Sequence record: PZ379176.1
Direction: 5' to 3' (one strand)
Origin: a phage
Length of the DNA: 64,000 bases
The notes under the pieces: generated by a model
What the model saw: the letters and a program-made list of their open reading frames with translations, nothing else
What the model was told of the DNA's origin: nothing
Databases searched by the model: none
Shown: positions 1 through 64,000 of the stretch, piece by piece
Position numbering within the stretch: position 1 is the stretch's first letter
Layout of the letters: the number at the start of each line of letters is the position of its first letter
Position numbers and translations under genes: made by a program

Positions 1-145
1 TGGGTCGTCCGAATTTATTTCCCTTTTGAAACTTCCCATTGCTTGGGTTCATACCACGGCCTTCAAGTTCTTCCGTTACTCCGGGTAATCTTCCTGCAAT
101 CTCAGCTACCTGTGCAGGCGTGAGTTCTCCGTTTTCTCCAAACAT
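1..145 (-). CDS. hypothetical protein, N-terminal fragment (gene continues past left edge)
   Basis: Minus-strand ATG at 145..143 opens a frame running off position 1 (MFGENGELTPAQVAEIAGRL...); absent from ORF track because truncated. Confidence 0.35.
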   Translation of the reverse strand, partial: MFGENGELTPAQVAEIAGRLPGVTEELEGRGMNPSNGKFQKGNKFGRP

Positions 146-201
146 TTTATACTCCTTCTACATTATCAACAACACAAAAAGCCTCCCAAGGGAGGCAAAC
201 A

Positions 202-834
202 TTACTTACAATTACTGACGGACAGGTTAAACATCTTACCTAAAGTAACTATCTCACCCTCCCACGGAAGTTCTACACCCTTCTCTTCCTCTAAAAGAAT
301 AGAGCCGTCGACCAAAAATTTTTCGTAGTCTCGCAGTGCGTCGTCTACTAACTCACTCTTGTGAATCCACGTAATTGTTTCTGTACCATCTTCTTCGATT
401 CGAACATCACGATGCCATTCGTCTTTAGAGGTAATGTAATCATGGAGCATTTCATATTCAGCTTCTTCAATCATCTCAATCATTGCACGAGCATAGTCAG
501 GGAGGTGATCATGTTTAGTAGATTCGTATTCAACTACTTCCAGAGTAGATGGTTGTGTTTTAGTTTTAGAATTAGGGCGAGTAGTATGAATCAAATCTAA
601 CATGTTTTTGTTCTCCGTAATATTTGGTTTAAGAATACTTCCACTATACAAATCTTGTACAGCCAATCCTGAGATGTTTCCCATAGTTTCTAAATGTTGT
701 AAGCTACAGCCAGAACGACACAGCTGTGAATTGTAATCGTTAAGGTCCATTGCTTTAGTGTGGAAAGGAGAACCAGAAGGGAAACTACCTCCATAAACAC
801 CTTCCATGTTAACTGCGATTATTTGATTATTCAT
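202..834 (-). CDS. hypothetical protein (210 aa, acidic)
   Basis: ORF track; long open frame; no recognisable motif. Confidence 0.5.
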   Translation of the reverse strand: MNNQIIAVNMEGVYGGSFPSGSPFHTKAMDLNDYNSQLCRSGCSLQHLETMGNISGLAVQDLYSGSILKPNITENKNMLDLIHTTRPNSKTKTQPSTLEVVEYESTKHDHLPDYARAMIEMIEEAEYEMLHDYITSKDEWHRDVRIEEDGTETITWIHKSELVDDALRDYEKFLVDGSILLEEEKGVELPWEGEIVTLGKMFNLSVSNCK

Positions 835-1081
835 CTGTCTCTCCCTTGCTGTAATCTTTATACGTTTCTACTTTGTAAGTGCGGAATGCTCTGAAGAAGA
901 GCCAACCTAAGCTACTCACATCAATTGTAATATCGAAATCTGTTTCATCATCTAAATCAACAAGACGCCCTAGGCACGTAGCTTCCATCCCATCTTCAGA
1001 GTCACTGTTGATTACGAAAGCATATGTCTCCGTTCTGAACCGAGGCACTATCTCTGATAAAAAGTCTAATACTAAATTCAT
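827..1081 (-). CDS. hypothetical protein (84 aa)
   Basis: ORF track; overlaps start of upstream gene by 8 nt, suggesting coupling. Confidence 0.4.
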   Translation of the reverse strand: MNLVLDFLSEIVPRFRTETYAFVINSDSEDGMEATCLGRLVDLDDETDFDITIDVSSLGWLFFRAFRTYKVETYKDYSKGETDE

Positions 1082-2246
1082 AATACTTCTCCTCTGAATA
1101 AGAGTATAAAGGGCACATCATAAGACCTACCCGTAAAGGCCACCCCACATTAACACCCGTGAGAGTACCTGTATTCATTTTCGTAGTCTTCTTCAGAGAA
1201 GCTACCGTATTCATCTTCTGTCATACATCCCTCTGATAAAGTTAAGACATAAAGGGGACTTCACATTAAGGCACTATCATGTTAAGGCCATGTCATTAGT
1301 CATACTTGATACATCTTGCTATAGAGAAGCAGATGAATAAACAGAAGACTATTACTAACCAGAATACCCATTCCATCAAGGCCTATCCACCCACGTACTG
1401 AATCTCAACTTACCACATCCCTTACACTTCCATGTTGATAGGTACAAACCATGTATTCTTTCATCCCCGTAAGCTTTACGAAGAAGATAGTAATTGTGCT
1501 TACACTTCATCCGTCTAAATACTTTAATTAGATTCATTCCATCTCCACATACTTATATATAAGAGTTTAAAATTCTGATTTGACCGAGTGGGGCTAGCCG
1601 CTCGCCGCGCGTTTCCTAAAAAGGGGAGTCCTCATTTAAAAAAGGGTTATTGGCAATGCCTTTACACCTCCTTCCACGTTCCAGCGTTTCCCCGTGCCTA
1701 CTCCCCGTTATTCTTTCCCCGTGTATACCATCCTATTCATTAGCTACCCGTTTATTTAGTTCCCCTTTACTGAGTGAGAGAAAGGCTAGCACTGTATAAA
1801 CTAGTACAGGCACTACCATAAGAGGCTAATAATACCCATAAGTAATAGCCCACATCCCCCATAGTTTGAATGTAAATAGTTTCAATAGTAATGATTATGA
1901 GTGCAATAATGATATATGTATTAATTAAGTGGATGATTGTAATTCTTTTAATAATTGCTTTTATTCTTTTCTTTTTTCAGCGTGCCTTTGTGAGCGTAGC
2001 GAACGTCTTTGATGTTTGAGTTATACAATTATTTAAGTGGTATATTACTACCGCACTATCTGCCTATGTTTCCCCGTGGTCTGTTCTGCGGTTGTTGTAT
2101 CCCCGTTTGTCCTGATCTGTTGGTCTGTTACCCGTAGTGTTATAAAGTAACAATAAGAAGTAAGCTGATTCTCTGAGTATGGAAAGTTTAGTAAATTAAA
2201 TCCCTTTAGTTTTCAGTGAGTTATAGGAAAGTTAGAAAATAAATGG

Positions 2247-2274
2247 TTGACAGCCTTTTCCTTTATTATATAGT
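2247..2274 (+). promoter_or_regulatory. sigma70-like promoter (TTGACA-N16-TATAGT)
   Basis: TTGACA at 2247-2252 and TATAGT at 2269-2274, about 45 nt upstream of the first plus-strand gene. Confidence 0.6.
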
Positions 2275-2318
2275 TGCGATTGTAGTTTGTAGTTTTCATC
2301 AACCATAAGGAATATCAA

Positions 2319-3191
2319 ATGTCTAAAGTAGCGATTAACCACTTGAACAAAGCAAACGAAAGCCTTTCCTCTTTAGGCTTAACCGTTGGTAGTCCTGATG
2401 CGTGGATGGAAAACGAAAGTGCACGTAAAGGATTCAAAAACTCTGTAATGCTGGCTTGCTTGATCATTAACTCTACTGCGAACGCTTTACAGTGTGAAGA
2501 TGAAAGCACGTTCAAAGAGAACGGTTTTACCGATATGCAGGACGCTATTAATTGCTACATTCAAGCAAATTTAGATAGCTGGAATCAGAAGGATTGGCCT
2601 GAGTCATGCCGCGATGTGAAAGCTGAATTATCCCGCTTGTCTGTCATGGTTGAAGCATGGAATAAGAAAAACAAGAAACAGCCAATCAAGCCTACCGTTG
2701 CAAGTAAGATTATGAAGTCTGTTAATCTGGCAAGTTATGCACTGGTTGCAGCGATCGGTGTTAGTGCACTGGTCACATCTCTTTCTGATAAAGCTATCGC
2801 TAGTTCTACTCCTGCAACTGATGCCGCTAGTGTCTTCTCTAGTTCCATCAATAAGGGTTGGATGATTTGCAACGGTGCGGATAGTGATGGAAGTACTATT
2901 GTATTAAAAATGAAGTTTAGCAACGTAACTAATGATGGCGTTCTCTTTCAGTCTAAGACACTAGACAATCAGCCTAACAATGATCTAGTTCTCAAGCGCA
3001 CCGATAGTGACTCGGATATGGTTACATTTGGCACTGTACAACGTTACGAAGACGTTAAAGCTGTAACCAATCTAGTGAGTTATGGCCCGATCAATGAGTC
3101 GATGATTGCTACCACTGTTTACAATAACGCTAATAACGCTGTTTATACCGTTCACGTTAGTTTAGCCAACTGTATTAAGGCTAGTAAGTAA
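2319..3191 (+). CDS. hypothetical early protein with one internal hydrophobic helix
   Basis: ORF track; ATG preceded by AAGGAA; hydrophobic stretch LASYALVAAIGVSALVTSL. Confidence 0.6.
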   Translation: MSKVAINHLNKANESLSSLGLTVGSPDAWMENESARKGFKNSVMLACLIINSTANALQCEDESTFKENGFTDMQDAINCYIQANLDSWNQKDWPESCRDVKAELSRLSVMVEAWNKKNKKQPIKPTVASKIMKSVNLASYALVAAIGVSALVTSLSDKAIASSTPATDAASVFSSSINKGWMICNGADSDGSTIVLKMKFSNVTNDGVLFQSKTLDNQPNNDLVLKRTDSDSDMVTFGTVQRYEDVKAVTNLVSYGPINESMIATTVYNNANNAVYTVHVSLANCIKASK

Positions 3192-3216
3192 ATAACCTAT
3201 TTTCAGGAGTGTAAAA

Positions 3217-3483
3217 ATGGCTATCAAAGAAGTTAAGTTATCAAACGGCTTTTCTTGTTTTGTTGGTGGGCAATCTATCGAGTTTAATACACTTGATGGT
3301 CAGATAATCTTGCCTGTTATCACTTTTTGCAGGATGGAATATCAGCCTCTTAAAGATTGGCTAGCCTTTGCTGATTTCGAAATTACCCGCGATGATTTCA
3401 GATCAATCTATATTGACGGTGATTTGTCGCTGGCTAACCTGCTTAATCATGGTCTGATTGGGGATGATACCAATGGGAAATGA
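3217..3483 (+). CDS. hypothetical protein (88 aa)
   Basis: ORF track; SD-like AGGAG upstream. Confidence 0.5.
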   Translation: MAIKEVKLSNGFSCFVGGQSIEFNTLDGQIILPVITFCRMEYQPLKDWLAFADFEITRDDFRSIYIDGDLSLANLLNHGLIGDDTNGK

Positions 3484-3733
3484 AACTATTGCGTTAATTG
3501 ATACGCATAATTACGGTGGCGTTACATTGTCCTTTGATGAATCAGTCGACGCTGGTTATTTGTCTTTTCTTTCTAAAGGTGAGATACAAAACATACGCTT
3601 TCCTATTGTCTGTTTAGTGCAAGATTATCTAACTGTTGGGAAGTATTTAGCCCAACGCGGGATTCTCCTGTCGCTGGAAGAAGTGGAACAGATTAGCGTA
3701 GCATTTTTTGGCGAGAATAGCAACGATGAATAG
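3464..3733 (+). CDS. hypothetical protein
   Basis: ORF track frame; ATG at 3464 or 3473 overlapping previous stop. Confidence 0.45.
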   Translation: MIPMGNETIALIDTHNYGGVTLSFDESVDAGYLSFLSKGEIQNIRFPIVCLVQDYLTVGKYLAQRGILLSLEEVEQISVAFFGENSNDE

Positions 3734-3828
3734 TGATTATTTTTGGCGTTGCTTGTTTGGTGCGACCTTCCTGCTGTTCATTGCTGATATGCTGTATTCT
3801 TACATTCTCTAACTAAAGGTTTATTATC

Positions 3829-4194
3829 ATGGGTGTTATCAAGTTTGTAGTGAAAGTATTTGTAGGCTTCTTTCTGGTTGTTCTCCTGTTAGGTGTCCTG
3901 CTGTCATCTATGGGTAGCGTTAAGGCTGCAACATTCTCCCCTGATACGGTTGACGGTTTACAGTGTACCTATCTCGTAGAGAATTACGAAACTGGTAAAC
4001 AGTCACCTAAAGTTATTATTTTGCATGTAAATGATTTTGATCATGTGCAATCAGATAACAAAGCTATTCTGCTGGTAAATGAAACTACCGGTAAACAAAT
4101 CACGATAGATCACTTGATGCGCTCATCGTTGACGCTCTTTGATGAGTCCATGAATGAAATTGAGTCCGGTAATGGTCAATGTGTAAATCCATAG
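3829..4194 (+). CDS. predicted secreted or membrane protein (N-terminal hydrophobic signal-like segment)
   Basis: N-terminus MGVIKFVVKVFVGFFLVVLLLGVLLSSMGSVKA; SD AAAGG upstream. Confidence 0.55.
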   Translation: MGVIKFVVKVFVGFFLVVLLLGVLLSSMGSVKAATFSPDTVDGLQCTYLVENYETGKQSPKVIILHVNDFDHVQSDNKAILLVNETTGKQITIDHLMRSSLTLFDESMNEIESGNGQCVNP

Positions 4195-4470
4195 GCTTAA
4201 TCTTTCTCCTGTATTGTGCCGTAGTCATGCCTATGGTCATAATCTATCTGATGCTTTAAATCCTTCCTATAAGCCTCGCTATGAGGCTTTTTCTTTTCTA
4301 AGGTGATTGTATACCTTACTCCCTTTTAGCTCATTGTGATGCGTTATAGGCCGCTTGTTATCGCTTTACAAGCCTTTTCCTATGATGTATCACGTTCGCC
4401 CGCTCTTTTACCTTCCTATAGTGAAAAAGTTTAAAATATTTTGTTTTACCCTATTGCATCCCTCACTGAT

Positions 4471-4479
4471 TAATGTATA
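4471..4479 (+). promoter_or_regulatory. TAATGTATA motif (candidate phage-specific promoter element)
   Basis: Exact 9-mer also found upstream of genes at 36225, 42593 and on the minus strand at 52425-52433. Confidence 0.35.
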
Positions 4480-4579
4480 CTTCATTTCATCGGGTACGAT
4501 GTAAAACATACAAGGCAAGGAAACTTGCCCCGCTCTTTAAAAATCAGGCTAGAAAGTGAAAATATTCTTAAAAAGAGTA

Positions 4580-4608
4580 TTGACACCGAAAACAGCCTGA
4601 TATATAGT
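4580..4608 (+). promoter_or_regulatory. sigma70-like promoter (TTGACA-N17-TATAGT)
   Basis: Near-consensus -35 and -10 hexamers with 17-nt spacer, inside a 2-kb ORF-poor region. Confidence 0.6.
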
Positions 4609-5212
4609 GAGCATAGTCAGCGATGACTTAAAAAATCCCGCTCTTTAAAAATATGATTTGTCTTACGGGTGGCGGCGACGTCATTACTATAAGGCGCTCA
4701 GTTAATCGGTAGAATTGATTCCTGATTCATACGTGACGCAGGCGGACAATAAGCAATATCAATAAGCCTTATTTGTTCGATACTTTCAAAAGATTAATGC
4801 TTGAAAGCGCACTAGATTCCCTGAAAGACAAATCAGACTTATCATCTTGCCCTTTCGCATAGATTCACGCGAGATAAGGGAAAGGAATTAAAAGAAGATG
4901 ATAAAAAGAGTTGCAAACGTGGTTAAAGTAGTCCATACTAACCACAAGTTAGCAAAACATCGCTAACTAGTTCCCAAATCAACGTATCGCGGGAAAGGTG
5001 GCACATAGTGCAGCGATTAGTTCAGGTGTAGGCGGCCTGTTAATGAATCAGTAAGCCTTCAATGTGACAGTGATTAGCAGACACTTTAAAAGGCTAAACG
5101 CTCTTTAACAATATGAGTCATAAGTTAAGCCTCACCGCTTAATCTTCAATCAAATAAAGCTGATTGATATATCCTCCCAATAGCGGGAACGACGAAAAAG
5201 ATTAAAAAGCGG

Positions 5213-5241
5213 TTGACAGCGAAAACAACATGATTCATAAT
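5213..5241 (+). promoter_or_regulatory. sigma70-like promoter (TTGACA-N17-CATAAT)
   Basis: Near-consensus hexamers; spacer shares CGAAAAC with the 4580 promoter. Confidence 0.6.
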
Positions 5242-6162
5242 GAGCACTCACTAAGCAAATCATCGCTTCAGTGAAAAGCGTAACAACGGCTAACAGTTGC
5301 ATAGTGTGAGAAAGCACACTGATAGATTTACCGCTCTTTAATAATTTAAACATTCTCCTATATCGGTTGAATATGCTTGATGATAATAACCATCGGAAAG
5401 CATACCAGATAAAACGGCGTAAAACTCCCTAAATTATCAGGGTAAACAGTTTTACATTCCCTTACTGGAAACGTCACCATTGATAAACGGATTCATTGAG
5501 TACACGCAAAGACTTAAGCTAATCGCCCACGGTTAAGGGTAGCGGCGGTCATCGCTAACATGGTGCTACGGTGAAAGAAGTTAATCAGGGTAGGCAATCC
5601 CGACGAATTAACGCTCAATTGAGAGCGGCGGTGAATGGTTAAAAAGTGGCAAATTGCTATTTAACAATAAGGTTTAGTGTGAACGTTTACGATGTGAACG
5701 GCTTGAGATTCATCTTATGATGAAAGTACATAGTCGGTTTATGTAGTAAACTTGCCGAAAGATATAAAACGTCGGAACATTAGACGGTCAATGACTCTTT
5801 CGCAATAGTATCCCGTAGTGGGCGATGACTAGCGATTGAGAGTTGATATAAAAGGATAGGCGAGAGCGAAAGCAAAGTAAACGATATTGCCGACGGTTAC
5901 AATAACGTAACTAATTAGAGTCGGACGCACTGCCTTATTGTGATGATTGATCATCGCTATCAGGTCGGCTTCGTTTATAGCGACTAATTAAAGATACCAG
6001 ATGAAACATCACGGATAAGGGGGCGGCAAGGTTAACTCCTGATAAGACCGCCCCGCTTACCTATAACTACTTACAATGAGTGGTTATAGTTAAGTCAATA
6101 GTGACTTGAATTGCTCATAGAGAGCGGGGCAATAGCGCCCTTACAATTGAAAGGTGAATATT

Positions 6163-7062
6163 ATGGCTAAAATCTTTACTCTGGTTAACGAATCTGGTTT
6201 TAATGCTCTGGCTAACAATATCCGTAGCAATAATGCAGCGATCAAACAAGATGTTTCTAACTTCCTGTTAGGTCATTTGCAGCACTTTCGTAGCAACGGT
6301 AAGAAGTTAGATGTATTGCAGGCGGCGGTTGACTTCCTGTTAACCGAACGTTTCCGCGATATGGATGTTATTGCCACCGCGATCACTTTCTTAACTCCTA
6401 TCAAGTTTAACACTGATGCGTCAAATGGTCGTAAGAAGTGGATTAATCTGGAAGGTGAAGCGAAAGCTAAAGAAGATGCGAAAGAAGCGCAAATTAAAGC
6501 CAAAATGGAGCAAAACCGTGCCCGCTGGTCAAACGCTTTCGAAAACTTTGCATTAGGTCGTGCAATTGAAGTGGATAATCCTAACTTCTACAAAGGTTGC
6601 AATGACAACGTGGCGGCACACCTGCAAATTCCGGCGAAAAACAAGGAAGATTTTAATCAGGATATTTACGCTTTGGTTGAACGCTTGAATGCAATCCGTA
6701 TTGAAGCCAAATTACTGGCTGATGAGCGCAACGGCGCAACCAGCGATAACACTATCGCCCTGAGTGAAGAAGTTGGGAAGGTTAAAAAGTCCTTTGATTC
6801 ACTCATCAAGAAAATCACGGCCTCGACGGTAGCGATCTCGGATGATTATCTGATGAACGCATCAAGCAAGGAATTAGAATCACTCGATTCATACGCTGAT
6901 GAAATGGAAAAGACTGTTGCAGCTATGCAGGAGAAGTTAGAAAGTCTGCGCGGTCGTATCTCTTCAACGGTTGCTACCCGTACCGAACAAGCGGCGAAAG
7001 CAGAAGAGGAAGAAGTATTGCGTAAAGCGGCTGAAATTATGGCGGCACGTCAGGCGGCATAA
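6163..7062 (+). CDS. hypothetical protein, coiled-coil rich (about 300 aa)
   Basis: ORF track frame; ATG at 6163 with SD AAAGGTGA. Confidence 0.6.
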   Translation: MAKIFTLVNESGFNALANNIRSNNAAIKQDVSNFLLGHLQHFRSNGKKLDVLQAAVDFLLTERFRDMDVIATAITFLTPIKFNTDASNGRKKWINLEGEAKAKEDAKEAQIKAKMEQNRARWSNAFENFALGRAIEVDNPNFYKGCNDNVAAHLQIPAKNKEDFNQDIYALVERLNAIRIEAKLLADERNGATSDNTIALSEEVGKVKKSFDSLIKKITASTVAISDDYLMNASSKELESLDSYADEMEKTVAAMQEKLESLRGRISSTVATRTEQAAKAEEEEVLRKAAEIMAARQAA

Positions 7063-7085
7063 GTAAGACAATTTGAATAAACATA

Positions 7086-7119
7086 AGGCGCTATCTTAAC
7101 GGGTAGCGCCTTTTCTTTT
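7086..7119 (+). terminator. rho-independent terminator
   Basis: Stem AGGCGCTA/TAGCGCCT followed by TTTCTTTT. Confidence 0.6.
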
Positions 7120-7167
7120 ATCAGTGCATTGATTCAGTGCATTAATCAAAGAATTTAATCAAAGGTG

Positions 7168-7392
7168 ATGATCATGTTAATTACGCATACCACGATTTAT
7201 AGGAATCTTGTCAACGGTCAACATTACCGCCTATCTAAAAAGTATGGCGTTGAATGTAAATGTGTTATTACCGGTGAATGGTATCCGTCACCAATGAAGA
7301 TTGAAACGCTGGAACGTGAAGCGATCAGTTATATTATCACGCAAGAAACAACGTTAGGCCGTATCTTAAGAAAGCTGGGATTGAGAAAATGA
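7168..7392 (+). CDS. hypothetical small protein
   Basis: ORF track; SD AAAGGTGA. Confidence 0.4.
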   Translation: MIMLITHTTIYRNLVNGQHYRLSKKYGVECKCVITGEWYPSPMKIETLEREAISYIITQETTLGRILRKLGLRK

Positions 7393-7613
7393 TATTCAGT
7401 AGTAATTTTGGCAAGTGTCCTATTTGTGAGAAACATCGCAGCACGGGAAACCATCGCAAATGTAGTAAGATATTACAGCGCCAACGTGATAACAAACATT
7501 GGGATACTGTACACACTAACCAGCGTAAAGAAGAAGTTAGGAAAATGGCTGTTAAAGCGTCATTTGCTCAATCAACCCGTATTGAACACATTCAAAGGTA
7601 TCAAGCATCATGA
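7389..7613 (+). CDS. hypothetical small protein with Cys/His cluster
   Basis: ORF track; CPICEKH...C; ATGA overlap with previous gene. Confidence 0.4.
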   Translation: MIFSSNFGKCPICEKHRSTGNHRKCSKILQRQRDNKHWDTVHTNQRKEEVRKMAVKASFAQSTRIEHIQRYQAS

Positions 7614-7819
7614 TCACTAACATTTCAGAGTTTAAGAAAGCTCCCTCTCGTCTGTTAGGCCGTCGTGTAGTGTATCTTTATAGCAATAAAGGTAAATGTA
7701 CAACCGGACGAATTACAACGGTGAGTAGTGCCAATAAGAAACTACTAAAATTATGTGTAACTATGGATGACGGTACAATCCTTCTACGTAGTTGGAAATC
7801 GTTTAGTTTACTTGATTAA
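7610..7819 (+). CDS. hypothetical small protein
   Basis: ORF track; start overlaps previous stop. Confidence 0.4.
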   Translation: MITNISEFKKAPSRLLGRRVVYLYSNKGKCTTGRITTVSSANKKLLKLCVTMDDGTILLRSWKSFSLLD

Positions 7820-7888
7820 GTTATTTGTTCAAGCCTATCGACTTGATGGGCTTGCCCGATATAACTTATCACTGGAAGGAATAAGATT

Positions 7889-8332
7889 GTGGCTAAATCT
7901 AAAATCAGCATGAAGGGCGGGCGTTGTTTTGCTATCTCTGAACTAGAGAAAGAGAAACCGAAGGCAACTAATCACGTTAGTAAGCGTAGTTTAAAACGCC
8001 GTGCTGCAAAGGCTGAGGCTGAATCCCATGTTCCTTCCAGTGTGGCAAAACGTGTAGGCCATCGTGTCCATCGTGCTGATGCGTTGTTGTTAGCTGATCA
8101 TAAACGTTCTTTGTTACAGAGCGGGGGCGCTAAAACAGAAGAAGAGAAGAAGTTAGAAATCTTCTGTAATGGTCGCACCCGTGGTAAACAGAAGTTTAAG
8201 GGTAGCACGAAAGACCCTCAGGCATTCCCTAAGACAAGCCAGTGTGCACCTGATGTTTTCTACGCAGATAGTAAACACAAGTGGGGCGTTGAGAAATACA
8301 TTGACCCCATCAAAGAGGCAAGGGTTAAGTAG
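7889..8332 (+). CDS. hypothetical basic protein (147 aa)
   Basis: ORF track; Lys/Arg-rich; GTG start. Confidence 0.45.
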   Translation: MAKSKISMKGGRCFAISELEKEKPKATNHVSKRSLKRRAAKAEAESHVPSSVAKRVGHRVHRADALLLADHKRSLLQSGGAKTEEEKKLEIFCNGRTRGKQKFKGSTKDPQAFPKTSQCAPDVFYADSKHKWGVEKYIDPIKEARVK

Positions 8333-8413
8333 TAGGAATATAGCCCCCTCTTTTAGTACTATGACGCTCTTTCTGTAGCGTCGTGCCCTCTCCCCATTTG
8401 AAGCTTCTGCATA

Positions 8414-8435
8414 GCCGCCTTTGGGCGGCTTTTTG
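8414..8435 (+). terminator. rho-independent terminator
   Basis: GCCGCC-TTTG-GGCGGC then TTTTT. Confidence 0.6.
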
Positions 8436-8442
8436 CGTTACC

Positions 8443-8466
8443 GCCTCCTTAATTGGAGGCTTTTTT
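8443..8466 (+). terminator. rho-independent terminator (second of tandem pair)
   Basis: GCCTCC-ttaatt-GGAGGC then TTTTTT. Confidence 0.6.
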
Positions 8467-8492
8467 GTATCTATTATATAGGAAACCATGAA

Positions 8493-9305
8493 ATGAAAGC
8501 ATTTGCATTGTCAGCTATTCTAGTTTTATCTGCCATTAGTGCCCCATCCTTTGCTCATTCTGACAAATGCTCACACTCTAAACAGTGTGAAGTCCAGCAG
8601 GGGCCGAAAGGTGATAAAGGAGAACAGGGTATTCAAGGCGAACAAGGTCCGAAAGGTGACAAGGGTGATCGCGGAGAGCAGGGCTTAAAAGGTGATACTG
8701 GATCGGCTGGCATCAATGGTAAAGATGGCATCAATGGTAAAGATGGCATTGATGGTAAAGATGGCATTGATGGTAAAGATGGCATCAATGGTAAAGATGG
8801 CATCAATGGTAAAGATGGCATTGATGGTAAAGATGGCATTGATGGTAAAGATGGCGCTCAAGGTGAAAAAGGTGATTCTGGTGCAGATGGTAAGAAAGGC
8901 GAAACTGGCCTAACTGGTGCAGCAGGTTTGAATGGCGTTGACGGATTAAATGGCAAAAATGGTAAAGATGCAGATATGTCTGCCGTTAATGCTAACGCCA
9001 AATCTATCAAAGCTCTGGAACAATCCACCAACAAACGTTTTGCTTCTTTGCAAAAACAAGTAGACCGTAACCGTGATCATGCCTCTGCTGGTATTTCTGG
9101 CGTGGCTGCAATGGCTAACATCCCGCAAGTAAGTCAAGGATCTGCTTTCTCTGTTGGTGCTGGGGTAGGTGCTTACGATGGTGAATCTGCTCTTGCTATT
9201 GGTGTTAGTGCTCGTTTCAATGAAAACGTAGTAACTAAAGCATCAGTGGCAATGACTTCAGAGAGTGACGCTGTTCTGGGCGCTGGTGTAAGTTACGAGT
9301 GGTAA
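8493..9305 (+). CDS. secreted collagen-like repeat protein with YadA-like C-terminal anchor
   Basis: Signal-like N-terminus MKAFALSAILVLSAISAPSFA; long Gly-X-Y tract (GPKGDKGEQG...GINGKDGIDGKDG...); C-terminus ends GAGVSYEW, resembling trimeric-autotransporter anchors. Confidence 0.7.
   Translation: MKAFALSAILVLSAISAPSFAHSDKCSHSKQCEVQQGPKGDKGEQGIQGEQGPKGDKGDRGEQGLKGDTGSAGINGKDGINGKDGIDGKDGIDGKDGINGKDGINGKDGIDGKDGIDGKDGAQGEKGDSGADGKKGETGLTGAAGLNGVDGLNGKNGKDADMSAVNANAKSIKALEQSTNKRFASLQKQVDRNRDHASAGISGVAAMANIPQVSQGSAFSVGAGVGAYDGESALAIGVSARFNENVVTKASVAMTSESDAVLGAGVSYEW
8709..8852 (+). repeat. eight tandem 18-nt repeats (GGCAT[C/T][A/G]ATGGTAAAGAT) inside the collagen-like gene
   Basis: Direct reading: units alternate ATCAAT and ATTGAT in pairs, encoding GINGKD/GIDGKD. 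Confidence 0.9.
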
Positions 9306-9311
9306 GATAGT

Positions 9312-9338
9312 GCCTCTCCCGAAAGGGAGGGGTGTTTC
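9312..9338 (+). terminator. rho-independent terminator
   Basis: CCTCTCCC-gaaa-GGGAGGGG then TGTTTCT. Confidence 0.55.
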
Positions 9339-9415
9339 TATAAGCATCTTTTCGAGGGTGTTTATTGAAACAACAAAACAGGAGGTAGCAAGTTCTGATA
9401 ACAACGGCACAGCTA

Positions 9416-9805
9416 ATGTTGACATTGACTATTTATTATGAGGCAGGGAATCAGCCAACCGCATGTAAGGCTTTAGTTGCGGATACCGTGATAAATAGAA
9501 TGGCCCAACGAAAACTGACCGCTGAACAGGTGATAAGACAAAAGAACCAGTTTGAGTGGATTCCGGTACTATTAAAACAGGAGAAACCTTATAAACGTTA
9601 TGTAAAGCTGATTCGTGATAAAAATCCGATGACTAAGCAAGCCATTGGAGAAAGCGAGCGACTTGCTAAACGTGCCCTTAAGAAGAATTATGTTCCGCTG
9701 TACAGTGGGACTTACTTTCAGAGTAAGAGCGAAGGGGTGCCAAAATGGTATGCCAATCCTATGTATTGTGGTGATTTAGTGTTCGATAATAGCTCTAGGG
9801 AATAA
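9416..9805 (+). CDS. SleB/CwlJ-like cell-wall hydrolase domain protein
   Basis: Motif IYYEAGNQ...ACKALVADTVINRM...QFEW, as in the SleB-type hydrolase family; start uncertain. Confidence 0.5.
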   Translation: MLTLTIYYEAGNQPTACKALVADTVINRMAQRKLTAEQVIRQKNQFEWIPVLLKQEKPYKRYVKLIRDKNPMTKQAIGESERLAKRALKKNYVPLYSGTYFQSKSEGVPKWYANPMYCGDLVFDNSSRE

Positions 9806-10005
9806 TCACTAGTGCCAGATTTGACAAACTAAATTCCTTTATAAACCAACCACTTAGTAAATTTATTGAAAAAGATGGCAGTATTCTGGGACTATGGGTA
9901 ATGCTCTGTATATAGACCCTTTGAAAATTTCTTAGAAAATAAGTTTACTAAATATAACTTACTTAAATAATATTACTTTTAATCTCTGATAAAAGGGTAA
10001 ATAAT

Positions 10006-10302
10006 ATGACTTTAGAAGTATATAAATTCCTTTTTGTAAGCTGTTTAACTATCAGCGTTCTAGGATTTATTATTCTCAGAAACAAAGCAGCAAGCTGGGA
10101 GAGAATGTATAAATCCCTAGTTCGAGTGGATGAGATGTATAATGAGAAAGTTAAAGTAACACTTAACGATCTTATTATGCAAGTAGAGGACAGAAACAAG
10201 CGTCTTCAGAACCTCAACCACGAAGTGTTACGCCTTGCTCGTGCTAATGAAGACTTGCGAGTGGCTATTGCTAAACAGCAGGAGATTAACAATGAAGCAT
10301 GA
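10006..10302 (+). CDS. membrane-anchored coiled-coil protein
   Basis: N-terminal TM helix then heptad-like region. Confidence 0.5.
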   Translation: MTLEVYKFLFVSCLTISVLGFIILRNKAASWERMYKSLVRVDEMYNEKVKVTLNDLIMQVEDRNKRLQNLNHEVLRLARANEDLRVAIAKQQEINNEA

Positions 10303-10549
10303 TATTAATACAGCCCCTGTAGTCAAGCAACTGAAAGACCTGAAGGTGGGGAGTGTTTTTGAAACTGTTCCACCTAAAAATAAAATATATCTTACAGTAA
10401 AGCTAGATTCCTCAACCGTTTATTCAGCTAGTTGGAAGCCTGACGAAAGAGTAGTAGTAGATCTCACTTCGGATAGAATAACAATGTTGAGAAAAGATAC
10501 TGTTGTTCAGGTAGTTGATAATGCTCGACTTACCAATAAGGTGGATTAA
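10292..10549 (+). CDS. small paralog-family protein (member 1)
   Basis: About 80 aa; shared pattern L-x-x-L-K-x-G-[DS]-V-F with 11 other ORFs. Confidence 0.5.
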   Translation: MKHDINTAPVVKQLKDLKVGSVFETVPPKNKIYLTVKLDSSTVYSASWKPDERVVVDLTSDRITMLRKDTVVQVVDNARLTNKVD

Positions 10550-10551
10550 AG

Positions 10552-10788
10552 ATGAAAGTTAATATTAAATCCGATCGTACAATGCTTCGCTTAAATAACA
10601 TGAAGCCGGGCGTTCTATTTGAGCGTAAAGACTCTCTTTATATTAGAACCGACACACTATACGCAGATAACTATGTGAACTGTGTTGATGTGGTAACTGG
10701 AAAGCTCATGCCTTTTAAACGGGATGAAGTCTGCCAAGTACGTAGTGATCTTCACATAACCAACATAGAGGCTAAAGATGAAGATTGA
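10552..10788 (+). CDS. small paralog-family protein (member 2)
   Basis: Same family pattern; tightly packed. Confidence 0.5.
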   Translation: MKVNIKSDRTMLRLNNMKPGVLFERKDSLYIRTDTLYADNYVNCVDVVTGKLMPFKRDEVCQVRSDLHITNIEAKDED

Positions 10789-11029
10789 TCTTGAGATGAA
10801 AGCTAAAGAATTGTGTGTGGGTGATTTGAAACTTGGTGATGTATTCCAAGTTAAGGCAACATGTATTGATTATTACATGATCGTTCAGTTATATACACCA
10901 CATGTGTCAGAGACTGATCTTCGGAATGGTTGTGTAGTGCTCAGTTTAAGCACCAATCAAGTAATGAAGCTAGATTCAAACTTACCTGTTTCAGTTATCC
11001 ATGATGCAGTAATTACCAATCGGAAGTGA
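10778..11029 (+). CDS. small paralog-family protein (member 3)
   Basis: LKLGDVFQVK motif. Confidence 0.5.
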   Translation: MKIDLEMKAKELCVGDLKLGDVFQVKATCIDYYMIVQLYTPHVSETDLRNGCVVLSLSTNQVMKLDSNLPVSVIHDAVITNRK

Positions 11030-11244
11030 ATATGAACATTGAAAAGAAGGTTGTTGACGAGGCTGTTCAGTTACGATCTCTTGAAACACATGATGTATTT
11101 GTGTGGGGAGGCAGTCTGTTTCAGAAATCTGCTTATGCTGTAGAGGGCGGGGTTCGTTGTTTTAATATCTTCAACAATGAGATGCAAATCCTTCCTAACT
11201 TCGCTCATGTTAATAAACTTATCCACCTTTCTATATATCAATAA
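11026..11244 (+). CDS. small paralog-family protein (member 4)
   Basis: LETHDVFVWGG motif; ATGA overlap. Confidence 0.5.
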   Translation: MNMNIEKKVVDEAVQLRSLETHDVFVWGGSLFQKSAYAVEGGVRCFNIFNNEMQILPNFAHVNKLIHLSIYQ

Positions 11245-11254
11245 GGGCAATTAG

Positions 11255-11473
11255 ATGGAAATTAAAGTAGTTGATTATCCTAAATATGCAAATGCAGAGG
11301 ACGTTAAAGGTGGTGATGTTTTCTCTTATGATAAACGTTTCTGGCTGATGCTAGAAGATAAAACCCCTGATGGTTTGTGTAAGGCTGCTAACTTGAGCAG
11401 TGGTTCTGTTGAAGTCTTCGGTCTATCAACCACTGTTATGCCACGACCTGATCTGTGTTTATCCCAAAAGTAA
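11255..11473 (+). CDS. small paralog-family protein (member 5)
   Basis: VKGGDVFSYDKRFWL motif. Confidence 0.5.
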   Translation: MEIKVVDYPKYANAEDVKGGDVFSYDKRFWLMLEDKTPDGLCKAANLSSGSVEVFGLSTTVMPRPDLCLSQK

Positions 11474-11831
11474 CACCGACTTATAGCCCTTGTGTTTATC
11501 AGAGGGCTATGTGAGGGTGTTCCTCATTAACTTATTAATTCAGGCATATGCCACACCGCTAGGGAGAGCTTGCTCGAACATCCGGTGTTAGACTAAAACC
11601 TGTTAATTTTCGAAAGACTTTCCGATATGTAGGGGTACGTATTGGTTTGGGATTCAGGAGACTTCCTAGGGGTAGGAAGTCTTCACCAGTTGGAATAAGA
11701 GATAGCTCTAGAACCTGAACTCTTAGGCAGAGAAGGTCGGCAATGAGTACGCGGTCAGAATTAGCCTCCTGACTAGGGCTATCCCTTATATCAACTGGCA
11801 ATAATGCCTCCACTAACAAAGAGAGATAGGT

Positions 11832-11972
11832 ATGAAAGTATCAACCAAACGTATGAACCGCCCTGAACGTATGGATGCAGTAGCTAATGGTGCTCTGAAA
11901 CTGGAAGGCTTTTGGATTCATGCAATGTCAGCCATCCGTAACAAGCAAGGTAATTGGACGTATAACAGTTAA
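11832..11972 (+). CDS. hypothetical small protein (46 aa)
   Basis: ATG with SD-like GAGAGATAGG; followed by a terminator; below ORF-track size cut-off. Confidence 0.3.
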   Translation: MKVSTKRMNRPERMDAVANGALKLEGFWIHAMSAIRNKQGNWTYNS

Positions 11973-11984
11973 CAAATAAAGAGA

Positions 11985-12014
11985 GGCTGCCTTCGGGCGG
12001 CCTTTGTTGTTTTA
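11985..12014 (+). terminator. rho-independent terminator
   Basis: GGCTGCC-ttcg-GGCGGCC then TTTGTTGTTTT; same type as 41053. Confidence 0.6.
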
Positions 12015-12057
12015 ATTAAGGGACAACTCTTACTTAAACTAACAAGAGGAAGCTAAA

Positions 12058-12234
12058 ATGTCTAAGCAAACAATCAAACATACGCAATCTGGTTACTCTT
12101 ATGTCAACTCTCCTTGCTGCGGTGCTCGTATTAATCTGGTTAAGGAAGAGGTTCGTATCGTTCAGCGTGGCGCTACTGTTGTTCGTTCATGCTGTGTCTG
12201 TGGTAATGATATTTTTATCAAAGGTAAAGTATGA
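12058..12234 (+). CDS. small zinc-ribbon-like protein (58 aa)
   Basis: SD AAGAGGAAG; Cys pairs CC...CCVC; ATGA overlap with next gene. Confidence 0.4.
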   Translation: MSKQTIKHTQSGYSYVNSPCCGARINLVKEEVRIVQRGATVVRSCCVCGNDIFIKGKV

Positions 12235-12455
12235 TTATCGTTCGCTCTGAGCCTAAAGATAACACTTTTGGTAGCCTCCGTAATGGTGATGTGTTCTCTC
12301 TAGAGATAGATGGGGATACAAAACCTCCTTTATATATGAAGGTTATGCACAGACATGCTATCTGTATAAATAATCCTGAAACAAGATTTACGTTTGACAG
12401 AAGTTGTCCTGTCAAATTTTATCAAGCTACCCTAAACGTTAGGAGAGTAGGATGA
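12231..12455 (+). CDS. small paralog-family protein (member 6)
   Basis: LRNGDVFSLE motif. Confidence 0.5.
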   Translation: MIIVRSEPKDNTFGSLRNGDVFSLEIDGDTKPPLYMKVMHRHAICINNPETRFTFDRSCPVKFYQATLNVRRVG

Positions 12456-12703
12456 AAAACTTCCAAGCTGCACCAATAACTAAAGTGATTGCAGTTAATG
12501 ATGTGATGATGGCTGTTCCTCTGAACACTCGTTATATTGCAATTGACAAGATGGGATATGTATGGGCTTGGAAGATCAAGCCTAGTTATAACGCACTGTT
12601 TGATGAGTTTGTTTGTACTGGTACTTACAGTCCTACATTCTTGGGTTTGTTTAGTGAGTTTGATGGTCAGTATAAAATCATCACACTCCCTGCTTGTGCT
12701 TGA
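12452..12703 (+). CDS. small hypothetical protein (possible divergent family member)
   Basis: ORF track; ATGA overlap. Confidence 0.45.
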   Translation: MKNFQAAPITKVIAVNDVMMAVPLNTRYIAIDKMGYVWAWKIKPSYNALFDEFVCTGTYSPTFLGLFSEFDGQYKIITLPACA

Positions 12704-12710
12704 GGTTATT

Positions 12711-12875
12711 ATGTTCAAGTGGTTTAAACGTTTCTTCCATCTCCATGATTGGGAGACAATAAAAGAAGTTCGTTTACACATATATAATGAGATTGGTCAA
12801 ATAGAAGACACAGGTACTCGTTATATACTTCGATGTAAAACATGTGGTCATATCACCAAGCGAGATATGATCTAA
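12711..12875 (+). CDS. hypothetical small protein (54 aa) with C-terminal CxxC
   Basis: ATG at 12711 after GAGG; track ORF 12537 starts in an overlapped frame. Confidence 0.35.
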   Translation: MFKWFKRFFHLHDWETIKEVRLHIYNEIGQIEDTGTRYILRCKTCGHITKRDMI

Positions 12876-12883
12876 ATAATTCT

Positions 12884-12959
12884 GCGCTCTTAGCTCAATG
12901 GATAGAGCAGTAGCCTTCTAAGCTATTGGTTACAGGTTCGAGTCCTGTAGGGCGCACCA
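12884..12959 (+). tRNA. tRNA-Arg (anticodon UCU), CCA encoded
   Basis: Manual cloverleaf: acceptor GCGCTCT/AGGGCGC, D-arm GCTC/GAGC, anticodon loop CTTCTAA, T-arm ACAGG-TTCGAGT-CCTGT, discriminator A + CCA. Confidence 0.85.
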
Positions 12960-13053
12960 CATTTAGGGCTAGTATGGGTGCGGCACCAGAGTTAGTGTAT
13001 CCCTGTTGAGGCAAGTGCTTTTATAACAGTGGGAATTACTTTCTTAGTGAGCT

Positions 13054-13080
13054 TCTGGTTCGATTCCAGATAGTCCACCA
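13054..13080 (+). other. tRNA-like T-arm plus 3-prime acceptor-like sequence without a foldable 5-prime half
   Basis: TCTGG-TTCGATT-CCAGA then TAGTCCACCA; no matching acceptor, D or anticodon arm found upstream. Confidence 0.25.
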
Positions 13081-13099
13081 AATCTAATAGGAGGTAATT

Positions 13100-13399
13100 A
13101 TGAGTTGGGGTGGTGTAATATCCTTAATCTGTATCTTCCTTGTCTGCATAGCCCTTACAGGCTGCGTACAGAGCCGTCCTGATGGATGGTGTGCAGTAGC
13201 AGTGGAAGGTGTTTGTGTTTCTCGCTGGTATAAGGGTGAGAAGATTCCTTCTGGTGAAATTGATATGCGATGGAACGGAGCAACCTGTTCTAATGCTAAC
13301 CCTTCTATCAACGAAGAGAAGTCTACGCCAGACAATGTTGTGATTGATACAGCGTTGTGGTGTGGTGGCTCTGTAACAACAACCGGTAAGGAGTGGTGA
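13100..13399 (+). CDS. predicted lipoprotein
   Basis: SD AGGAGG; signal peptide ending in lipobox-like LTGC (MSWGGVISLICIFLVCIALTGCVQS). Confidence 0.6.
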   Translation: MSWGGVISLICIFLVCIALTGCVQSRPDGWCAVAVEGVCVSRWYKGEKIPSGEIDMRWNGATCSNANPSINEEKSTPDNVVIDTALWCGGSVTTTGKEW

Positions 13400-13400
13400 T

Positions 13401-13598
13401 ATGAATTACACATCCACAAAGGTGTTAATTGATTCAATTAATAGCTCCTCAGAAGCTGTACAGGAGCGTTTAATACAAGATGTTAGCAATGACATTAAGT
13501 TCTTTGTTAAGAGCCGCCTGTTAGGTTCTAAGGCTTATTACAGAGCTAAAGCAGAGCTTACAAAGAGGGTGTTTCTTTTACATGGTTTGGTATATTAA
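13401..13598 (+). CDS. hypothetical small protein
   Basis: ORF track; starts 2 nt after previous stop. Confidence 0.4.
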   Translation: MNYTSTKVLIDSINSSSEAVQERLIQDVSNDIKFFVKSRLLGSKAYYRAKAELTKRVFLLHGLVY

Positions 13599-13607
13599 GG
13601 AACTTAT

Positions 13608-13829
13608 ATGAAACTAGACTCTAAGCAGTCACTTAAAACCGTTGAGCTGTCCACGCTGCCAAACGGAAGTATTTTTGGTCATGATAAACACTTCTGGATT
13701 AAAACAGACATCATAGACGATGGATATATCACCTGTGTCAATCTTTGGAACGGTTCAGTGGATGGTTATCGCCCTAGCGCAAAGGTAGTCCCTCAGCCTG
13801 ATGCTAAGGCTGTAGGTTTAGTTTACTAA
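13608..13829 (+). CDS. small paralog-family protein (member 7)
   Basis: LPNGSIFGHDKHFWI motif. Confidence 0.5.
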   Translation: MKLDSKQSLKTVELSTLPNGSIFGHDKHFWIKTDIIDDGYITCVNLWNGSVDGYRPSAKVVPQPDAKAVGLVY

Positions 13830-13838
13830 GGAGTTCAT

Positions 13839-14012
13839 ATGAGCTGTTATGGTGGCGGTGAAGTGTGTGATGACGACGACATGGAATCCAATGGTACATG
13901 CCCTGACTGTGGGTGTGAGACATTTGATGGAGTGTCAGTATACCCTGCCTGTAGTTACTCACCAGTGATCTGTAAAACATGTGGAGATCAACCTTGTGAC
14001 CAGTCTTGTTAG
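13839..14012 (+). CDS. small Cys-rich protein (57 aa)
   Basis: SD AAGGAG; 11 Cys; below ORF-track cut-off. Confidence 0.35.
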   Translation: MSCYGGGEVCDDDDMESNGTCPDCGCETFDGVSVYPACSYSPVICKTCGDQPCDQSC

Positions 14013-14013
14013 T

Positions 14014-14238
14014 ATGTTAATAGCCTATCTGATAGGATCAGTAGTATCAGGTGTTCTGATTAAGATTATAGATGTTAAAGGTAATCAGTGTTTCAGAGGT
14101 TGGGATGGTGAGCCAGACCTCGGAAAGATAGCAGCTATGGTTTTCTTGTGGCCTATTATTGCTGTACTATTTATAGCACTCGTATCATGGGCTGCTCTTT
14201 GGGATTTCATCCTTCCTAACAAAAAGTATGAGGACTAA
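14014..14238 (+). CDS. small membrane protein (two hydrophobic helices)
   Basis: ORF track frame; ATG at 14014. Confidence 0.45.
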   Translation: MLIAYLIGSVVSGVLIKIIDVKGNQCFRGWDGEPDLGKIAAMVFLWPIIAVLFIALVSWAALWDFILPNKKYED

Positions 14239-14728
14239 TGACTGAAGAATTTTTAAAGTGGTTTGGTGATACCTTCAAAGAGTATCTATTCTCTCCAGAA
14301 GACTTTGAAGAACTGAAAACCTACACTTGGTTGGCTTGGAGAGATAGCCGACGAGAGATGAATAAGTAATATCGTGAAGGATTCTTACGAGAGTCCTTTG
14401 AGATAGGACTTCAGATCTCCTATCAAACTAACATTCATGTAACTAGCCCATAAGGGCGTTACCCTTTAATAACCCAGCCCACTAAGGGGGCGGGAGTTTA
14501 GTGCTGGATTAGCATAACGCTTATTCCTACAAAGGCAACCGATTGTTAGGTCTTACATGCAATATTAATTAATAGGATAAGGGAGGATTCGTCCCCTCCC
14601 CTATTCATAAACTATTAGGAGAGTACATTAGCTGATTAGCTGTGGAAGGTAGGCCGATATCTACAGCGTGGCCCAGAGCTAGTGTACTCCCCAATAACTT
14701 TAGGGTAAATGTGGAACAACCTTTTAAT

Positions 14729-14874
14729 TACAGGTATAGCTTATGGGACTCAGTAATGCAGAGTCTACGGTAAAGCAGTCGCCCGTGGTCGAATGACCGT
14801 ATGCCCATTGGATGCATTCCTTTGGTGATGGCTAGGGAGTCCGAGCGTAGGTTCGAATCCTACACCTGTAACCA
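14729..14874 (+). tRNA. tRNA-like element with canonical T-arm and ACCA end but about 70 nt of extra internal sequence
   Basis: T-arm GTAGG-TTCGAAT-CCTAC (14847-14863), 3-prime ACCTGTA+A+CCA; only complementary 5-prime strand TACAGGT is at 14729-14735; anticodon not resolved. Confidence 0.35.
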
Positions 14875-14902
14875 AATTGAATAATAGCTAATTGGAGGAT
14901 GT

Positions 14903-15214
14903 ATGAAAGCACGAAGAACTATATGGACTCCGATGCAGATTGAAAATCTTCGGAGACTAATCAAAGAGTACTCGGTTCAAGAAGTTGCTCAGATTATGAA
15001 TGTAACGGAGAATGCAGTTAACGCAGCTTGTACTAAATTCGGAATATCAAGAGCTTCAATCCGAGTTAAATGGTCTGAAGAAGAAGACCAGTTCCTTATC
15101 CGTAATGCTGGGTTCATGTCTATTCAGAGAATGGCTGACATGCTCGGTAGAAGTTATGCTGCTGTACAGAACAGAGCATGTATGCACCTTAACATTAGCC
15201 TCAAACTTAAATAG
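14903..15214 (+). CDS. DNA-binding protein with two helix-turn-helix-like repeats
   Basis: Two W-x-E-E-[LD] repeats each followed by HTH-like segment. Confidence 0.45.
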   Translation: MKARRTIWTPMQIENLRRLIKEYSVQEVAQIMNVTENAVNAACTKFGISRASIRVKWSEEEDQFLIRNAGFMSIQRMADMLGRSYAAVQNRACMHLNISLKLK

Positions 15215-15222
15215 GAATCAAT

Positions 15223-15477
15223 ATGAAAGTTAACGAATTGAACAAAACTATCAAGACTGTGAAACTCCACACTCTGAAGAAGGGCGATACCTTCCGGCTG
15301 GAAGAGAACGGTCCAATTCATATGGTCTGTACTGCGGCATCTACTAATTGGGTAGAAGTTGCACGAGATCGAGTCGTGTGTGTCAGACTGGAAGATGGAC
15401 ACTTAAGTGGCCCCGTTGAGGGCATCTCTGTTATTCCTGTTAAGGTTGAAGCTAACGTTATTAAGGATTCTAAATGA
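15223..15477 (+). CDS. small paralog-family protein (member 8)
   Basis: LKKGDTFRLEENG motif. Confidence 0.5.
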   Translation: MKVNELNKTIKTVKLHTLKKGDTFRLEENGPIHMVCTAASTNWVEVARDRVVCVRLEDGHLSGPVEGISVIPVKVEANVIKDSK

Positions 15478-15725
15478 AGATTACCCACAAGAAAGAAGAA
15501 GTGACCACGATTGATCTCAACTCCCTCCCCAGCGGAGCAGTGTTTAAATTCCCTGAGAGTGCTACTCTCTATGTTAAAGGGTCTGTGTCTGAAAGTCCTA
15601 ATGTAACCGTTAACTCTGATCGAACAATTACTCTTCGTCTATCCGATGGTAACGTAACAGCACCTTCTATCTGGTGCCGAGTTGTTCCTGTATCAGCAGA
15701 ACTTTTGGTGGATAATACGCAATGA
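15474..15725 (+). CDS. small paralog-family protein (member 9)
   Basis: LPSGAVFKFPE motif; ATGA overlap. Confidence 0.5.
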   Translation: MKITHKKEEVTTIDLNSLPSGAVFKFPESATLYVKGSVSESPNVTVNSDRTITLRLSDGNVTAPSIWCRVVPVSAELLVDNTQ

Positions 15726-15967
15726 AAATCATCCCAAAGAAAAAGGATAATACGGTACGATTGGAAACAATCATTCCCGGAAACCCTTTCGTGGTTCAGA
15801 ACGGAAGTGCCTCTCCTCAGTATTACATGAGGGTTGAAAATGCTTCTGGTAACATCCGTATAGCCAGTGGTTGGGTTCCTGTGGTAAACCTTTCCACAGG
15901 TGTGTTATCTGTTAAAGGTCTTGATGATCAGGTAGAAATGATTCGTATGTCAGTGGTTCAGGAGTAG
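15722..15967 (+). CDS. small paralog-family protein (member 10)
   Basis: IPGNPFVVQNG motif; overlap. Confidence 0.5.
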   Translation: MKIIPKKKDNTVRLETIIPGNPFVVQNGSASPQYYMRVENASGNIRIASGWVPVVNLSTGVLSVKGLDDQVEMIRMSVVQE

Positions 15968-16221
15968 TGCATATGAGCATTATTAACATTAAAGTTAAAG
16001 ACAAAGAGGAAAAAATCCTCCGCGTCAGAGATCTAAATATGTCAGATGTGTTCACTCTCCAAGAGTGCCAAAATCAAAAGGTTTATATGATGACAGCTAA
16101 AAGCAGGGGTTGTCAACCTGCTGGAGCTGTTAACCTAGGCACTGGAGAACTACGTGTCATCTCTGGTGATATGGTTGTTGGTGAGAAGTTTATTAAGGCT
16201 GAAATCATCTTAACTTCGTAG
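15967..16221 (+). CDS. small paralog-family protein (member 11)
   Basis: LNMSDVFTLQE motif. Confidence 0.5.
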   Translation: MHMSIINIKVKDKEEKILRVRDLNMSDVFTLQECQNQKVYMMTAKSRGCQPAGAVNLGTGELRVISGDMVVGEKFIKAEIILTS

Positions 16222-16453
16222 GGAAAACAAATGAGACGTAAAGCATATTCTTATGACGATATGATTAACCAGAAAGGCTTCGGTCAACGACAGCCTGACG
16301 GTTCAATTATCTGGTTCGTAAACGGACAGAAAAAGGTAGCTAAATAAGCCCTCTTCTCTCCTCCTTTTAGTACTATGACGCCTCTCTGTGGGCGGCCCGA
16401 TTTGCGTAGGGAATTCCCTCTACGCAGCCATAATTTTTTAAGGAATTTCCCCT

Positions 16454-16687
16454 ATGTCTAAAGTAAGCGCAATCGATGCAATCCGTCAACCGTTTCAGTT
16501 CCAATCCAAATCAACCCAAACCTTCAGCGAACCTAAGCAAATTCGCTTGGGTGGTACAGAGAAGACTGTGTTTGATCTGGCTAAAAACAAGAGCGTTACC
16601 GTAGTTGATGGTGGCACTCTGGTTAACGTTTCTCATCGCATCCGCACTGGCAAAACTGCCAAAGATCGTGCTAAGAAAGGTGAGTGA
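16454..16687 (+). CDS. hypothetical protein (77 aa)
   Basis: ORF track; follows hairpin and repeated 17-mer. Confidence 0.45.
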   Translation: MSKVSAIDAIRQPFQFQSKSTQTFSEPKQIRLGGTEKTVFDLAKNKSVTVVDGGTLVNVSHRIRTGKTAKDRAKKGE

Positions 16688-16902
16688 TGATAACACTTGT
16701 GTCTGTAGTTTACAGATTACACTATCGCCTAGATAAAGGAAAATCTTATAAATGCAAGAGTAAGACAGGGAATCTATGCTCTGTAGAGAACAACTCTGGT
16801 CAATGGGTGAATGTTCCTTGTTGCTGGTTCAGGAAAGATTTGACTAGCAAAGAGATTGACGAAATTCTTAGTGATGATTTTGTAAAATCAGGTGATTTTT
16901 AG
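16684..16902 (+). CDS. hypothetical small Cys-containing protein
   Basis: ORF track; ATGA overlap. Confidence 0.4.
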   Translation: MMITLVSVVYRLHYRLDKGKSYKCKSKTGNLCSVENNSGQWVNVPCCWFRKDLTSKEIDEILSDDFVKSGDF

Positions 16903-17137
16903 TTGTAGTAACGCCTATAGCCTTCTTCGGAGGGCTATGTGAGTTATTCTGACTCAACTAACCTAATCTTAATATATTTCCCGTATGGGGCCGATGCTAG
17001 GGAGAGGAACATTCCTCGAACATCCGTCGGATAGATATTTTAAGAGCAGGTTATCCACAGATATTGGGTAATATCTTTTTGTATTTAAAGCTTGACTCTT
17101 TTCGGAGAGTCCTTTTTTAAATTCAACGAGAGGAAAT

Positions 17138-17290
17138 ATGTCTAAATTAGATTTAAAACTGCTAGCAGCAGCGGTAGTGATTTGTGCACTAGCACTGGTA
17201 ACGCAGAGAACATCTGGATTTATTCAGTGTTTCTTTTCTGGGCAATCCACTTATCAGTGGGTTATTGACGAGTGTAAACAACAGGAGTAA
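17138..17290 (+). CDS. small membrane or secreted peptide (50 aa)
   Basis: SD GAGAGGAAA; hydrophobic N-terminus; below track cut-off. Confidence 0.3.
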   Translation: MSKLDLKLLAAAVVICALALVTQRTSGFIQCFFSGQSTYQWVIDECKQQE

Positions 17291-17292
17291 GT

Positions 17293-27045: not shown

Positions 27046-27238
27046 GAAAAGACAGGCTCTTCGGAGACTTGAAGCCAAGTATTTAATGTTACGGTGCAAA
27101 ATCAACCGACATGAACGTTTCGTTGAAGCTGCACAAACCAAAAACTTTGAATCATCAGTGGAGATGTTCAAGACCCAACTTTCTTTTTATAGGAAAGAAC
27201 AGGAACAAGTGTGGGATGAAATTCGTTCGTTCTACTAA
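27035..27238 (+). CDS. hypothetical small protein
   Basis: ORF track; start uncertain. Confidence 0.3.
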   Translation: MNLEKRQALRRLEAKYLMLRCKINRHERFVEAAQTKNFESSVEMFKTQLSFYRKEQEQVWDEIRSFY

Positions 27239-27264
27239 GCTCAAGGATTCCAAGGAGGAAGAGC

Positions 27265-29055
27265 ATGTCAAAGATCATTTTGGGAGACACAGGTTGTAAG
27301 GAATGTATCTCTCATGGTCGTGATAAAACCCACAACCACATGATTCTCTTCCGTAACGAAGAGACTGGTGAGGAGTGGGGAAGTTGTAACCGTTGTGGGA
27401 ATTACGAAGTGTTCGAAAAGGGCACTACACCTACTCCAAACGAGAAGAAAGAGTTATCCCCTGAAGAGTTGAGAGAAGTCTTAGATGATTGCTTAGAGCT
27501 TCCTCAGGGTGAACTTACTCGCCGTTTAATCCCTAAAGCTGTATCAGAGCGGTTTGAGTGTCGTATTGGCCTCAGTCAAACTGATGGTCAGACACCAGAC
27601 AGTTACTTCTTTCCTCGTGAACGTGATGGAAACATTGTCGGATATGAGGTTAAGCTGCTAGATAGTAAGAAGTTCTATTACGTCGGCAGTGTTAAAGAAG
27701 CAGATTTGTTCGGTATGGCACAAGCCCAACGTGGAGATGTGTACAACAAGAAGCTCTTCATTTTTGAAGACCCGCTATCCTGTATGTCAGGTTTCCATGT
27801 CCTTACAGCTTTTACAAATGCAACAAACATTAAACCAGCATGTGTTTCTTTACCGTTCGGTGCAGGTTCAATCTCTTCTGTGTTGTCTCGTAATCGAGAC
27901 TTCGTAAACGGTTTTGAGGAGGTTGTGCTCTGCATGGACAACGATGATGCAGGTGAGATAGCTTTAACAAAAGGTCGTTCTTTATTCCCTCATGTTAAGT
28001 TTGCTCGTATTCCTAAAGGAACTTTCCCATACAACGGTGTGGAGAAAGAGATTAAGGATGCGAATGACATGCTTCTGTCTGGTCGTGGTCAAGAGTTATT
28101 CAACATTCTCAAATATTCAGCAAAGCGGGAATCTCCTGCTGGTGCTGTAACAATCTTTGATTGCCTTGATGATGCTCTGAAGAAAGCGGAGTGGGGTATT
28201 CCCTATCCGTGGAAAACTCTTAATGAGATGACCTTCGGTATTCGATGGGGAGAGGTGGTAGCAATTGGTGGTGGAGTAGGGAGTGGTAAAACACTCATTG
28301 CTCACGAGCTGGTTGCTCATCTGTGCTTAGAGCATGGTTTTAATGGAGGTGGCTTCTTCTTGGAAGAGAAGGTAGGCATGTCTGTTAAGAACATCGCTGG
28401 TAAGTCAGCATCAATTCCTTTCCACCGACCTGATGTTGAATATGATGAGGAGGATTTGCGTAATGAAGCACTTCGTTATGCAGACAAATTCTTCTTGTAT
28501 GACAACTTCGGACAGAACGAATGGGAAGACATTAAACAGTGTATACGTTTCTGGGTAGTTGAAAACCAGTGTAAGTTTATCATCCTTGATAACATTACCG
28601 CTCTGGTGTCTCATTTAACTCCTTCAGAGATTAACACTGAAATCAGTAAGATTGCTTCCGAGCTTGCTGGTATGTGCAAAGAATTAGACTTTACCGCTTT
28701 CGTTCTATCTCACCTTAATGCTCCGGCAGGTGGTGCTCCTCATGAAGAAGGTGGACAGGTACGTGAAGTACAGTTCACTGGCTCTCGTTCTCTTATGCGT
28801 TGGTGTCAGTGTATCATTGGCTTTGAGCGTGACAAGCAAGCTGACGGCTTAGCTAAGAACCTCTCAGTCATTCGATTACTGAAAGAACGTAACTACGGTC
28901 AGACAGGTGTCTGTTATACTAAGTATATCAGTGAAACCGGTAGACTTGTAGAAAGGGAAGACTTTGAAGTTGATGAAGATAATCCATTCGTTTTAACTAA
29001 CGGAGAGGATGCAGCTTCTCTCGTCAACCAAGCAGATGGAGCTTCACCGTGGTAA
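27265..29055 (+). CDS. T7 gp4-type DNA primase-helicase
   Basis: N-terminal zinc ribbon CKEC...CNRCG, TOPRIM-like middle, Walker [10 protein letters not shown] and DnaB-like helicase motifs. Confidence 0.85.
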
Positions 29056-29606
29056 AGAAAAAGAAGAAAGTGTTTGCATTCGATATCGAGAGTAATGCAC
29101 TGTACGATGACATAACTAAAGTATGGTGTATTTATATCTTTGATGTTGAAACTGGTGAAAGGTGGGGCTATCGGCCTCACCAAATTGAAGATGGGATTCG
29201 TAAACTTACAGAAGCAGATGTACTAGTGGGTCATAATATTATTGACTTCGACTTACCTGCTCTGAAAAAGATGTATCCTTCTTTGATTAAATATAATTTT
29301 AACGTCTTTGACACTTTATGTCTTAGTCGATATCTTAAACCTGACCGTATTGGTGACAGTCCTGAGTATCCGAAAGGCGACCCTAGACGTGGCCCAAGAG
29401 GTCATGGTTTGAAGCAATGGGGTGAGTTCTTAGAGGAACTTAAAGGTGACTACGGTGAGCAAGAGGAAGCATGGGATGCTTTCACTGAAGATATGTTTAC
29501 TTATTGTGAACAGGACGTTAACTTAACTGTTAAGGTTTATCTTTTCTTGTGTGAACTCACGGGATTTGACCCTTACGACCCACCTTCATTATATTGGAAA
29601 ATGTAA
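29049..29606 (+). CDS. DNA polymerase 3-prime to 5-prime exonuclease domain (T7 gp5-like N-terminal part) as separate ORF
   Basis: [10 protein letters not shown] and YRPHQ...[17 protein letters not shown] parallel the T7 gp5 N-terminus; GTG start overlaps primase-helicase stop. Confidence 0.8.
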
Positions 29607-29607
29607 A

Positions 29608-30921
29608 ATGATTGTTATCCCGATTAACCAAATTGAAGATAAGGTTGCTCAACAACCTGATATCACTGTTGGTCGTCACTTCATTGAACAATTGATTAAC
29701 AACAACTTGATTCCAGATGGTATCTGTCCCATCATTACTGGTGGGGCTGTTCGTGATGCTGTCCTTAATAACATAGCTCCACATGACATTGATATCTTTA
29801 TTGTCAGAGGACAAACACCAAGAACTCAAAACACTTTCATCCCAACTGATCGTTGGCAAGAGCTTGGACGGGAGATTGAAAGTAATGTGAAGGAATGGCT
29901 AGAGTCACAAGATATTGAATATGCATCACTTCTTGCTGAAGCTACAAACGAATCCTATGCTGGGGGTTCTCAATTAACATTCACTGATATTATTGAGTTT
30001 CAGTGGAATGGGGTTCGTATCCAATTCATGTTTAATTATCCTACTTCTATTGAAGAGGTATTGGATAATTTTCCTATGATGTGCCGTGGTGCGATGACTC
30101 TTGACAACTTATTCATGACTTCTCACGGATATTTGGCTATGACTTCCCCTTGTCCAGTGGTTGTCTATAGTCGTGAAATCAGGTATGTTCACAAGAAGTG
30201 GCCTAACTCACAAGTGTTGAGATTTTCCTCTCCAGCAGTTGCGCATCAATACATGGCCCAAACTCGATATCTTCCCACACCTCAGCCAGTTAGTCATCTA
30301 GTCAATGGATTAGGTCAGGTTTCTCTTATTGAAGATACAACAAGTGCTCTATATTGTGTTAACCAAGACATGAGTCGATTCTTTGGAATCCCTTATGAAG
30401 AGATTCAGATTATGTCTAGTCTTCACGGTTCTGGTCAGATTCATGCGTATTGGTCTGAGGGGTTGACAAATTTAACGACTAACACGGGTGGTGATCTGCT
30501 TGGTCGAGAAGAGGAACCTAACCGACACAATGCAATTGAAGGGGTGTTTGTAGCCCCTGCAATGCGTCGAGCACAAGAGTCACGAAGAGAAAGCCCTACT
30601 CGTAGAACATCTTTTGAAGAAGCTCTTGGTATTACAAGTGATTCTATGGAGCGATGGATGGCTAGACCCTCTCGTGGTCGACCAAACGGCTTAACTGTTA
30701 GCGCACGTCAGTTCTCTGGTCAGGGTTTCGCTGTTGGTGATATCAACGCCCCTTCTCGTGTTATCTGGACTGATGAAGGTATGGAACAAGATTTGGGAGA
30801 TAGTCTCGCTGATCGCTTTATTGCTAACAACCCTGAAGTATTAGAACCTCAAACCCGTACAGTTCGGTTTGCCGATGAAGCGGGTCGTGGAATCTCTTTT
30901 GACATGGAAACAAATAACTAA
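29608..30921 (+). CDS. pol-beta superfamily nucleotidyltransferase (CCA-adding / poly(A) polymerase head-domain-like)
   Basis: ITGGAVRDAVL...HDIDIFIV matches GG-x-VRD and D-x-D head motifs. Confidence 0.55.
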   Translation: MIVIPINQIEDKVAQQPDITVGRHFIEQLINNNLIPDGICPIITGGAVRDAVLNNIAPHDIDIFIVRGQTPRTQNTFIPTDRWQELGREIESNVKEWLESQDIEYASLLAEATNESYAGGSQLTFTDIIEFQWNGVRIQFMFNYPTSIEEVLDNFPMMCRGAMTLDNLFMTSHGYLAMTSPCPVVVYSREIRYVHKKWPNSQVLRFSSPAVAHQYMAQTRYLPTPQPVSHLVNGLGQVSLIEDTTSALYCVNQDMSRFFGIPYEEIQIMSSLHGSGQIHAYWSEGLTNLTTNTGGDLLGREEEPNRHNAIEGVFVAPAMRRAQESRRESPTRRTSFEEALGITSDSMERWMARPSRGRPNGLTVSARQFSGQGFAVGDINAPSRVIWTDEGMEQDLGDSLADRFIANNPEVLEPQTRTVRFADEAGRGISFDMETNN

Positions 30922-30930
30922 GGAATAAGA

Positions 30931-31464
30931 ATGAGTTTACTAGGAAGTATTGAACTGCATGATGTAATTGACAATGGCTATCTGGATGCGGAGCATAAGT
31001 ATGTTAACGCTGCTAGTGTGGATATCCGTATTGGTGATACTATCCTTGTTGAAGAACAGGCTGATGGCATCGTTGATATTGATGCGAAAGAGAATCTTCA
31101 GTGGAAGGAAGTAAAGATTCCTGAAGAGGGTTTGGTTATCACTCCGGGTCAGTTCTTCTTGGCTCACTCTATGGAGGAGTTTAATCTTCCAGATAACATC
31201 TCAAGTCTGTTTGTTCTGCGTTCGTCTATGGCTCGTTGTGGTTTGAACCACCTTCACGCCGGTTGGGCAGATGCAGGATTTAATAGTAGTAAGCTGACAT
31301 TTGAATTCCATAACGTAACCAAGCACCACAGCTTACGAGTTCGTGCTGGTATGCGTGTTGGTCAGATGGTTATGTTTGAGCACTCTCATGCAGGGGAACA
31401 TTCCTACGCAGTGAAGGGTCGTTATAATAACTCTGAAGGTGTGGTTGCATCTAAAGGTGTGTAA
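30931..31464 (+). CDS. dcd: dCTP deaminase
   Basis: ASVDIRIGD and HAGWADAGF motifs typical of the dCTP deaminase/dUTPase fold. Confidence 0.7.
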   Translation: MSLLGSIELHDVIDNGYLDAEHKYVNAASVDIRIGDTILVEEQADGIVDIDAKENLQWKEVKIPEEGLVITPGQFFLAHSMEEFNLPDNISSLFVLRSSMARCGLNHLHAGWADAGFNSSKLTFEFHNVTKHHSLRVRAGMRVGQMVMFEHSHAGEHSYAVKGRYNNSEGVVASKGV

Positions 31465-31662
31465 ATGAAAAAGTGGATTGTTCGTGTACATGATAACACG
31501 ACTGGAGAGTTAGTAGCTGTAGATTTTGTTAAGACTCGAGAGCACGCACGTAGGGTCAAAAATCAATACAAGTCTACTTTTAGACTTAATAAGGTTACAC
31601 TAGGAAAAGCTATCGTGAATAGTGAAGGTGCTTTTTGTGTCAACAGTAAGGTTTATTACTAA
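31465..31662 (+). CDS. small protein, tandem paralog 1 of 3
   Basis: 65 aa ending in YY; similar to next two ORFs. Confidence 0.45.
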   Translation: MKKWIVRVHDNTTGELVAVDFVKTREHARRVKNQYKSTFRLNKVTLGKAIVNSEGAFCVNSKVYY

Positions 31663-31871
31663 TGAGACCAATCACTATGAGAAAATTCTGGTTAGCGAAG
31701 ATTAAGTGGGCATCAGGTGGTATGACTATGACTGCACTCCCTACTCGTCAACAAGCTCGAGATTTTAAAAAGACTATGCTTACTGGTGACGTGGTTAATA
31801 GTATCAGCATCCATAAGGCCAAGGAGTATTCTTCTGGTCGTGTTTATATCAGCGGAAAGGTACATTACTAA
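31662..31871 (+). CDS. small protein, tandem paralog 2 of 3
   Basis: 69 aa ending in HY; TAATG overlap. Confidence 0.45.
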   Translation: MRPITMRKFWLAKIKWASGGMTMTALPTRQQARDFKKTMLTGDVVNSISIHKAKEYSSGRVYISGKVHY

Positions 31872-32080
31872 TGAAAAAGATGTGGGCTATTCATGTTGTT
31901 TGGGATCTTGAGCAACACATGAGAAAAGATAACATCAAATTGTTTGACACTCGCAAAGAGGCTCGTATTGCTAAGAAACAGTTGAAGACTCTGGGCACAA
32001 TAGTAAAAAGCGCTGACATACATCGCTGGTATGAAGACCCTAACACTGGTTCTTTTATGTCTAAAGTAATTTACTACTGA
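31871..32080 (+). CDS. small protein, tandem paralog 3 of 3
   Basis: 69 aa ending in YY; TAATG overlap. Confidence 0.45.
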   Translation: MKKMWAIHVVWDLEQHMRKDNIKLFDTRKEARIAKKQLKTLGTIVKSADIHRWYEDPNTGSFMSKVIYY

Positions 32081-32152
32081 TTGGTAGTAGATATGATAAC
32101 TCTCAAATGTATATAGAGTACAATAAGAATTTGTATTTTACAGGAGAGAGTT

Positions 32153-32482
32153 ATGTTAGATTTGAGTAAAGTGGCCCCGCCCACTGAAGAGATTACAAAA
32201 TCCAAGGTGATGCAACAGTTTTATCATCGTGATATGCTTGGTCGCTTTATCAAGAATCGTGATGTTGTTGCTTGGTCTATTGGTAATCAGGGATATCTGT
32301 TGAAGGTTCTTCAGGTTACAGGTTCAACTGCTAAGCGAGTTAAGGTGTATGACCCTGAAATGGGGCGTTCTAAGTCAGTAGACCCACAGAACTGCATCGT
32401 AATTACCCAGCAGGTAATGGATAATATTGCACGTAACGTTGCTAACTCAGTTGAACTTGATGGAGAAAACCCAAATGCATAA
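32153..32482 (+). CDS. hypothetical protein (109 aa)
   Basis: ORF track; SD GGAGAGAG. Confidence 0.45.
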   Translation: MLDLSKVAPPTEEITKSKVMQQFYHRDMLGRFIKNRDVVAWSIGNQGYLLKVLQVTGSTAKRVKVYDPEMGRSKSVDPQNCIVITQQVMDNIARNVANSVELDGENPNA

Positions 32483-33038
32483 GAATGTTTTTGATTTACC
32501 TGAGATTGGTCGTGACAGCTATAGCATGTTAGACCGGTCCGACCTATCAATCTCTCGCCTTGAAACAATGCAAGGCATGATTAGTGGAAACAGCCTAGAA
32601 CACATCCTGAGCTGCTTACAAGCTAACATGGAACTCTTGCATATCAAAGCTAAAAACTACCACTGGAACGTCTCTGGTGCAGGATTTCAGGGTGTTCATG
32701 GTATGTTTGATGAGCTGGAAGATTACGCACGACAGGTAGGAGATCGTATTGCTGAACGTATGCGTTACCACTGTGTTAAAGTGGATGCTACAGCAGCTAA
32801 TTATCTTTCTCATGCTTGGTTCTCAGAGGGGAATGCTGATCTAGACATGGACGGTATGCTCTCTGATATGTGCATGACCTTGATGTGTATTATTGAGAAG
32901 ATGGATGAGTTTGATGGTGATTTAGCCTCCTACCCTGTCGATCAGAGTATGCTTCAAGAAATTAATGAAGGTCTTGGCAAGTATTGCTACTTCGTCAAGA
33001 GCAACATGTCCCATTCAAGTGGTGACGTGTCTTACTAA
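32460..33038 (+). CDS. Dps-like ferritin-superfamily protein
   Basis: LQANMELLHIKAKNYHWNVSGAGFQGVHGMFDELEDY...DRIAER matches the Dps core signature; start at 32460 or 32475. Confidence 0.6.
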   Translation: MEKTQMHKNVFDLPEIGRDSYSMLDRSDLSISRLETMQGMISGNSLEHILSCLQANMELLHIKAKNYHWNVSGAGFQGVHGMFDELEDYARQVGDRIAERMRYHCVKVDATAANYLSHAWFSEGNADLDMDGMLSDMCMTLMCIIEKMDEFDGDLASYPVDQSMLQEINEGLGKYCYFVKSNMSHSSGDVSY

Positions 33039-33098
33039 AACCTCCGCCCTGTCTCCTAACCCGAGGTGGGGCGAACTTATTTATAAGGATATAGATAT

Positions 33099-33278
33099 AT
33101 GTTATCAGCAATCGTATGGGGTATTTGGGCTATCTTTATCGGTGGTGGTATTTATTGGGCTTCTGGTAAGCTTATTGAAGAAACTCCTGATAAGAAAGGT
33201 GAGATTCAAACAGCATCAACCATCATGGTTATCGTAGCTGTTGTTATCCCATTCCTGCTTCACCTCCTGACTGCATAA
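33099..33278 (+). CDS. small membrane protein (59 aa, two hydrophobic segments)
   Basis: ATG after AAGGA; below track cut-off. Confidence 0.3.
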   Translation: MLSAIVWGIWAIFIGGGIYWASGKLIEETPDKKGEIQTASTIMVIVAVVIPFLLHLLTA

Positions 33279-33286
33279 GGATTTAC

Positions 33287-33562
33287 ATGTCTAAAGTAAT
33301 TAAGTTTTATAGTGATCAGTGTGCTCCATGTAAAGCAATGGCTCCTACCTTTGAGAAGGTTGTTAAGGAGTTTGATGTAGAAGTGGAAGAGATTAACATC
33401 CTTGAAGGTGATGGTCGTGAACAAGCTGTTAAGTATGGTGTACGAAGCATCCCTGCTTTTGTTGTGCCTGACCGTAACAGTGGTGCACACTACAGCCTCT
33501 CCGGTATGCAGACTGAAGCAAACCTGAAAGCATTTTTGGACACAGCCCTGAGAAATAAGTAA
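33287..33562 (+). CDS. thioredoxin-like protein
   Basis: Active site CAPCK and cis-Pro-like SIPAF in thioredoxin-fold spacing. Confidence 0.7.
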   Translation: MSKVIKFYSDQCAPCKAMAPTFEKVVKEFDVEVEEINILEGDGREQAVKYGVRSIPAFVVPDRNSGAHYSLSGMQTEANLKAFLDTALRNK

Positions 33563-33577
33563 TAAGGATATTCACGG

Positions 33578-34234
33578 ATGAATGAACAACTACAAGCAAC
33601 ATTAATCGAAGCTATGGGAAGTGATCGTAGCGTAGTAAACGCAGCTCGAGTTTCCTTTGGCGTAACCCGTGAAGGTGATTTAAATGAACGTGATGAACGT
33701 CTCATCAACTTCCTCGCAAGAGAGAAGCATGTTACCCCATTCCGACACCCGCAAGTCAGTTTCCGATGCAAAGCACCTATCGCAATTGCAAGACAGTTGG
33801 GCAAGCATCAGGTTGGATTCTCGTGGAACGAAATGTCCCGGCGGTATAAAGATGGAGCAGTTGAAGTCTTCATCCCTAAAGAGATTTTTGCGAGACCTTC
33901 GGACCTCCATGCAGGTTCAGGGATTCAACTCATCGACGGAGAGCGAGCTGAAGCATTAATGTTAATTAACGATGCATATGAAGCTTCTCTAGCAGCATAT
34001 GACAAGTTGATTGAGTTTATTGCACCAGAGCAAGCTCGATTTGTTCTTCCTCAGGGGATGATCACTGAGTGGGTGTGGACCGGTTCTTTGTATGGCTGGT
34101 TTGAGTTGTGTCGTCAGCGACTCTCCTCTCACGCTCAATATGAAGTTCGAGTGTTTGCTAAATCTGTAGACGAAGAGATGTCTAAGATCTACCCAATCTC
34201 GTGGGCAGCTCTGAAGAAAACATTGGAGATTTAA
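33578..34234 (+). CDS. thyX: ThyX-like flavin-dependent thymidylate synthase homolog with divergent signature
   Basis: FRHPQVSF...LGKHQVGFSWNEMSRRY resembles the ThyX RHR-x7-S-x-RY region but has KHQ where RHR is expected. Confidence 0.55.
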   Translation: MNEQLQATLIEAMGSDRSVVNAARVSFGVTREGDLNERDERLINFLAREKHVTPFRHPQVSFRCKAPIAIARQLGKHQVGFSWNEMSRRYKDGAVEVFIPKEIFARPSDLHAGSGIQLIDGERAEALMLINDAYEASLAAYDKLIEFIAPEQARFVLPQGMITEWVWTGSLYGWFELCRQRLSSHAQYEVRVFAKSVDEEMSKIYPISWAALKKTLEI

Positions 34235-34380
34235 TATTGGAAGAAGATGACGACGTGTTCTGTACCAAGTGCGGAATGACAGTGGATGATGCATATGACC
34301 CAAGTGTAGAAATTTGTCCATGTTGCGGGGTATGTGAGTATTGCTGTTCTCATAATCCAGAGGATTAGCAGGAATTTCTG

Positions 34381-34614
34381 ATGAAAATCAAACATATTAC
34401 AGATATTCAGGAGGCATTTAGGATGCTTCCTCGAAGAGAGAAGGATAAGATTAAAAAGCTTATTCAAGTTTATGGTCATACATCTAAAGATGATGTAGAC
34501 TATATGCCTTCTACTTTCGTAGAGTGTGGGATTGCTCGCGGTTTCACATTCGACCATAAAGTATTTCAGCAATTCGTTGACCACTGGAGAAAAGATGGAA
34601 AAGAAAGTCTGTAG
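34381..34614 (+). CDS. hypothetical small protein
   Basis: ORF track. Confidence 0.4.
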   Translation: MKIKHITDIQEAFRMLPRREKDKIKKLIQVYGHTSKDDVDYMPSTFVECGIARGFTFDHKVFQQFVDHWRKDGKESL

Positions 34615-34780
34615 CTTCTGTAAGAAAGAGAAACCTATCGCCAACTTCAAACCTAACCCTGTAACCGGTCTGACCCATGTCATGTGCCACTCTTGCAGGA
34701 TATATCTTGAAACAAAGCACACTATCAATAGGTTGCACTATTATCACCCAACAACATTCAAATTTAAGGTTGTGAAATGA
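34595..34780 (+). CDS. small zinc-ribbon-like protein
   Basis: CSFC...CHSC; ATG at 34595 in track frame. Confidence 0.4.
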   Translation: MEKKVCSFCKKEKPIANFKPNPVTGLTHVMCHSCRIYLETKHTINRLHYYHPTTFKFKVVK

Positions 34781-35100
34781 TTGACAGTAATACATTTAGG
34801 ACTTCAAATGGAAGTGAAATAAGTCCCGCTGAAGTAATCAATCGGCATAGAAGGCAATTGATCATCCATTCCTATTTGTATTACTGGTTGGATGACCCTA
34901 TCTGGTCTGATGATAAATGGCAACAAGTTGCTAATGATCTAGTGGAGCTGCAAGCTCTGTATCCAGAACCTACTGGAGTCTTTGACAACGAGTTTAAAGA
35001 TTGGGATGGTTCTACAGGTATGCATCTCCCACATAACGAAGCTGTTGCTTGTATGGCGACAGCTGTTTACAGACTTCATAAAGAGGTTAACGTCGCATGA
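34777..35100 (+). CDS. hypothetical protein (107 aa)
   Basis: ORF track; ATGA overlap. Confidence 0.45.
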   Translation: MIDSNTFRTSNGSEISPAEVINRHRRQLIIHSYLYYWLDDPIWSDDKWQQVANDLVELQALYPEPTGVFDNEFKDWDGSTGMHLPHNEAVACMATAVYRLHKEVNVA

Positions 35101-35297
35101 GCGTAGTTTATGTTCTAGAAAGATACGCTGAAGATCACAACAGTATTGTTGCCATATTTAAACATGCCCCGGATGTTGAGGACATTTTGAATGTGACTCA
35201 CTTAACTGATGTTGATAAAATCAAAGACCTCATCAGGAATGACAATGCCCACATAGGTGACTCTCTGTGGTCTCTTACTGAATGGACATTGTGGTGA
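35097..35297 (+). CDS. hypothetical small protein
   Basis: ORF track; overlap. Confidence 0.4.
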   Translation: MSVVYVLERYAEDHNSIVAIFKHAPDVEDILNVTHLTDVDKIKDLIRNDNAHIGDSLWSLTEWTLW

Positions 35298-35479
35298 AGT
35301 GCTCTAAATGTGAAGGAACAAACCTTCATTTAAGTAACAAGGTTATCAGAGAGCTTGCTAAAGGCTCTCCAACCAAAGGGAAGAACAAACGATTTACTAA
35401 CGTCAGGGTTTATACAGCAATCTGTAAAGACTGCTTAACTACTGAGTGTCATTACGAAGAAATTGGAGAGCGTAAATGA
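35282..35479 (+). CDS. small zinc-ribbon-like protein
   Basis: CSKCEG...CKDC. Confidence 0.4.
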   Translation: MDIVVKCSKCEGTNLHLSNKVIRELAKGSPTKGKNKRFTNVRVYTAICKDCLTTECHYEEIGERK

Positions 35480-36213
35480 GTCGTCGTCAATCACGGAAAG
35501 AATCACGGAAAGACCTTCGTCGGGAAGCACTTGTTACTCGTAAAGGTAAGCGAGAGTATGAAGAGGTGGTTTTAGCAAAGCCTGTAGTCCCTCAGAACCA
35601 GTTTCAGTCTGAGCTACTCAATGCTATTAAGACTAAACAAGTTGTGTTCACAGACGCTCCTGCGGGCTGTGGTAAGACCTTTGTAATCACTTCCACAGTT
35701 ATTGATGCACTGAAGAGCGGTAAGATTCAGAAGATCATTCTGAGTCGCCCTTCGGTTGGCATGGGCAACTCTCTTGGGTTACTTCCGGGAGGAATGCGTG
35801 AGAAGTTTGAACCATACCTGATGCCTATCATTGATGTTATTACTCAGCGATATGGTAAGGGATTCTATGAATGCCAAATCGGAAATGGTAACATTGAGTT
35901 TGTACCTCTGGAATATCTCCGTGGTCGTTCTTTCAATGATGCTATTGTTATTGTTGATGAGTTCCAGAACACAACTAAGGATGAAGCCTTCTCCATCATG
36001 ACTCGATTGGGAGAAACCTCTCAATTGTTCTGTATGGGTGATACAAACCAGCATGATATGCGTGGTCGCGAGAGTGGTCTAACTTGGGCTACTAACTTTA
36101 TTGATGAACACGATCTGTATGAGTTTGCTGAGATTGTAGATGGTGAATCAGATGATATTGTTCGTTCTGGTTTCTGTAAGGCGATTGTTAAAGCAATGGA
36201 AAAGAAAGCTTAA
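35476..36213 (+). CDS. phoH: PhoH-like P-loop ATPase
   Basis: Walker A APAGCGKTF and downstream IVDEFQN / MGDTNQ motifs. Confidence 0.75.
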   Translation: MSRRQSRKESRKDLRREALVTRKGKREYEEVVLAKPVVPQNQFQSELLNAIKTKQVVFTDAPAGCGKTFVITSTVIDALKSGKIQKIILSRPSVGMGNSLGLLPGGMREKFEPYLMPIIDVITQRYGKGFYECQIGNGNIEFVPLEYLRGRSFNDAIVIVDEFQNTTKDEAFSIMTRLGETSQLFCMGDTNQHDMRGRESGLTWATNFIDEHDLYEFAEIVDGESDDIVRSGFCKAIVKAMEKKA

Positions 36214-36224
36214 ACAGTAACTTA

Positions 36225-36233
36225 TAATGTATA
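36225..36233 (+). promoter_or_regulatory. TAATGTATA motif (candidate phage-specific promoter element)
   Basis: Exact 9-mer 37 nt upstream of ATG 36270. Confidence 0.4.
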
Positions 36234-36269
36234 CTCCTTAGTGTACACTGATATATTAAGGAGTTCTAA

Positions 36270-36584
36270 ATGGCAGATCATGTAGGAAAGAGAGATTATG
36301 CACAAGAAAGACGTACCGCAATTGCCCGTGGTGAAACAGGCGTTGGGAGCAAGAGCGGAGATGCTCAGCGCCACCGTGCACGTCGCATCGTTGAAAAGCG
36401 CGATGGAAAAGCTGCTGTCAGAGGTAAAGACGTTGGACACAAACGAGCTGTCAAGTCTGGAGGCTCTAATGCGTCAAGCAACTTACGTGTTGAATCAGTC
36501 AGCTCAAACCGTTCAAACGGCGGCAAAAGTGGTGATCGAGCTGGAAAAGCAGCTGGAGCACGCAAAGGAGCTTTAAGCTCATAA
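36270..36584 (+). CDS. basic low-complexity protein (Arg/Gly/Lys/Ser-rich)
   Basis: Strong SD TAAGGAG 8 nt upstream; AT-rich third positions; an alternative frame (36298-36576) is also open. Confidence 0.4.
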   Translation: MADHVGKRDYAQERRTAIARGETGVGSKSGDAQRHRARRIVEKRDGKAAVRGKDVGHKRAVKSGGSNASSNLRVESVSSNRSNGGKSGDRAGKAAGARKGALSS

Positions 36585-36594
36585 AGAGGTTATA

Positions 36595-36888
36595 GTGTCA
36601 GCAGAAACAAAAAGATGTACAATTCACACTTATTGTAAATTCTGTAAAGCAGAGGGTGTAAAAAGAGTTGCAACTTTAATGACCAAGTATTCTCCAAGTA
36701 GAGGATACAGGGACCACTATAAGCACTACTCTTGTAGTGATCACTCCTATCTATTAGAAGATACAGACCCGAATAGAACAAGGAGAGAGCATAACATTGA
36801 CCTGAGAGCTACTCTCAAGGAAATGAAAAATAACTCTCGAAACAACCATTACACTGAAGCTGACTATCAAACTTGGCTTCGTCTCTAG
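36595..36888 (+). CDS. hypothetical protein with Cys/His cluster
   Basis: ORF track; CTIHTYCKFC. Confidence 0.4.
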   Translation: MSAETKRCTIHTYCKFCKAEGVKRVATLMTKYSPSRGYRDHYKHYSCSDHSYLLEDTDPNRTRREHNIDLRATLKEMKNNSRNNHYTEADYQTWLRL

Positions 36889-36957
36889 AACAAAGGCTGC
36901 CTAATCAGGTGGCCTTTTCTTTTATATAAACCAAATTAAACTTCTTAGGTAATAAAT

Positions 36958-37212
36958 ATGTCTATTGTAAAAATCGTAAATATCATTGATGTAACTCGTA
37001 CCGGTAAAACTATCAGTTGGAAATTCACCAATAAGCATAGAGGTTCAGAGAACATCATTCGTTCTATGATTCAACAAAACCCAAATACAGCTCGCACTAA
37101 CGTACTCCTTCGAGGAGCTGATGGAAAATTTATCTCTTATAAGAATAAGAACGTAGAAAAATCTTTCCGTGTTGCAGTAGAAAATCTCATCCCATTCCCT
37201 AAAGGAGTTTAA
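36958..37212 (+). CDS. small protein, tandem paralog 1 of 2
   Basis: Shares GKFISYK...LIPFPKG with next ORF. Confidence 0.45.
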   Translation: MSIVKIVNIIDVTRTGKTISWKFTNKHRGSENIIRSMIQQNPNTARTNVLLRGADGKFISYKNKNVEKSFRVAVENLIPFPKGV

Positions 37213-37213
37213 T

Positions 37214-37498
37214 ATGAATAAGTTAGCTATGGTTCAAATTCGGGACACATACCCTAACCGCCCGGAGCAGAAACCGCGTACTTGGTCTTATCTGTTAGCT
37301 GAAAGTAAGACTATTGACAAATACGCTGTAGGGATTGATGCTATTCCAACTAGTATCACATTGCTCCCTCACAAAACAGCCAGAACCCATGTGATGTTAC
37401 GTGATAGCAAAGGTAAGTTTATCTCTTATCGTGATTCACGAATCAATAATGAGATTAAATCTGCTATGGAATTTTTGATGCCATTCCCAAGAGGTTGA
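37214..37498 (+). CDS. small protein, tandem paralog 2 of 2
   Basis: Shares GKFISYR...LMPFPRG with previous ORF. Confidence 0.45.
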   Translation: MNKLAMVQIRDTYPNRPEQKPRTWSYLLAESKTIDKYAVGIDAIPTSITLLPHKTARTHVMLRDSKGKFISYRDSRINNEIKSAMEFLMPFPRG

Positions 37499-37661
37499 GT
37501 GATGAAAGAATACATTTACGTAGGACAGCGCTGGTTCGGCGATGAATGGGAAGGCGGATACAGCGTTGTGAAAGCTTTTAAGTCGGAAGAAGATGCCAAG
37601 TCATGGGTCTTAAAAGACGATGTTGGCGAGAGAACTTACATTGAAGTAGAGGTGGAGTAGG

Positions 37662-38084
37662 ATGCCATTACCAGCTAGATATCCAAACCGTTTCTTAGTT
37701 CTCAAGTGGGATGATATCGAAATGAATCTCACTGAACATGAACTGGATTTGTTCCATGAATTATTATCAGAAATTCGCTCTGGTATTCCTGAACGTCAGT
37801 ATGTGGTTATCAGTGATAAACACCCTCAAGAGTTTGAAGAGGCTTGGGGTATGAAGCTGGCTTATATTCAGAGAGCTATTCAAGAAAGAGAAGAAGTTGC
37901 CAATCAGAGGGTTGTGGCTCATTTAGTACGAGAGCAACCTCGTGAAGCTAGGGCTAACCATGCACCACCTCCACCCCCTCCTTGGACAGTTGTCAACGGG
38001 ACGGTTAGGGCTTATAGTGATGAAGCTACCATGTTGAATGTAGTAGAAGATAACCAAGCCTTTACAGATTTACTTTACCAATAA
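37662..38084 (+). CDS. hypothetical protein (140 aa) with proline run
   Basis: ORF track; HAPPPPPPW. Confidence 0.45.
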   Translation: MPLPARYPNRFLVLKWDDIEMNLTEHELDLFHELLSEIRSGIPERQYVVISDKHPQEFEEAWGMKLAYIQRAIQEREEVANQRVVAHLVREQPREARANHAPPPPPPWTVVNGTVRAYSDEATMLNVVEDNQAFTDLLYQ

Positions 38085-38100
38085 TTTAAAGGAGTATAAA

Positions 38101-39944
38101 GTGAGCAACCCGGACGCTCTTCCATTTTTGACAGAGATGACTGTCGCTGATATAATCTCTAAGCAAGCAAAGCACGGAGTGAGTTTCAACCGAAGAAATG
38201 CTCGGTGGTATGTTCACCTCCTTAAAGAGATTATTGTTAATATTGACAGAGAGTTGATTCCTCTCTTACCTAAGATGAGATTAGATGGCTCTACTTACAT
38301 GAAGCCATTTAAGAAGTCTGGAGCTTTACAGAAGTGGCCTCAAGCCTATTGTGATAGGGTTGGGCTGAAAAGAGAAGATATTGGTGGAGCTTTCACCTGC
38401 GTCGAATACGTAGACTTTGACCCATCGAAAGATGCACGAGTTAAAGAAGCTCTTATGGATGAGGGTTTTCTTCCTCCAGAGTTTAACGTATCTAAGAAGC
38501 CTTGGAATACTTTCGAAATTAAGAAAGATATGCGAAAGTATGGAACATACCAAGCATGGTATACTGCTTGGATGCGAGGTAATGCTAAGCAAAAGCAGAC
38601 AGCCGAGATGGTTGACGCTGATATTAAGAAGTTCTTAGAAAAGCATTTCAGGTTTAAAACTAAGAACTATATGAAGGCTTACGTATTTGGTTTGGGATTA
38701 AACCCGAATCGCCGTAATCCTGTAACGTTTGATGAGATTAAGAAAGCACTAGCCACATCAAACAAGTGGCCTACAGCTCCTACAAACCTCGAGGAGACTC
38801 TTGAAGAAGGGTTAGGGGTGAGCTAGGGAGTGTCGGAAGTTTGCTTAAGAGACGCGTTGTAGCGGCTCACAGGCTAGGTCTTATCAGTGGACTCATAGCA
38901 AAGGAACGCGAAGATGGTAAACTTTCGGCAGAAGCTAACAGCTGCGCTACGCCGACTTTTCGATTCAAACATCGTATCGTGGTTAATATTCCCTCCCGTG
39001 GTCTGTTTGGTCACGAGTGTCGCAGTTTGTTTGAGTCTGACTATAACTCAGACAGTGATCACTCTCGTCCTTTCGTTATTACTAACGTTGTTCCTGATGG
39101 TTGTTATATACGAAAAGGTACTAACGTAATTTACGAGAAAGGTAAGCCGGGGAAGAAAGATAAACCTATAGGTGCTTACAAATATTACATACCCGCTGGT
39201 AAAGAAGTATTCTTAGGGTATGATGGTTCTGGACTTGAACTTCGTATGCTCGCTCACTACCTCATTAAAGAGTGTAGGGATATGCTTGCTGAGGCAATTG
39301 AAGAGAACAACCCAGCTAAGAAAGCTCTGGCAGAACGTGGTTTAGCTTCTGCTATTATGTATCGTGATATTCTCCTTGAAGGTGATATCCACTCCCACAA
39401 CCAGAAACTTGCTGGTCTTCCTACTCGTGACAACGCTAAGACGTTTATCTACGCATTCAACTATGGTGCTGGTGATGCTAAGCTTGGTTCAATTGTAGGT
39501 GGTGGGGCTGACGAAGGTTCAGTGATGCGAGCACGTTTCTTAGCAGAGAACCCATGTATTGCAATCCTCATTGATCGTATGACAGAGAAAGCTGCTCAAG
39601 GATACTTGATTGGAGTTGATGGTCGTAAGATTACAATGAGACGGGATGCCACTGGTAAGGTTATGGTTCATAAAGCCCTTAACACACTCCTGCAATGTGC
39701 TGGTGCTGTTGTTATGAAATATGCTATGATGTTCCTTAACAAGTGGATTGAGAAAGATAAGGTTCGTTGTGCTAAGGTAATTGATATGCACGATGAAGGT
39801 CAATTCTCAGTAAACCGTAATGATGTACAGAAACTCAAAGAGCACACCGAGCTTTGTGTTAAGAAAGCTGGCGAGTATCTGAATATGGAATGTCCTCTGG
39901 CATCTGATTGTCAGATTGGACTTAACTGGATGCATACACACTAA
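38101..39944 (+). CDS. DNA polymerase, polymerase domain (T7 gp5-like palm/fingers), interrupted by a frame break near 38805-38826
   Basis: SKQAKHGVSFN; EDGK...FRFKHRIVVNIPSRGLFGHECRSLF; DGSGLELRMLAHY; LPTRDNAKTFIYAFNYGAGDAKLG; MHDEGQF parallel T7 gp5; GTG start with SD AAAGGAG. Confidence 0.8.
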
Positions 39945-40008
39945 GGTGAGTGATGAAAGAAACCAATATCATCTACAGAACATTGAGATGTTTAGCTAAA
40001 GAGAGGGG

Positions 40009-40317
40009 ATGGAGGATTTCCTCCTCCAATATTATGAAATAGCTAAGACTGGAATTTATCCAAAATGGTTTAGTGAAGATCAAGGATTATGCTTCAACTT
40101 TCGCTGTTATAAGAGGTATTACTATTTCACAAAGCATTTAGATATTGACGACATGAAGAATATGTTTAATCAAGAAAAGTTTTTTGACCCAACATACCCA
40201 TTCGGATGTGATCAATATTTTAGAGATAGGGAAAACGGGGCACATCATAAGAATCCAAAACGACGTGCTTGGATTAAAGATACACTGAAAACTCTATATA
40301 ATATTGAGGTTGAGTGA
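40009..40317 (+). CDS. hypothetical protein (102 aa)
   Basis: ORF track. Confidence 0.4.
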   Translation: MEDFLLQYYEIAKTGIYPKWFSEDQGLCFNFRCYKRYYYFTKHLDIDDMKNMFNQEKFFDPTYPFGCDQYFRDRENGAHHKNPKRRAWIKDTLKTLYNIEVE

Positions 40318-40508
40318 TGAGTGTTCGTGGTTATTATGAATCTTGGGCCGTCTTCAGTGGTGGCTCCACTCTCGTAGCGTTAAATGGTCAACTGTGTATC
40401 TTTGAGACAGAGAACTTAGCAATAACCAAAGCAGCAGAGCTAGTTCGAAAGTTTCCAAACAAGACATTCACAGTTAAAATGATAGAAGTACCTGCATTGG
40501 TAGAGTGA
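40314..40508 (+). CDS. hypothetical small protein
   Basis: ORF track; ATGA overlap. Confidence 0.4.
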   Translation: MMSVRGYYESWAVFSGGSTLVALNGQLCIFETENLAITKAAELVRKFPNKTFTVKMIEVPALVE

Positions 40509-40691
40509 ATAAATAAGACGAATGAACTATTCTTATTGATTGGTTCGTAACAAGGAGATTGAAGTGGAAGAGATGCCATCGGATTGGTGTTATCGTCAGA
40601 GCGCCATCTGTAATGAACAAGGTCGTCTTGATGAGGCTGAGTTCTATCTAGAGCTAGCCGAACTGTGGAAAGAACGAGAGGAGAAAGAGTG

Positions 40692-40859
40692 ATGGAAGGT
40701 ATTTACCGTAAACCGCCTCCAAAATATAACATCCTTTATACTGATGCAACAGGCGAGTTTAGAAGTGTGTTAGTTTACACGGATGAAGAACGAAACCAAA
40801 TGGTTGCTGCTATTGAAGCCAATGGTGGTACAATCATGCGAATTTATAACATAACATAA
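40692..40859 (+). CDS. hypothetical small protein
   Basis: ATG at 40692 in track frame. Confidence 0.35.
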   Translation: MEGIYRKPPPKYNILYTDATGEFRSVLVYTDEERNQMVAAIEANGGTIMRIYNIT

Positions 40860-41052
40860 GGAATATCAATGACTGCTTCTGAATTAAAAGAAACCCTATC
40901 CACTGAAGAAGGTAAAGCTTTCTTCTTATCTCAAGTACACTCTATGGGTAAAGATGCCCTTCGCCAAGCAGTCGTTGAGCTTACTGGTGTAGTGATTGAC
41001 TTGAGTATTGAAAACGAAACACTTGAAGCTAAAGTGAACAGTTAAATAAGAA

Positions 41053-41076
41053 GCTGCCTTCGGGCGGCTTTTCTTG
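41053..41076 (+). terminator. rho-independent terminator
   Basis: GCTGCC-ttcg-GGCGGC then TTTTCTTG. Confidence 0.55.
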
Positions 41077-41484
41077 TCTAAAGGATTTGACATGAATATT
41101 GGTTTAGATTACGATGACACTTACACCTCAGATAAAAAGCTGTGGCGCTCTGTGGTGGCATTAATGCAAGAAAAGGGCTACGATGTACGCTTTGTAACTT
41201 ATCGCTTTGCAGAGCCTAATGGGTACGATAACCACGACATTAAGATTGATGCAGAGTGTTTGCAGATTCCTATTATCTTTTGTAATGGTGTGCAGAAGGA
41301 TGAGGTCTGTCGACAGCTAGGTTTCTTCGTCGATATCTGGATTGACGACTTCCCTGTTGGAATCCCCAAAAAGGACCACCTAGACGGTATGCTGAAGGGC
41401 GTAAGACTTAATGACCTTAGGGCAGCACCTCCTGTAGAAATAGCCGCTCCTGTGTACTCTGAAGAGCCTTTGGTGATTCGATGA
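41074..41484 (+). CDS. HAD-like hydrolase candidate
   Basis: N-terminal D-x-D-x-T (IGLDYDDTYT); otherwise unassigned. Confidence 0.35.
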   Translation: MSKGFDMNIGLDYDDTYTSDKKLWRSVVALMQEKGYDVRFVTYRFAEPNGYDNHDIKIDAECLQIPIIFCNGVQKDEVCRQLGFFVDIWIDDFPVGIPKKDHLDGMLKGVRLNDLRAAPPVEIAAPVYSEEPLVIR

Positions 41485-41644
41485 AGAAATATAGTGTATG
41501 GATTAACGAGGAAGAAGAAGGTTTTGATGAAGCTGGAGGGTGGGTGAATATCCTAAACACCGACGACATAGAAGAGGCCGAGAAGTGCGCCCTAAACTAC
41601 AACTCTGGGTATTATGAAAGAAATTGGGAATATGAGGAAGAAGT

Positions 41645-41866
41645 ATGATTTGGGTTCACACTTATAGAATTGGGAAGAAAGGGCTTACTACTATTCACAC
41701 ATCTGAAGATAGTGCTAAAGCATCTCAGGCTGTACTGAAAGGAAAGATCACACCTTATGTAGTCGCTGAAGAAAAGAAGAATCCTCCAGTTCTGGAATAC
41801 TTAGGAACAGGTAAACCTTACACAGCACTGGATGTTATTAACAACAAACAAGGAGATGTGGCATAA
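41645..41866 (+). CDS. hypothetical small protein
   Basis: ORF track. Confidence 0.35.
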   Translation: MIWVHTYRIGKKGLTTIHTSEDSAKASQAVLKGKITPYVVAEEKKNPPVLEYLGTGKPYTALDVINNKQGDVA

Positions 41867-41868
41867 AA

Positions 41869-42084
41869 ATGGAATACATTGATAAATACTCAAGTGAAGA
41901 TTCAACAAACGCTGAAGTTTTATTTATACTAAAAACAGACTGTCTTGAACATGGTCAACTTATCAATTTCATTGAGTTAGCAAAACTTAAAGAAGAGATA
42001 GATCAACTGTATAGCGATGAGCAGTCTCGTTTGTTATCACTGTCCCTTCTCGGAGATCTTACCTGTGATGGATGTACTATCTAA
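41869..42084 (+). CDS. hypothetical small protein
   Basis: ORF track. Confidence 0.35.
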   Translation: MEYIDKYSSEDSTNAEVLFILKTDCLEHGQLINFIELAKLKEEIDQLYSDEQSRLLSLSLLGDLTCDGCTI

Positions 42085-42244
42085 CTCTGAGAAAAAGAAG
42101 ATCTCAGTATTTAAAGAACCTGTAGTTTATAAAGACTCTATCAGAGATCAATATAATGAGATGTTAAAGAAACAAGCTGATTCTAATCTTCGTTATCAGA
42201 GGATAATAGAACAAACTAACTTTAAAGGTTTACTTGAATGGTAA
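42068..42244 (+). CDS. hypothetical small protein
   Basis: ATG at 42068 in track frame. Confidence 0.3.
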   Translation: MDVLSNSEKKKISVFKEPVVYKDSIRDQYNEMLKKQADSNLRYQRIIEQTNFKGLLEW

Positions 42245-42345
42245 CTTATATCCTTTACTTTTTAGCTTTCTTAGGAATAATCTTTTTATCTATTATTCTT
42301 GAATTTGGTTTAAGTAGGTTAGTTAATTATTTAGGTAATAAGTAA
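42238..42345 (+). CDS. 35-aa hydrophobic peptide (single TM helix)
   Basis: MVTYILYFLAFLGIIFLSIILEFGL...; ATGGTAA overlap with previous stop. Confidence 0.25.
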   Translation: MVTYILYFLAFLGIIFLSIILEFGLSRLVNYLGNK

Positions 42346-42592
42346 TTAATATTCTTTTAAATAGAGAATCAAAGTCCCTAGGAGTCCCTACAACCTAAAT
42401 CAAGGATTCCTTAATTCTCTATTTTTATCTCGCAGGTGGCTCCTGCCCTTCGGTACTTGCAAGGGATTCTGTGAATTGCCCAATATACAAGCCTGCAATA
42501 ACTTTATCAGCTATACAATATATACATTACTAGTGTGTTATATCTACTACCAAAGATACTTATATTATATAGTACTCTTATCGGTATAAGCG

Positions 42593-42601
42593 TAATGTAT
42601 A
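42593..42601 (+). promoter_or_regulatory. TAATGTATA motif (candidate phage-specific promoter element)
   Basis: Exact 9-mer 60 nt upstream of ATG 42661; inverted copy at 42521-42529. Confidence 0.4.
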
Positions 42602-42660
42602 CTATACATAACCGCTCAAAGAGAGCAACAATCTTTCAAATTAAATAAGGAAATTAAAAT

Positions 42661-43407
42661 ATGTCTATGATTCCAACTATCGCAACTGCTTCCCGTAAAT
42701 CCAACTACGATGTAATCCCTGATGGTGAATACGAAGCACGTATCGTTCGTGTAGTAGGTTTGGGTGTTCACAATCGTGACCCTTGGATTGACCCGAAGAC
42801 CAAAGCAGTAACTCCTAAGAATCCGGCTTTCCGTATGGATTTAGCTTTCGAGCTGATTGGTGTTGATGCTACTGGTAAAGATTCCGATGGTAAGGCATTA
42901 GAACCACGTCCAGCTTGCCAGTTCAAGAGCTATGATGTAAACCCACGAGCTAAGAACTCTGGTATTCTTGATCTTTGCAAAATGATTGACCCAAGTATTC
43001 AAGCACTGAAAGGTGATCTGTCTTGGTTCAAGGATGTTCTGTTAGGTCAGCCTGTTAACATTCTGGTTAACTCTTATACTAACAAATCTGGTGAAGTTAA
43101 AAACTCCATCAAGACCATTTCTCCAATCCCAACCAAATATCGTGCAGCAGTTGGTGAAGCTCGTAGTCCTCTGGTATTCTTCGAACCGTATGCTGAAACC
43201 GATGAGAACGTAGCATCCTATCAACTGATGTTCCCGTTCCAGCGCAACCTGCTTACTCAAGCTAATGACGCTAAGAACATGCCTCTGGCTGGTCGTGAAA
43301 TTACTCGTGCTTCTGAAACAGAGCAGAAAGAAGCTACTCCTTCAATCCCTACGATTGATAAAGAGCCTGCTTCTACTTACGAAGACGACAACGATAGCCC
43401 ATTCTAA
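42661..43407 (+). CDS. hypothetical abundant-type protein; possible ssDNA-binding protein
   Basis: Acidic C-terminal tail ending in Phe (EDDNDSPF), reminiscent of the T7 gp2.5 tail; core not recognisable by eye. Confidence 0.3.
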   Translation: MSMIPTIATASRKSNYDVIPDGEYEARIVRVVGLGVHNRDPWIDPKTKAVTPKNPAFRMDLAFELIGVDATGKDSDGKALEPRPACQFKSYDVNPRAKNSGILDLCKMIDPSIQALKGDLSWFKDVLLGQPVNILVNSYTNKSGEVKNSIKTISPIPTKYRAAVGEARSPLVFFEPYAETDENVASYQLMFPFQRNLLTQANDAKNMPLAGREITRASETEQKEATPSIPTIDKEPASTYEDDNDSPF

Positions 43408-43428
43408 TAACTCTCCTTGTTATAGCTT

Positions 43429-43452
43429 AGCCACCTCCGGGTGGCTTTTTTC
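43429..43452 (+). terminator. rho-independent terminator
   Basis: AGCCACC-tccg-GGTGGCT then TTTTTT. Confidence 0.55.
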
Positions 43453-43464
43453 GTTGGAGACAAC

Positions 43465-43815
43465 ATGCAAAACACATTAAGTGATAACTTAGGGTTTATC
43501 GTTTTCTCAGCTCTTGTATTCTTTGGTGGTATGAAGTTTAACGAATATCAAACAGACAGCAGTAATCTGGACAAAGAGAAGCACCAGCAAGAGTTAGAGA
43601 TTGAAAGAAGTAGAGCAGCTGATGAAGTTGCTCAGAGAGTTCTTACCGGTTTATCTAACTGGAAGAAGAACACGGAAACCGTTTATAAAGAGATGCATTA
43701 TGAGAAAACTAAACCAGTTTTTTATAATGTCTGCGCTAGTGATGAGTATGTCAGCTTGTTCAACGAGCGACAACAGCAGGCAATCAATGCCCTTACCAAC
43801 AAACCTAAAAGCTGA
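43465..43815 (+). CDS. i-spanin (Rz-like)
   Basis: N-terminal TM helix then coiled-coil; contains the start of an out-of-frame lipoprotein ORF. Confidence 0.55.
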   Translation: MQNTLSDNLGFIVFSALVFFGGMKFNEYQTDSSNLDKEKHQQELEIERSRAADEVAQRVLTGLSNWKKNTETVYKEMHYEKTKPVFYNVCASDEYVSLFNERQQQAINALTNKPKS

Positions 43816-43959
43816 ATGTAGGGTTGACCTGCCTCTTTTAGAAAGTGCTCAAGGAAAAGCATTAGCCACTACGTTGGAGTGGTATCAGGACCAGTACACA
43901 GAATGTGCTGCCAATCACAATGGATTGTTAGAAGCTCTGAAAGAGCGTGGAATAGAATA

Positions 43960-43960
<1 letters not shown>
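43700..43960 (+). CDS. o-spanin (Rz1-like lipoprotein), overlapping the Rz 3-prime end
   Basis: Signal peptide ending SAC then Pro-rich mature region; begins inside the Rz ORF in another frame. Confidence 0.55.
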
Positions 43961-45452
<1,492 letters not shown>

Positions 45453-45456
<4 letters not shown>

Positions 45457-45983
45457 ATAAGTTTAACCTTATGGAAGAAGAGATTGCTGATCTGTGTCAC
45501 AAATTAAGAGATAAGACCAGAACGATTTCTATGTTACGTGCAGTTATTGATAGCTATCGTAAATCTGTTGAAGAAATCTCTTCGTGTTCTGCTGATACAG
45601 AAATTCGGTATGCAATGAAAAGGTTGATAGTAAAGCCGCCAGTAGGTGAAGAGTATCCAATTTATTCCTCTGTTCCTGTAGTCAGTTTTAAGCCTACAAC
45701 TGAACAAACCAGCAAAAGAAGTCCAGCTTTAGACACTATGGTTGGGGGTGCACACTATAACCCTGAATCTAAAATCATTCAGCCTGTTGAGTTTTACCAT
45801 GCAAACCCTCAGTTGAACTTCCAACAAACCAATATGATCAAATACGCTTATCGACACAAAGATAAGAATAAGGTTCAGGATTTGTTGAAGGTTGTTCACT
45901 ACGCCCTTCTTGAGTGTGGGTTTGAATACCCTGAAGAGTATGATAACTTCCGCAATGAAATCCGTAAGCTGTTAGGAGAATAA
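45453..45983 (+). CDS. hypothetical protein (possible DUF3310-like C-terminus)
   Basis: GGAHYNPE...IKYAYRHKDKN...DLLKVVHYALL; from memory only. Confidence 0.3.
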
Positions 45984-45984
45984 T

Positions 45985-46803
45985 ATGGAAGACGTTAAGC
46001 TCCCTGAGGTAGCTATAGTGGATGCTGACGTTCTTCGATATGAAGTGGGTGCTCTTACTCAGGAGCATCCCTTTCTTGACACAGGACGTGTTCCAGTTGA
46101 TTATAATTTCATGATTGAACGACTTCAGTACAAGATTGATACAATTATAGCTCGCTCAGGATGTAGTAAGGTTGTGTTCTACTTCAGCGAAGGTGGTAAT
46201 TTCCGTTTCGATGTTGCTAAGCAGCAAGATTACAAAGCAAATAGACCTCCCGGAGAAAGACCTTTTCACTGGCAAAACGTTGGTGATTATATTAAAGGTA
46301 AGTATGAATACATAGATGTATTTGGGAGAGAGGCTGATGATGCACTAGCTGAAAGGCAACGTAGAGATAAGAATACTATCATCTGTACTAGAGACAAGGA
46401 TTTGTTGATAACTCCCGGATGGCATTATCGTTGGGCTTGTGGAGAAAGACAGAAAGAGGTTCCTCCTCACTACGTATCTGATTTAGTTTCATGGCAAAAT
46501 TTCTTCTATCAGATGCTGGTTGGAGATGGTACAGATAATATCCCCGGATGTGGAGAACGTAAAGAAGTTATGTGGGGTGGTAAGCTCCAGCTTCGACGTC
46601 AAGGAATAGGGAAGAAAGCAGCAGCTAAACTATTGGCTGGTGTTACAGATAAGTGGACCATGTATCATATAGTACGAATGGAATATTATAAGAAGTTCGA
46701 TACTGAAGATGAAGAGAAGATGCTTGAGAATGCTCGGCTGCTCTTTGTTGGTCAGACTCCGGAAGACCTGTTCGACTGGACATGGTTAGATAAATCTTGG
46801 TAA
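45985..46803 (+). CDS. 5-prime to 3-prime exonuclease / flap endonuclease (FEN-like)
   Basis: YKANR, EADDALA, TRDKDLL and GDGTDNIPG motifs. Confidence 0.7.
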   Translation: MEDVKLPEVAIVDADVLRYEVGALTQEHPFLDTGRVPVDYNFMIERLQYKIDTIIARSGCSKVVFYFSEGGNFRFDVAKQQDYKANRPPGERPFHWQNVGDYIKGKYEYIDVFGREADDALAERQRRDKNTIICTRDKDLLITPGWHYRWACGERQKEVPPHYVSDLVSWQNFFYQMLVGDGTDNIPGCGERKEVMWGGKLQLRRQGIGKKAAAKLLAGVTDKWTMYHIVRMEYYKKFDTEDEEKMLENARLLFVGQTPEDLFDWTWLDKSW

Positions 46804-46816
46804 TAAGGATATTATA

Positions 46817-46996
46817 ATGGGTAAATTTGATTATCGTTCATATGATGAAAACTCCTCCAACCGTGAATCTCGTAAAGACCAAAAGATTAAACATCAACTG
46901 TTTGATCAGAGAACTGGTCGTATTCCTCGTGAGGGTAAGGTGAGTCATCGTGTAAACAAACGAGTTTGGGAAGAAGCTGATTATGGCGAAGTCTGA
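46817..46996 (+). CDS. hypothetical small protein (59 aa)
   Basis: ATG after AAGGA; below track cut-off. Confidence 0.3.
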   Translation: MGKFDYRSYDENSSNRESRKDQKIKHQLFDQRTGRIPREGKVSHRVNKRVWEEADYGEV

Positions 46997-47384
46997 GAAG
47001 ACTCGCTGTAGTGGAATGTGGACTGAAGCTCGTTACAACTCTTTCATCAAGTCAGGGATTCGTTCTCTGACTAGAAAGTGGAAGCCTATGTTCGATGCAC
47101 TAGCAGACGCCAAGACAGAGCAGAAGATTAATCCAAAGACAGGAAGACTGGCAATGCACTTTAAGTGTGCCATGTGTGGTTCTGACCACCCTGTAAAGGA
47201 TATGGCTATTGACCACATAGAGCCTATAGTTCCCTTAGATCATGAAGCAACTTGGGATGAAATCATCTCTCGTGCTCTGTGTGAGAAAGAAGGTTTTCAG
47301 GTTCTGTGTAAAGACCCTTGTCATAAGATTAAAACAAAAGAAGAGAATGATGCAAGAAAACAATTCAAAAAAGGAAATGAGTGA
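46983..47384 (+). CDS. HNH endonuclease
   Basis: CAMCG...DHIEPI...H...CH..K arrangement. Confidence 0.65.
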   Translation: MAKSEKTRCSGMWTEARYNSFIKSGIRSLTRKWKPMFDALADAKTEQKINPKTGRLAMHFKCAMCGSDHPVKDMAIDHIEPIVPLDHEATWDEIISRALCEKEGFQVLCKDPCHKIKTKEENDARKQFKKGNE

Positions 47385-47604
47385 TGATCAAAAATCTACG
47401 CAACAAGTGCTTCGCTTTCGCTATCGCAATTGGAGAGGCGAGGTTGCTGACCGGTCCGTTATTCCACTCCGAACCTCCGTTGCTAGCTCCCGTTTTCATA
47501 ACGGTGGCAAACCTTGTTGGATTATGACAGCAATTGATGTAGAGAAAGATGAGATTCGAGAGTTCAAACTCTCTGACATTATTCAGTATTACGATTTAAT
47601 CTAG
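47377..47604 (+). CDS. hypothetical small protein
   Basis: ATG 47377 overlapping HNH stop; track frame. Confidence 0.35.
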   Translation: MSDDQKSTQQVLRFRYRNWRGEVADRSVIPLRTSVASSRFHNGGKPCWIMTAIDVEKDEIREFKLSDIIQYYDLI

Positions 47605-47931
47605 GAACTGACATGATCACACAATCAGATAAAAATAAACTCTTCGACTTAATCCACGACCTATTAGAAGCTCAGAGCTTTATCGACAATGCCGATACTT
47701 GGGAGATGGAAGCAGCTGGAAAAGCTTTTGATGAAAGTGAAGAGAAACTTACTAATTTTATAAACACAATCTAGGGGGGTTATATGAATGAAGAAGTTGT
47801 TATTCTTGGAAGTAAATCAGATTGGTTCTACGGAGGCATCTCAGGGTGCTTTGAAGATGAACGTCCAGACCTCTGAAGAAAATTGGGATGTATGACGAAT
47901 TTGATGGTTTTTAAAACTTAGAAACAAACAA

Positions 47932-47963
47932 AGCCCCTTCCTTTCGGTTGGGGCTTTTCTTTT
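47932..47963. terminator. bidirectional rho-independent terminator between convergent blocks
   Basis: AGCCCC...GGGGCT hairpin flanked by T-runs on both strands. Confidence 0.6.
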
Positions 47964-47964
47964 A

Positions 47965-50900
47965 TCACTCCTTAGGTCGAACTCTTACACGGAGTCTCGA
48001 TTGACGCTTACTGCGTTCAAGCTTCTCTGACAATGAGCCACGTTTAATCTTCGGCTTCCCTTCGTCATTAAACTTCTCCAAGAACTGCAAGTACTCAGTA
48101 CGATTCGTTGTCTTGTAAGAAGGAATCTTAATATCAGGGTTCTCTTCAATTACACGTCTCATCTTCGCTACATCATCCCTACCAAGCAACTTACTCTTAG
48201 CCTGTTCAGCTGTAGAACCAAAGATCTTCTCCAGTGCTCTGGATTTGTTACCACCTGCGGAAGAAGCACCAAGTTTAGCAATGGCAGAGTAATCATCAGC
48301 ACTAAACCAAGCTACCGGATTATCACCATACTTCTTCTTGTTTTCAGCAGCAGTCTGCAATGCACGTACAAAGCGACGGTTGTTACCAGCCTTATCTGCA
48401 CCATGAACCCTGTCTAAAACTTCAGCCACACTAGCCAACTCATCCAAGCTCTTCCCACTCAAGAAAGCTTTCTCTACTTTATCAGCAAAAACCTCTTCCT
48501 GTTGTTTAATGCTTTCCAAGATATCAGAATTTGCTTGAGATCTTTCATCATCAGGCAGAGCAGAACGAATCTTCTCCATCTCCAACTCTTCCTCTTGCAG
48601 TTTCTTAATATCAGAGTCAACCTTCTGAGCCTCCTCAATAGCCTTCCTAGTATCCGCATCCAAGTTATCAAGTTTACCTTCAGTATCTCCAGTAACCTTA
48701 ACAATCTCTTTCTCGATAGGAGTCATTGATTCGTACTTCTTAGCGAACTTCTCAACATCAGCCTCAATACGAGAGCGAGCATTCTGATGTTCAGTTGGAG
48801 TCATAGGCTTCTCGAGAAGTGCATAACGGTTATCCATATAGGAACCAGCAAACGCTTCAGCATCCTCTCTAGATATGCCCTTATCTTCCATAGTACGCAT
48901 CAGGCGGCGATGAATATCATCACGTTGACGTTGTACTGCCATAAGATCATTCTCACGCTCTTGGGCCGCTTTAAGCTCTTCACTGCGCTTAACTCTCTTG
49001 TCCACATCAAACTTGCGGTTCATCTCTTCCGCTTGCTCATACATCTTGTTCCACTTAGCCTGACGAGCATCTTCCTCTGCATCAGTTAAACGACGCTGAC
49101 GATCAAGGTAGTCTGACTCGGCGTTATGGATACGTTCAATGTAACTACGGAACTTCTCTGGAGGAACTGGAGAGTTCTTATCGTGGTGAGCAGCCAACTG
49201 TTTCAGTGTACGAGATTCCTGAGCCTCACGAACAGGTTTAGGTAAACCTTCCATCATCTTCTCAATCTCACTCTTCTGAGCTGCAATAGCCTCTAGAGTT
49301 TTACGTTCATTCTCAACAGCAGCTTTAGCATCCGAACGAGCCTGAGCCTTTTTCCTGAGTGTAGCAAGACGTTCTTCACGAGCCTGTAAATGCTTAGCAG
49401 CAGCTTCGTACTGAGAGTTCTTGTTAGCTTTGTTGAAGGCATTCACTTCTCTGTTATAGGTGTTAATAAACCCATCCCAAATATCCTTCATCTGACCAAC
49501 TTCCAAAGCCTCTTCCCTACCAGCCTTCTCTGAAGATTTAAACTTTCCATCTACAAAGTCATTCATCAATTTACGCATAGCGTCTTTCTGAGCAGGACGT
49601 AAAGGTTCTGCATCAATCAAAGTATCAATCTCAGACTGAAGCTCTTTCTTCTGGTCAACCAGCTTAGGAGCATTCTTGTTATCGAAAGCTTTATTCTCTT
49701 CTAGAGCTTGTTGGTACAGTCTATCAAACTCATCTTCACGCTGCTTCTGATACAACCTTTCAGCACGACGTTTCAGACTATCCAAGTTAGTTACGTTCCC
49801 ACCTAAACCTTTCTCTTCAGCACGTAATGCCTTAGTAGCAATGTCTTCTGGCAGACCACGTTCTTTAACCCATTCAGCAAAGTTAGTTCGTACAGTGTTG
49901 TTCTTAGCAGTAGCAATACCTTGCTGAGAAGCCAGCTGGTTACGAGCCATTTCTTCATGACGTTCAGTGTTGATAGCATTATCTTCCTGACGAATACGAC
50001 GCATCAGTTCCTTAGGATCACCTTTATAGGCCAAGAAGTTTTCAGCAGTAGCTTTAGCTTTAGCAGCCTTAGAGTACAGAGAACGAGCAAAACGTTCTGC
50101 ACGATCTTTAGTAGCCTGACGAGCAGCACTAGACATAGCAGCTAAACGTTCTACACCACTTGCCGGTTTAACGTCCTGTACAGCTTCCTTAGGAGCTTTA
50201 GGAGCACGAGCAGGTAATGGCTCAGCTTTGACTGTTGGTTCCTCTACGGTTGGTTCTGGAGCCTGTGCGGCCTCTTCTTGAGCACGTTGCTGTTCCATTG
50301 CACGACGCTCCTCTAGAGGGTTACGAGCAGGGAGAGGTTCAGCCTGTGGAGTTTGTTCGACCGGAGCTTCTTGAGCAGCCAATGCCTCTTCTTCAGCGCG
50401 ACGCTGTTCAGCCTGACGGATAGCGCGTCTTTGCGCAACTAAATCACGAGCTGTAAGAGGAGTTTCTTGAGGAGCAGAAGAAGGAAGATTTTCTTCCGTC
50501 ACAGTACTAGAAGAAGGCTCCCGAACCGGTTCGGTTTCCACGTCATTTTGCGTCTTAAATTTAATGTCATCAACAACTGGTTCTTCTTCCATTTTAGCAC
50601 GAGCTTCATCAGCAGTAGATTTAGCACGAGCAACTTCCAAATCACCACGAGCAAGAGAGCGGATAGCTTCGCTGTTAGATTCTTGTTGCTTAACACGTTG
50701 AGAGCGAGCACGCTGAGAAGAGAAGCGATTCAGAGCATACTTAGCAGCACCAAGAGTGTTCATTACCAGACTAGGTGAAGAAGCCTCACGGAATCCATCA
50801 TCAGTCAGGGAAGTCCAACCACGGTCTTGATTGCTCATGAACTTAGCTGTATTGTTCAGAGTGTAAGCATCTTGAATAGGATTAAAACCTTCAGGCATAC

Positions 50901-52386
50901 CTTTCAGTTTCTTCAACCCACCAATAGCTTTCTTCATCTCTGGAGAAACATTATCAGCCATCTTCTGTAGTTCAGCAGCTTTCTCTACAAAGTTGTTAAA
51001 GTCTTCACCATCACGAGCTTTGAATCGATTTGCTTCATTATAGAAAGTCTTGTAAGCATCAATGAAGTCACGGTCGGCTTGTGTACGATTCTTAATATCA
51101 ATCGGACTACCAGTAAAATCACCAGAAGCTCGGAGAGAGGTTAATTCACGGTCTAGATTATCTAGAACATCTGTAAGAGCTTTCGTGTTGTCTTTGGTGT
51201 AGTCAGCCATTGCATCCTTCATAGCAACAGCCTGCTTCTGGTTGTGCTCGTTATCAGCGAATGCTTTACCACGAGTCTTAGCAGGAGAAGCTAAAGGGTT
51301 GAGGCCCGGAATGTTGGAATGTTCTTTCTGAACGGAAGCAGCTTTCTCAGCACGAGCTTGGTCAGTATTAAGAATACGCTGAGCGGCAGGAGAATCTACA
51401 GCAACAGCATCTGTAATACGGAATCCATTCTCATCCAGAAGGTTCAGAGCAGAAGCAGCGTTAGCAGTTTCAGCTTTAGAGTAAGCTTCTTTCAATTCAT
51501 CAATATTCTTAGCACTACGAATCAGTTCATCATCAGCAGCAATATCGGTCTTCGCATACTCTGGAGTGTTCTTGAAGACAGCAGAATCCGGACGGCTAAT
51601 CAAACCATGAACCCCACCAACTGCACCACCGAATGCAGCACCCATAGCACCTTCTTCGATAGCACCCTCTAATACATTAGCAAAGGTTGTATCATCTCCA
51701 TGCTTGTTCTGAGCTTCAGCAGCACCTACAAGAGCACCACCTTTAGCACCAGCCACTGCGTTAGTAGCAACGTTCTGACCAATACGTCCAAGTGTGGACT
51801 CAGCTGTACCAACAGCGCCCGGAAGGATTCTCTGAGCCGCATAGTTAGCACCACCAACCAAGGCTGCATCTAGAATAGATTTATCTTCCCCCTCTTCAGG
51901 GGTTTGGTCTGCATATGCACGACCTGTCTCACGACCTGCGATGATAGCAGCAGCAGCCAATGGGTTAGCAACAGTCATACCAATATCACCAGCAACGCCA
52001 GCATACTGACCTACAGTTTTACCAATCCCATCCTCAATCTTATCCATACGTTCTTTCAGAAGATTCTGAGAGTTCTCTTGGATACGCTTACCATAACTAG
52101 TTTGTGCTCCAGCTAGATTCTCACCAATCTCAACTAAACCACCAATACCTTTAGCAGCACTAGCTGCAATATTTGCACCACCAGATTGAAGAGCATTTGA
52201 CACACCTTGAGCAAACTCACCTATAGCACCACGTTCTTCTTGTTGTGGTTGTGCTACTGGCTGTTCCTCAGGAATAGAGCCACCTGCTGCCTTATATTGT
52301 TCTCTCATTTGAGCTTGTTGCTCCGGAGAGGCATTCAGATACGCAGGAGCTTTGGAAGCTTCTTCCCACGGTTTAATGTTAGCCAT
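47965..52386 (-). CDS. large internal virion (core/ejection-type) protein, about 1470 aa
   Basis: Gly/Ala-rich hydrophobic N-terminal segments then long Ala/Glu/Lys/Arg coiled-coil; likely start ATG 52386 with SD AGGAG. Confidence 0.55.
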   Translation of the reverse strand: MANIKPWEEASKAPAYLNASPEQQAQMREQYKAAGGSIPEEQPVAQPQQEERGAIGEFAQGVSNALQSGGANIAASAAKGIGGLVEIGENLAGAQTSYGKRIQENSQNLLKERMDKIEDGIGKTVGQYAGVAGDIGMTVANPLAAAAIIAGRETGRAYADQTPEEGEDKSILDAALVGGANYAAQRILPGAVGTAESTLGRIGQNVATNAVAGAKGGALVGAAEAQNKHGDDTTFANVLEGAIEEGAMGAAFGGAVGGVHGLISRPDSAVFKNTPEYAKTDIAADDELIRSAKNIDELKEAYSKAETANAASALNLLDENGFRITDAVAVDSPAAQRILNTDQARAEKAASVQKEHSNIPGLNPLASPAKTRGKAFADNEHNQKQAVAMKDAMADYTKDNTKALTDVLDNLDRELTSLRASGDFTGSPIDIKNRTQADRDFIDAYKTFYNEANRFKARDGEDFNNFVEKAAELQKMADNVSPEMKKAIGGLKKLKGMPEGFNPIQDAYTLNNTAKFMSNQDRGWTSLTDDGFREASSPSLVMNTLGAAKYALNRFSSQRARSQRVKQQESNSEAIRSLARGDLEVARAKSTADEARAKMEEEPVVDDIKFKTQNDVETEPVREPSSSTVTEENLPSSAPQETPLTARDLVAQRRAIRQAEQRRAEEEALAAQEAPVEQTPQAEPLPARNPLEERRAMEQQRAQEEAAQAPEPTVEEPTVKAEPLPARAPKAPKEAVQDVKPASGVERLAAMSSAARQATKDRAERFARSLYSKAAKAKATAENFLAYKGDPKELMRRIRQEDNAINTERHEEMARNQLASQQGIATAKNNTVRTNFAEWVKERGLPEDIATKALRAEEKGLGGNVTNLDSLKRRAERLYQKQREDEFDRLYQQALEENKAFDNKNAPKLVDQKKELQSEIDTLIDAEPLRPAQKDAMRKLMNDFVDGKFKSSEKAGREEALEVGQMKDIWDGFINTYNREVNAFNKANKNSQYEAAAKHLQAREERLATLRKKAQARSDAKAAVENERKTLEAIAAQKSEIEKMMEGLPKPVREAQESRTLKQLAAHHDKNSPVPPEKFRSYIERIHNAESDYLDRQRRLTDAEEDARQAKWNKMYEQAEEMNRKFDVDKRVKRSEELKAAQERENDLMAVQRQRDDIHRRLMRTMEDKGISREDAEAFAGSYMDNRYALLEKPMTPTEHQNARSRIEADVEKFAKKYESMTPIEKEIVKVTGDTEGKLDNLDADTRKAIEEAQKVDSDIKKLQEEELEMEKIRSALPDDERSQANSDILESIKQQEEVFADKVEKAFLSGKSLDELASVAEVLDRVHGADKAGNNRRFVRALQTAAENKKKYGDNPVAWFSADDYSAIAKLGASSAGGNKSRALEKIFGSTAEQAKSKLLGRDDVAKMRRVIEENPDIKIPSYKTTNRTEYLQFLEKFNDEGKPKIKRGSLSEKLERSKRQSRLRVRVRPKE

Positions 52387-52424
52387 AACGTCTCCTTTTA
52401 TAAATAAAAATGTCCTACCCCCTA

Positions 52425-52433
52425 TATACATTA
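52425..52433 (-). promoter_or_regulatory. TAATGTATA motif on minus strand (candidate late promoter element)
   Basis: TATACATTA on plus strand, about 40 nt upstream of ATG 52386. Confidence 0.4.
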
Positions 52434-52453
52434 TAGAAGGCAGGACTTAGGTC

Positions 52454-54109
52454 TTATTGAGTGAACCAGCTCGTATCTTCAACAGCTGATAGAGCACCAT
52501 TAAGCTTAGGATTGGTTGCTGCACCACCAACCGCTTCTTCTGCTTGTTCAGAGAAAACACCTAGAGGGTCATAGAAACCACCAGAAGGGATTGCACGGTT
52601 GACCAATGCAGTAGCTCTCTTCTTATCCATACCAGAACCAATGTAAGCTTCAATCGTAGCTCTCTTAGCATCAGCAACACCTTTCATTGCAGAGGTATGA
52701 CCAACGTTAGCTTGCTTACGAGCATAAGCAAGAGCAGAATCAGTAGGACGCCATCCAGACTTCAGTGCAAACTTGTTGCCAACACGAACGAAGATTGACG
52801 GGTCTTCTGCAAAGTGCCCCAAGTCTTCTTCGGTAAGAGAACGAGTAGCACCGATTTCAGCCCTTGCGGAGTTCATGATAGCTTGCATGTAAGCAGAACG
52901 AGCTGTCTGATAGTCTTTATCCTTAACAGCCTTATCAGCCAAATCCAAGTCTTTATTAGACTGGTTAAACAGGCCACCTTTCTCTGCCCACTGCTTAGCA
53001 ACCGTACCTTCAGCTGTATTCTGAGCAAGACGAACTTCTTTCGGGTTAAAGTTAAAACTCTGAGCAGCTTGTTCAGCACGTTCAGCCTTGACTTGATCAC
53101 GATACCCAATCAACTCTTTCTGACGTTCAAAGTTCATATTAGCCCTTTCTTCAGCAGCACGACGAGTTTCCTCAGCACGCTCACGCATAGTCTGCTCTTG
53201 AATCTGTTGACGTCTATCCCATTCAGCATTTTGTCGTTCTTCACGAGCAGCATACAGCGCTTCTTTCTGAGCAGGGTCTACAGCTCTCATCTTCAGTAGA
53301 GACGGGTCTCCGTTAGCAATAGCAGCTGCAATCGAGTCTTGAGAGAAGCCTTGTTCAATCAGAGCATCACGGTTAGCTTCCAGTTGCTTCTTAGTCTCAT
53401 CTTGATTAGCCATTCCCTGACCAATCTGGAAAGCTTCAATAGGAGACTTACCTGACATAATGGAAAGACCTACACCCATCAAACCTGTGTAGAAACTGGA
53501 GTTTTGGTAGAATGGTTCTTTCTGTAGTTTGTTCCAAGCTTCCGAAGGGTCTTTAGCTTTCGCAACTTGCAAGATATCGTTGTTAACACGTTCCTGATCT
53601 TTAGCACGAGTAGCAGCAGCCATTCCATCACCAGTGTCTTGTCCTTGAGCAAGAGTATTAATCACACCCTGTGCCTGTTCCACCTGAGAAGGAGTAAACT
53701 CCATAGGACCAGCTTCTAGTGGTTTAGGAGGAGGTGTTACCGGAAGAGGGCCACTAGGCATAAGCCCAGCATCCTGTAAACCTTGATCAGTGGATAGGTT
53801 AGGATTAGCTGATACAGGGGCCGGTGCTCCAATATCAATACCCTGAAGACTGGTAGGAGTTCCTTGATTCTGCTGTTCCATAAGACGTTGCTGGAATCCC
53901 GGATTAACCATAGCATTCTGATCTTCCTCTGCCTGAGAGACAAGACCCGCAAGAGATGAAGGTACAGCAGGACGTTGATACATAGAAATATCTGCTGTCT
54001 GAGTAGGTCTAGCCATATAAGGAGAGGCCGAAGCCGCTCCCGGATTAACACCATAGAAAGTATTTCTCGGGTCACGACTTCTGACCTGAGCGTAAGTTGT
54101 CTGTTGCAT
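52454..54109 (-). CDS. internal virion protein (551 aa)
   Basis: ORF track; Pro/Gln-rich N-part, charged helical centre. Confidence 0.5.
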   Translation of the reverse strand: MQQTTYAQVRSRDPRNTFYGVNPGAASASPYMARPTQTADISMYQRPAVPSSLAGLVSQAEEDQNAMVNPGFQQRLMEQQNQGTPTSLQGIDIGAPAPVSANPNLSTDQGLQDAGLMPSGPLPVTPPPKPLEAGPMEFTPSQVEQAQGVINTLAQGQDTGDGMAAATRAKDQERVNNDILQVAKAKDPSEAWNKLQKEPFYQNSSFYTGLMGVGLSIMSGKSPIEAFQIGQGMANQDETKKQLEANRDALIEQGFSQDSIAAAIANGDPSLLKMRAVDPAQKEALYAAREERQNAEWDRRQQIQEQTMRERAEETRRAAEERANMNFERQKELIGYRDQVKAERAEQAAQSFNFNPKEVRLAQNTAEGTVAKQWAEKGGLFNQSNKDLDLADKAVKDKDYQTARSAYMQAIMNSARAEIGATRSLTEEDLGHFAEDPSIFVRVGNKFALKSGWRPTDSALAYARKQANVGHTSAMKGVADAKRATIEAYIGSGMDKKRATALVNRAIPSGGFYDPLGVFSEQAEEAVGGAATNPKLNGALSAVEDTSWFTQ

Positions 54110-54122
54110 ATTTATCTCCTAA

Positions 54123-55091
54123 TTAAGTACTAGCCAACCCACCGATTACACCCCCAGCTAATGCACCCCAAGGTCCAAAGGAAGAGCCACCTGCTGCACC
54201 ACTCATAGCTCCACCAAGGAAACCACCTTTGCCACCAGATGTTTTAGTAGTTGTAGTTTGTCCGAGAGCACCGTTAAGTACACCTGCTGCACCGAGTTGG
54301 TTATTGATATCTTGCCATCCCCAATTAGCTGCGTTCTGAGCATTCTGGTAGGCATTATCATATTCATTCTGTTGTTGCTGTTGTTGCTGCAACCCTGCAT
54401 TCCATTGATTCATTATTTGCTGTTGAGACAAATTAGCACCCTGCTGACCTAGGTTAGAAAGGTTAGAACCAATATTAGAAAGACCAGAGAGAGCAGCTGC
54501 CTGATTCTGTCTATTACCAGAGAGGATGCTTTCAGCTTGGCTGATAGCCGAGTTATATGCACTATTGGTAATATCTGTTGCTTGCCCTTGCATCTGATTC
54601 AGAGCATCACCTTGGGCAAAAGATTTAGCCATACGAGCACCTGAACCCTGCTGACCAGCATACTGTTGAGCTAACTGAGGAAGAGCATTACGTGCCAAGT
54701 TCTGTTGAACCTGTTCATTATTAGCTGTAATGGCTGCTTGCACAGCGTCATCATCATACAGTTGACCAGCGAGAGCACCAATCTGTTCTCCAGTAATCCC
54801 ACCTTGTCCAGAGAGGCTCTGATAGCCTTTATAGGCATTATCCAGATACCCTAACCCTTGACCTGCTGCATCCATGTATTGCTGTGAGAGAGTGCCCAAA
54901 GCGCCAGATTGTGCTAGGTTATTAAGTGCCTCTGTCTGATTGTTATTAAACCCTACATTGTCACGATAGACATAATCCCCTGAACTAGTATTACCAATCT
55001 GTTGGTTAAGCTGGTCAATATACTGTTGAATGTATTCAGGGCGAATCATTTGGGAAGTAGTTTTACTACCCCCGCCTCCGAAAAGTCCCAT
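54123..55091 (-). CDS. Gln/Asn/Gly-rich low-complexity virion protein (paralog 1)
   Basis: Q/N-rich with QQQQQQQ run and Gly-rich C-terminus; resembles adjacent ORF. Confidence 0.5.
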   Translation of the reverse strand: MGLFGGGGSKTTSQMIRPEYIQQYIDQLNQQIGNTSSGDYVYRDNVGFNNNQTEALNNLAQSGALGTLSQQYMDAAGQGLGYLDNAYKGYQSLSGQGGITGEQIGALAGQLYDDDAVQAAITANNEQVQQNLARNALPQLAQQYAGQQGSGARMAKSFAQGDALNQMQGQATDITNSAYNSAISQAESILSGNRQNQAAALSGLSNIGSNLSNLGQQGANLSQQQIMNQWNAGLQQQQQQQNEYDNAYQNAQNAANWGWQDINNQLGAAGVLNGALGQTTTTKTSGGKGGFLGGAMSGAAGGSSFGPWGALAGGVIGGLAST

Positions 55092-55103
55092 ATCAAATCT
55101 CCT

Positions 55104-56156
55104 TTAGTTTGCTCCAAATGCCCCTAAGACACCACCTAAGATATTACTACCTGCTGTGGATAACCAGTTAGACTGACCTCTCTGTTGAGAAAGATTAGAA
55201 CCACCAATCATAGGACCAGCCATTCCAGATTGCCCACCTGAGTTGTTATAGGAACTCCAAGCATTCTGAGTCTGTTGATTAGGAGAGAAAGCACCCATAC
55301 GACCTGCAATACCTAATCCAGTGATACCAGCACCTAGGAGCTGTTGTCCAGTATTAACCCCCGGAGCAGCATTCTTAATCGTGTACCCAGCCATTGGGCT
55401 TACACTATTTAATACATTAAGTTGGTTGTTAAGCTGATTCCACCCATACTGTTGAGAGCCAATAGCGTTCTGCCAATTAATATCAGCTTGAGCTTGGGCT
55501 TGTTGCTGTTGTAGATTACCAGCCATGAGTTGATTCTGGATAGCTTGTTGAGTTGCCTGAACACCTTGAGCACCAAGATTGAGATTCTGTCCAGCCAATC
55601 CTGACTGAGCACCAAGTAAGCCCCTCTGGAAGTTTTGGTCTTGTTGAAGAGCACTGATTCCCATATTCTTGCCACTGATAGTACGAGCTAAGTTTGTATT
55701 AGCACTGTTCAGAGCAGCACCTTGAGCAGCAGCTCTACGGAGAGAGCCTGAATCAGAACCATTTCCGAGGGATACATTGGAAGCTGCCTTACTAGTCGCT
55801 TGAGCAAGAGCTGAGTTATTCAATCCTTTACTAAAGTTATTAACACCATCAGCAGTTAGACCACCACCATTGACAATATTCTGATACTGCTGTGCAAGAG
55901 AATTTAATTGGTCCAACCCTTGCTGTGTACGAGGCGTGTACATATCAGCCAATTGCTTCTGAGTAGTAGAAGCTGCTAAGTTGTTCAGAGCACCCTGTTG
56001 GTTGCCATTAAACCCAGCCAGTTGTTGGGAGATGAATCCCGGATCGTTGTTCTGCATATTCTGAGCATTAGCAACAATCTGCTTCAGCAGGGCATCAACC
56101 TGAGAGGAAGGGGCCACTGTGGTTTTGCTAGAAGCTGATTTTCCAAATAAAGACAT
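55104..56156 (-). CDS. Gln/Asn/Gly-rich low-complexity virion protein (paralog 2)
   Basis: Similar composition and Gly-rich C-terminus. Confidence 0.5.
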   Translation of the reverse strand: MSLFGKSASSKTTVAPSSQVDALLKQIVANAQNMQNNDPGFISQQLAGFNGNQQGALNNLAASTTQKQLADMYTPRTQQGLDQLNSLAQQYQNIVNGGGLTADGVNNFSKGLNNSALAQATSKAASNVSLGNGSDSGSLRRAAAQGAALNSANTNLARTISGKNMGISALQQDQNFQRGLLGAQSGLAGQNLNLGAQGVQATQQAIQNQLMAGNLQQQQAQAQADINWQNAIGSQQYGWNQLNNQLNVLNSVSPMAGYTIKNAAPGVNTGQQLLGAGITGLGIAGRMGAFSPNQQTQNAWSSYNNSGGQSGMAGPMIGGSNLSQQRGQSNWLSTAGSNILGGVLGAFGAN

Positions 56157-56175
56157 AAGTCCTCCTTAAAGATTA

Positions 56176-56958
56176 TTACTTTACACCAATGCTAGCCAAA
56201 CGTCTGAGCACTGCTTGTGTTTGTGGACTGTACTGAGAACCTGCTGCATGTGGTGCACTTGCCCTCTGAACTGTTTGAGAAGTCGGAGGTTTACCAGCAA
56301 GCATAGCAGCTACACCTAATACTGCATTACCAAAGTTCTGTTGAGGCTTCTGATCTTCCCCTTCCTGCACTTCATCAGAGTAAAACTCTACTGGATTTCC
56401 TCCTAAAGCACCTGTCTTAGAAGCAGTAATGTCTGCCTGAGTTGGAGCTTGTGCGGCTTTCTCTCTATCTAACAAGTCAGGACTAAACTGATTGACTGGT
56501 TGAACAGCTTGCAAAGCTCCAACAGGGTTAGCAATCTGAGAAGCTGCATCACCATAGAAAGGAAGAAAGTGTTTATTGTTCATGGAGTCAAGAGCTTGTG
56601 GAGTAAATCCCTTTTTACCAGCGAACATTTGCTTAGCACCACCGATACCTTCTGAGTAACCAACCATTGCTTTCTTAACATCACCATTAAAAGCCTTTAA
56701 GTTATCTCGAATATAACGAGCACCCATATCAATATTCTTTGCTGGGTCAAGTCTGTCTTCTAGTTTGTAGCCGTAGTCTTTAGCCAACCCTTTACTGATC
56801 TGCATTAAACCTACAGGACCAGTTCCAGAAGCCACTGTAGGACGACCACTAGACTCCCTTTGGATTACAGCATGAATCAAAGCAGCAGGAATCCCATACT
56901 TCTTTGAAGCCTGTTGAACCATTGGGTCTAGTTCTTCAATACCCATCTTAATTGCCAT
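56176..56958 (-). CDS. soluble lytic transglycosylase (SLT) domain protein
   Basis: IHAVIQRESSGRP...GLMQISKGLAKDYGY matches the SLT catalytic-Glu region. Confidence 0.7.
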   Translation of the reverse strand: MAIKMGIEELDPMVQQASKKYGIPAALIHAVIQRESSGRPTVASGTGPVGLMQISKGLAKDYGYKLEDRLDPAKNIDMGARYIRDNLKAFNGDVKKAMVGYSEGIGGAKQMFAGKKGFTPQALDSMNNKHFLPFYGDAASQIANPVGALQAVQPVNQFSPDLLDREKAAQAPTQADITASKTGALGGNPVEFYSDEVQEGEDQKPQQNFGNAVLGVAAMLAGKPPTSQTVQRASAPHAAGSQYSPQTQAVLRRLASIGVK

Positions 56959-56970
56959 AATATCTCCTTG

Positions 56971-58002
56971 TTATAGTCCAGCAAAAACCTTAGCTGCATT
57001 TATTACAGGAACTGATAAATTAACTACAGTATCAGCTCCTAGGTCGTAATTTTGATCCCACTGAAACAGATATCTTCCATAGCCAGTTCCTATGCTAGAG
57101 CCACTCATTGTGTGAGATCTCATTTGCTGATATCTCCACCCACTACCTCGACCTTTTATTGCACCTATTCCAGAAGTAAGAGGTATCATAGGATATGCCA
57201 TACCAGTGTTGCCCCCTCCCGAACCAATAAAATTGTCTACAGTGAAAGGTGTTCTATTAGTAGAGAAGACACATTGAGTTGTCCCAGGAGAATATATGTT
57301 TAACCCACCATTATGCTCAGGAACACCAGCTCCGTTACAGAACACAGCGACTCTAACAAAGACAGAACCACCTTCGTTAGTGTTACCATTGACATAAGGC
57401 CTATTCTGATAGACTCGAATAACCCTATCATCAGATGTGTAAGATAAACCGATCCCTCCATCAGACCAATTAGCAAACACAACAGCATTGGTCATATTGA
57501 ACCCACCAATATTTGGTATCTGAAGGGAGTTGTTTATGGTCCCCTGCCAAGCCCAAATACATTGACCAACAACCCCACTATCAGAGATTGAGAAATAATC
57601 TGCTGTATTTGAGAAAGTGATTCCATAGTTTCTGTCAGCTCTAGGCCATATTTGGTATACGTTGAACCCACAGTCAAATAGTGGGTTACTACCGGGATTC
57701 TGGTTCAGAGTCACCCTAAAAGATGAGTTATTTTCTACATAGATGTTATTTACACAATAAACATCAGGGACTAAGTTAGGAGGGACTTCCCATTGCCAGC
57801 ATAGAGAACCAGTAGGAACAATAACTATCTGACCGCTACCATCCCATCCACTAATAGGGAAAGATCTCCCTGCTCCGTTAAAGTTAAAACTCCCTCTTAT
57901 ACTATTTTTGAACTGAGGGAAAGTGCTTCCACTGTCTATAAAAAGAGGGGCTGGTGTAGCTGGTCCCGGCCCTACTGGTTGTGTCCAAATTCCATATGCC
58001 AT
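56971..58002 (-). CDS. virion structural protein (343 aa)
   Basis: ORF track; Gly/Asn/Ser-rich; position in late block. Confidence 0.5.
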   Translation of the reverse strand: MAYGIWTQPVGPGPATPAPLFIDSGSTFPQFKNSIRGSFNFNGAGRSFPISGWDGSGQIVIVPTGSLCWQWEVPPNLVPDVYCVNNIYVENNSSFRVTLNQNPGSNPLFDCGFNVYQIWPRADRNYGITFSNTADYFSISDSGVVGQCIWAWQGTINNSLQIPNIGGFNMTNAVVFANWSDGGIGLSYTSDDRVIRVYQNRPYVNGNTNEGGSVFVRVAVFCNGAGVPEHNGGLNIYSPGTTQCVFSTNRTPFTVDNFIGSGGGNTGMAYPMIPLTSGIGAIKGRGSGWRYQQMRSHTMSGSSIGTGYGRYLFQWDQNYDLGADTVVNLSVPVINAAKVFAGL

Positions 58003-58003
58003 A

Positions 58004-59038
58004 TCACCAACTCCCTATCCTAATTCTCAGAGCACCACTTCCATCGTAGAAGTCTATCCTGTTTCCATTCATCCACAACTGTGCCCCACCTGTACCACCC
58101 ATAACAAAATCACCACCAACAGTAAGTCTCCAGTTAGAACCCCACATAGAACCAGCAGTAATCTTATCCGCTGATAAGTTCTGAATCTGAGCATTGGAGA
58201 TAGATACGTTATCAATCTGTGCCCATTGGATTCTAGCGTTAGCAATCTGGGCTGTTGTGATGTTGACGTTCTTTATGTCAGCGAATTCCATCCTAGCTCT
58301 ACCACCCTCAAACACAAAAGGTGTGTTACCAGAGTTGCCATCACCAACAATAAACTTGTTAGCTGTTACTTGGAATTGACTGTTTGTTCCGTTGTTAGTT
58401 AACTTGACCCCAGCATATCTTCCGTTTACTGTAGAGTTAACTCCCCATGTAGCTTCATACTCAGAAAGCTTCATATACTGAGAGAGGCTTCCGTTAATAT
58501 TTTGAATCTCTGTCTGAACTAAAGCAATCTCTTGACCTTGGTCGTTGACAATACCTTCTACCGTTTGAATCTTAGTTGTGTTACCCTCAATACTTGTTTT
58601 AAAGCCAGATACAGTGCTTTCTAATTTTACAGGAGGTTGAACAGAATTATCCCAAATATCTTCAGTGGAGAGATTCCCCATCTGTGTTTGGATATCGGCA
58701 ATAGCTGTCTCTATCTCTGTAGTAATTCTATTCTCAAGCTCATCAAATTGTAAGTTCATCGCATGAAGAGCTTTGATACGAACATCAATCTCATCGTGAA
58801 TCTCATCAATAGCTTGGAACATTTGGTTAGTAGCTGTGCTGACTTTCTGTAGCTCGTCATATACGGCTACGTTATATGTTTCTGTGTCCTGTACATTATT
58901 GAGAAACCCAACGTTGTACGGGAGTGTGGTGTTATTACGACCAGTGTTCTTACGAAAACCACCTGCACCCATAAGTTCCTCCAAAACAATAAAAGGGGCA
59001 CGAAGCCCCTTGTTGTTATCTCCGTCCGCCAACAGCAA
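58004..59038 (-). CDS. tail fibre or host-specificity-like protein (344 aa)
   Basis: Coiled-coil N-part then repetitive Asn/Gly/Thr-rich C-part. Confidence 0.45.
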   Translation of the reverse strand: MLLADGDNNKGLRAPFIVLEELMGAGGFRKNTGRNNTTLPYNVGFLNNVQDTETYNVAVYDELQKVSTATNQMFQAIDEIHDEIDVRIKALHAMNLQFDELENRITTEIETAIADIQTQMGNLSTEDIWDNSVQPPVKLESTVSGFKTSIEGNTTKIQTVEGIVNDQGQEIALVQTEIQNINGSLSQYMKLSEYEATWGVNSTVNGRYAGVKLTNNGTNSQFQVTANKFIVGDGNSGNTPFVFEGGRARMEFADIKNVNITTAQIANARIQWAQIDNVSISNAQIQNLSADKITAGSMWGSNWRLTVGGDFVMGGTGGAQLWMNGNRIDFYDGSGALRIRIGSW

Positions 59039-61835
59039 ACTCTATCGTTAACCCATTGATAGCAGCATTACTGTTAACATCATTATCTATAACATTATAG
59101 AAAAGGTATGGATGGTTCAGTCTCACTGAGACATGCCTGTCAACACCAATCGTATAAGTCTTAGACGTGTGTGGGTGTCCATATTCATTTGAGAATTGAC
59201 TACCTCCAGCTTCAAAGGTATAAGTACCTGAGCCAGTTGTCTGAGGACGGAATCTGTTAATATGCTTCTGATTCCACTCATTCGTCACATTATCAAAATC
59301 TATACCAGTCCTCTCCAATCTCATCTCCAGAGGTTTCTCTATAACAGTATCATTTAGCCTGTCATAGAAATAATCAAGAGCCCCTACATCCACTTGATAG
59401 AATCCCCTCAAGAACGAGCCTACTATCGTAACCCTCTGCCTAAAGTTTGTTGCATCCTTTCTCCAAACAAGTTCTTTGATAGATGGGTCATCCCAAGTGA
59501 TCTCTTGGAAGTCAGACCAGATTGGACCTCTCTCTAAAACAGGAGGGTCAACCAGACCGATACACTGAGCATAAGGGATAGTACGGAAAGACCAAGTATC
59601 AAACTCATAATTCCATACAGCAGCTTTAGTACAAGCGAAGCTTTCTTTCGGCTCTCCCGGACCTACATAGAGAACCCAAACTTCTTTCTTATCCTGATGC
59701 AAGTGTACTCGAGTTGCTAGAGGGTTAACCAGACACACCTCGTTAATCAGCATGTTCTTGACACGGTTAGATGCAATTGACTTCTTGGTTGCACCATTGT
59801 GTAAGATTACATCGTTCTGAGTAACTACGAAGTGACTGCCTTCTACTTCAACCACACACTCAGGAGCAAGGATACCAGAGTCGTTAAAGAGCTTCTTGAA
59901 CATTAGAGGTTGGTACGTGTTATTAGTCGGAGAACCAATATACGTTTCAAACTCTGTATAAACAAACAAGTAATCTTTAAGAGGTAGGATATCAATCAAG
60001 CTGCCGTTAGAGTCAGCTAAATCAATGTAACCAGCATATCCGTTCTCTAGAGCCTGAGTCTGCCCTACAATGTTAGAAGCCAAGTCCGAAGACACAACTC
60101 TATCATAGGCAAAGTCATCCCACAGTGTAGGAGCTTTGTTCTCGTTGGCAAAGTTAGACCAACGAAGACGAAGTGGATAGTTAGTGGTAACACCAGAAGC
60201 ATTAGCCTCTCTCATATTCAGAGCAAAAAGACGGTTGTTAAAAGATCTCACTCTTTCACATTTCCAGTTAAACTTCTTGACTGAAGGGTTTCCATCATTA
60301 TCAACAACTGTTTGCTCACCCCATCCCGGAAGGTCTACAAAGTATTCTGATTCGAATTCTTTTACCTGAGGAGTTTCATAGTGAGTTGTAGCAACTGCAC
60401 AGTTAGAGATAACAGCGTGATACCAAGGGTAGTCATCAAAAGCATCGTAATCCTTCTGAGTCATTTGGCTGACAGTACATGTTACAGTAATCTCCCCTTT
60501 ACGAAGAGCAACCAGTTTGATAGATTTACCAGTAACTGAAGTTGTAGAAACATAACCAGTCTTATCAACAGACCACTGATAAGAATAATCACCTTCTGGG
60601 GAAGCTGTAGCTGTAATAACTATTTCCTCACCAACATCAAGAGAAGCGCTGACAACATCTAAGGTTACGGATGACAAAGGAGTTGCGAACAAAGAAGCTC
60701 TTGCAAAACCCTCAATATCATTTACGTTAGAATAGTCGTAAAAGCTGTTACCTTCGTACATACCAGATGTGTCAATACCAGACATAGGCTCAGCAAAATA
60801 AACCGTCTCTTCACTTTCAGAAGGAGTTACTACTTCTTCCTCTTGTGATTCAATTGGTTCTGATGCAGGTGCAGCAAATGCCATAGCACTTGTTCTCATC
60901 GCCCTTCCAGCTAAATCTACTCGTACAGTACAGACAGCAACCCTATTACCTTCTTCAGTGGTAGCTGTAATCTCAGTAAACCCAGCGAGTAGAGCGTTGA
61001 CCGTCCCTTGTGTACTGGTCCCTGATACTGTTGCAATATTTGGATTAGAAGAGGTCCAAGTAATGTTTTGATTAGGGGCGTTAGCGGGAGAAAGGGTAGC
61101 AGTTAAGATGTATTGAGAACCTCTACTAACTATCACATCTGACTGACTTAAAGTGATACTGTCAATCTGAGGAATGGAAACAACCTCACAAGAAGCAGTC
61201 TTCGTTCCATTATCAGCAGTGATTGTTACATTGCCCTCACCATTAGCAGTAATAACAGCAGTTAGGGAATTAGCGTTAGGGGTTACGGATACAATAGAAG
61301 CATTATTGCTGGACCAAGTTACAGGGGTTTTACCAGTAACAGCTGTAAGAGTGGTAGTCCCTCCTTTACGGATAGTAACAGCATCTTGACTCAAGAAGAT
61401 GCCTGAATCGCCATCTATAATGTTAACAGCAATCTGAGCCACTACAGAATCATCAGCAGTAGATATGGTTACTACAAGATTACCCTCTCTCTCAAAAGAT
61501 GTTAGAGTAGCAAGTTTAGAATCACTAGGGTCTACTGTAACACTCCCATAGGTTGAATTACTAACCTCCCAAACAAGATCGGTATTGTTAGCATCAGCAG
61601 GAAGAAGAGAAACTTCTAGATTCTTAGTCTGATTGAAGTTCATTGAGATAGTTGATTCTTTAGGAACGATTTGAGAAACGACTGGATAAATCTTAATTGA
61701 GGCAGAAGCCTTTTTAGTGACTGTAGCAACCTTACGGCTAATATCAGTCAAGCTTTCATCTGTCAGTTTATATAACTTCTTATCTGTACCTACAATAAGA
61801 AAGCTATTACCTGCGCTATAATAATCGAAAGGCAT
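59016..61835 (-). CDS. large structural protein with about four Ig-like (Big_2-type) domains
   Basis: Repeated about 80-aa units of Ig-like type; large C-terminal beta-rich region. Confidence 0.55.
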   Translation of the reverse strand: MPFDYYSAGNSFLIVGTDKKLYKLTDESLTDISRKVATVTKKASASIKIYPVVSQIVPKESTISMNFNQTKNLEVSLLPADANNTDLVWEVSNSTYGSVTVDPSDSKLATLTSFEREGNLVVTISTADDSVVAQIAVNIIDGDSGIFLSQDAVTIRKGGTTTLTAVTGKTPVTWSSNNASIVSVTPNANSLTAVITANGEGNVTITADNGTKTASCEVVSIPQIDSITLSQSDVIVSRGSQYILTATLSPANAPNQNITWTSSNPNIATVSGTSTQGTVNALLAGFTEITATTEEGNRVAVCTVRVDLAGRAMRTSAMAFAAPASEPIESQEEEVVTPSESEETVYFAEPMSGIDTSGMYEGNSFYDYSNVNDIEGFARASLFATPLSSVTLDVVSASLDVGEEIVITATASPEGDYSYQWSVDKTGYVSTTSVTGKSIKLVALRKGEITVTCTVSQMTQKDYDAFDDYPWYHAVISNCAVATTHYETPQVKEFESEYFVDLPGWGEQTVVDNDGNPSVKKFNWKCERVRSFNNRLFALNMREANASGVTTNYPLRLRWSNFANENKAPTLWDDFAYDRVVSSDLASNIVGQTQALENGYAGYIDLADSNGSLIDILPLKDYLFVYTEFETYIGSPTNNTYQPLMFKKLFNDSGILAPECVVEVEGSHFVVTQNDVILHNGATKKSIASNRVKNMLINEVCLVNPLATRVHLHQDKKEVWVLYVGPGEPKESFACTKAAVWNYEFDTWSFRTIPYAQCIGLVDPPVLERGPIWSDFQEITWDDPSIKELVWRKDATNFRQRVTIVGSFLRGFYQVDVGALDYFYDRLNDTVIEKPLEMRLERTGIDFDNVTNEWNQKHINRFRPQTTGSGTYTFEAGGSQFSNEYGHPHTSKTYTIGVDRHVSVRLNHPYLFYNVIDNDVNSNAAINGLTIEFAVGGRR

Positions 61836-61873
61836 AGAAACGAAAGACAGAGGGGTTAAATCCTTATCTTCAT

Positions 61874-62032
61874 CTACATAAGAAAGAGGGGCATTGCCCC
61901 CGTCTTAAATACTCTCTGCTCAACAAATCGAGCATTTATAGCATTAGTGAAAGCATTAGGAGCTAAGTCTGTCGGAGCCTGATCAGCGATAACGCCTACA
62001 GCACCTAACGACTTTATTGGATACAGCGCCAT
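61874..62032 (-). CDS. hypothetical small protein (52 aa)
   Basis: ATG with AGGAGG SD between tail-fibre and Ig-domain genes; below track cut-off. Confidence 0.25.
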   Translation of the reverse strand: MALYPIKSLGAVGVIADQAPTDLAPNAFTNAINARFVEQRVFKTGAMPLFLM

Positions 62033-62041
62033 AATTCCTCC

Positions 62042-62845
62042 TTAGCTAATACGTCTCCAAATGTGAGCCGCTCTGAATGGTGGCAAAGTATTAATAGGTT
62101 GACGAGAGATATCATCACGACCAAGACTTACACTACCAGAGATTGTATGAGTGTGAGTATCATTATCAGTTCTCTGACTATATCCACCACCCGGACTATA
62201 CCAGTTTGGCGAGCTGTTATGACCACTAGCATCTCCACGACCAAATACCATATTGTGACTGTGAGTATTACTGGATAGAGAGAAGCTGGAGCCATTAACT
62301 GTCATCAAAGGTACGTTCTCAGTTCGAATAGTATTGAAGACACGACCACCAGTACCACCTGCTTGGAACTCAACTCTCTGAGCATTAGGAACAGAGCCAT
62401 CGGGGTTTACTACACCAGTACCCATAATGACACCAGTCACTTTAGCCCAAGAACCAAATCCTAAGGAGATAGAATCACCGGGGTTAATGTCTTCTTCAGT
62501 GATATAGTAAGAACCAATTCGATAGAGCTTATTCTCCATCCAGTTCTTCATGAACGCTTCCATCTGACCTTTAGTAACAACATCCTTGTCACCAGTCCCC
62601 GGAGTGACGTTCTTAATCATTAGACCACCAACATCCATTGCATCGCCAGTAAACTTAAGCTTCTCTGACATAATCTTAAAGGTGTCAGAATCTATATCAA
62701 CTGGCTCTGTAACATTGGGGAATGTGTTCTGTAGTGTTTGTTTAATGAGGCGGATTTGAGCCGCCCCTTCGTAGATGTAATCTCTATCTCTAGGATAGAG
62801 TGGGTTTAAATCGGTAATAACTACCGCATTAGTTTCGATAGCCAA
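62042..62845 (-). CDS. tail fibre protein (collar-domain type)
   Basis: MIKNVTPGTGDKDVVTKGQ and C-terminal PPFRAAHIWRRI. Confidence 0.6.
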   Translation of the reverse strand: MAIETNAVVITDLNPLYPRDRDYIYEGAAQIRLIKQTLQNTFPNVTEPVDIDSDTFKIMSEKLKFTGDAMDVGGLMIKNVTPGTGDKDVVTKGQMEAFMKNWMENKLYRIGSYYITEEDINPGDSISLGFGSWAKVTGVIMGTGVVNPDGSVPNAQRVEFQAGGTGGRVFNTIRTENVPLMTVNGSSFSLSSNTHSHNMVFGRGDASGHNSSPNWYSPGGGYSQRTDNDTHTHTISGSVSLGRDDISRQPINTLPPFRAAHIWRRIS

Positions 62846-62857
62846 ACGGCACCTCCA

Positions 62858-63349
62858 TTAATATTTACCTTCGGTATAAAGATTAGCTTCTGCAACTCTT
62901 CTGTTATGAAGACCCTGACTTCTCTGCTTCTCTCCCTTGACCGTTATTTTATCCCAACGAAGAAATTCGGAATAAACATCCCCCTTAACATCTCCATTGA
63001 TTACTTTCCTTAACTTAGATGTGCTCAAAGCACCACTGCCAACGTTGAAGTTGAAAGAAGTGAGTGCATCAAACTCATGAACTAGCAAAGGAACCTTTAT
63101 GTTCTTCTGAGTAGCACGAACAGAGTCTTGTGTGTCTCTATCTAGCAGAGCTAGACAATCCTCTATAGAATACGTTAATCCTTGTCTAACCGGATAACCA
63201 TTCATATCACGCGTAGCCCCTACACATATAGTCCAGATACCTGCGGAATCTTTATAAGCCTTGGTTCTCATACCCTCATGCTTCATGATGAATTCCATTC
63301 CAGCTGGGCTTAAGTTTAGTTGTACAGGTGGCAATGCGGCGTTATCCAT
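62858..63349 (-). CDS. GH24 (T4-lysozyme-like) lysozyme
   Basis: E-x8-D-x5-T triad in HEGMRTKAYKDSAGIWTICVG; no signal sequence. Confidence 0.75.
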   Translation of the reverse strand: MDNAALPPVQLNLSPAGMEFIMKHEGMRTKAYKDSAGIWTICVGATRDMNGYPVRQGLTYSIEDCLALLDRDTQDSVRATQKNIKVPLLVHEFDALTSFNFNVGSGALSTSKLRKVINGDVKGDVYSEFLRWDKITVKGEKQRSQGLHNRRVAEANLYTEGKY

Positions 63350-63378
63350 TTCTAACCTCCTTTTGTGGTCCCTTTAAA

Positions 63379-63597
63379 TTAAGGTAGTATCTTTCTCAGA
63401 GCGTTAGATTCAGCATCAGGACAAATAACAACTAGATTATTTTGAATGGTTCGCTGCTTACATTGAGAACTAAGTTTCTCTACTGGAGCAGGTGCTGTAA
63501 CTAATGGATGAACTGCGCTTACAGGGATTGCAGTAGATACCACGACTCCTGCACCTAAACAAACTAAACCATATACAGCTTGTTTCATCATTTTCAT
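63379..63597 (-). CDS. small membrane-anchored or secreted protein (72 aa), possibly lysis-associated
   Basis: Single N-terminal hydrophobic segment; immediately upstream of lysozyme. Confidence 0.4.
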   Translation of the reverse strand: MKMMKQAVYGLVCLGAGVVVSTAIPVSAVHPLVTAPAPVEKLSSQCKQRTIQNNLVVICPDAESNALRKILP

Positions 63598-63661
63598 TTG
63601 AGTGTCTCCTATAAATTAACCTCTTGGGATATATTAGTTTCATTACCTATTCACTAGTTTA

Positions 63662-63686
63662 ACTTCTAAAAGCCCCCGAAGGGGCA
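63662..63686 (-). terminator. rho-independent terminator (minus strand)
   Basis: GCCCC-ttcg-GGGGGC then TTTT on minus strand, after the stop at 63692. Confidence 0.5.
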
Positions 63687-63691
63687 ATCCT

Positions 63692-64000
63692 TTACTTAGC
63701 AGCCAGTTGAGCTTCTAACTCTTCTACACGCTTCAGCAAATTCTGAACAACCTGCATAGTGTCAAGTAGCATAGGAGTTGTGTCTAACTCTTTCTGCTCT
63801 TTCATAGAATCGCCGTTTCCAGTTCCGGGATACTTACGAGTCTTGACATACAGAGGTTCTACCGTCTCTGCCTGCTGTGCAATGATACCACGACGAGATC
63901 GATTCTTCTCATCATCGTTGTAAACAAAGGATTTGAACTTCAGTCCTTTTATTACTTCAATAGCTCTTTCTGCATCAATATCAACAATGTTATGTTTCAG
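63692..64000 (-). CDS. tail fibre / tailspike C-terminal intramolecular chaperone (peptidase S74-type) domain, partial
   Basis: Minus-strand translation ...DIDAERAIEVIKGLKFKSFVYNDDEKNRSRRGIIAQQAETVEPLYV...LKRVEELEAQLAAK* matches the endosialidase-chaperone pattern; open to window edge. Confidence 0.6.
   Translation of the reverse strand: MKHNIVDIDAERAIEVIKGLKFKSFVYNDDEKNRSRRGIIAQQAETVEPLYVKTRKYPGTGNGDSMKEQKELDTTPMLLDTMQVVQNLLKRVEELEAQLAAK

Follow-up and report, generated by a model that had tools for sequence, protein, structure and literature searches.

Several described groups of small phage proteins bear a likeness to the genes considered here. Anti-defence gene clusters, such as anti-CRISPR loci and the T7 and T4 genes for Ocr, Gp5.9, Arn and Dmd, encode small, non-enzymatic, early and non-toxic proteins, and their content varies between close relatives; the folds of their products are unrelated to one another, in contrast to the single iterated scaffold of the present family. 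In phage T4, the early proteins GoF, MotB.1 and Frd.2 were recognised as LSm-like through structure prediction (Kim et al. 2025, PMC12152347). Like the present family, they are several small-beta-barrel early proteins of uncharacterised function in one lytic coliphage, but they are longer (119-141 aa), have extra C-terminal parts, number three and form no tandem arrays, and GoF and MotB.1 have no detectable sequence relation to the family (hhalign probability 0.5% and 0.3%). Two further proteins, LUZ24 gp7 (YP_001671880) and N4 gp21 (YP_950499), belong to the family itself, which is thereby present in two long-studied model phages. Both match the family HMM over their full length (E 2e-12 and 3e-18, respectively), have 74-77 aa and lie among small uncharacterised genes, as here, but each is a single copy in its genome as against eleven in the phage under study. 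LUZ24 gp7, chosen as an early ORFan, was one of 13 such proteins expressed in P. aeruginosa and did not inhibit the growth of strain PAO1, being outside the four growth inhibitors.

The window, by which we mean the whole stretch of 64,000 nucleotides analysed, is the genome of a Kuravirus (phiEco32-like), an E. coli phage. A sequence-only reading had placed an expanded family of small paralogs in its early region, and this family is real: eleven of the twelve ORFs then listed, all on the + strand and of 70-85 residues each, are true homologues, and they make up about 9% of the phage genes (11 of roughly 125). Among all 466 six-frame ORFs of at least 35 aa in the window, an iterative HMM started from one member converged on nine members at E<1e-3, the next two matches being the ORFs at 12231 (E 0.0027) and 11026 (E 0.09). 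An HMM built on 120 outside homologues, none of them at least 45% identical to any window member, recovered exactly the eleven (E 2.6e-18 to 2e-7), with the twelfth-best ORF at E 0.25 and no further member elsewhere in the 64 kb, a test that is not fully independent because the outside sequences had come from a window-derived profile. Cross-matches to PHROGs, which are independent of the profiles built here, also tie the members to one another. The eleven are given below with their E-values in the outside-only HMM search and their distribution in the orthogroup comparison of seven Gordonclarkvirinae genomes.

10292-10549, + strand: member N, 85 aa, pI 9.3, outside-only E 1.7e-11; accessory orthogroup, common only to phage Paul among the 7 relatives compared; matches phrog_9955 (best, 6e-13), 16423 and 7832; start overlaps the upstream ORF (10006-10302) by 11 nt.
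10552-10788, + strand: member B, 78 aa, outside-only E 1.6e-15; core orthogroup, in 7/7 genomes compared, dN/dS 0.03-0.18; phrog_16423 (E 4e-49), cross-matches to 6570, 7832 and 7431; its 44 orthologues vary mainly in the loops.
10778-11029, + strand: member C, 83 aa, outside-only E 1.1e-13; core orthogroup; phrog_9955 (E 8e-43); strongly divergent alleles (54-98% identity between phages), with loop variability.
11026-11244, + strand: member L, 70-72 aa (probable start ATG 11032), outside-only E 2e-8; accessory, common only to NJ01 among the relatives compared; phrog_33163 (E 8e-55), cross-match to phrog_6570 at 0.0026; 99% identical to NJ01_132, annotated there as 'two-domain glycosyltransferase'.
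11255-11473, + strand: member F, 72 aa, pI 4.9, outside-only E 3.5e-13; phrog_6570 (E 3e-32); nearest paralogue is member A at 13608 (40% identity, BLASTP).
12231-12455, + strand: member I, 74 aa, pI 9.2, outside-only E 2e-7; phrog_10911 only; the most divergent member, accessory, absent from EP335, SR02 and Paul; AF2 model (pLDDT 78.7) gives the same barrel, with BFVD matches overlapping those of member A; ATG overlaps the upstream ORF by 4 nt.
13608-13829, + strand: member A, 73 aa; core orthogroup; best match to the family consensus.
15223-15477, + strand: member H, 84 aa, outside-only E 2.3e-16; phrog_7832 (E 1.5e-26); accessory, absent from phiEco32 and NJ01; opens a four-gene tandem block.
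15474-15725, + strand: member G, 83 aa, outside-only E 4.3e-13; phrog_7832 (E 3e-28); accessory, absent from SR02 and SU10; ATGA overlap with member H, to which it is 28% identical (BLASTP E 6.5e-12, 12-sequence database).
15722-15967, + strand: member D, 81 aa, outside-only E 8.8e-14; phrog_7431 (E 2e-31); core orthogroup; ATGA overlap with member G.
15973-16221, + strand: member E, 82 aa from the probable start ATG 15973, outside-only E 7.8e-14; core orthogroup with divergent alleles (49-100% identity); phrog_12612 (E 6e-42, from residue 3 of the GTG-start ORF at 15967), cross-matches to 7431, 6570, 8365 and 9955.

For the last member, ATG 15973 is probably the start instead of GTG 15967, because AGGAG lies 8 nt upstream and the same ATG is where the orthologues and the PHROG match set in. 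The fourth member has its probable start at ATG 11032, since its orthologue P0026 begins MNIEKK. The ORF at 12452-12703, earlier named as a possible member, was rejected: it matches phrog_1972 and was never matched by the family HMMs. The family had been proposed on a loose signature with a G-[DS/N]-[VIT]-F block; the core motif [LMVI]xxG[DSNAV][VITLP]F is found in 12 window ORFs, ten of them family members, against a mean of 2.0 in residue-shuffled ORFs. As to the translational coupling supposed for most of the genes, six of the eleven have a start codon that lies 4-11 nt inside the preceding ORF; one of the others starts 2 nt after the upstream ORF and the rest after gaps of 5-10 nt. Shine-Dalgarno-like purine-rich sequences lie upstream of most of the start codons.

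The family is found in thousands of other phages and forms at least 1,501 clusters at 50% identity in public data, N4 gp21 and LUZ24 gp7 included. It is a widespread yet previously undescribed phage protein family that no database names; the window members and 70 diverse family members gave no sequence match in Pfam, NCBIfam or the PDB. Public records of members are hypothetical or carry propagated mis-annotation, never a validated function. The family is spread over about nine PHROGs annotated 'unknown function', of which 6570, 7832, 9955, 16423, 7431, 12612, 10911 and 33163 are matched full-length. The match of a member to its own PHROG lies between E 1e-26 and 1e-55, with the exception of 10292 (phrog_9955, 6e-13). 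All members but 12231, which matches phrog_10911 alone, also hit further PHROGs of the set or phrog_8365, at E 1e-3 to 1e-9; these cross-matches indicate that PHROGs splits one superfamily into about nine groups. Natural two-domain fusions exist: 14 of 145 newly listed best representatives have 110-250 aa, and 11 of these contain two matched stretches. A Bacteroidota protein carries five copies of the family domain after an SprT-like metalloprotease domain.

Relatives among the seven Gordonclarkvirinae genomes have 8-11 copies in a fixed order, drawn from about 15 orthogroups, five of them core (7/7 genomes) and the rest variable, and the same orthogroups follow the same order across Kuravirus and Nieuwekanaalvirus. 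The eleven ORFs appear to be an ancient, syntenic expansion of the widespread family. Pooled dN/dS of close orthologues is 0.09 at a dS of 0.30 (neighbouring genes, 0.12), by which measure they are under purifying selection, and, together with the fixed order, this value suggests real genes with non-redundant roles. The genes had been called fast-diverging, a description that does not survive the low dN/dS and the order kept across two genera; whole-gene dN/dS gave no sign of positive selection, and the paralogues are mutually 23-40% identical, most being nearer to outside sequences than to one another. Copy content does vary between related phages. Within the family, 52% of 66 gene-by-genome comparisons are divergent (<75% identity) or absent, compared with 23% of 90 for neighbouring genes, so that divergent alleles and absences are about twice as frequent in the family.

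Small ORFs with only hypothetical or mis-annotated records could be chance ORFs, decaying duplicates or selfish filler in a junk-tolerant region, and proteomics of SU10 lysates, which detected six early proteins, found none from the family. Against this stand the dN/dS value, the eleven intact ORFs with intact syntenic orthologues of the annotated members across genera, the Shine-Dalgarno-like sequences, a confidently predicted AF2 fold and the 1,501 homologous clusters. As far as comparative data can decide, selection and conservation effectively refute the non-functional reading, which we find hardly credible.

The orthogroup pattern also bears on whether the paralogues might be subunits of one assembly, such as an LSm-like mixed ring or a stacked barrel array, with a single function. 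Small beta-barrels commonly oligomerise, as in Sm/Hfq; the adjacent and often overlapping genes favour similar stoichiometry, five orthogroups are always co-present, and the two-stretch proteins and the five-copy protein imply that copies do act in cis. However, copy number goes from 1 in N4 and LUZ24 through 4 in phage 7-11 to 8-11 in Gordonclarkvirinae, and a fixed multi-subunit complex is therefore not a property of the family. Accessory orthogroups, moreover, are gained and lost independently, and the members sit in three or four separate blocks with no single operon-like unit. We consider such an assembly quite improbable.

Each gene is predicted to encode a single, free-standing beta-barrel of the SH3/Tudor/KOW-like type, five-stranded and about 73 residues long. 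AlphaFold modelled two members (pLDDT 82 and 79) with the five antiparallel strands, closed barrel and length of about 60 residues by which SH3-like small beta-barrels are classed. The family consensus reads MKI-x8-12-L-x2-L-K-x-G-D-V-F ... Y-M-K-T ... V-N-L-x-T-G ... V-x-P-V, and F23, G20, G49 and V60 are the only (nearly) invariant residues in 70 diverse members. Among these 70 the surface has no conserved polar or aromatic residue, an observation that speaks against a single shared ligand or a catalytic site. Within orthogroups, the core is fixed and variation falls in the N-terminal linker and in the turns that follow GDVF, link strands 2 and 3 and follow NLxTG. With the HMM homology and the predicted barrel, this loop-mapped variability bears out an expanded paralogue family with a conserved scaffold and divergent surfaces. 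Charge varies in the same sense: window members have pI 4.9-9.3, five of the eleven being basic (pI at least 8.7), acidic proteins prevail among the stand-alone members from outside (median pI 5.2, 63% below 6), and the corresponding loop of the SprT-like fusion carries a strong positive charge of +4 to +10 per repeat, which we read as one scaffold with different surfaces.

The fold is common to many RNA- and DNA-binding domains, and the members might instead be nucleic-acid binders like the Sm/Hfq, KOW, Tudor-like and cold-shock-like small beta-barrels. The paralogues would then differ in the sequence or structure that they prefer, and would modulate transcription, translation, RNA stability or DNA transactions of the phage or the host. 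Structurally, the models come closest to the C-terminal domain of uL2, domain I of EF-P/eIF5A, the KOW domain of Spt5, CarD, the C-terminal domain of UvrD and Tudor domains; the charge of the five repeats in the SprT-like fusion would by itself make binding plausible, five window members are basic, and an RNA role has been proposed for the analogous LSm-like early proteins of T4 (PMC12152347). On the other hand, most of the stand-alone members are acidic, the family as a whole conserves no basic or aromatic residue at its surface, and there is no match to the LSM, Hfq, KOW or CSD models of Pfam (for KOW and the EF-P N-terminal domain, PF00467 and PF08207, none from any window member at E<=1) and no sequence relation to GoF, MotB.1 or E. 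coli EF-P, for which hhalign with the family profile gave a probability of 0.2%. We regard a nucleic-acid-binding role as doubtful. One repeat of the giant protein P0115 has a sub-threshold EFP_N match (22.8 bits against a cutoff of 23). With the SH3-like, Tudor and KOW domains of cellular proteins, among them the uL2, EF-P/eIF5A and Spt5 domains just named, the RNAP-interacting domains of CarD and UvrD, FeoA and VapX, identity is no more than 8-18% and there is no Pfam match; the likeness is at the level of fold and not indicative of a ligand.

The early-region location proposed for the block is supported by synteny with phiEco32, whose early class was defined by experiment. Published early genes comprise YF01 gp82-122 and SU10 CDS 69-125; the family genes are syntenic with phiEco32 gp95-98, 104, 109 and 113-115, inside the published early blocks, and the SU10 members are gp096-098, 102, 107 and 111-114. 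Strong sigma70-like promoter sites are predicted upstream of the family genes at 2247, 4580 and 5213. Terminator-like hairpins at 7085, 8413 and 11982 intervene between these early promoters and the arrays, so early transcription here is inferred from the phiEco32 synteny.

We tentatively favour, as the best though by no means assured explanation, a family of non-enzymatic binding modules with diversified loops, each orthogroup having its own partner, most likely a host protein. In this scenario the proteins would be made early in infection from a densely packed, often overlapping gene run and would act without catalysis; the invariant residues would form the barrel core, while the variable N-terminal linker and inter-strand loops would serve as recognition surface, from which follows our proposal of a different partner for each orthogroup. 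The partner, perhaps a defence or housekeeping protein, would be sequestered or blocked. The five core copies might serve conserved needs, and the roughly ten accessory orthogroups and divergent alleles might be exchanged between phages according to host strain. We count for binding modules the homology, the variable-loop scaffold, the dN/dS of 0.09 with synteny, the accessory behaviour, the predicted early class, the non-toxicity of LUZ24 gp7 and the reported resistance of Gordonclarkvirinae to defence systems. The common nucleic-acid-binding fold and the basic members count against them, and tandem fusions and multi-repeat proteins could mean joint action on one polymeric ligand instead of separate targets.

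A putative anti-defence or host-takeover role of these modules is plausible, given the early position, the polymorphism in presence and alleles, the behaviour of LUZ24 gp7, which is compatible with an inhibitor of a non-essential target, and the reported marked resistance of Gordonclarkvirinae, in which inhibitors are not known, to RM and other tested defence systems. Against an arsenal, the five highly conserved core orthogroups look more like phage-cycle housekeeping, whole-gene dN/dS is without positive selection and the family went unseen in SU10 lysates. The window members and the 70 diverse members had no match to the Pfam models of known anti-defence families, such as Ocr, ArdA and DUF2829/Tad2. 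A stronger version seems to us rather unlikely: a loop-diversified inhibitor scaffold akin to a 'monobody' library, whose eleven copies would each be directed against a different host immunity or stress protein and would explain the resistance of Gordonclarkvirinae, N4 gp21 and LUZ24 gp7 being inhibitors likewise.

Irrespective of the details of the model, the family definition makes a block of 'hypothetical proteins' tractable, as one scaffold with about 15 orthogroups and mapped variable loops. Should the copies be inhibitors with different targets, the family would richly supply new proteins for anti-defence or host modulation and would bear on how kuraviruses evade most defence systems; should they bind nucleic acid or one another, they would constitute a new phage gene-expression or DNA-handling module. 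The BASEL phage SkaterBoy (Bas90) is 97.9% identical over the region and can be grown on O-antigen-carrying E. coli K-12, which makes deletions and tests against defence panels feasible.

All twelve ORFs that the sequence-only reading had listed as an expanded early-region family of small paralogues are present in the window as it described them, and HMM searches together with PHROG cross-matches bear out the paralogy for eleven of them. These eleven start at the following positions, each with the letter of its orthogroup:

10292 (+), member N
10552 (+), member B
10778 (+), member C
11026 (+), member L
11255 (+), member F
12231 (+), member I
13608 (+), member A
15223 (+), member H
15474 (+), member G
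15722 (+), member D
15967 or 15973 (+), member E

Members L and E probably have their real starts at 11032 and 15973, respectively. Clear pairwise BLASTP links are few (15223 with 15474, 11255 with 13608, 10552 with 13608, and 10292 with 10778). An iterative HMM seeded by ORF 13608 and run against the 466 six-frame ORFs of the window recovered nine members at E<1e-3, with 12231 and 11026 ranking directly behind them. PHROG profiles, which are independent of the alignments made in this analysis, link the members through phrogs 6570, 7832, 9955, 16423, 7431, 8365, 12612, 33163 and 10911, all of 'unknown function'; each member matches its own PHROG strongly and 10 of the 11 also cross-match others of the set, phrog_10911 being the sole PHROG match of 12231. 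An HMM made from 120 distant outside homologues alone picked out exactly eleven window ORFs (E 2.6e-18 to 2e-7), with the twelfth-best ORF at E 0.25. On the HMM and PHROG evidence, therefore, we consider the observation confirmed for eleven members. ORF 12452-12703 (+), suggested as a possible further member, belongs instead to another family, phrog_1972, and is matched by no family HMM. It aligns with the N-terminal part of that profile (160 positions, unknown function), and each of the six relatives compared carries it at 89-94% identity. The homologue of phiEco32 gp78 (26371-26556) was repeatedly the best non-member, at a non-significant E of 0.25-0.5, and was rejected; the adjacent homologue of the RNAP-binding gp79 (26126-26374) was picked up by none of the family HMM searches.

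The phages that best match the region of the family all belong to the genus Kuravirus of the Gordonclarkvirinae. By megablast, 147 phage records match 10000-16500, the closest being Shigella phage ShigP1 (98.6% identity), with Escherichia phages DE5 and SkaterBoy_Bas90 at 97.9% and phiEco32 at 93%. The flagged genes all lie on the + strand in the window orientation, downstream of three sigma70-like promoters (2247, 4580 and 5213), all of them strong, with 11/12 consensus positions each. This arrangement agrees with the one published for the early cluster of phiEco32 and SU10, which begins with one promoter and a spacer holding three more. Promoters 4580 and 5213 stand inside a spacer of ~2 kb (4194-6154, +) that holds no ORF of at least 100 aa, a length unusual for a phage, and a terminator-like hairpin (4271-4289) precedes them; the spacer with its promoters is in keeping with the trio of early promoters reported for SU10 and phiEco32. 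The sole RNA gene found in the window is tRNA-Arg(TCT) at 12884-12959. The sequence TAATGTATA, which we take to be the promoter element that depends on phiEco32 gp36, is present at five sites in the window against 0.75 expected, and none of these sites is inside the family region:

4471
36225
42521 (-)
42593
52425 (-)

Comparison of seven Gordonclarkvirinae genomes and the window gave ~15 orthogroups in a fixed order, [K or N] B C [L] F ... I ... A ... [J] [H] [G] D E ... [M or O]. Orthogroups A to E occur in every genome compared while the others come and go in differing combinations, so that a genome carries 8-11 copies, the highest copy number seen in this analysis. Identity between paralogues is only 23-40%, and 10 of the 11 members have a better match outside than among the window paralogues; the diversification is therefore old. 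For close orthologues (>=75% identity), pooled, dN was 0.026 and dS 0.304, giving a dN/dS of 0.09 against 0.12 for 15 neighbouring non-family genes. Thus, of the 'fast-diverging arsenal' proposed earlier, the expanded family and its varying copy content hold, but fast divergence does not, and the arsenal role is putative. Divergent alleles (45-75% identity) made up 24% and absences 27% of 66 gene-by-genome comparisons for the family, versus 11% and 12% of 90 for the neighbour genes, a contrast that is descriptive because such comparisons are not independent. Within orthogroups B (44 sequences), C (33) and E (16), variation falls mostly on four spots (the linker after the N-terminal MKI, the turn after GDVF, the strand 2-3 loop and the turn after NLxTG), and the core is invariant.

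The syntenic counterparts of the members in phiEco32 are gp115, 114, 113, 109, 104 and 98-95, and those of SU10 (gp096-098, 102, 107, 111-114) lie within a block that was placed in the early class on the basis of macroarray work on phiEco32. In SU10 lysates, proteomics picked up six early proteins and zero peptides from any family member. Three features argue that the genes are translated: they are under purifying selection, most of their start codons are preceded by Shine-Dalgarno-like sequences, and start and stop codons overlap.

Searches of Pfam, NCBIfam and PDB sequences gave zero matches for the window members or 70 diverse relatives, and a further word-indexed search for homologues, with 70 diverse members as queries, returned hypothetical proteins only, with no Pfam match. 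When 1.84 billion cluster representatives were scanned in full with HMMER, 1,501 clusters matched at E<=1e-3. Of the 145 best representatives newly listed, stand-alone proteins of 60-100 aa account for 126, their listed matches running mostly end to end (family consensus, MKIEKKKKKKTVTLGDLKPGDVFKYEEEYYMKTDEEDEESEEINCVNLSTGELKEFDEDTEVIPVNAELVIKE), and 14 are of 110-250 aa, 11 of them with two matched stretches; two giant proteins of 2,217 and 3,223 residues hold several copies each. In cultured phages the family HMM identified one member each in N4 (gp21) and LUZ24 (gp7), four in Salmonella phage 7-11 and six or more in PKM.Hi.22.6, and a BFVD structure search added likely relatives in Pseudomonas, Klebsiella, Proteus, Erwinia, Vibrio, Yersinia, Morganella and Serratia phages. 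Two or three members stand side by side on short metagenomic contigs, so arrays are not unique to kuraviruses. The family is a widespread, unnamed domain family; the observation holds and reaches further than the sequence-only reading had estimated. The literature searched, including the kuravirus papers checked, describes no such paralogue family in kuraviruses, and a search on N4 gp21 yielded nothing.

AF2 modelling of member A from a 28-sequence alignment (mean pLDDT 81.6, >90 in the core) predicted five strands, at residues 22-25, 28-37, 40-45, 51-54 and 59-62. For 12231, the most doubtful member, it predicted the same barrel (pLDDT 78.7), whose BFVD neighbours overlap with those of member A. 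Only hydrophobic or glycine positions of the core are near-invariant, which makes a shared catalytic site or a common small ligand unlikely. The pI ranges from 4.9 to 9.3 across window members, with a median of 5.2 in outside members. Because conservation is confined to the core and surface charge varies widely, we favour a binding scaffold with diversified loops, with host proteins as its most likely targets. Two rival readings, that the members are nucleic-acid binders or that they form one hetero-oligomeric assembly, stay in contention, given the fold neighbours, the basic members and the tandem fusions. One such fusion is the chromosomal Bacteroidota protein P0113, an N-terminal SprT-like metalloprotease domain followed by five tandem beta-barrel copies, each with a strongly basic loop. 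Its gene lies on two outside loci, with SusC/SusD-type genes upstream on L008:

3583-5019 of L007
6001-7437 of L008

In P0113 the phage domain is put to use by a cell, which may hint at the type of ligand. For the giant multi-repeat protein P0160, as for most metagenomic members, the surrounding sequence was too short or anonymous to inform function.

No sequence relation to EF-P was found. The nearest published analogues are the LSm-like early proteins GoF and MotB.1 of T4, without sequence relation to the family; homology was rejected at an hhalign probability of <1%. The one experimental result on function concerns the family member LUZ24 gp7: when 13 early ORFans were expressed in P. aeruginosa PAO1, four others impaired growth and gp7 did not. 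The reported resistance of Gordonclarkvirinae to restriction-modification and other defence systems is compatible with a set of unrecognised inhibitors, without pointing specifically to the family genes.

Several neighbouring features deserve mention. The 270-aa early-region ORF at 8493-9305 (+) combines a signal peptide with collagen triple-helix repeats (PF01391, E 6e-22) and a YadA-like outer-membrane anchor (PF03895, E 2e-19), thus resembling a trimeric autotransporter, here encoded by a lytic phage. The orthologue in phiEco32, phi32_119, bears the annotation 'tail protein', and the product may act in surface remodelling or superinfection exclusion. Between a 43-aa ORF and a D5-like regulator gene, 14369-14903 (+) comprises 534 nt without a convincing ORF. 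Its 3' end, GCGTAGGTTCGAATCCTACACCTGTAACCA, resembles a tRNA T-arm and acceptor end; ARAGORN and Rfam made no call and the predicted fold was no better than shuffles, and the stretch may be a decayed tRNA or unknown RNA. Implausible propagated names occur in public records (NJ01_132; EcoN5 P0088, A0A7L4XW47; phi32_116 / window 10006-10302): a 72-aa member is a 'putative two-domain glycosyltransferase', an 85-aa member and the 98-aa coiled-coil ORF adjoining the family (10006-10302) are each a 'DNA helicase', and a 77-aa BFVD structural match is an 'Endolysin'. Two Cys-rich ORFs with CxxC pairs, 12058-12234 (58 aa) and 13839-14012 (57 aa), both +, adjoin family members and probably encode zinc-ribbon proteins; they are conserved in relatives, with dN/dS of 0.02-0.19 against five closer relatives and, for 12058-12234, 0.34 against EP335.

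Follow-up and report, generated by a model that had tools for sequence, protein, structure and literature searches.

A new covarying RNA family with two paralogous copies in the early-gene region of a phiEco32-like phage

The 64,000-nucleotide stretch of DNA analysed here (PZ379176.1, referred to as the window) is that of a phiEco32-like phage (Kuravirus), and its early-gene region carries two copies, A and B, of a structured RNA module. The copies are paralogues, and the module is a new, previously undescribed RNA family that most likely serves the control of transcription read-through or RNA processing. Copy A lies between the homologues of phi32_113 and phi32_112 and copy B between those of phi32_91 and phi32_90; both copies and all ORFs that flank them are on the + strand. 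A sequence-only reading of the window had placed each copy between the stop of an upstream gene and the next gene, and this placement as well as the strings quoted for both copies were verified at their coordinates. Its extent of about 110 nt proved too small, as copy A is part of a conserved region of ~360 nt and copy B of one of ~235 nt (Table 1). The sequences GAGGGCTATGTGAG, GCTAGGGAGAG and CTCGAACATCCG each have two exact occurrences in the 64-kb window, at A and B only, and when mismatches were allowed the matches elsewhere in the window stayed at chance level. Common blocks were also visible in the pairwise alignment of A and B. A covariance model built only from the B-type copies of 10 phages recovered copy A in the window with 40.5 bits (E=7.2e-9), and with filters switched off the next-best match in the window after the copies had an E-value of 0.94.

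Table 1. Features of the two module copies and their surroundings in the window
Feature	Position	Strand	Sequence or content	Support
Conserved structured non-coding region, copy A as 5' third	11474-11831		~360 nt	
Copy A H1	11482..11510	+	hairpin UAUAGCCCUU-loop-AGAGGGCUAU	10 pairs, one compensatory
Copy A H2	11511..11527	+	GUGAGG-GUGUU-CCUCAU	covariation among copies
Copy A AU-rich linker	11528..11542	+	UAACUUAUUAAUUCA	
Copy A H3	11543..11552	+	GGC-AUAU-GCC (3 bp)	covariation
Copy A core	11553..11592	+	H4 ACACCG/CGGUGU and H5 GAG-CUUG-CUC	
Structured leader 3' of copy A	11593..11831	+	multi-helix	covariation, 49 pairs, 7 compensatory; z -4.59
gp112 homologue	11832..11972	+	46-aa basic protein (KRMNRP..NGALK)	
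T1, strong intrinsic terminator	11982..12015	+	AGAGGCUGCC-UUCG-GGCGGCCUUU and U-run	
Conserved unit with copy B, 3' end an intrinsic terminator	16903-17118		~235 nt	
Copy B H1	16916..16938	+	UAUAGCCUUC-UUCG-GAGGGCUAU	covariation
Copy B H2	16939..16956	+	UGAGUUA-UUC-UGACUCA	covariation
Copy B linker, 5' strand of P1	16957..16979	+	ACUAACCUAAUCUUAAUAUAUUU	
Copy B H3	16980..16989	+	CCC-GUAU-GGG	covariation
Copy B core	16991..17035	+	H4 CCGAUG/CGUCGG and H5 GAGGA-ACAU-UCCUC	
Copy B P1 3' strand	17032..17056	+	..AGAUAUUUUAAGAGCAGGUUA	z -4.0 to -5.3, six lineages
Double DnaA box	17040..17059		TTAAGAGCA-gg-TTATCCACA	sequence match
T3, intrinsic terminator	17094..17118	+	GACUCU-UUUCGG-AGAGUC and CUUUUUU	

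In all copies the first helix, H1, starts 8-12 nt past the upstream stop codon and is followed by H2, an AU-rich linker, H3, H4 with an internal loop inside, and H5. For copy A this distance is 9 nt from the UAA of the gp113 homologue, in a conserved context (GUAAC..UAUAGCC). The strong first hairpin followed by TGTGAG had been recognised by the sequence-only reading, which overlooked H2, formed by TGTGAG and the letters after it, and H3; the conserved blocks around an inner hairpin had likewise been seen, without the outer helix H4 that encloses them. The inner hairpin does keep its pairing despite sequence change, but the form proposed for copy A (GAGC/GCTC with a 2-nt loop) had to be corrected to three base pairs with a tetraloop, GAG-CUUG-CUC, next to GAGGA-ACAU-UCCUC in copy B. 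Both cores contain the internal loop CUAGGGA / GAACAUC and are trailed by UAGA in A and AUAGA in B. A downstream partner was sought for the linker of copy A and none was significant (z about 0), and this copy has no terminator of its own, no P1 and no DnaA box. The leader behind it contains a long hairpin resembling H1 (AGAUAGCUCUA...UAGGGCUAUC) and reaches the RBS of the gp112 homologue. P1 is found in copy B only, as an irregular helix of ~18-20 bp with small loops that forms the closing stem of a three-way junction containing H3 and H4/H5.

Compensatory change had been put forward as the signature of a conserved RNA structure, and this was borne out by double changes in 7 of the 14 core pairs. 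Across 30 distinct sequences, 97.8% of the cells in the core were paired, compared with 31-48% in slid controls, and covariation was present in all five helices H1-H5. The pair types in H3 were CG:15/GC:15 and CG:22/GC:8, while H2 covaries between A and B (UGAGUUA/UGACUCA), in B of Suseptimavirus (UGAGCUA/UGGCUCA) and in phage 7-11 (GAGUUA/UAACUC). Further copies with covariation, on which the sequence-only reading had made its proposal depend, were found in more than 100 related phage genomes. G-U pairs occupied 22 cells in the core and U-G pairs were also found in H1; these U-G pairs point to the + strand as the RNA form. Folding of copy B yielded -73.3 kcal/mol (z -3.98) for the + strand versus -56.8 kcal/mol (z -2.68) for the - strand.

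The 7x7 internal loop enclosed by H4 (5' CUAGGGN, 3' RAACAUC) was invariant at 12 of its 14 positions in the 30 distinct sequences, and the linker is the least conserved sequence of the module. As compensatory changes let the helices drift but the loop letters stay fixed, the loop is probably a docking site, and its trans-acting partner would be one present in infections of both E. coli and Salmonella. Candidates for this partner are a conserved phage protein and the transcription machinery of the host. An invariant loop with covarying stems is also typical of protein-binding operators, and T4 RegA and the MS2 coat protein would be models for a translational repressor/operator pair. It is, however, unlikely that the module is an operator by which a phage RNA-binding protein such as gp112 controls the translation or stability of gp112 (A) and of gp90 onward (B). 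Copy A does precede gp112, whose SD has a predicted pairing with the leader start, and this basic protein is conserved in both phage families, where the gp112 family and the module co-occur. Nevertheless, the next start codon is 240 nt from the core in A and 110 nt in B, which is too distant for direct occlusion, a terminator sits between B and gp90, and the neighbouring proteins have no recognisable RNA-binding domain.

Copy B is conserved out to Salmonella phage 7-11 and copy A was found in Gordonclarkvirinae only; B is the ancestral copy, common to the 7-11-like Salmonella phages, and A is the duplicate. Few early proteins are shared between this phage and 7-11, and one of them is gp112, whose 7-11 counterpart gp135 is present without an A-type copy or a T1-like terminator behind it. 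Relatives differ greatly in the segment that separates A from B. Recombination between the two copies is indicated by Suseptimavirus, in which H1 of B has become homogenised with that of A. When Rfam 15 was run over the window, only tRNA-Arg reached the gathering score, and permissive scans of both regions returned nothing below E=0.68 and no match overlapping the module cores. A tRNA, tmRNA or tRNA-like identity was rejected, with ARAGORN finding only the tRNA-Arg at 12884-12959 and no tRNA match in either copy region. A literature search on the module found no description of it.

The order of elements is structured leader, gp112 and T1 after copy A, and DnaA double box and T3 after copy B. 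T1 closes the gp112 mini-cluster and is conserved in phiEco32 and SU7 as well as in the window. T3 is located 19 nt ahead of the gp90 start codon, is kept in the Salmonella phages 7-11 and pSal, thus in two phage families, and carries a terminator annotation in phage 7-11. The MFE structure and every near-optimal fold contain T3, whether the 5' strand of P1 is included or not, and no competing helix was found, so that a transcriptional riboswitch was rejected. Strong terminators are also present upstream of A (SU7 locus 5039 and 6325-6550). Promoter scans directly behind T1 and T3 identified no promoter-like site. The sole candidate in B, CTGACT-18-TATATT (16949-16978), is a weak 9/12 match of Kuravirus that Suseptimavirus and 7-11 have lost, and copy A has none. 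The module shares with T4-type PeSL (promoter-early plus stem-loop) cassettes that repeated intergenic elements, with a stem-loop first, bracket hyper-variable small early genes, but it is much larger and has an invariant internal loop; a mobile promoter cassette of this type was rejected for lack of a conserved sigma70 early promoter. The early genes 69-125 are reported to depend on sigma70 promoters located far upstream in the vicinity of genes 120/121 and 125 (PMC4281155), and phage 7-11 has two validated early promoters, both at the genome end, and no middle promoters (PMC8948821). With so few and distant early promoters, long transcription that crosses terminators is required.

Terminators in line with no conserved promoter behind them, together with same-strand early genes downstream, led us to propose that the module is a nut/put-like cis-acting signal for read-through (processive antitermination). 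This reading, added to the 5' UTR regulator, processing site and small RNA suggested by the sequence-only reading, is ranked first of the functional options, if only tentatively. The nascent module would exert a cis effect on elongating RNA polymerase and would permit or set read-through of T1 after A and of T3 after B, with the small basic gp112 as a candidate N-like partner, while DnaA bound to the double box by B may add a host-state input just ahead of T3. The layout of A, leader, small basic protein and terminator mirrors lambda nutL-N-tL1, and that of gene, B and terminator mirrors cro-nutR-tR1. Lambda boxB has a 5-bp stem and a conserved purine-rich (GNRA-like) pentaloop that is bound by the ARM of N. 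The H1 stem (GCCCU/AGGGC) resembles it and is conserved, but its loop ranges from UUCG to 10 nt with no conserved pentaloop, and the most conserved part of the module, the H4/H5 loop, is without a counterpart in nut. A search of the module for boxA (CGCUCUUA / UGCUCUUUAACAA) gave CCUCAUUAAC (A) and ACUCAACUAAC (B) as nearest strings; GCUCUU is absent and CUC lies inside H2. The gp112 protein has basic stretches (KRMNRP / RRNAEKR-like), and comparison with Pfam, NCBIfam and PDB gave no match and no N homology, N proteins being too divergent for sequence tests; no Q homologue was detected either.

In phage HK022 the nascent put RNA binds the zinc-binding domain of RNAP beta' and, with no protein involved, suppresses terminators in cis. 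The HK022 putL and putR sites are two multi-bulged stem-loop RNAs of ~70 nt in the early operons, whose cis effect on RNAP reaches over more than 10 kb, with no dedicated protein strictly needed (PMC9378689). They serve as an analogue in that both systems have two paralogous early-operon copies of 70-110 nt with multiple helices and conserved bulges or loops upstream of terminators, in phages that use the host RNAP. Sequence similarity was not detectable, and put forms two long stems in a V shape, whereas the module has five short helices. Moreover, the put sites lie shortly behind two different promoters, whereas A and B have the same direction and are far from the mapped early promoters. They may share one transcript, on which a put- or N-type modification persisting from A would make B redundant. 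Further points against read-through are that the transcription units are inferred only, that the terminators upstream of A mean that A is not the sole solution, that 7-11 keeps gp135 without A-type copy and T1-like terminator, and that the terminators may just be leaky.

The post-stop position and the AU-rich single strand suit a processing site equally, and it is possible, if doubtful, that the module punctuates mRNA processing and stability. An endonuclease cut in the polycistronic early RNA, by RNase E in the AU-rich linker or possibly by RNase III in P1 of B, would set differential stability of the neighbouring gene blocks, with H1/H2 left upstream as a 3' exonuclease block and H3-H5 downstream as a protective 5' structure. 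The linker does lie between stable hairpins, and P1 of B is long and irregular. The T7 early RNase III sites (R0.3-R1.3) give neighbouring gene blocks differential stability in this way; they are single, structurally conserved hairpins of ~20 bp, about two helical turns of mostly paired RNA, with conserved internal loops, and in this podophage they are likewise repeated in intergenic positions right behind the ends of early ORFs. For phage 7-11, a primer-extension end located ahead of the sigma gene was ascribed to processing or to RT stalling at a stem-loop (PMC8948821). However, the 9-11 bp of H4/H5 are too few for RNase III and the long helix P1 is missing in A, 12 invariant unpaired nucleotides are not needed by protective hairpins, and the poor conservation of the linker leaves no conserved cleavage motif.

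The double DnaA box is next to B only and outside the repeated module; only the B flank has a consensus box TTATCCACA spaced 2-3 bp from a second one. Positions 17038-17079 are identical in 36 of 42 nt, in antisense, to the leader of E. coli nrdD, and the match ends 2 nt before the nrdD SD. The phage site tTTAAGAGCAggTTATCCACAg differs from the nrdD site tTTAAGAACAggTTATCCACAg by one base and has the same 2-bp spacing and box orientation, but it is opposite relative to transcription and also encodes the 3' strand of P1. The nrdD double box is bound by DnaA in vivo, as seen by ChIP-seq (PMC11317965), and comparable double boxes are those of datA, DARS2 and the oriC R4 type. A role of B, and possibly of A, as an sRNA, either stand-alone or derived from a 3'-UTR, that is released from the early transcript, ends at T3 and acts in trans, possibly on host nrdD mRNA, is quite unlikely. 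The antisense identity, the weak promoter-like site in Kuravirus and the Hfq-type architecture of the B end, an intrinsic terminator with a U-tail after U-rich sequence, would fit such an RNA, but the antisense stretch is mostly sequestered in P1, the promoter-like site is not kept outside Kuravirus, A has neither a terminator of its own nor a match in the host genome, and a DnaA-binding DNA site is the simpler account of the host match.

That the repeats act as DNA, be it as replication origin, as recombination hot spot bounding a variable cassette or as protein sites, with RNA folding incidental, is extremely unlikely. The host-type double box of B is followed by an AT-rich stretch, and the variable A-B interval and the H1 homogenisation would be in line with such a role; five covarying helices and frequent G-U pairs (on the opposite strand these would be A-C mismatches) are nonetheless unexpected for duplex-DNA sites, A has no DnaA box, and the GC skew, as weak evidence, has no inflection near either copy. 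It is also very unlikely that B is a dual-use DNA/RNA checkpoint, at which the same 20 bp would be both a high-affinity DnaA dimer site copied from the nrdD leader and, in the transcript, the helix that closes a put-like antiterminator RNA. DnaA occupancy, falling as phage genomes titrate DnaA, would then decide module folding and the crossing of T3 into the delayed-early genes, and the amplified sites would derepress host nucleotide-synthesis genes. If true, this would be a new viral coupling of a gene-expression timer to the host replication initiator.

Positions 9000-19000 of the window matched Escherichia phage SkaterBoy_Bas90 (98.5%) and phiEco32 (94.4%), both on the reverse strand of those records. 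The window was therefore assigned to Kuravirus (Gordonclarkvirinae) and both copies of the element to the early-gene region; all ORFs around them lie on the window + strand. The sequence-only reading had described two intergenic copies of a structured element, each with a strong hairpin, a 'TGTGAG' string and two conserved blocks enclosing an internal hairpin. The strings that it quoted were all present at their positions, and GAGGGCTATGTGAG, GCTAGGGAGAG and CTCGAACATCCG occur exactly twice each in the 64 kb, with mismatch-tolerant matches elsewhere at chance level. A covariance model, R1, was seeded with ten B-type cores only, so that copy A contributed nothing to it. Searching the 64-kb window with R1 (filters off) gave 98.7 bits for copy B and 40.5 bits (E=7.2e-9) for copy A and revealed no third copy, the next match having E=0.94; thus there are exactly two copies in the window, and A was recognised without input to the model. 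While the element itself was verified, its anatomy is richer than had been described, comprising seven parts with five helices (H1-H5), and the conserved blocks, which are real, in fact make up the opposing sides of a 7x7 internal loop that separates H4 from H5. The analysis establishes two copies, on the + strand, of a five-helix RNA module whose internal loop is invariant; the copies directly follow the ends of ORFs and precede conserved in-line terminators, and any mechanism is an inference from these features.

Positions and composition of the RNA module and of neighbouring features (window coordinates unless a locus is named)
Feature	Position	Description
Copy A	11482-11592	between phi32_113 and phi32_112 (phiEco32 coordinates)
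Copy B	16916-17035	between phi32_91 and phi32_90 (phiEco32 coordinates)
Module part 1		conserved string GUAAC(A/G)YY, usually holds the stop codon of the upstream ORF
Module part 2, H1		8-10-bp hairpin UAUAGCCYU...AGGGCUAU, loop variable
Module part 3, H2		4-7-bp hairpin, takes in the 'TGTGAG' of the sequence-only reading
Module part 4, linker		AU-rich, contains UAAC
Module part 5, H3		3-bp hairpin with RUAU loop
Module part 6, H4		6-bp helix, surrounds both conserved blocks
Module part 7, H5		the previously described internal hairpin, then UAGA
Leader	11593-11831	240 nt from copy A to the gp112 start codon
gp112 family	11832-11972; L009 42846-43025 (-)	46-59-aa basic protein (46 aa in the window), invariant KRMNRP..NGALK
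T1	11982-12015	strong intrinsic terminator after gp112, sometimes with gp111 between; conserved in the window, phiEco32 and SU7
T2	16402-16427	strong in-line intrinsic terminator inside the early gene array
T3	17094-17118	intrinsic terminator ~60 nt after copy B, its end 19 nt short of the gp90 start codon
Host-like stretch	17038-17079	3' strand of helix P1 plus the next 20 nt
DnaA double box	17040-17059	tTTAAGAGCAggTTATCCACAg
Conserved non-coding region	14370-14612	~240 nt between gp101 and gp100 homologues
tRNA-like RNA	14730-14873	~144 nt
ACUAAC	11812, 12038, 14427, 16957	in four early intergenic regions, each time behind a hairpin or terminator

The internal loop reads CUAGGGN on its 5' side and RAACAUC on its 3' side, and 12 of its 14 positions are invariant across all 30 sequences. 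The two variable positions (A34/G49) are occupied by A/G, A/A or C/A and never by C/G; with these combinations, a kink-turn or sarcin-ricin loop, judged by eye, was unsupported. RNAalifold recovered H1, H3, H4 and H5 from 15 A and B sequences of nine phages, with compensatory changes in 8 of 24 pairs. In the R1-aligned set (38 matches, 30 distinct sequences), which is fitted to the model and hence biased toward structure, standard pairs filled 97.8% of cells, as compared with 31-48% when partners were slid by 1-3 columns; double changes affected 7 of 14 pairs, and the observed covariation score was reached by none of 500 shuffles. The RNAalifold result, obtained from a MAFFT-only alignment, is concordant. 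The earlier claim of an RNA structure conserved by compensatory change is upheld by these sequences. H2 covaries as well: its strands are UGAGG/CCUCA in A, whereas in B they are UGAGUUA/UGACUCA for Kuravirus, UGAGCUA/UGGCUCA for Suseptimavirus and, for the Salmonella phage 7-11, GAGUUA/UAACUC around a loop with a 7-nt insertion.

Frequent U-G pairs were observed (one H4 position has them in 19 of the 30 sequences, and H1 has several), and since these would be A-C mismatches on the opposite strand, they count toward an RNA of the + strand. Copy B folds at -73.3 kcal/mol (z -3.98) on the + strand versus -56.8 kcal/mol (z -2.68) on the - strand, and the gap is smaller for the A region (-123.1 versus -115.9 kcal/mol). 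Together with the gene orientation, the U-G pairs and fold energies point to the + strand RNA as the functional molecule; a role of the module at the DNA level is given very little credence.

It is well supported that the module is a genuine RNA family, absent from Rfam and, within the literature searched, undescribed. Neither Rfam (gathering and permissive thresholds) nor ARAGORN produced a match to it, and it is unmentioned in the searchable literature on phiEco32, 7-11, SU10, SU7 and the BASEL Gordonclarkvirinae. The A-type sequence was detected in 99 phage records, every one from Escherichia or Shigella Gordonclarkvirinae, and the B region in 104 records, six of which are Salmonella phages of the 7-11 group (69-74% identity). 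No A-type copy was found in 7-11 or pSal-SNUABM-01, both of which carry B only. Exact-pattern scans of IMG/VR and metagenomes yielded the same two phage groups only, plus chance matches in coding or high-GC DNA, and the module was absent, with filters off, from a third related group (shared COOH-NH2 ligase, 59% identity) and from 16 remoter loci. As B occurs in both phage groups and A in one, B is the ancestral copy and A a duplicate that belongs to the Gordonclarkvirinae lineage. The H1 of B is homogenised with that of A in Suseptimavirus (L004, L005 and L006, e.g. L004 12714-12747; 34 nt, 94%), which is not so in Kuravirus, and A and B thus still exchange sequence by gene conversion or recombination. 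In phage EcoN5 (L008), a tandem duplication of gp92-gp91-B-gp90-gp89 has given rise to two identical B copies (13660-13896 and 15178-15414).

Copy A forms the first third of a non-coding region of ~360 nt that is conserved between Kuravirus, Nieuwekanaalvirus and Suseptimavirus and has no similarity to the host genome. The leader downstream of it adopts a covarying multi-helix fold (49 pairs, 7 compensatory) with a long H1-like hairpin (AGAUAGCUCUA...UAGGGCUAUC), in which Kuravirus has a 58-nt insertion as compared with Suseptimavirus. The leader stops at the gp112 RBS, and a pairing between the gp112 SD and the leader start is predicted. The gp112 family is among the very few small early proteins common to Gordonclarkvirinae and 7-11-like phages. 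No family or structure match was obtained for gp112, and its candidacy as an RNA-binding partner is speculative; that the module serves as a protein operator is considered unlikely. The nine flanking proteins are all PHROG 'unknown' and have no Pfam or NCBIfam match, and no homology was found between gp113 and gp91, the 72-aa proteins encoded upstream of the two copies.

Phages of the phiEco32 type are abundant, are candidates for therapy and provide a model of sigma-factor takeover. For the passage of host RNA polymerase over the numerous in-line terminators in the 25-55 kb early regions of these phages, no mechanism is known to us. For phiEco32 and SU10, the sigma70 early promoters are reported to lie far upstream (near genes 120/121 and 125), and genes 69-125 are assigned to the early class (PMC4281155); it follows that T1, T2 and T3 all have to be crossed by host RNA polymerase. 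T3 is kept as far as 7-11, in whose record the depositors annotate it as a terminator. Scans revealed no promoter-like site after T1 or T3, and T2 likewise has no recognisable promoter behind it. A conserved internal promoter was rejected, the single weak candidate inside B being confined to Kuravirus. The lack of a recognisable promoter behind T1 and T2 implies read-through or antitermination. That the module is released as a terminated sRNA is judged very unlikely, and for a riboswitch-type switch involving T3 no antiterminator pairing was found.

Lambda nutL/nutR with N and HK022 putL/putR are paired paralogous structured RNAs of early operons that act in cis on the polymerase (PMC9378689). 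As these are the closest known solutions and the layouts are alike (A-leader-small basic protein-T1 resembles lambda nutL-N-tL1, and gene-B-T3 resembles cro-nutR-tR1), a nut/put-like signal for terminator read-through is ranked first among the possible functions, if tentatively, and the invariant loop would be a candidate docking site where read-through must occur. Its probability is kept low because both copies point the same way and may share one transcript, other strong terminators precede A, the module has neither a boxA nor a conserved boxB loop, gp112 lacks a recognisable family, and 7-11 has neither A nor a T1 after its gp112 homologue. A role in transcript processing or stability, held to be only slightly less likely, would account for a location just behind stop codons and for the order hairpin-linker-hairpin but leaves the invariant loop unaccounted for.

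All B lineages share a long helix, P1, formed between the linker (CUAACCUAAUCUU...) and the sequence following H4 (...AAGAGCAGGUUA); P1 closes a three-way junction around H3 and H4/H5. This helix is unique to B, a P1-type helix in copy A being not significant. The P1 duplex energy ranges from -12 to -16 kcal/mol (z -4.0 to -5.3 versus shuffles, six lineages), and its distal part compensates, with UCUUAA/UUAAGA in Kuravirus versus UCUUUUUA/UAAAGAGA in 7-11. The host-like stretch has a single-place match in 5,423 of 5,426 complete E. coli genomes, namely the leader directly upstream of nrdD (36 of 42 nt, antisense to nrdD); Enterobacteriaceae conserve the core CTGTGGATAACCTGTT in their nrdD leaders. 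This nrdD-leader site is one of 16 DnaA-bound ChIP-seq regions and is given as the double DnaA box tTTAAGAACAggTTATCCACAg (PMC11317965). The phage double box differs from the host nrdD site by one base within 20 bp and is conserved in all Gordonclarkvirinae, and 7-11-like phages likewise retain the strong box; in a set of 50,697 phage records, the nrdD-type DnaA sequence is confined to this phage group.

The match runs past the DnaA consensus into Escherichia-specific flanks. E. coli phages score best with E. coli (31, as compared with 25 for Salmonella and 27 for Citrobacter), and Salmonella-type phages do not discriminate between hosts, so that a tracking of the host by the flanking sequence is suggestive only. 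The Salmonella nrdD leader was taken from AGRM01000005.1 (L162), a 501-kb Salmonella enterica subsp. houtenae chromosomal contig filed among phages. Binding of DnaA to the phage DNA at this stretch is the simplest reading; a function as antisense RNA is less likely, since P1 sequesters most of the stretch. The double box is part of the surroundings of B and not of the repeated module. No GC-skew sign of a replication origin was detected, and the only other perfect TTATCCACA in the window is located at 55155-55163 (- strand).

Further structured RNAs were noted between the two copies. The conserved non-coding region, found in all relatives compared at 76-98% identity, contains two invariant 5' hairpins followed by ACUAAC as well as several compensatory helices, and terminates in a G-rich hairpin; Rfam gave no match to it, and no host (E. 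coli) similarity was found for 14370-14903. The tRNA-like RNA is an insertion that, among the loci compared, was found in one metagenome contig only (L047). It combines a 7-8-bp acceptor-like stem (TACAGGT/ACCTGTA, then ACCA) with a canonical T-arm (GTAGG-TTCGAAT-CCTAC; partial match to RF00005, 14.8 bits), has several extra hairpins between the two and GGCTAGGGAG just 5' of the T-arm, and is not called by ARAGORN. In two of the four early intergenic regions with ACUAAC, the motif stands directly upstream of the RBS (ACUAACAA(A)GAGRG); window-wide it is not enriched (22 observed versus 18.5 expected).

Cis-acting structured RNAs in phage early operons are already known as a kind of element; what is new here is the fold, together with its invariant loop and the joining of one copy to a DnaA double box of host type. 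The module adds a well-supported new family to the catalogue of phage structured RNAs. With a putative docking loop that is invariant and placed where read-through is needed, it provides a concrete, mutable candidate for the crossing of early terminators, and if it does not act in read-through, it would be a processing signal that sets the architecture of early transcripts. The nrdD-like DnaA site further suggests that these phages may bind or titrate the replication initiator of their host.

Follow-up and report, generated by a model that had tools for sequence, protein, structure and literature searches.

Small phage RNAs with tRNA-like features have been described in several systems. The C4 RNAs of P1 and P7 and the CI RNA of P4 carry tRNA-like paired ends and a CCA that direct processing by RNase P, and they work as antisense RNAs on nearby targets of the phage. 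In T4, the stable RNAs RNAC (species 1, 119 nt) and RNAD (species 2, 139 nt) are located directly after the tRNA-Arg(UCU) gene of the tRNA cluster, and their function is unassigned (PMC3014915, PMC9697503). Another type of molecule is the tmRNA of mycobacteriophage DS6A, which Hudson et al. list as "TLD only"; according to these authors, a molecule of this kind is a strong inhibitor of tmRNA whether or not it can be charged, perhaps because it titrates SmpB (PMC4131195). Inhibition of endogenous tmRNA by the DS6A form in E. coli is also stated in a 2025 update (PMC11915505). Neither a regex search of positions 25 to 60.6 kb of DS6A nor a blast search with an approximate tmRNA query found the TLD-only gene, and all comparisons with DS6A made here follow the literature description. 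The predicted RNA element analysed in this work is closest to T4 RNAC/RNAD by layout and to the TLD-only tmRNA by architecture; by sequence, it is in neither family.

The window (the whole stretch of DNA analysed, 64,000 nt, sequence record PZ379176.1) comes from a Kuravirus, a phiEco32-like podovirus, and 701 of its bases (12700-13400) are 100% identical to Shigella phage ShigP1. Directly downstream of a tRNA-Arg gene there is a 115-nt element that, as judged from its sequence, is very probably a complete, selected tRNA-like RNA gene. The parts of this element and its neighbours are the following:

12884..12959, + strand: tRNA-Arg(TCT) with encoded CCA, upstream neighbour in the same transcription unit (ARAGORN; Rfam RF00005, 72.4 bits)
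12960..12965, + strand: 6-nt spacer CATTTA, presumed RNase P leader, not kept in phages with the other tRNA-Arg allele
12966..13080, + strand: whole 115-nt tRNA-like RNA gene, from G1 to CCA
12966..12971, + strand: 5' strand of the acceptor stem, GGGCUA; G3 (12968) is in the G3:U70 wobble and G7 (12972) is unpaired
12972..12988, + strand: D-region analogue GUAUGGGUGCGGCACCA, with GG doublets and the polymorphic site G15A inside
12989..13045, + strand: irregular rod of 57 nt formed by RNA positions 24-80, with the tetraloop AAGU as its cap, in the place of the anticodon arm
13046..13053, + strand: 8-nt linker AGUGAGCU before the T stem, with a GAGC motif common to the relative on contig L009
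13054..13070, + strand: T arm, UCUGG-UUCGAUU-CCAGA
13071..13080, + strand: 3' strand of the acceptor stem, UAGUCC, followed by A73 and the encoded CCA (U70 = 13074; A73 = 13077; CCA = 13078-13080)
13081..13399, + strand: AGGAGG ribosome-binding site and gene for a 99-aa putative lipoprotein (ATG 13100), outside the RNA and marking the 3' limit of conservation

The element can be written as GGGCUAG UAUGGGUGCGGCACCA (57-nt rod) AGUGAGCU UCUGG-UUCGAUU-CCAGA UAGUCC A CCA. A preliminary description of the region had placed the end of tRNA-Arg at 12959 and a T arm (TCTGG-TTCGATT-CCAGA) at 13054-13070, followed by TAGTCC-A-CCA at 13071-13080 (...TAGTCCACCA tail). The first of these agrees with the ARAGORN call (12884-12959) and the second is exact in the sequence. 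However, the same description held that no upstream sequence could serve as acceptor partner, while GGGCTA (12966-12971) pairs with TAGTCC (13071-13076) in a stem of six base pairs (G-C, G-C, G.U, C-G, U-A, and A-U) that RNAfold forms without any constraint. Since 7.7% of random 56-nt stretches of the window contain such a 6-nt partner, its presence alone is weak evidence. The full pattern of the element has 0.00 expected chance occurrences in the window and this, together with the conservation from G1 to CCA and the 7-bp GGGCUAG...CUAGUCCACCA ends found in other phages, makes the acceptor stem solid.

The end of the element (G1-C72, G2-C71, G3:U70, A73, and CCA) is the identity set of tRNA-Ala and tmRNA. 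A G3-U70 pair is enough by itself to mark an RNA for alanyl-tRNA synthetase (AlaRS), and the element conforms to this identity rule at the sequence level, through G3:U70 and A73 (PMC7373986). The T arm and CCA are canonical, whereas the acceptor/T stack has 11 bp (6+5) instead of the canonical 12, position 66 being absent relative to the L009 RNA. The resemblance to tRNA-Ala comprises the G1-G2-G3:U70 acceptor, A73, CCA, and the UUCGAUU T loop, and phage tRNA-Ala genes in arrays likewise start with GGGC and end with GUCCACCA. The element differs from tRNA-Ala in that it lacks an anticodon stem-loop, has only a rudimentary D arm and six acceptor pairs, is 115 nt long, and is rejected by ARAGORN and Rfam. 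No + strand ORF of at least 25 codons is present inside it.

ARAGORN was run on the element with introns of 0-3000 nt (-i), relaxed scores (-ps), mitochondrial models (-mt), and in tmRNA mode (-m). No tRNA was predicted with introns and relaxed thresholds, and the Rfam tRNA model (RF00005) gave no match at E ≤ 10, in line with the earlier view that this is not a standard tRNA. The runs with -i, -ps, and -mt returned only chimeras built on the neighbouring tRNA-Arg, and a split or intron-containing decoding tRNA, one of the possibilities raised in the preliminary description, was rejected. Similarly, there was no match at E ≤ 10 to the Rfam tmRNA models (RF00023, RF04321, and relatives) and no call by ARAGORN -m. 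In a manual reading of the 115 nt, no tmRNA tag frame with resume codon and pseudoknots was found, the candidate frames entering the T arm or coding for few residues. The sole Rfam match near the element was to YrlA (RF02553); it scored 14.1 bits, the gathering score being 69, and lay mostly over tRNA-Arg. YrlA also has a tRNA-like module, but its ends form a Ro-binding stem and not an acceptor end.

In the genome records examined no feature is annotated under the element, and it is absent from the RNA family library Rfam. The YF01 and SU10 records were annotated with ARAGORN and tRNAscan-SE; the corresponding papers include tRNA scans only, and that of YF01 gives a single tRNA. Since there is no annotated feature and both ARAGORN and Rfam miss the element, phage tRNA-like genes of this type are under-counted.

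When the T arm is enforced, the element folds into the 6-bp acceptor stem, a short D region, the rod formed by positions 24-80 with its AAGU cap, the 8-nt linker, and the T arm. This tRNA-like fold has an energy of -32.3 kcal/mol versus -37.9 kcal/mol for the minimum free energy (MFE) structure, a gap of 5.6 kcal/mol; the latter retains the acceptor stem and disrupts the T arm. In the variant of the element present in phage EP335, both structures are about equal in energy. Three foldings of the D region lie within 3.6 kcal/mol of one another: a 4-bp hairpin (12-15/19-22), a 3-bp D arm (10-12/21-23), and a pairing of 17-22 with 83-88 that resembles tmRNA helix 2. A 7-nt anticodon loop is absent from every low-energy fold, so that the lack of an anticodon arm, already remarked on in the preliminary description, stands. 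The long rod found in its place implies that the element is unable to read codons.

The element is present in about 30 Gordonclarkvirinae genomes with 97.5-100% identity, distributed over three genera (Kuravirus, Suseptimavirus, and Nieuwekanaalvirus) and including the cultured E. coli phages SU10, Bas90, Bas91, and YF01. Seven versions with differing neighbours were aligned. In Bas91, YF01, and TH42 the upstream tRNA-Arg is a quite different allele followed by a different spacer, and in SR02, UKE3, and TH42 the downstream lipoprotein gene is replaced by other genes. The identity begins at G1 or within one base of it (both spacer types have A at position -1) and stops precisely at CCA. The element itself is 97.4-99.1% identical, whereas flanks of 120-150 nt are only 47-82% identical where the neighbouring allele or gene differs; where the neighbouring sequence is the same, these flanks are 96-100% identical. 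In EP335, the element shows three differences in 115 nt while the flanking coding sequences are 67% and 74% identical (26-33% divergence); thus, three differences are observed versus 30-38 expected (P ≤ 2e-11). Four sites vary across the seven versions, all by transitions that spare the proposed fold: G15A is in the D region, A48G in the apical loop of the rod, G24A changes G.U to A-U, and A73G (at RNA position 73) changes U-A to U.G. These sites are too few to be a proof of the fold, and they occur in mixed combinations across the versions.

The majority of kuraviruses lack the element. In MN03, ES17, KBNP1711, and WFI101126, the tRNA runs straight to the ribosome-binding site, and the MN03 junction equals the window minus 121 nt between two CACCA repeats, which are the 3' ends of tRNA-Arg and of the element. 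This 121-nt indel is consistent with recombination between the 3' ends of tRNAs, which would have either removed or introduced these bases. The clean presence or absence, with most kuraviruses devoid of the element, indicates that it is a discrete, dispensable cassette, and its high identity could partly stem from recent spread via recombination.

In comparison with T4 RNAC/RNAD, the element likewise comes right after a tRNA-Arg(UCU) gene, in what is predicted to be the transcription unit of this tRNA, and RNAC also ends with a T arm and an acceptor-like strand. However, RNAC and RNAD do not have an alanine-type acceptor and RNAD lacks a T arm. Homology to T4 rnaC/rnaD was considered and rejected, since a MAFFT alignment shows scattered identities only. 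In both systems, a homing or HNH endonuclease gene abuts tRNA-Arg in some genomes: in Bas91 and YF01 (L018 1-124 and L019 1-123), it overlaps the start of the divergent tRNA-Arg(TCT) allele, which is the arrangement of segB beside tRNA-Arg in T4.

The TLD-only tmRNAs considered are that of DS6A and one detected in this work on the viral contig L166. They share with the element G3:U70, A73, and CCA, a canonical T arm, their location in phage genomes, the lack of a tag frame and of an anticodon arm, and, in the predicted fold, a single long helix that leaves the junction. On the other hand, the element contains neither the GGNUUCGAC nor the GGAC motif, its pair 4:69 is C-G instead of G-C, its stack has 11 bp instead of 12, it is 115 nt long compared to 65-82 nt, and it gives no Rfam tmRNA match, versus the 23.8-26.8 bits of the L166 RNA. 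Its architecture is compatible with a TLD-only form, although the tmRNA-like arrangement (model C, -28.7 kcal/mol) is worse than the D-hairpin model (-32.3 kcal/mol) and the conserved TLD motifs are absent. In a manual comparison, the D region agrees at only 7 of 10 positions with UGGAUUCGAC, the D-loop of E. coli tmRNA.

Relatives were searched for with a pattern in which both acceptor strands and the T loop were fixed and a 7-bp geometry was required, and which therefore leaves the 6-bp element of the window outside. It matched RNAs of 105-134 nt on three IMG/VR and five metagenome contigs, with ends GGGCUAG...CUAGUCC-A-CCA. Same-strand tRNA genes are present on seven of these eight contigs, and in five the match is inside a tRNA array. 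No match to the 7-bp acceptor/T-loop pattern was obtained in 185,579 bacterial and archaeal genomes and, as far as this sequence pattern is concerned, the RNAs are restricted to phages. No copies of the kuravirus type, with a 6-bp acceptor, were found in IMG/VR and the JGI metagenomes. The relatives on L009, L010, and L015 have a 7+5 bp acceptor/T stack. The G3:U70 pair common to the relatives outside kuraviruses is partly an ascertainment effect, because the acceptor sequence was fixed by the search.

Blast searches with the 3' ends of these RNAs, in which the 5' strands were not imposed, led to shorter, unannotated versions in cultured phages, each of which completes a 7-bp stem with G3:U70 and C4-G69:

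TM7 phage DolZOral124, L021 265-330: 66 nt, with the same GGGCUAG/CUAGUCC stem
Microbacterium phage Franklin22, L022 242-332: 91 nt, between tRNA-Asn and tRNA-Gln
Mycobacterium phage Whirlwind, L023 260-333: tRNA-sized, with a truncated anticodon arm
Roseobacter phage DSS3P8, L024 268-329: 62 nt, with no anticodon arm

Contig L009 is distantly phiEco32-like; it has genes for a ligase, an amidoligase, and an amidotransferase in the same order as at window positions 19979-22930, and their products are 26-45% identical at the amino acid level. Its 105-nt RNA has the same ends as the element (fixed by the search) and GGCA/GAGC motifs flanking the core, and its interior has diverged. The T stem covaries, with GCGGG/CCCGU in L009 and UCUGG/CCAGA in the element. 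This hints that the tRNA-like top, rather than the rod, might be the conserved functional end, always bearing in mind that the acceptor sequence was fixed by the search.

In a less biased scan, 80 loci were fetched via the ligase protein and searched for T-arm-plus-CCA modules not called as tRNAs. One of them, L166, is a distant phiEco32-like viral contig (ligase 39% identical) with a tRNA-Arg(TCT) at 8032-8108. At 2630-2711 (- strand), it contains an 82-nt RNA, GGGGAUG-GAAAGGUUUCGAC-(helix)-GGAC-AUCAG-UUCGACU-CUGAU-CAUCUCC-ACCA, which scores 23.8 and 26.8 bits with Rfam tmRNA models, both below threshold. By its predicted features, it is a textbook tmRNA TLD-only gene with no coding part. Taken together, the element and the L166 gene indicate that alanine-type, anticodon-less tRNA mimics recur in this group of phages.

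A further set consists of "double" tRNA-like RNAs of 110-122 nt, in which an outer alanine-type acceptor and T arm surround an inner T arm:

L010 7523-7637, - strand
L015 221-337, + strand
L014 1515-1627, - strand
L011 7109-7224, - strand
L092 5864-5985, - strand
L140

The inner part comprises a T arm, an acceptor 3' strand, usually ACCA, a loop of 3-5 nt, and a matching GGG... 5' strand; this order predicts an alanine minihelix in circularly permuted form. G1-C72, G2-C71, and G3:U70 of the inner part are invariant in all six RNAs, and its pairs 4-7 covary. The L010, L011, L014, and L015 contigs have same-strand tRNA genes, and ARAGORN did not call a tmRNA at these four loci.

Other viral contigs carry over-long tRNA genes. 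For instance, L093 2161-2266 (+ strand) is a tRNA-Ala(UGC) with an insert of about 30 nt in the anticodon loop, and L008 11715-11827 (- strand) and L010 6006-6136 and 7646-7792 (both - strand) are 113-147-nt genes with non-alanine acceptors that score above the Rfam tRNA threshold (36-45 bits). These genes may have short introns or giant variable arms. A mini-tmRNA with a 10-codon tag frame, suggested by 120-nt IMG/VR sequences (L065, L071, and L040), was discarded, since ARAGORN identified them as the acceptor portions of permuted tmRNAs that are otherwise ordinary and have normal tags.

The best explanation for the whole, to which we give somewhat less than even confidence, is that the element is the gene for a non-decoding mimic of the top half of tRNA-Ala/tmRNA that is excised by tRNA-processing enzymes. 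It would be co-transcribed with tRNA-Arg and small early genes. By analogy with established tRNA biology, RNase P would release its 5' end at G1 and 3' trimming would halt at the encoded CCA; the suggestion in the preliminary description of a substrate for tRNA-end-processing enzymes is plausible for the 115-nt element. The mature product would be a small, stable, non-decoding RNA that keeps the upper half of a tRNA, that is, the acceptor stem, the T arm, and a GG-bearing D region. On the basis of its identity set and of precedent, AlaRS may recognise and perhaps charge it, and the element could compete for factors that bind the top half of tRNA-Ala or tmRNA (SmpB, EF-Tu, RNase P, and the CCA enzyme, among others), in the way suggested for DS6A. 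A function as an alanine-type or TLD-like mimic is possible and is put forward only tentatively; the existence of over-long tRNA-like genes with non-alanine acceptors, one of them in the same window, speaks against this reading.

Among the alternatives, a trans-acting regulatory RNA, in which the 57-nt rod and loops would be the active part and the tRNA-like ends a scaffold for processing and stability, is unlikely but survives best. The entire rod, and not only the ends, is nearly invariant among kuraviruses, and the non-alanine tRNA-like RNA at 14729-14874 of the window, together with the non-alanine over-long genes, would suggest a general chassis. However, the element is no more complementary to the remaining sequence of the 64-kb window than chance would give (14 ten-mers versus about 13 expected, and none of at least 12 nt), so that, in contrast to C4 and CI, no antisense target was found within the window. 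Nor did blastn, which addresses sequence similarity rather than short antisense pairing, give a match in E. coli genomes, and the likely orthologue on L009 retains the ends and not the rod sequence.

A decoy for a host anti-phage factor that targets tRNA upper halves or 3' ends, instead of AlaRS or SmpB, is rather improbable. To our knowledge, no defence partner of the element has been described. The element is an accessory, present-or-absent cassette, as is typical of counter-defence genes, it is restricted to phages, and its phage has a weakly CCA-enzyme-like nucleotidyltransferase. Moreover, some defence proteins contain SmpB-like domains for which binding to tmRNA or tRNA-like RNA is predicted (PMC11090510). 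Since there is no mimic of an anticodon loop, a decoy for anticodon nucleases is excluded.

Two other readings are very improbable. In the first one, the fold would only direct an RNase P or RNase E cut of the early polycistronic transcript, for instance at the 5' end of the lipoprotein mRNA. The position of the element between small early genes, 20 nt before the ribosome-binding site and ATG, and the similar layout in L009 agree with such punctuation. However, the adjoining tRNA-Arg already supplies a site of this kind, in phages devoid of the element the same gene lies 20 nt past the tRNA, and a cleavage signal needs neither 115 nearly invariant bases nor G3:U70. In the second one, equally improbable, the element would be a functionless relic or hitch-hiker, a tRNA-Ala pseudogene with a scrambled anticodon arm that has spread recently by recombination. 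The loss of position 66, with its 11-bp stack, the absence from most relatives, and the indel bounded by CACCA repeats would be expected from a relic, and the mixed combinations of the four variable sites fit recombination or recurrent mutation. Against this stand the three differences in EP335 where 30-38 are expected, the sharp stop of conservation at both RNA ends, and the retention in three genera with different neighbours. The orphan minihelix or tRNA remnant of the preliminary description does not hold either, as the element has its own acceptor stem and stays 97-99% identical while its flanks are replaced or fall to 47-82%.

Finally, a split, permuted, or intron-interrupted decoding tRNA is hardly tenable: although over-long tRNA genes with anticodon-loop inserts occur, such as the L093 tRNA-Ala(UGC) with its 30-nt insert, the ARAGORN runs with introns up to 3000 nt and relaxed thresholds yield only the tRNA-Arg chimeras, Rfam gives no tRNA, and there is no 7-nt anticodon loop.

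Returning to the alanine-type mimic, a broader and more speculative proposal is that many unrelated phages might encode non-decoding, alanine-accepting top-half mimics that capture or redirect AlaRS, SmpB, or EF-Tu. The proposed class spans the kuravirus 115-mer, the short forms in phage isolates, and the 110-122-nt "double" RNAs. If this is true, these mimics would control ribosome rescue or tRNA-sensing defence during infection, and they would be widespread phage RNA effectors acting by aminoacyl-acceptor mimicry and not yet included in RNA family libraries. The element is a tractable case of small tRNA-like RNAs beside phage tRNA genes, since it is present in cultured phages and there are natural relatives without exactly these 121 bases, and the G3:U70 alanine mark provides a biochemical handle. 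Should it be charged, or bound by SmpB or AlaRS, phages would deploy acceptor-end mimics, in connection with the single earlier report of a TLD-only form, that of DS6A.

The preliminary description also mentioned a CCA-enzyme-like nucleotidyltransferase. The ORF does exist (29551-30921, + strand, 456 aa) and is assigned to the PHROG "nucleotidyltransferase" (phrog_12715), while its likeness to CCA enzymes is weakly backed: the Pfam PolyA_pol head domain (PF01743) is sub-threshold (18.7 bits versus a cut-off of 23), and an 86%-identical homologue bears one database name, "classII CCA-adding enzyme-like". NCBIfam gave no match and a PDB sequence search only a chance-level one (VP7, E = 0.66). 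A homologue is recorded in phage XT73 as well, and the match of this phage to the tRNA region is split and covers only 74% of the query, as in the phages devoid of the element; a specific link between the nucleotidyltransferase and the element is thus not supported.

A further candidate for an unannotated tRNA-like RNA, 146 nt long, is located at 14729-14874 (+ strand) of the window, in a 534-nt gap before a "D5-like regulator" gene. Its sequence, UACAGGU ... GUAGG-UUCGAAU-CCUAC ACCUGUA A CCA, contains a perfect 7-bp acceptor stem of non-alanine type. Unconstrained RNAfold forms the T arm and five of the seven acceptor pairs, the folded 144 nt beginning 2 nt inside the stem. ARAGORN missed this candidate, and so did Rfam, which detected only the T arm (14.8 bits). 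Among the matches listed, the module is present only in the kuraviruses ShigP1, KM01, and 1-6bf and in Klebsiella phage GADU21 (95.4%). In the same gap, the non-coding sequence at about 14466-14695 is 75-84% similar to N4-like/G7C-like phages (PhAPEC5, Gamaleyavirus, KP8, pSb-1, and G7C), which suggests a regulatory or RNA element common to unrelated podoviruses. Elsewhere in the window, an ORF of 294 aa (8421-9305, + strand) combines collagen triple-helix repeats (E = 9e-22) with a YadA-like membrane anchor at the C-terminus (E = 2.6e-19), a predicted adhesin-type architecture that is unexpected in a lytic phage.

Follow-up and report, generated by a model that had tools for sequence, protein, structure and literature searches.

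A predicted Rtp45-family lipoprotein encoded in the early region of a phiEco32-like Kuravirus is a candidate LptD-directed superinfection-exclusion factor

The open reading frame at 13100..13399 (+ strand) of a 64,000-nucleotide stretch of phage DNA (the window; sequence record PZ379176.1) encodes, by sequence criteria, an early outer-membrane lipoprotein of the Rtp45 family, and so adds one more protein to a curated family. In LptD-targeting siphophages, superinfection exclusion is the task of Rtp45; the structure of this lipoprotein on LptDE was solved by cryo-EM (PDB 9RPS), and it grips this essential LPS-export channel from the periplasm, stopping phages from docking (bioRxiv 10.1101/2025.07.07.663478). 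We propose that the lipoprotein studied here would likewise clamp LptDE and block LptD-dependent phages, perhaps even the phage that encodes it, and we put the probability of this reading at roughly two in three. A preliminary description of this DNA had put forward a superinfection-exclusion or receptor-masking role for the gene. Such a role is supported by homology (Pfam PF24052, PDB chain 9rps_D and fold) and by genome context, since the product is homologous to Rtp45, a homolog of the DUF6453 binding proteins is encoded in the same genome and the role of spanin is taken elsewhere.

The source phage is a phiEco32-like Kuravirus of E. coli/Shigella (99.9% identity to Shigella phage ShigP1 with a 3-kb query), and the open reading frame is the ortholog of phiEco32 gp106, annotated as "putative phage lipoprotein". 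It starts with ATG, ends with TGA and encodes 99 aa. The strong Shine-Dalgarno sequence described earlier was borne out by AGGAGGT at 13089..13095 (+), 4 nt ahead of the ATG, and a longer N-terminus is excluded by the in-frame TAA and TAG immediately upstream. An antisense open reading frame of 117 aa (13084..13437) overlaps the gene; it is mechanical and unsupported. The signal peptide and LTGC lipobox of the preliminary description are also present: a hydrophobic signal sequence with a long core of 14 residues spans residues 1-21 (MSWGGVISLICIFLVCIALTG) and, together with the lipobox L19-T20-G21-C22, occupies 13100..13165 (+). Cys22 (codon 13163-13165) is predicted to open the mature protein and to carry the lipid; under the Lol sorting rule, the Val that follows it at +2 points to the outer membrane as destination. 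From C22 to W99 the mature part measures 78 aa, not 75 aa as first stated; its description as rich in Cys and Trp holds, with five of each (Cys22, 31, 39, 63 and 88; Trp30, 43, 58, 87 and 99). The pattern is not a chance one: in the whole window, a lipoprotein-type N-terminus was found in only 2 of the 376 six-frame open reading frames of at least 40 aa, namely this one and the o-spanin.

The signal n-region (MSWGG...) contains no Lys or Arg, and the signal peptide is invariant among Kuraviruses. An uncharged n-region is unusual in a lipoprotein signal and breaks the old PROSITE side-rule, and one could therefore suppose that the N-terminus is an uncleaved anchor, or that the peptide has an unrelated role. 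We consider this very improbable: G21 and C22 are invariant in 18 of the 18 aligned PF24052 family members, and most of these, like further representatives, start with the usual MKK/MKR type of n-region; the hydrophobic core is of the length given above, and in the solved complex Rtp45 is present as a lipoprotein (bioRxiv 10.1101/2025.07.07.663478).

Membership in the family was apparent at the level of profile, sequence and fold. The lipoprotein scored 118.8 bits against Pfam PF24052 (E 1e-34, cutoff 27), covering model positions 1-80 of 80, while Rtp45 itself scored 128 bits; in the same profile scoring, PF24052 also covered SE_Oeko, SH6 gp50 and one Webervirus lipoprotein. The protein is assigned to PHROG 4281. 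When all PDB chains were searched with phmmer, the sole significant match aligned residues 6-66 to 9rps_D, that is, Rtp45 (E 1.3e-13). Identity to Rtp45 was 41% over 63 aa, and 19/35 within the core by hand count on this alignment; the lipoprotein is thus as close to Rtp45 as Rtp45 is to SE_Oeko (33-35%). An AF2 model (pLDDT 74.6) gave 9rps_D as the only meaningful Foldseek match (probability 1.00, target-normalised TM 0.77, 35% identity), the runner-up having an E of 3.4; for the small proteins of this family, the authors of the Rtp45 structure consider predictions unreliable and found AF3 models of the LptD complexes to be wrong (bioRxiv 10.1101/2025.07.07.663478). Some further matches were discarded. 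Those of residues 64-98 to designed armadillo repeats in the PDB are artefacts that sum sub-threshold repeats of about 6 bits each, with no single stretch passing, and a 1775-aa protein with 11 aligned stretches, returned by an exhaustive search, is repetitive and unrelated. Neither PADLOC nor NCBIfam matched the lipoprotein to a component of a known defence system.

The likeness is concentrated in a conserved core of residues 23-62 (13166..13285, +), as seen in the HMMER alignment to 9rps_D. The core reads RPDGWC31-AVAVEGV-C39, followed by the hairpin motif W..G..IPSGEIDMRWNG. The disulfide-bonded pair Cys30-Cys38 of Rtp45 is aligned with C31 and C39, and the core as a whole has its counterpart in this disulfide, in the LptD-pairing strand and in the hairpin inserted into the LptD lumen (bioRxiv 10.1101/2025.07.07.663478). 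Both Cys are invariant in the 18-member alignment, as are R26, P27, G29, W30, G37, G46, G52, D55, R57 and G60. Nowhere is the Kuravirus lipoprotein better conserved than in the parts for which LptD contacts are described in Rtp45, namely the strand that follows Cys30 and the hairpin. In contrast to Rtp45, the Kuravirus protein carries an additional hypervariable loop of 26 residues, bounded by two further Cys, Cys63 and Cys88 (13286..13363, +, from the alignments), of which there are three length and sequence alleles among Kuraviruses. We infer that these two Cys form a disulfide; in the AF2 model, strands 52-65 and 86-98 flank the loop, and residues 71-76 and 79-82 have pLDDT below 50. The C-terminal strand GGSVTTTGKEW (13364..13396, +) is conserved and aligns with Webervirus and Rtp45-type C-termini. 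In an analysis limited to six orthologs (a scan of IMG/VR gave 9 loci), pS and pN were 0.57 and 0.26 in the loop and 0.29 and 0.085 in the core, and pN/pS outside the loop was 0.27-0.30, indicating purifying selection.

With Rtp45 and SE_Oeko (Bas18 gp26) the lipoprotein thus has in common PF24052, the lipobox, the RPDGWC...G.C pair, the hairpin VP.GE.D.RY.G and a C-terminus in ...T.GKEW, as well as a homolog of the DUF6453 binding protein encoded in the same genome. It differs in its setting, since Rtp and Oekolampad are small siphoviruses whose genes adjoin the DUF6453 gene, whereas the Kuravirus is a podovirus and has the gene in its early region, following a tRNA gene, and it differs also in the lack of positive charge in its signal peptide. 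Oekolampad, the source of SE_Oeko, is experimentally LptD-dependent, as are relatives of the Rtp locus (BASEL study; bioRxiv 10.1101/2025.07.07.663478).

The putative partner is a protein of 343 aa encoded at 56971..58002 (- strand), a homolog of SU10 gp19, Rtp44 and RBP_Oeko. Its gene was matched by tblastn with Rtp44 (E 7.7e-11), and the protein scored 90.4 bits against Pfam PF20051 (DUF6453; E 1.7e-25, cutoff 25, positions 15-289 of 291) and matched PDB 9rpt_C, the LptD-binding protein of Oekolampad and its one relative of known structure, by sequence (E 1.8e-10). The same chain was the sole PDB fold match of its AF2 model (pLDDT 85.7; E 1.6e-13, TM 0.82). The identity of the Kuravirus DUF6453 protein to Rtp44 and RBP_Oeko is only 22-25%, and its receptor specificity may consequently have shifted. 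The neighbouring gene (58004..59038, -; likely ATG at 58972, giving 322 aa as in the ShigP1 annotation) encodes the tail needle, a homolog of SU10 gp18 (the SU10 needle is described in PMC9509320) with a coiled coil and a Phage_Tail_Tip domain (Pfam PF09327, E 7.6e-27); blastp matched the needle protein to the C-terminal ~280 aa of the J-like proteins of T1, HK578, Rtp and SH6. The DUF6453 gene directly follows this J-tip-like needle gene, as it does in siphoviruses, in which the J-like central fibre proteins are thought to carry the Rtp44-type binding proteins. In the siphovirus loci examined, the lipoprotein gene adjoins the gene of the DUF6453 binding protein in 9 of 9 cases; in Klebsiella Weberviruses the PF24052 and DUF6453 genes are unlinked, so adjacency is typical, not universal. 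In the present genome the two genes are not adjacent but 44 kb apart. We infer that the two proteins work together. The BASEL study linked this locus type to LptD without exception, and every experimentally assigned PF24052/DUF6453 pair targets LptD.

The gene was described from the outset as embedded among early genes, and this is upheld: all its neighbours are co-directional and encode small soluble early proteins, and the region matches SU10 CDS 69-125, which are assigned to the early class by homology to phiEco32 in secondary descriptions (PMC4281155, PMC8948821). Preparations of SU10 particles yielded 34 proteins, and the ortholog of the lipoprotein is not one of them. The open reading frame is preceded by a tRNA-Arg gene, and the spacer between the two is conserved and tRNA-like. 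A second tRNA in this spacer was considered and rejected, since Rfam gave nothing at E <=1 and ARAGORN proposed an intron-containing tRNA-Asn only at relaxed thresholds.

Taken together, these observations suggest the following course of events. The precursor would be exported, lipidated on Cys22 and cleaved, as the invariant lipobox implies, and the mature protein would, given the Val at +2, reach the outer membrane and sit in its inner leaflet. There it would bind the LPS translocon LptDE(M) from the periplasmic side. By homology to Rtp45, for which such binding has been demonstrated, the disulfide-stapled N-terminal strand would lie against the wall of the LptD barrel and the conserved beta-hairpin would enter its lumen; extracellular loop 4 of LptD would be displaced, and binding proteins of the Rtp44/DUF6453 family could then not dock. 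The outcome would be superinfection exclusion, and progeny would be spared adsorption to infected cells and debris. If the mechanism operates, the excluded phages would certainly include LptD-dependent small siphoviruses of the same host. Since this phage has a DUF6453 protein of its own, encoded beside a J-tip-like needle, the exclusion may also be homotypic, which would make LptD the terminal receptor of this Kuravirus. In this extended proposal, Kuraviruses would carry a dispersed three-part LptD module derived from small siphoviruses (a needle homologous in shaft and tip to the C-terminal fibre of J-like proteins, a gp19-type protein and the lipoprotein), with LptDE as terminal receptor and the lipoprotein as the means of homotypic exclusion; we advance it tentatively, judging that it could well be true but is rather more apt to prove wrong. 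Speaking against homotypic exclusion, SU10 gp19 went undetected in two virion studies; mass spectrometry of particle preparations found gp16-18 and gp20-24 but not gp19, and gp19 is missing from the virion model.

The published receptors of Kuraviruses are the O-antigen and a still unnamed target on the cell surface to which the short fibres are directed, and in the Kuravirus literature that we searched we found no discussion of the lipoprotein or of the DUF6453 gene. While nothing about the lipoprotein gene on its own sets it apart within its curated family, a specific and testable candidate function and target can now be given for it, and LptD as the terminal receptor of Kuraviruses may be a new point. 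SU10 gp19, a gene passed over by structural and genomic studies, also becomes of note. Pathogenic E. coli is a common isolation host of Kuraviruses, which have been proposed for therapy; LptD would be a concrete candidate for their terminal receptor and, if it is the true one, a receptor that is essential, conserved and hard to mutate. LptDE would in that case be the trigger of nozzle formation and DNA ejection. From the pairing one would further expect Kuraviruses and LptD-dependent siphoviruses to exclude each other when combined in a cocktail, SU10 with SU57 being an example.

Two other readings keep the Rtp45 homology and change the target or the purpose. The lipoprotein might clamp an outer-membrane beta-barrel from the periplasm as its relatives do, with the lipoprotein/DUF6453 pair retargeted away from LptD. 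The low identity of the DUF6453 protein noted above and the absence of the Cys-bounded hypervariable loop from the LptD-validated members would fit such a shift, and the BASEL study found that receptor modules of small siphoviruses switch receptors by allele exchange. We nevertheless think retargeting unlikely, given that the experimentally assigned pairs are uniform in their target and that it is precisely the LptD-contacting parts that are most conserved; moreover, modules for other receptors, such as the FhuA module of T1, consist of unrelated proteins. Alternatively, LptDE could be bound for the sake of host takeover, an early plug in the lumen halting the export of LPS and O-antigen or weakening the outer membrane before lysis. 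The hairpin of Rtp45 does protrude through the LptD lumen (bioRxiv 10.1101/2025.07.07.663478), and the Kuravirus gene is situated among the early functions of host takeover, a long way from the tail genes; since Kuraviruses depend on the O-antigen, a halt in its export could also cut wasteful adsorption of progeny. However, the LptDE-Rtp45 complex was obtained by co-overexpression in E. coli (bioRxiv 10.1101/2025.07.07.663478), Rtp45-family proteins are not known to inhibit LPS transport, and the tight linkage of the siphovirus members to a receptor-binding gene favours a receptor-centred function. This reading appears improbable to us, more so than retargeting, and exclusion through LptDE is the one we retain.

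A role in lysis, as an o-spanin or other lipoprotein that disrupts the outer membrane, is suggested by features that the Kuravirus protein shares with o-spanins of the Rz1 type, which are likewise small secreted lipoproteins with a lipobox and Cys, here several of them. Yet the window contains a canonical overlapping spanin pair of its own at 43441-43960, composed of an i-spanin (43441-43815) and an overlapping o-spanin with the lipobox MSAC (ending at 43960), and the phiEco32 group is catalogued with a two-component spanin (PMC6139136). Unlike an o-spanin gene, the lipoprotein gene is outside the lysis cassette, in the early region, with holin and endolysin encoded some 50 kb away, and it neither adjoins nor is embedded in an i-spanin gene; the downstream open reading frame of 65 aa has no obvious hydrophobic stretch as read by eye from its translation. 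Nor is the protein a u-spanin, because it has no C-terminal transmembrane domain, GGSVTTTGKEW not being hydrophobic. Identity as an o-spanin or u-spanin is thus effectively refuted, and we give a lysis function of any kind next to no weight.

The exclusion role that we favour has precedents in lipoproteins of other families. Cor of T1, phi80, N15 and HK022 is also a small exclusion lipoprotein, which is encoded in a siphovirus receptor-recognition locus and blocks FhuA. A Cor-like identity was rejected, as only the signal peptide is similar and the mature parts cannot be aligned; T1 Cor gave no blastp match to the window lipoprotein at E <=10, and Cor scored 17.7 bits against PF24052, under the cutoff of 27. 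Permissive searches of Pfam and of the whole PDB (phmmer, E <=10) with the lipoprotein returned only PF24052, Rtp45 and spurious designed repeats. The PDB chains searched presumably included the complex of FhuA with Llp of T5, so that the comparison with Llp, in which no similarity came up, would be an indirect one. As summarised in a citing paper, Llp too is a small early lipoprotein of a lytic phage (Decker et al. 1994, via PMC8948821). It attaches on the periplasmic side to FhuA, the receptor of T5 itself, and alters extracellular loops so that the binding protein is shut out; it thus targets a TonB-dependent transporter and acts by long-range allostery, whereas Rtp45 displaces a loop physically (bioRxiv 10.1101/2025.07.07.663478). 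According to its abstract and outline, a study of the Pseudomonas podovirus DEV found that this phage uses the O-antigen first and then, as secondary receptor, LptD, the transporter through which O-antigen is exported, via its gp54-55-56 fibre, in parallel to what the Kuravirus gene set suggests. DEV belongs to the Schitoviridae and has a different tail, and an exclusion lipoprotein is mentioned in neither the abstract nor the outline.

Each of the two genes is present in about 90-95 Gordonclarkvirinae records, and the lipoprotein occurs at an identity of at least 60% in about 90 Kuravirus-like records. Salmonella phage 7-11, which has 41 ORFs in common with phiEco32, encodes neither the lipoprotein nor the DUF6453 protein nor the J-tip needle, and a divergent metagenomic relative of 100 kb has both genes with synteny kept. 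We looked among Kuraviruses for co-variation of the lipoprotein and DUF6453 alleles and did not find it: the window lipoprotein is 97% identical to that of DE5 and 75% to that of phiEco32, and for the DUF6453 protein the corresponding values are 62.5% and 97.7%. This is only weak counter-evidence, since siphoviruses also mix subtypes; in SU57, an Rtp45-type lipoprotein is paired with a binding protein of the SH6/Oekolampad type.

The lipoprotein gene (13100..13399, + strand) starts with an ATG and encodes a 99-aa protein, MSWGGVISLICIFLVCIALTG followed by CVQSRPDGWCAVAVEGVCVSRWYKGEKIPSGEIDMRWNGATCSNANPSINEEKSTPDNVVIDTALWCGGSVTTTGKEW. In-frame TAA and TAG codons lie immediately 5' of the ORF, and the strong Shine-Dalgarno sequence mentioned in the preliminary description is present as AGGAGGT at 13089-13095. 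The N-terminus consists of a hydrophobic signal sequence and then the lipobox LTGC (Cys22). Because a six-frame scan of the window, covering 376 ORFs of 40 aa or more, found only 2 with an N-terminus of this type, namely this one and the o-spanin, the original observation of a lipoprotein was correct. The mature part is indeed rich in Cys and Trp (5 of each) but has 78 aa, not the 75 first given. The ORF matches Pfam PF24052 "Phage lipoprotein family" over the entire model (1e-34) as well as PHROG 4281 (9e-34), and tblastn located homologs in 387 phage records, including about 90 from Kuravirus-like phages at >=60% identity. In six orthologs, the signal peptide, core and C-terminus had pN/pS values of 0.27, 0.30 and 0.29, respectively. 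The family has few members: when 1.84 billion representative proteins were searched exhaustively with a profile, only 16 matched, one of them spuriously (P0021), and all genuine matches were lipoproteins of 73-109 aa. A role as o-spanin was excluded by a canonical overlapping spanin pair at 43441-43960 (+); the phiEco32 group is listed as having spanins of the two-component type. In the o-spanin frame, a Met codon further upstream, at 43700 (MRKLNQFFIMSALVMSMSAC...), begins a far more convincing lipoprotein signal than does the ShigP1 annotation, whose shorter start corresponds to 43787.

Between 12 and 15 kb, the window shares 99.9% identity with Shigella phage ShigP1, and its identity to many phiEco32-like phages of Escherichia (genus Kuravirus, subfamily Gordonclarkvirinae) is 92-96%. 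The lipoprotein ORF is the ortholog of phiEco32 gp106, labelled "putative phage lipoprotein"; the same gene is labelled "hypothetical protein" in ShigP1. It is preceded by a tRNA-Arg(TCT) gene and surrounded by small genes on the same strand, and the region matches the early class of phiEco32 and SU10 (PMC8948821; PMC4281155), in agreement with its proposed location among early genes. No convincing promoter or terminator was found between the gene and its neighbours.

The first lead to its relatives came from tblastn matches beyond Kuravirus, which were small lipoprotein genes in siphoviruses (Dhillonvirus, Tunavirus/Rtpvirus and Klebsiella Webervirus). The lipoprotein gene adjoins an rtp44-like gene in HK578, SH6 and Rtp, immediately past the J-like tail tip gene, and the annotation of HK578_024 notes its similarity to the lipoprotein of Rtp, that is, Rtp45. 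A 2025 preprint describes Rtp45 bound to Shigella LptDE, as seen by cryo-EM; the lipoprotein sits on the periplasmic side of LptD flanked by LptE and LptM and contains a Cys30-Cys38 disulfide; its residues 30-35 pair with an LptD strand, a long hairpin runs up the LptD lumen, and extracellular loop 4 of LptD is shifted by up to 20 Å, which blocks binding of the phage receptor-binding protein (10.1101/2025.07.07.663478). When the window lipoprotein was compared with all PDB chains by phmmer, residues 6-66 matched 9rps_D (Rtp45) with an E-value of 1.3e-13, and C31 and C39 aligned to Rtp45 Cys30 and Cys38. The two proteins have in common the motif RPDGWCA...GVCV..W..G..P.GE.D.R..G and are 41% identical along a 63-aa stretch. 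With the Oekolampad exclusion protein, the window protein shares about 37% identity across its 49 N-terminal aa, and Rtp45 and the Oekolampad protein are themselves only 33-35% identical. An AlphaFold2 model built from 18 family sequences (pLDDT 74.6) had 9rps_D as its only meaningful fold match in the PDB (probability 1.00, TM 0.77 on the target; next E 3.4). PF24052 also takes in Rtp45, the Oekolampad protein SE_Oeko, SH6 gp50 and a Webervirus protein. Thus, by sequence, the window lipoprotein is a member of the Rtp45/PF24052 family, which supports and sharpens the earlier reading as a superinfection-exclusion or receptor-masking factor. Given this kinship, and as proteins of this type have been annotated as putative lipoproteins from the phiEco32 genome paper onwards, the gene by itself is a further member of a known family. 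The literature searched contained no link between Kuravirus gp106-type lipoproteins and Rtp45.

By homology with Rtp45, the window protein would be lipidated, would reside in the outer membrane (it has Val at +2) and would bind LptDE from the periplasm, displacing LptD loop 4 so that Rtp44-type proteins could no longer dock. Early expression may then shield the infected cell against LptD-dependent phages, and progeny may also be spared loss on debris, as classically argued for T5 Llp. The proposed action resembles that of Llp, to which no relationship was detected, and that of the FhuA-blocking T1 protein Cor, which falls below the PF24052 threshold and resembles the family in its signal peptide only. 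It is unlikely that the protein is a clamp retargeted to an outer-membrane barrel other than LptD, and quite improbable that it inhibits LPS export in the service of host takeover. Processing is in slight doubt since the n-region of the signal peptide (13100-13162, +; MSWGGVISLICIF...) has no Lys or Arg. Despite this, the signal peptide is nearly invariant at the protein level in Kuraviruses; more distant PF24052 members have ordinary MKK/MKR n-regions.

Kuravirus lipoproteins align as full-length Rtp45-family homologs, and the window C-terminus GGSVTTTGKEW matches Webervirus SGTVTTTGKEW and Rtp45 GSKEWN. They differ from Rtp45 by an added insertion between two extra cysteines, C63 and C88 (13286-13363, +). 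This hypervariable loop occurs in Kuraviruses as three alleles, unlike in length and sequence, giving proteins of 93, 99 and 108 aa, and it is far more divergent than the rest of the protein (pS 0.57, pN 0.26). A loop resembling the longest allele is also present in P0019, a family member whose signal peptide is of a different, standard kind. The much higher divergence and the loop of P0019 suggest that the loop has been exchanged as a cassette between lineages. In the AlphaFold2 model, two long antiparallel strands flank the loop, which is itself modelled with low confidence; a Cys63-Cys88 disulfide may close its base.

The window also encodes a counterpart of the proteins that Rtp45 blocks. 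Rtp44, which binds LptD and whose gene neighbours that of Rtp45, matched the window almost over its full length at 57903..57004 (-), with an E-value of 7.7e-11, within a 343-aa DUF6453 gene (56971..58002, -) orthologous to SU10 gp19. By sequence and predicted fold, its product is a homolog of the LptD-binding proteins Rtp44 and RBP_Oeko. It scores 1.7e-25 against Pfam DUF6453 (Rtp44 1e-113, RBP_Oeko 2e-121), and its sole PDB sequence match is 9rpt_C, the RBP_Oeko chain in the LptDE complex (E 1.8e-10). Its AlphaFold2 model (pLDDT 85.7, pTM 0.87) likewise matched only 9rpt_C (E 1.6e-13, TM 0.82; next E 0.07, TM <0.1). Several records label the ortholog "membrane protein". Directly upstream lies the tail needle gene, homologous to SU10 gp18 (58004..58972/59038, -; likely start 58972). 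The needle has a Pfam Phage_Tail_Tip domain (7.6e-27), and nearly all of it can be aligned to the last ~280 residues of J-like proteins from T1, HK578, Rtp and SH6, so the central fibre tip of siphoviruses appears to have a homolog in the podovirus needle. In small siphoviruses, the J-like C-terminal region is thought to carry separate receptor-binding proteins. We found no description of Kuravirus gp19-type proteins as Rtp44/RBP_Oeko homologs behind a J-tip-like needle in the literature searched.

Whether the phage excludes itself depends on the DUF6453 protein being its virion receptor-binding protein for LptD. We hold it possible, with a probability of about 0.4, that LptDE is the terminal receptor of Gordonclarkvirinae. 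In favour are the DUF6453 and needle homologies, the synteny with the needle and the phyletic pattern. The order nozzle, needle, DUF6453, transglycosylase is kept in a divergent metagenomic relative, which has a PF24052 lipoprotein in the early region of the same 100-kb contig. Lipoprotein and DUF6453 genes are adjacent in 9/9 siphovirus loci examined, and their distributions in the phage collection closely match (about 90-95 Gordonclarkvirinae, 53-63 Klebsiella phages and the same small groups). Salmonella phage 7-11 (NC_015938; L030/L031) has 41 ORFs in common with phiEco32, including homologs of its 'putative structural protein' (YP_001671763) and 'bacterial surface protein' (YP_001671764), the latter being the label given to nozzle protein gp17 in SU10; lipoprotein, DUF6453 protein and J-tip needle are jointly undetectable in this phage. 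Kuraviruses are strictly O-antigen dependent, and there is a precedent in the Pseudomonas podovirus DEV, which uses O-antigen and then LptD. Against this reading, the DUF6453 protein is only 22-25% identical to validated LptD-binding proteins, and SU10 gp19 was undetected by mass spectrometry that covered gp16-18 and gp20-24 well. Neither the SU10 virion model nor the accompanying text includes it, and the YF01 description likewise skips the gp19-type gene. Lipoprotein and DUF6453 alleles showed no co-variation in Kuraviruses. Subtypes are mixed in siphoviruses too, as expected if both proteins interact with LptD and not with each other: phage SU57 (vB_EcoD_SU57, MT511058; L032) pairs an Rtp45-type lipoprotein (74% identity to Rtp45) with a DUF6453 protein of the SH6/Oekolampad type (68% and 43% identity). 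SU57 shares the host ECOR57 with SU10, and selection of ECOR57 with either phage alone gave resistance to the other (PMC8953519). This circumstantial observation is compatible with a shared receptor, but LPS changes explain it equally well. If confirmed, the gp106-Rtp45 and gp19-Rtp44 links would identify LptDE as the Gordonclarkvirinae terminal receptor.

In the Weberviruses of Klebsiella, including phage vB_KpnS-VAC11 (L005), the lipoprotein is a full-length homolog (38% identity, same C-terminus) encoded between Holliday-junction resolvase and Dam methylase genes, ~10 kb from the DUF6453 gene, so that these phages form a second lineage with the two genes apart.

A 140-nt spacer absent from phiEco32 (12960-13099, +) separates the tRNA-Arg(TCT) and lipoprotein genes; it has been left unannotated in 30 Kuravirus records, in which it is 94-100% conserved. 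Its 3' end has a perfect T-arm, an acceptor strand and ACCA; the acceptor strand can pair with the 5' end of the spacer. Rfam detected no tRNA in it, and ARAGORN called an intron-bearing tRNA-Asn at relaxed settings only. The spacer is a tRNA gene that has decayed or been interrupted, or else a tRNA-like element. Around the lipoprotein gene (~10778-16221, +), eight or more short ORFs (72-85 aa) resemble paralogs of each other: they have MK... at the N-terminus and a G(D/S)(V/I)F motif in the middle, and are similar in length (for example 10778-11029, 11255-11473, 12231-12455, 13608-13829, 15223-15477, 15474-15725, 15722-15967 and 15967-16221, all +); one of them matches three different PHROGs of unknown function.

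Follow-up and report, generated by a model that had tools for sequence, protein, structure and literature searches.

A mobile phage gene for a probable non-decoding tRNA mimic

The 64-kb DNA of a Kuravirus (phiEco32-like) coliphage (record PZ379176.1; the whole stretch of DNA analysed, hereafter the window) contains a tRNA-like RNA gene, here called type A. Our reading, which we hold as probable, is that this gene is functional, moves horizontally and encodes a tRNA mimic that does not decode. A relative of 124 nt with the same design, type B, is found in ~45 N4-like coliphages. Type A has the following setting in the window.

14622-14692: element (e), just upstream of type A
~14693-14896, + strand: accessory insertion carrying the type A gene (spacer, gene and trailer), delimited by comparison with SU10 and most kuraviruses
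14729-14874, + strand: tRNA-like RNA gene type A, 146 nt, discriminator A and encoded CCA included
14903-15214: next gene, with its start codon 28 nt downstream of type A

The boundaries of the gene and its tRNA-like nature, both proposed in a preliminary description of this DNA, are fully borne out by three indications: the cassette shared with Klebsiella phages (14726-14878), the covariation of the acceptor stem, and the ends 14729-14874 that are also given by ARAGORN with the -i option. The family covariance model scores 190 bits at 14729-14874 and finds no second copy in the 64-kb window. The T-arm (GTAGG-TTCGAAT-CCTAC in the DNA), the 3' acceptor strand ACCTGTA followed by ACCA, and the 5' strand TACAGGT, which makes 7/7 Watson-Crick pairs with the 3' strand, are all present where they had been described. 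Their combination at type A is far beyond chance: a pattern of T-arm, acceptor stem and NCCA has two matches in the 64-kb window, the tRNA-Arg and type A, and the full pattern appeared in 0 of 300 second-order Markov simulations of the window (T-arm and NCCA alone: mean 0.06). The parts of the predicted RNA are as follows.

14729-14735, + strand: 5' acceptor strand UACAGGU (RNA positions 1-7), pairing 7/7 with 14864-14870
14736-14745, + strand: single-stranded linker of 10 nt that replaces the D-arm (positions 8-17)
14746-14766, + strand: hairpin H1, a 6-bp stem GGACUC/GAGUCU with a 9-nt loop (positions 18-38)
14787-14798, + strand: hairpin H2, GGUC-GAAU-GACC, predicted by MFE and RNAalifold (positions 59-70)
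14805-14825, + strand: hairpin H3, with CCA/UGG and GGA/UCC stems and a UGCAU loop, predicted by RNAalifold (positions 77-97)
14831-14846, + strand: conserved 3' block GCUAGGGAGUCCGAGC, directly before the T-arm and holding GAGTCC (positions 103-118)
14847-14863, + strand: T-arm GUAGG-UUCGAAU-CCUAC, a partial RF00005 match (positions 119-135)
14864-14870, + strand: 3' acceptor strand ACCUGUA, covarying with 14729-14735 (positions 136-142)
14871-14874, + strand: discriminator A with the encoded CCA, the same in every copy of types A and B

The substitutions found among type A copies show that the predicted structure is under selection. Six variants differ at 15 sites, 6 of which make up three compensatory pairs, located in the acceptor stem (6:137, G-C to A-U in three homologues), in H1 (20:36, A-U to G-C in FH3 and XT32) and in H3 (84:90, A-U to G-C in XT32); to these is added one change from G.U to A-U (18:38, in H1). 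Pairing is kept in 99.4% of cells, against 23-44% in slid controls, and the observed covariation score was reached by 0 of 500 shuffles, a control that overstates the significance because the sequences are related. Divergence is low (mean column identity 97%), so that the compensatory changes represent few independent events. The G.U pairs of both types exist on the + strand RNA only. H1 has base-pair probabilities of 0.61-1.00, and its loop position 25 takes all four bases among the variants. Since the stem of H2 is invariant and its sole change (G63A) lies in the loop, this hairpin is consistent with the data without covariation. The T-arm stem and the sequence of the 10-nt linker are likewise invariant across type A, XT32 has a C at the equivalent of the near-universal U55, and the MFE z-score is -1.37. 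Two further pairings, one resembling a D-stem around H1 (GCUU 14739-14742 with AAGC 14773-14776) and one resembling an anticodon stem around H2 and H3 (GUCGC with GUGAU), involve only invariant bases and are not claimed. The preliminary description had also drawn a long-range helix between GGACTC (14746-14751) and GAGTCC (14837-14842). The 6-bp complementarity is there, but the pairing is not conserved: across homologues it is 83% paired, 5 of 6 do not form the pair 18:114, and the local H1, which uses the same 5' strand, is more favourable by 2.1-6.6 kcal/mol in all 6. Its 5' strand covaries in the local H1. We reject the long-range helix as a conserved pairing; in this phage it is possibly a minor alternative conformer, modelled at 2.1 kcal/mol above the MFE.

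Standard tools see little of this RNA. Default ARAGORN and Rfam at its gathering threshold make a sole call in the window, the tRNA-Arg at 12884-12959. With Rfam in E-value mode, RF00005 matches the T-arm half of type A alone (14843-14863, model positions 44-63) at 14.8 bits, where the gathering score is 29, and the tmRNA, mitochondrial and low-threshold modes of ARAGORN together with Rfam recover from type A the T-arm at most. Within 14300-15000, none of the tmRNA families (RF00023, RF01849-51, RF04321) gives a match at E up to 10, and in the whole window none does at E up to 1. ARAGORN -m finds no tmRNA, and YrlA (RF02553) has no match at E up to 10. Type A has the acceptor stem, the T-arm with its T-loop, the discriminator A and the CCA of a tRNA, and fails on the D-arm, the anticodon arm, the cloverleaf of 70-95 nt and the score of 29 bits. 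The lack of a standard D-arm and anticodon arm, remarked upon at the outset, is reproduced by default ARAGORN and Rfam, neither of which gives a D-stem; a weak one appears in ARAGORN -i. No standard tRNA of 75-90 nt with other boundaries was predicted at this locus. These comparisons show that type A, as predicted, is devoid of the parts needed for decoding.

The distribution of type A differs from that of its surroundings. It is present in 13 of the 16 matching phage records, 11 of kuraviruses and 2 of Efbeekayvirus (Schitoviridae), at 91-100% identity, while 142 phage records match the intergenic region around it. In the Klebsiella N4-like phages HS106 and GADU21, the cassette 14726-14878 recurs at 95% identity with unrelated flanks, placed head-to-tail between tRNA-Tyr and tRNA-Ser with spacers of the CCAAAT type; the trailer after type A is AAAT or AAT, as after the neighbouring tRNAs in HS106. 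Because the 146 nt recur within the tRNA array of unrelated phages, in unrelated flanks and with the same boundaries, we regard type A as a discrete mobile RNA gene, and genome comparison shows this predicted gene to move from one phage family to another as a cassette of tRNA size. Element (e), in SU10 and in most kuraviruses, lies almost directly before the ribosome-binding site of the next gene and the type A insertion is absent; in FH3 the insertion is longer. All copies have a U immediately before the 5' end. A blastn search of 5,426 E. coli genomes gave no match that would indicate a host origin or a long antisense target, and a plasmid search gave a single match of 23 nt, judged to be due to chance. 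Pattern scans of IMG/VR returned 5 loci only, each type A or type B, and a scan of one metagenome with a loose 3'-end pattern returned mostly ordinary tRNAs of 74-77 nt and two more type B copies, with no third subtype. In the literature on kuraviruses and N4-like phages that we searched, we found no description of type A RNA; a single tRNA is reported for kuraviruses (PMC9965538).

A covariance model built from type A only matches type B end-to-end at 25-31 bits (E ~1e-6 to 6e-5), where ordinary tRNAs reach 13-19 bits at most, and aligns the H1 of type B in register. Type B is itself 99.6% paired with 4 compensatory pairs, among them two in the acceptor stem and one in the T-stem. Both types start with U1-A72 and A2-U71 followed by a 10-nt linker, whose equal length places the start of H1 at position 18 in both, and continue with a variable middle, the block GCUAnnGAnUCC (as which the block GCUAGGGAGUCCGAGC of type A is shared with type B), a T-arm with UUCGAAU, A73 and CCA. 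The H1 loop is variable, with 9 nt in type A and 5 nt in type B, and at position 3:70 every copy of type A and most of type B have C-G, Bp4 having U.G. We propose that types A and B form a new RNA family.

The maturation of tRNAs in E. coli suggests how type A might be produced. It would be co-transcribed with the + strand early genes, cut by RNase P at U1 and, by trimming of its 3' end, shortened as far as the encoded CCA, so that it would accumulate as a stable small RNA of ~146 nt. No sigma-70-like promoter or terminator was found adjoining type A, and for want of such a promoter we infer transcription from the orientation of the flanking genes. Of a tRNA, the predicted RNA retains the coaxial half made up of acceptor stem and T-arm (7 + 5 bp, with the UUCGAAU loop) and an acceptor end with U1-A72, A2-U71, A73 and the encoded CCA, the D-arm and anticodon arm being replaced by the 10-nt linker, the hairpin from position 18 and a predicted multi-hairpin middle of ~80 nt. 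The acceptor end (tRNA-like or tmRNA-TLD-like), a stably displayed middle domain, or both, could then be presented to a host or phage factor. That type A serves there as a decoy, titrant or scaffold and takes no part in translation is pure conjecture, and the weakest step of our reading.

Phage tRNA genes are seen partly as counter-measures to host tRNA-cleaving defences. A more specific proposal, which we advance tentatively and regard as rather unlikely, is that types A and B are acceptor-end mimics that manipulate ribosome rescue or tRNA-targeting immunity, within a toolkit of dismembered tmRNA parts. TLD-like RNAs such as type A would then act by titration of an acceptor/T-arm-binding factor, SmpB or another, and separate tag-coding modules would supply or subvert the tagging template. 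The TLD of tmRNA and the 'TLD-only' ssrA of DS6A share with type A the acceptor stem, the T-arm, the ACCA and a linker after the 5' strand, and type A, like the tmRNA TLD, is without D-stem and anticodon arm. In contrast, the G3:U70 alanine identity pair of tmRNA is missing in type A, the linker is followed by a local hairpin where tmRNA has the long-range P2a helix, and no conserved tag reading frame is found in type A. There is a phage precedent in the TLD-only tmRNA of mycobacteriophage DS6A, and TLD-only molecules inhibit tmRNA, perhaps by titration of SmpB (PMC4131195).

The maturation steps just described could also be an end in themselves. Type A might be a cis-acting element of processing or punctuation, at which RNase P cuts a polycistronic early transcript and from which a roleless RNA is excised. 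Every RNase P determinant is present (acceptor/T-arm helix, U at -1, ACCA), and type A lies 28 nt before the start codon of the next gene (14903-15214), yet in HS106 and GADU21 it sits within a tRNA array with no coding gene adjoining, its ~100-nt middle, dispensable for RNase P, is conserved and covarying, and most kuraviruses express the same downstream gene without type A. We consider this explanation unlikely. It is quite improbable that type A is the acceptor half of a split trans-translation system with a separate tag RNA (MLD module), as type B might be in N4-like phages. In KP8 and F22, a tmRNA-like tag module has type B immediately on its 3' side, and 7-11 and Akira have other tRNA-like modules at the same side of the tag module; the linker that takes the place of the D-arm after the acceptor strand resembles the tmRNA TLD, and the 5' helix of the tag module has a homologue in element (e), which lies just upstream of type A. 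However, the search for a tag module was negative in the window, in the rest of the near-identical ShigP1 genome and throughout the complete genome of HS106. Position 3:70 carries C-G instead of G.U, the acceptor stem of type A closes in cis, and the intermolecular duplex of tag module and type B (duplexfold) scores no better than shuffled controls. In Sf16 and P1, tag modules occur without a non-canonical tRNA-like neighbour.

Type A lies in a mosaic intergenic region, where relatives have endonuclease insertions and swapped modules, and it is absent from most kuraviruses, both of which speak for a decaying tRNA gene or a functionless scar of recombination in a tRNA array. Against such a relic, which we find very improbable, the full 146 nt are kept with exact ends at 91-100% identity in two unrelated phage families, the substitutions of type A are compensated or fall outside stems, and the design is kept by the diverged type B in ~45 further phages.

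The intron search of ARAGORN (-i) reads 14729-14874, with these ends, as a tRNA-Val(UAC) that has a long variable arm and is interrupted by a 49-nt intron. The preliminary description had allowed for an intron-containing tRNA. A decoding tRNA-Val(UAC) spliced to ~97 nt is, in our estimate, barely credible, even though genuine inserts in the anticodon loop exist in metagenomic tRNAs (L034/L043, L070). The fit is forced: it calls for a weak D-stem, for C at position 33, for a variable arm with mismatches and for an intron at the non-canonical position 41/42, and its anticodon stem conflicts with the covarying H1. The identities given to homologues contradict one another (Val-UAC for type A, 'Stop-UUA' or Ser-GGA for type B), and RF00005 matches in type A nothing besides the T-arm. 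Known tRNA introns of bacteria and phages are group I introns of ~200 nt or more, for which a 49-nt insert is too short, and this counts against the intron reading; E. coli has, to our knowledge, no tRNA-splicing endonuclease. With no D-arm or anticodon arm, no consistent anticodon and discordant intron calls, type A is not an intron-bearing tRNA as far as these predictions go, and of the three readings offered at the outset (intron-containing tRNA, otherwise non-canonical tRNA, tRNA-like processing element) it is that of a non-canonical tRNA-like RNA that survives.

That type A is protein-coding or a signal at the DNA level (small ORF, promoter, origin or endonuclease target) can be practically dismissed: a 43-codon GTG ORF (14642-14773) overlaps its first 45 nt and the GADU21 annotation has a 30-codon ORF on the opposite strand, but no ORF of at least 40 codons covers type A, the GTG ORF crosses a spacer that differs or is absent in relatives, and the variation consists of base-pair compensation with + strand-only G.U pairs and without codon periodicity. 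By inspection, internal ORFs of type A change non-synonymously between variants; two candidate mini-ORFs or tags (GCA GAG UCU ... UGA and AUG CAG AGU CUA CGG UAA) were discarded, as the variant changes are not consistently synonymous and type B has no equivalent.

As a probable non-decoding tRNA mimic, type A can be compared with several known RNAs. The species 1 RNA of T4 (rnaC), reportedly sequenced in the 1970s, has 139 nt against the 146 nt of type A, lies like it head-to-tail with tRNA genes, is non-decoding, and has near its 3' end a tRNA-type T-arm (CCGGG-UUCGAAU-CCCGG). Unlike type A, it has no encoded CCA and its terminal stem is imperfect, as judged by eye. The likeness goes no further than size, location and T-arm, and the T4 locus gives no hit with the type A covariance model at E up to 10. 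The T4 RNA belongs to the tRNA cluster of that phage and has no known role (PMC3014915). Canonical and class II tRNAs have in common with type A the 7-bp acceptor stem, the 5-bp T-stem, the UUCGAAU T-loop, the discriminator, the CCA, and the placement and spacing in arrays; they differ in having 72-95 nt with a D-arm, a 5-bp/7-nt anticodon arm and U33, which the 146 nt of type A do not include. The D-arm-lacking tRNAs of mitochondrial type have, like type A, a short connector (9-11 nt) followed by a hairpin, and tRNA-Cys(GCA)-like genes of 62-67 nt, in which a short connector replaces the D-arm, adjoin type B in Gamaleyavirus/KP8. These tRNAs keep a 5-bp stem whose anticodon loop has 7 nt, and their variable loop is short, whereas types A and B do not and have 60-80 extra nt after H1. 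In YrlA the tRNA-like module lies within a long Ro-binding terminal helix, while the termini of type A are a 7-bp acceptor stem and then ACCA. In tRNA scaffolds, the tRNA-miRNA units of MHV68 and the mascRNA of MALAT1, a tRNA-like module gives processing and stability to an attached RNA. Unlike the phage type A, MHV68, MALAT1 and the engineered scaffolds are eukaryotic, viral or engineered, and we know of no natural case of tRNA-scaffold architecture in a bacterial phage.

If our reading is right, type A would be a second, independently evolved and clearly selected example beside the T4 species 1 RNA, one that travels between phage families like a tRNA gene and is unseen by standard annotation. 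Its size suits direct tests in E. coli. A decoy for a factor that binds tRNA or tmRNA would represent a new class of RNA-based host manipulation, and a natural tRNA scaffold would make of the middle domain a candidate new functional RNA. As a separate observation, tmRNA-like tag-coding modules (ANDDVVLMAA and similar) occur in ~400 records of enterobacterial phages, including P1, and are not detected by ARAGORN; if confirmed, they would alter which phages are thought to interfere with trans-translation.

The window comes from a Kuravirus genome (phiEco32-like, Gordonclarkvirinae), all but identical to those of Shigella phage ShigP1 and Escherichia phage PGN6866, in which a 530-nt non-coding stretch separates two small + strand ORFs, one ending at 14369 and the other starting at 14903. 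In this stretch lies type A, a selected, mobile RNA gene that has the acceptor/T-arm half of a tRNA and no decoding half. Two elements concern us here:

14622-14692: element (e), a 13-bp helix (GAGUACAUUAGCU/AGCUAGUGUACUC) with a structured interior of about 45 nt, in conserved non-coding 14370-14700.
14729-14874, + strand: type A, UACAGGU - 111 nt - GUAGG UUCGAAU CCUAC - ACCUGUA - ACCA, the final part of the 530-nt stretch.

The T-arm, acceptor strands, ACCA and helix sequences of the preliminary description were all found where it had placed them, and its failure to fold a standard D-arm or anticodon arm agrees with default ARAGORN and with Rfam at gathering thresholds, whose sole call is tRNA-Arg. 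With Rfam in E-value mode on 14300-15000, RF00005 aligns to the T-arm only (model positions 44-63, 14.8 bits vs a gathering score of 29), and no match to tmRNA, YrlA or other families was found there, nor across the whole window at E up to 1. Two places in the window and no others, tRNA-Arg(UCU) at 12884-12959 and type A, satisfy a pattern scan that requires a 5-bp stem, a TTCRANN loop, seven further bases, NCCA and, within 55-260 nt, a 5' strand complementary at 7/7 positions. The full pattern appeared in 0/300 second-order Markov simulations of the window, where the T-arm and NCCA part alone had a mean of 0.06; the type A pattern is beyond chance. The kuravirus literature reports one tRNA per genome (PMC9965538), and we found no description of the type A RNA by annotation tools or in the kuravirus and N4-like phage literature searched; GenBank records give it no feature or cover it with small hypothetical ORFs.

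Among six distinct type A sequences, 15 sites vary (RNA positions numbered 1-146). Six of the 15 make up three pairs with compensatory change: G-C becomes A-U at 6:137 of the acceptor stem, and A-U becomes G-C both at 20:36 of hairpin H1 and at 84:90 of hairpin H3. The change at position 18 turns a G.U pair into A-U, and the others fall in loops or linkers, except for one stem-closing mismatch in phage XT32. Under a fold model comprising the acceptor, H1 (18-38), H2 (59-70), H3 (77-97) and the T-arm, 99.4% of cells hold standard pairs, vs 23-44% with slid 3' partners, and the observed covariation score was reached by 0/500 shuffles. These counts support the model, short of proof because they rest on few events in closely related sequences. 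The G.U pairs are possible on the + strand only and so speak for a transcript of that strand. The long-range helix proposed earlier (14746-14751/14837-14842) does have the complementarity, but it is 83% paired and its pair 18:114 is kept in the window's own sequence only; forcing it against the local hairpin, with acceptor and T-arm fixed, costs 2.1 kcal/mol in the window sequence and 4.4-6.6 kcal/mol in the other five homologues. At position 125 (window 14853), the XT32 T-loop reads UCCGAAC, with C at the equivalent of the near-universal U55, reflecting either a sequencing error or relaxed, non-tRNA T-loop constraints.

Type A is a discrete, mobile gene. The intergenic region around it matches 142 phage records, only 13 of which have the full 146 nt: 11 kuraviruses and two N4-like Klebsiella phages unrelated to them, HS106 and GADU21 (Schitoviridae, Efbeekayvirus). 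The type A copies of the latter two are 95% identical to the window's, similarity being limited to 14726-14878, and stand head-to-tail in a tRNA array (...Pro, Tyr, type A, Ser, Gln, Ser) with the same CCAAAT-type trailers as spacers. The kuraviral copies lie in an insertion of roughly 200 nt, longer in FH3 and XT32 and missing from SLU10-type genomes; in SU10, almost nothing separates the conserved upstream element from the RBS of the next gene. E. coli genomes, searched on both strands, gave no similar sequence. In the kuravirus records PQ819470, PQ819471 and OR757434, an annotated endonuclease gene is inserted in the same intergenic region, at the equivalent of window about 14370, which fits a mosaic region and suggests a way for RNA cassettes to spread. 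A module ...GTCCAGACGATATCTGAGTGACTWTAAAAACAGATGGAGCCAGGTGGAATCCCTGGCAATYAAT lies upstream of differing tRNA-like genes, preceding type A in FH3 (L005, about 900-1000) and XT32 (L004) and a D-armless gene in KP8 (L003, 1600-1685) and Gamaleyavirus; it may act as a portable promoter or processing signal, or mark a joint left by recombination.

The diverged, 124-nt type B was reached through a weak match to Klebsiella phage KP8; it is carried by KP8-like phages and about 45 Gamaleyavirus (G7C-like N4-like) coliphage records. Its design is that of type A: a UAC... acceptor (U1-A72, A2-U71) leads through a 10-nt linker to a hairpin that starts at position 18, and after a variable middle come GCUAnnGAnUCC, a T-arm containing UUCGAAU, A73 and CCA. 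Eight variants show four compensatory pairs (4:117, 5:116, 21:33, 99:111), and 99.6% of their cells are paired. A covariance model trained only on type A matches every type B copy end-to-end with H1 in register (25-31 bits, E about 1e-6 to 6e-5); ordinary tRNAs at the same loci reach at most 13-19 bits, and the model found no match in the T4 rnaC locus and no second copy in the window. The middle parts of the two types gave no convincing alignment, and divergence within each type is shallow. Type B positions 37-46 (e.g. 756-765 in locus L009) contain UUGGACUAAG, a 10-mer also present in E. coli ssrA, in the 3' strand of its helix 2, and an adjoining UGCAC...GUGUG pairing resembles helix 2b; with a chance expectation of about 0.04, the resemblance does no more than hint at descent of type B from a tmRNA.

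Just upstream of type B, KP8 has a sub-threshold permuted-tmRNA match (33 bits, E 4e-5 in Rfam E-value mode) with a tag-coding module, ...CCAAUAACAUAAAU GCA AAC GAU GAU GUU GUU CUG AUG GCU GCU UAA, whose predicted product, ANDDVVLMAA, is a typical ssrA-type tag. The KP8, F22, EC1-UPM and Bp4 alleles differ in the tag frame by synonymous changes only (CUG/UUG; GCU-GCU / GCA-GCC / GCG-GCG). By blastn, such modules occur in 398 phage records, including N4-like phages, Salmonella phage 7-11, P1/P7/SJ46, Ackermannviridae, Mooglevirus, Akira-like and Webervirus-like siphoviruses, and Aeromonas and Vibrio phages; examples, in locus coordinates, are:

KP8 (L003): 1297-1329; type B loci L009, L012 and L013: 598, 271 and 372.
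P1 (L141): 1546-1578 (NC_005856 about 68,944), tag ANDDLMMVAA, in the ban operon leader.
7-11 (L142): 1546; Magnus (L144): 842; Sf16 (L146): 847, between two ordinary tRNAs.
Akira (L143): 856, promoter directly upstream at about 770-800; pIS4-A (L145): 856, promoter directly upstream at about 765-795.

The tag always has ten codons (also ANDDVILMAA, ANDNAFRVAA, ANEEMYLAVA and ANDNVFLAVA). The Akira and pIS4-A promoter, TTGACA-N17-TAGATT, is near-consensus sigma-70, and its position implies a dedicated transcript starting a few bases before ...CAGAUAGUUUUCGU. The modules are unannotated in the records, score below gathering in Rfam, receive no ARAGORN tmRNA call and have no recognisable tRNA-like domain of their own. 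Among phages, a 2014 tmRNA census listed ssrA for mycobacteriophages and Bacillus phage G alone (PMC4131195). These modules could potentially outweigh type A in importance.

Element (e) is present in all kuraviruses examined, including SU10, with no tag there. Its homologue in the N4-like tag module is the 5' helix, which covaries (GAGCACC/GGGUGCUC in locus L016) around a hypervariable interior. The window and Gamaleyavirus also have in common an upstream hairpin (14574-14606) and the motif TTGTTAGGTCTTACATGCAATAT (14534-14556). The whole 330-nt stretch looks like the leader of a tag-module locus that lost its tag. Types A and B might then be the acceptor halves of split tmRNA-like systems, as the KP8 arrangement and the homology of element (e) would have it. 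However, no tag module was found in the window, the remaining 12 kb of the ShigP1 genome or the complete HS106 genome, and no pairing between tag module and type B rose above shuffles; given this evidence against it for type A, we keep the split tmRNA only as a low-probability rival. The intron-containing tRNA, one option in the preliminary description, does not hold: in the tRNA-Val(UAC) returned by ARAGORN -i, the D-stem is weak, position 33 is C, the 49-nt 'intron' falls at 41/42, the long variable arm is mismatched and the anticodon stem overlaps the covarying H1, and type B receives inconsistent identities ('tRNA-Stop(UUA)' or tRNA-Ser(GGA)). Also rejected were 1) a tmRNA, type A having no G3:U70 pair, conserved tag frame or model match; 2) a protein-coding gene, as no ORF of at least 40 codons covers type A and an overlapping 43-codon ORF crosses a spacer that varies among relatives; and 3) a decaying pseudogene, contradicted by the conservation pattern.

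An acceptor/T-arm helix is all that RNase P requires; the enzyme favours U at -1 and makes contact with RCCA. In E. coli, encoded CCA ends arise by endonucleolytic cuts followed by exonucleolytic trimming. By analogy with this established maturation, RNase P would free the type A RNA from a + strand early transcript by cutting at U1, and trimming to the encoded CCA would yield a stable product about 146 nt long, its T-loop perhaps modified as in tRNA. All copies have a U directly 5' of the element, and no sigma-70-like promoter or terminator flanks type A, consistent with co-transcription. Since it cannot decode, yet conserves U1-A72, A2-U71, A73 and CCA, type A is probably either bound as if it were a tRNA or the tRNA-like domain (TLD) of tmRNA, acting as a decoy or titrant, or serves the hairpin domain as a scaffold, with its tRNA half providing processing and stability; this is the weakest of our inferences. 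As precedents, phage T4 has species 1 RNA, whose function is unknown (PMC3014915), and mycobacteriophage DS6A has a TLD-only ssrA; TLD-only molecules have been reported to inhibit tmRNA (PMC4131195). Type A is best placed among the known but poorly understood non-decoding tRNA-like small RNAs of phage tRNA clusters.

Other unusual tRNA-like genes were seen at the compared loci. Adjoining type B in KP8 (L003, 1687-1753) and Gamaleyavirus (L012/L013, 642-707) are 62-67-nt genes without a D-arm; a 9-nt connector leads to an anticodon-type hairpin whose loop is GUGCACA (GCA, Cys-like), and a T-arm and ACCA follow. Depositors entered them as tRNA-OTHER or tRNA-Cys(aca), and most escape ARAGORN. A 76-nt KP8 gene (1077-1152), tRNA-Leu in the record and uncalled by ARAGORN and Rfam, has a good acceptor stem, T-arm and GCCA, but its D and anticodon region is aberrant; the two strands of its acceptor, UCCCCGU/ACGGGGA, also occur in the hairpin at the end of the tag module. 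Immediately 3' of the 7-11 tag module are two non-canonical modules (L142, 1670-1750 and 1754-1835) with a T-arm and 7-bp acceptor and no encoded CCA, unannotated and uncalled by ARAGORN. The 3'-end pattern scan also caught a 116-nt metagenomic tRNA (L034/L043, 692-807) with canonical D-arm, T-arm and anticodon stem and a 47-nt anticodon-loop insert; a 148-nt, likely archaeal tRNA(CAU) (L070, 618-765, minus strand of the locus) with a roughly 70-nt insert at 37/38; and a 94-nt class II tRNA (L040, 4037-4130) with a CUA (amber-reading) anticodon.
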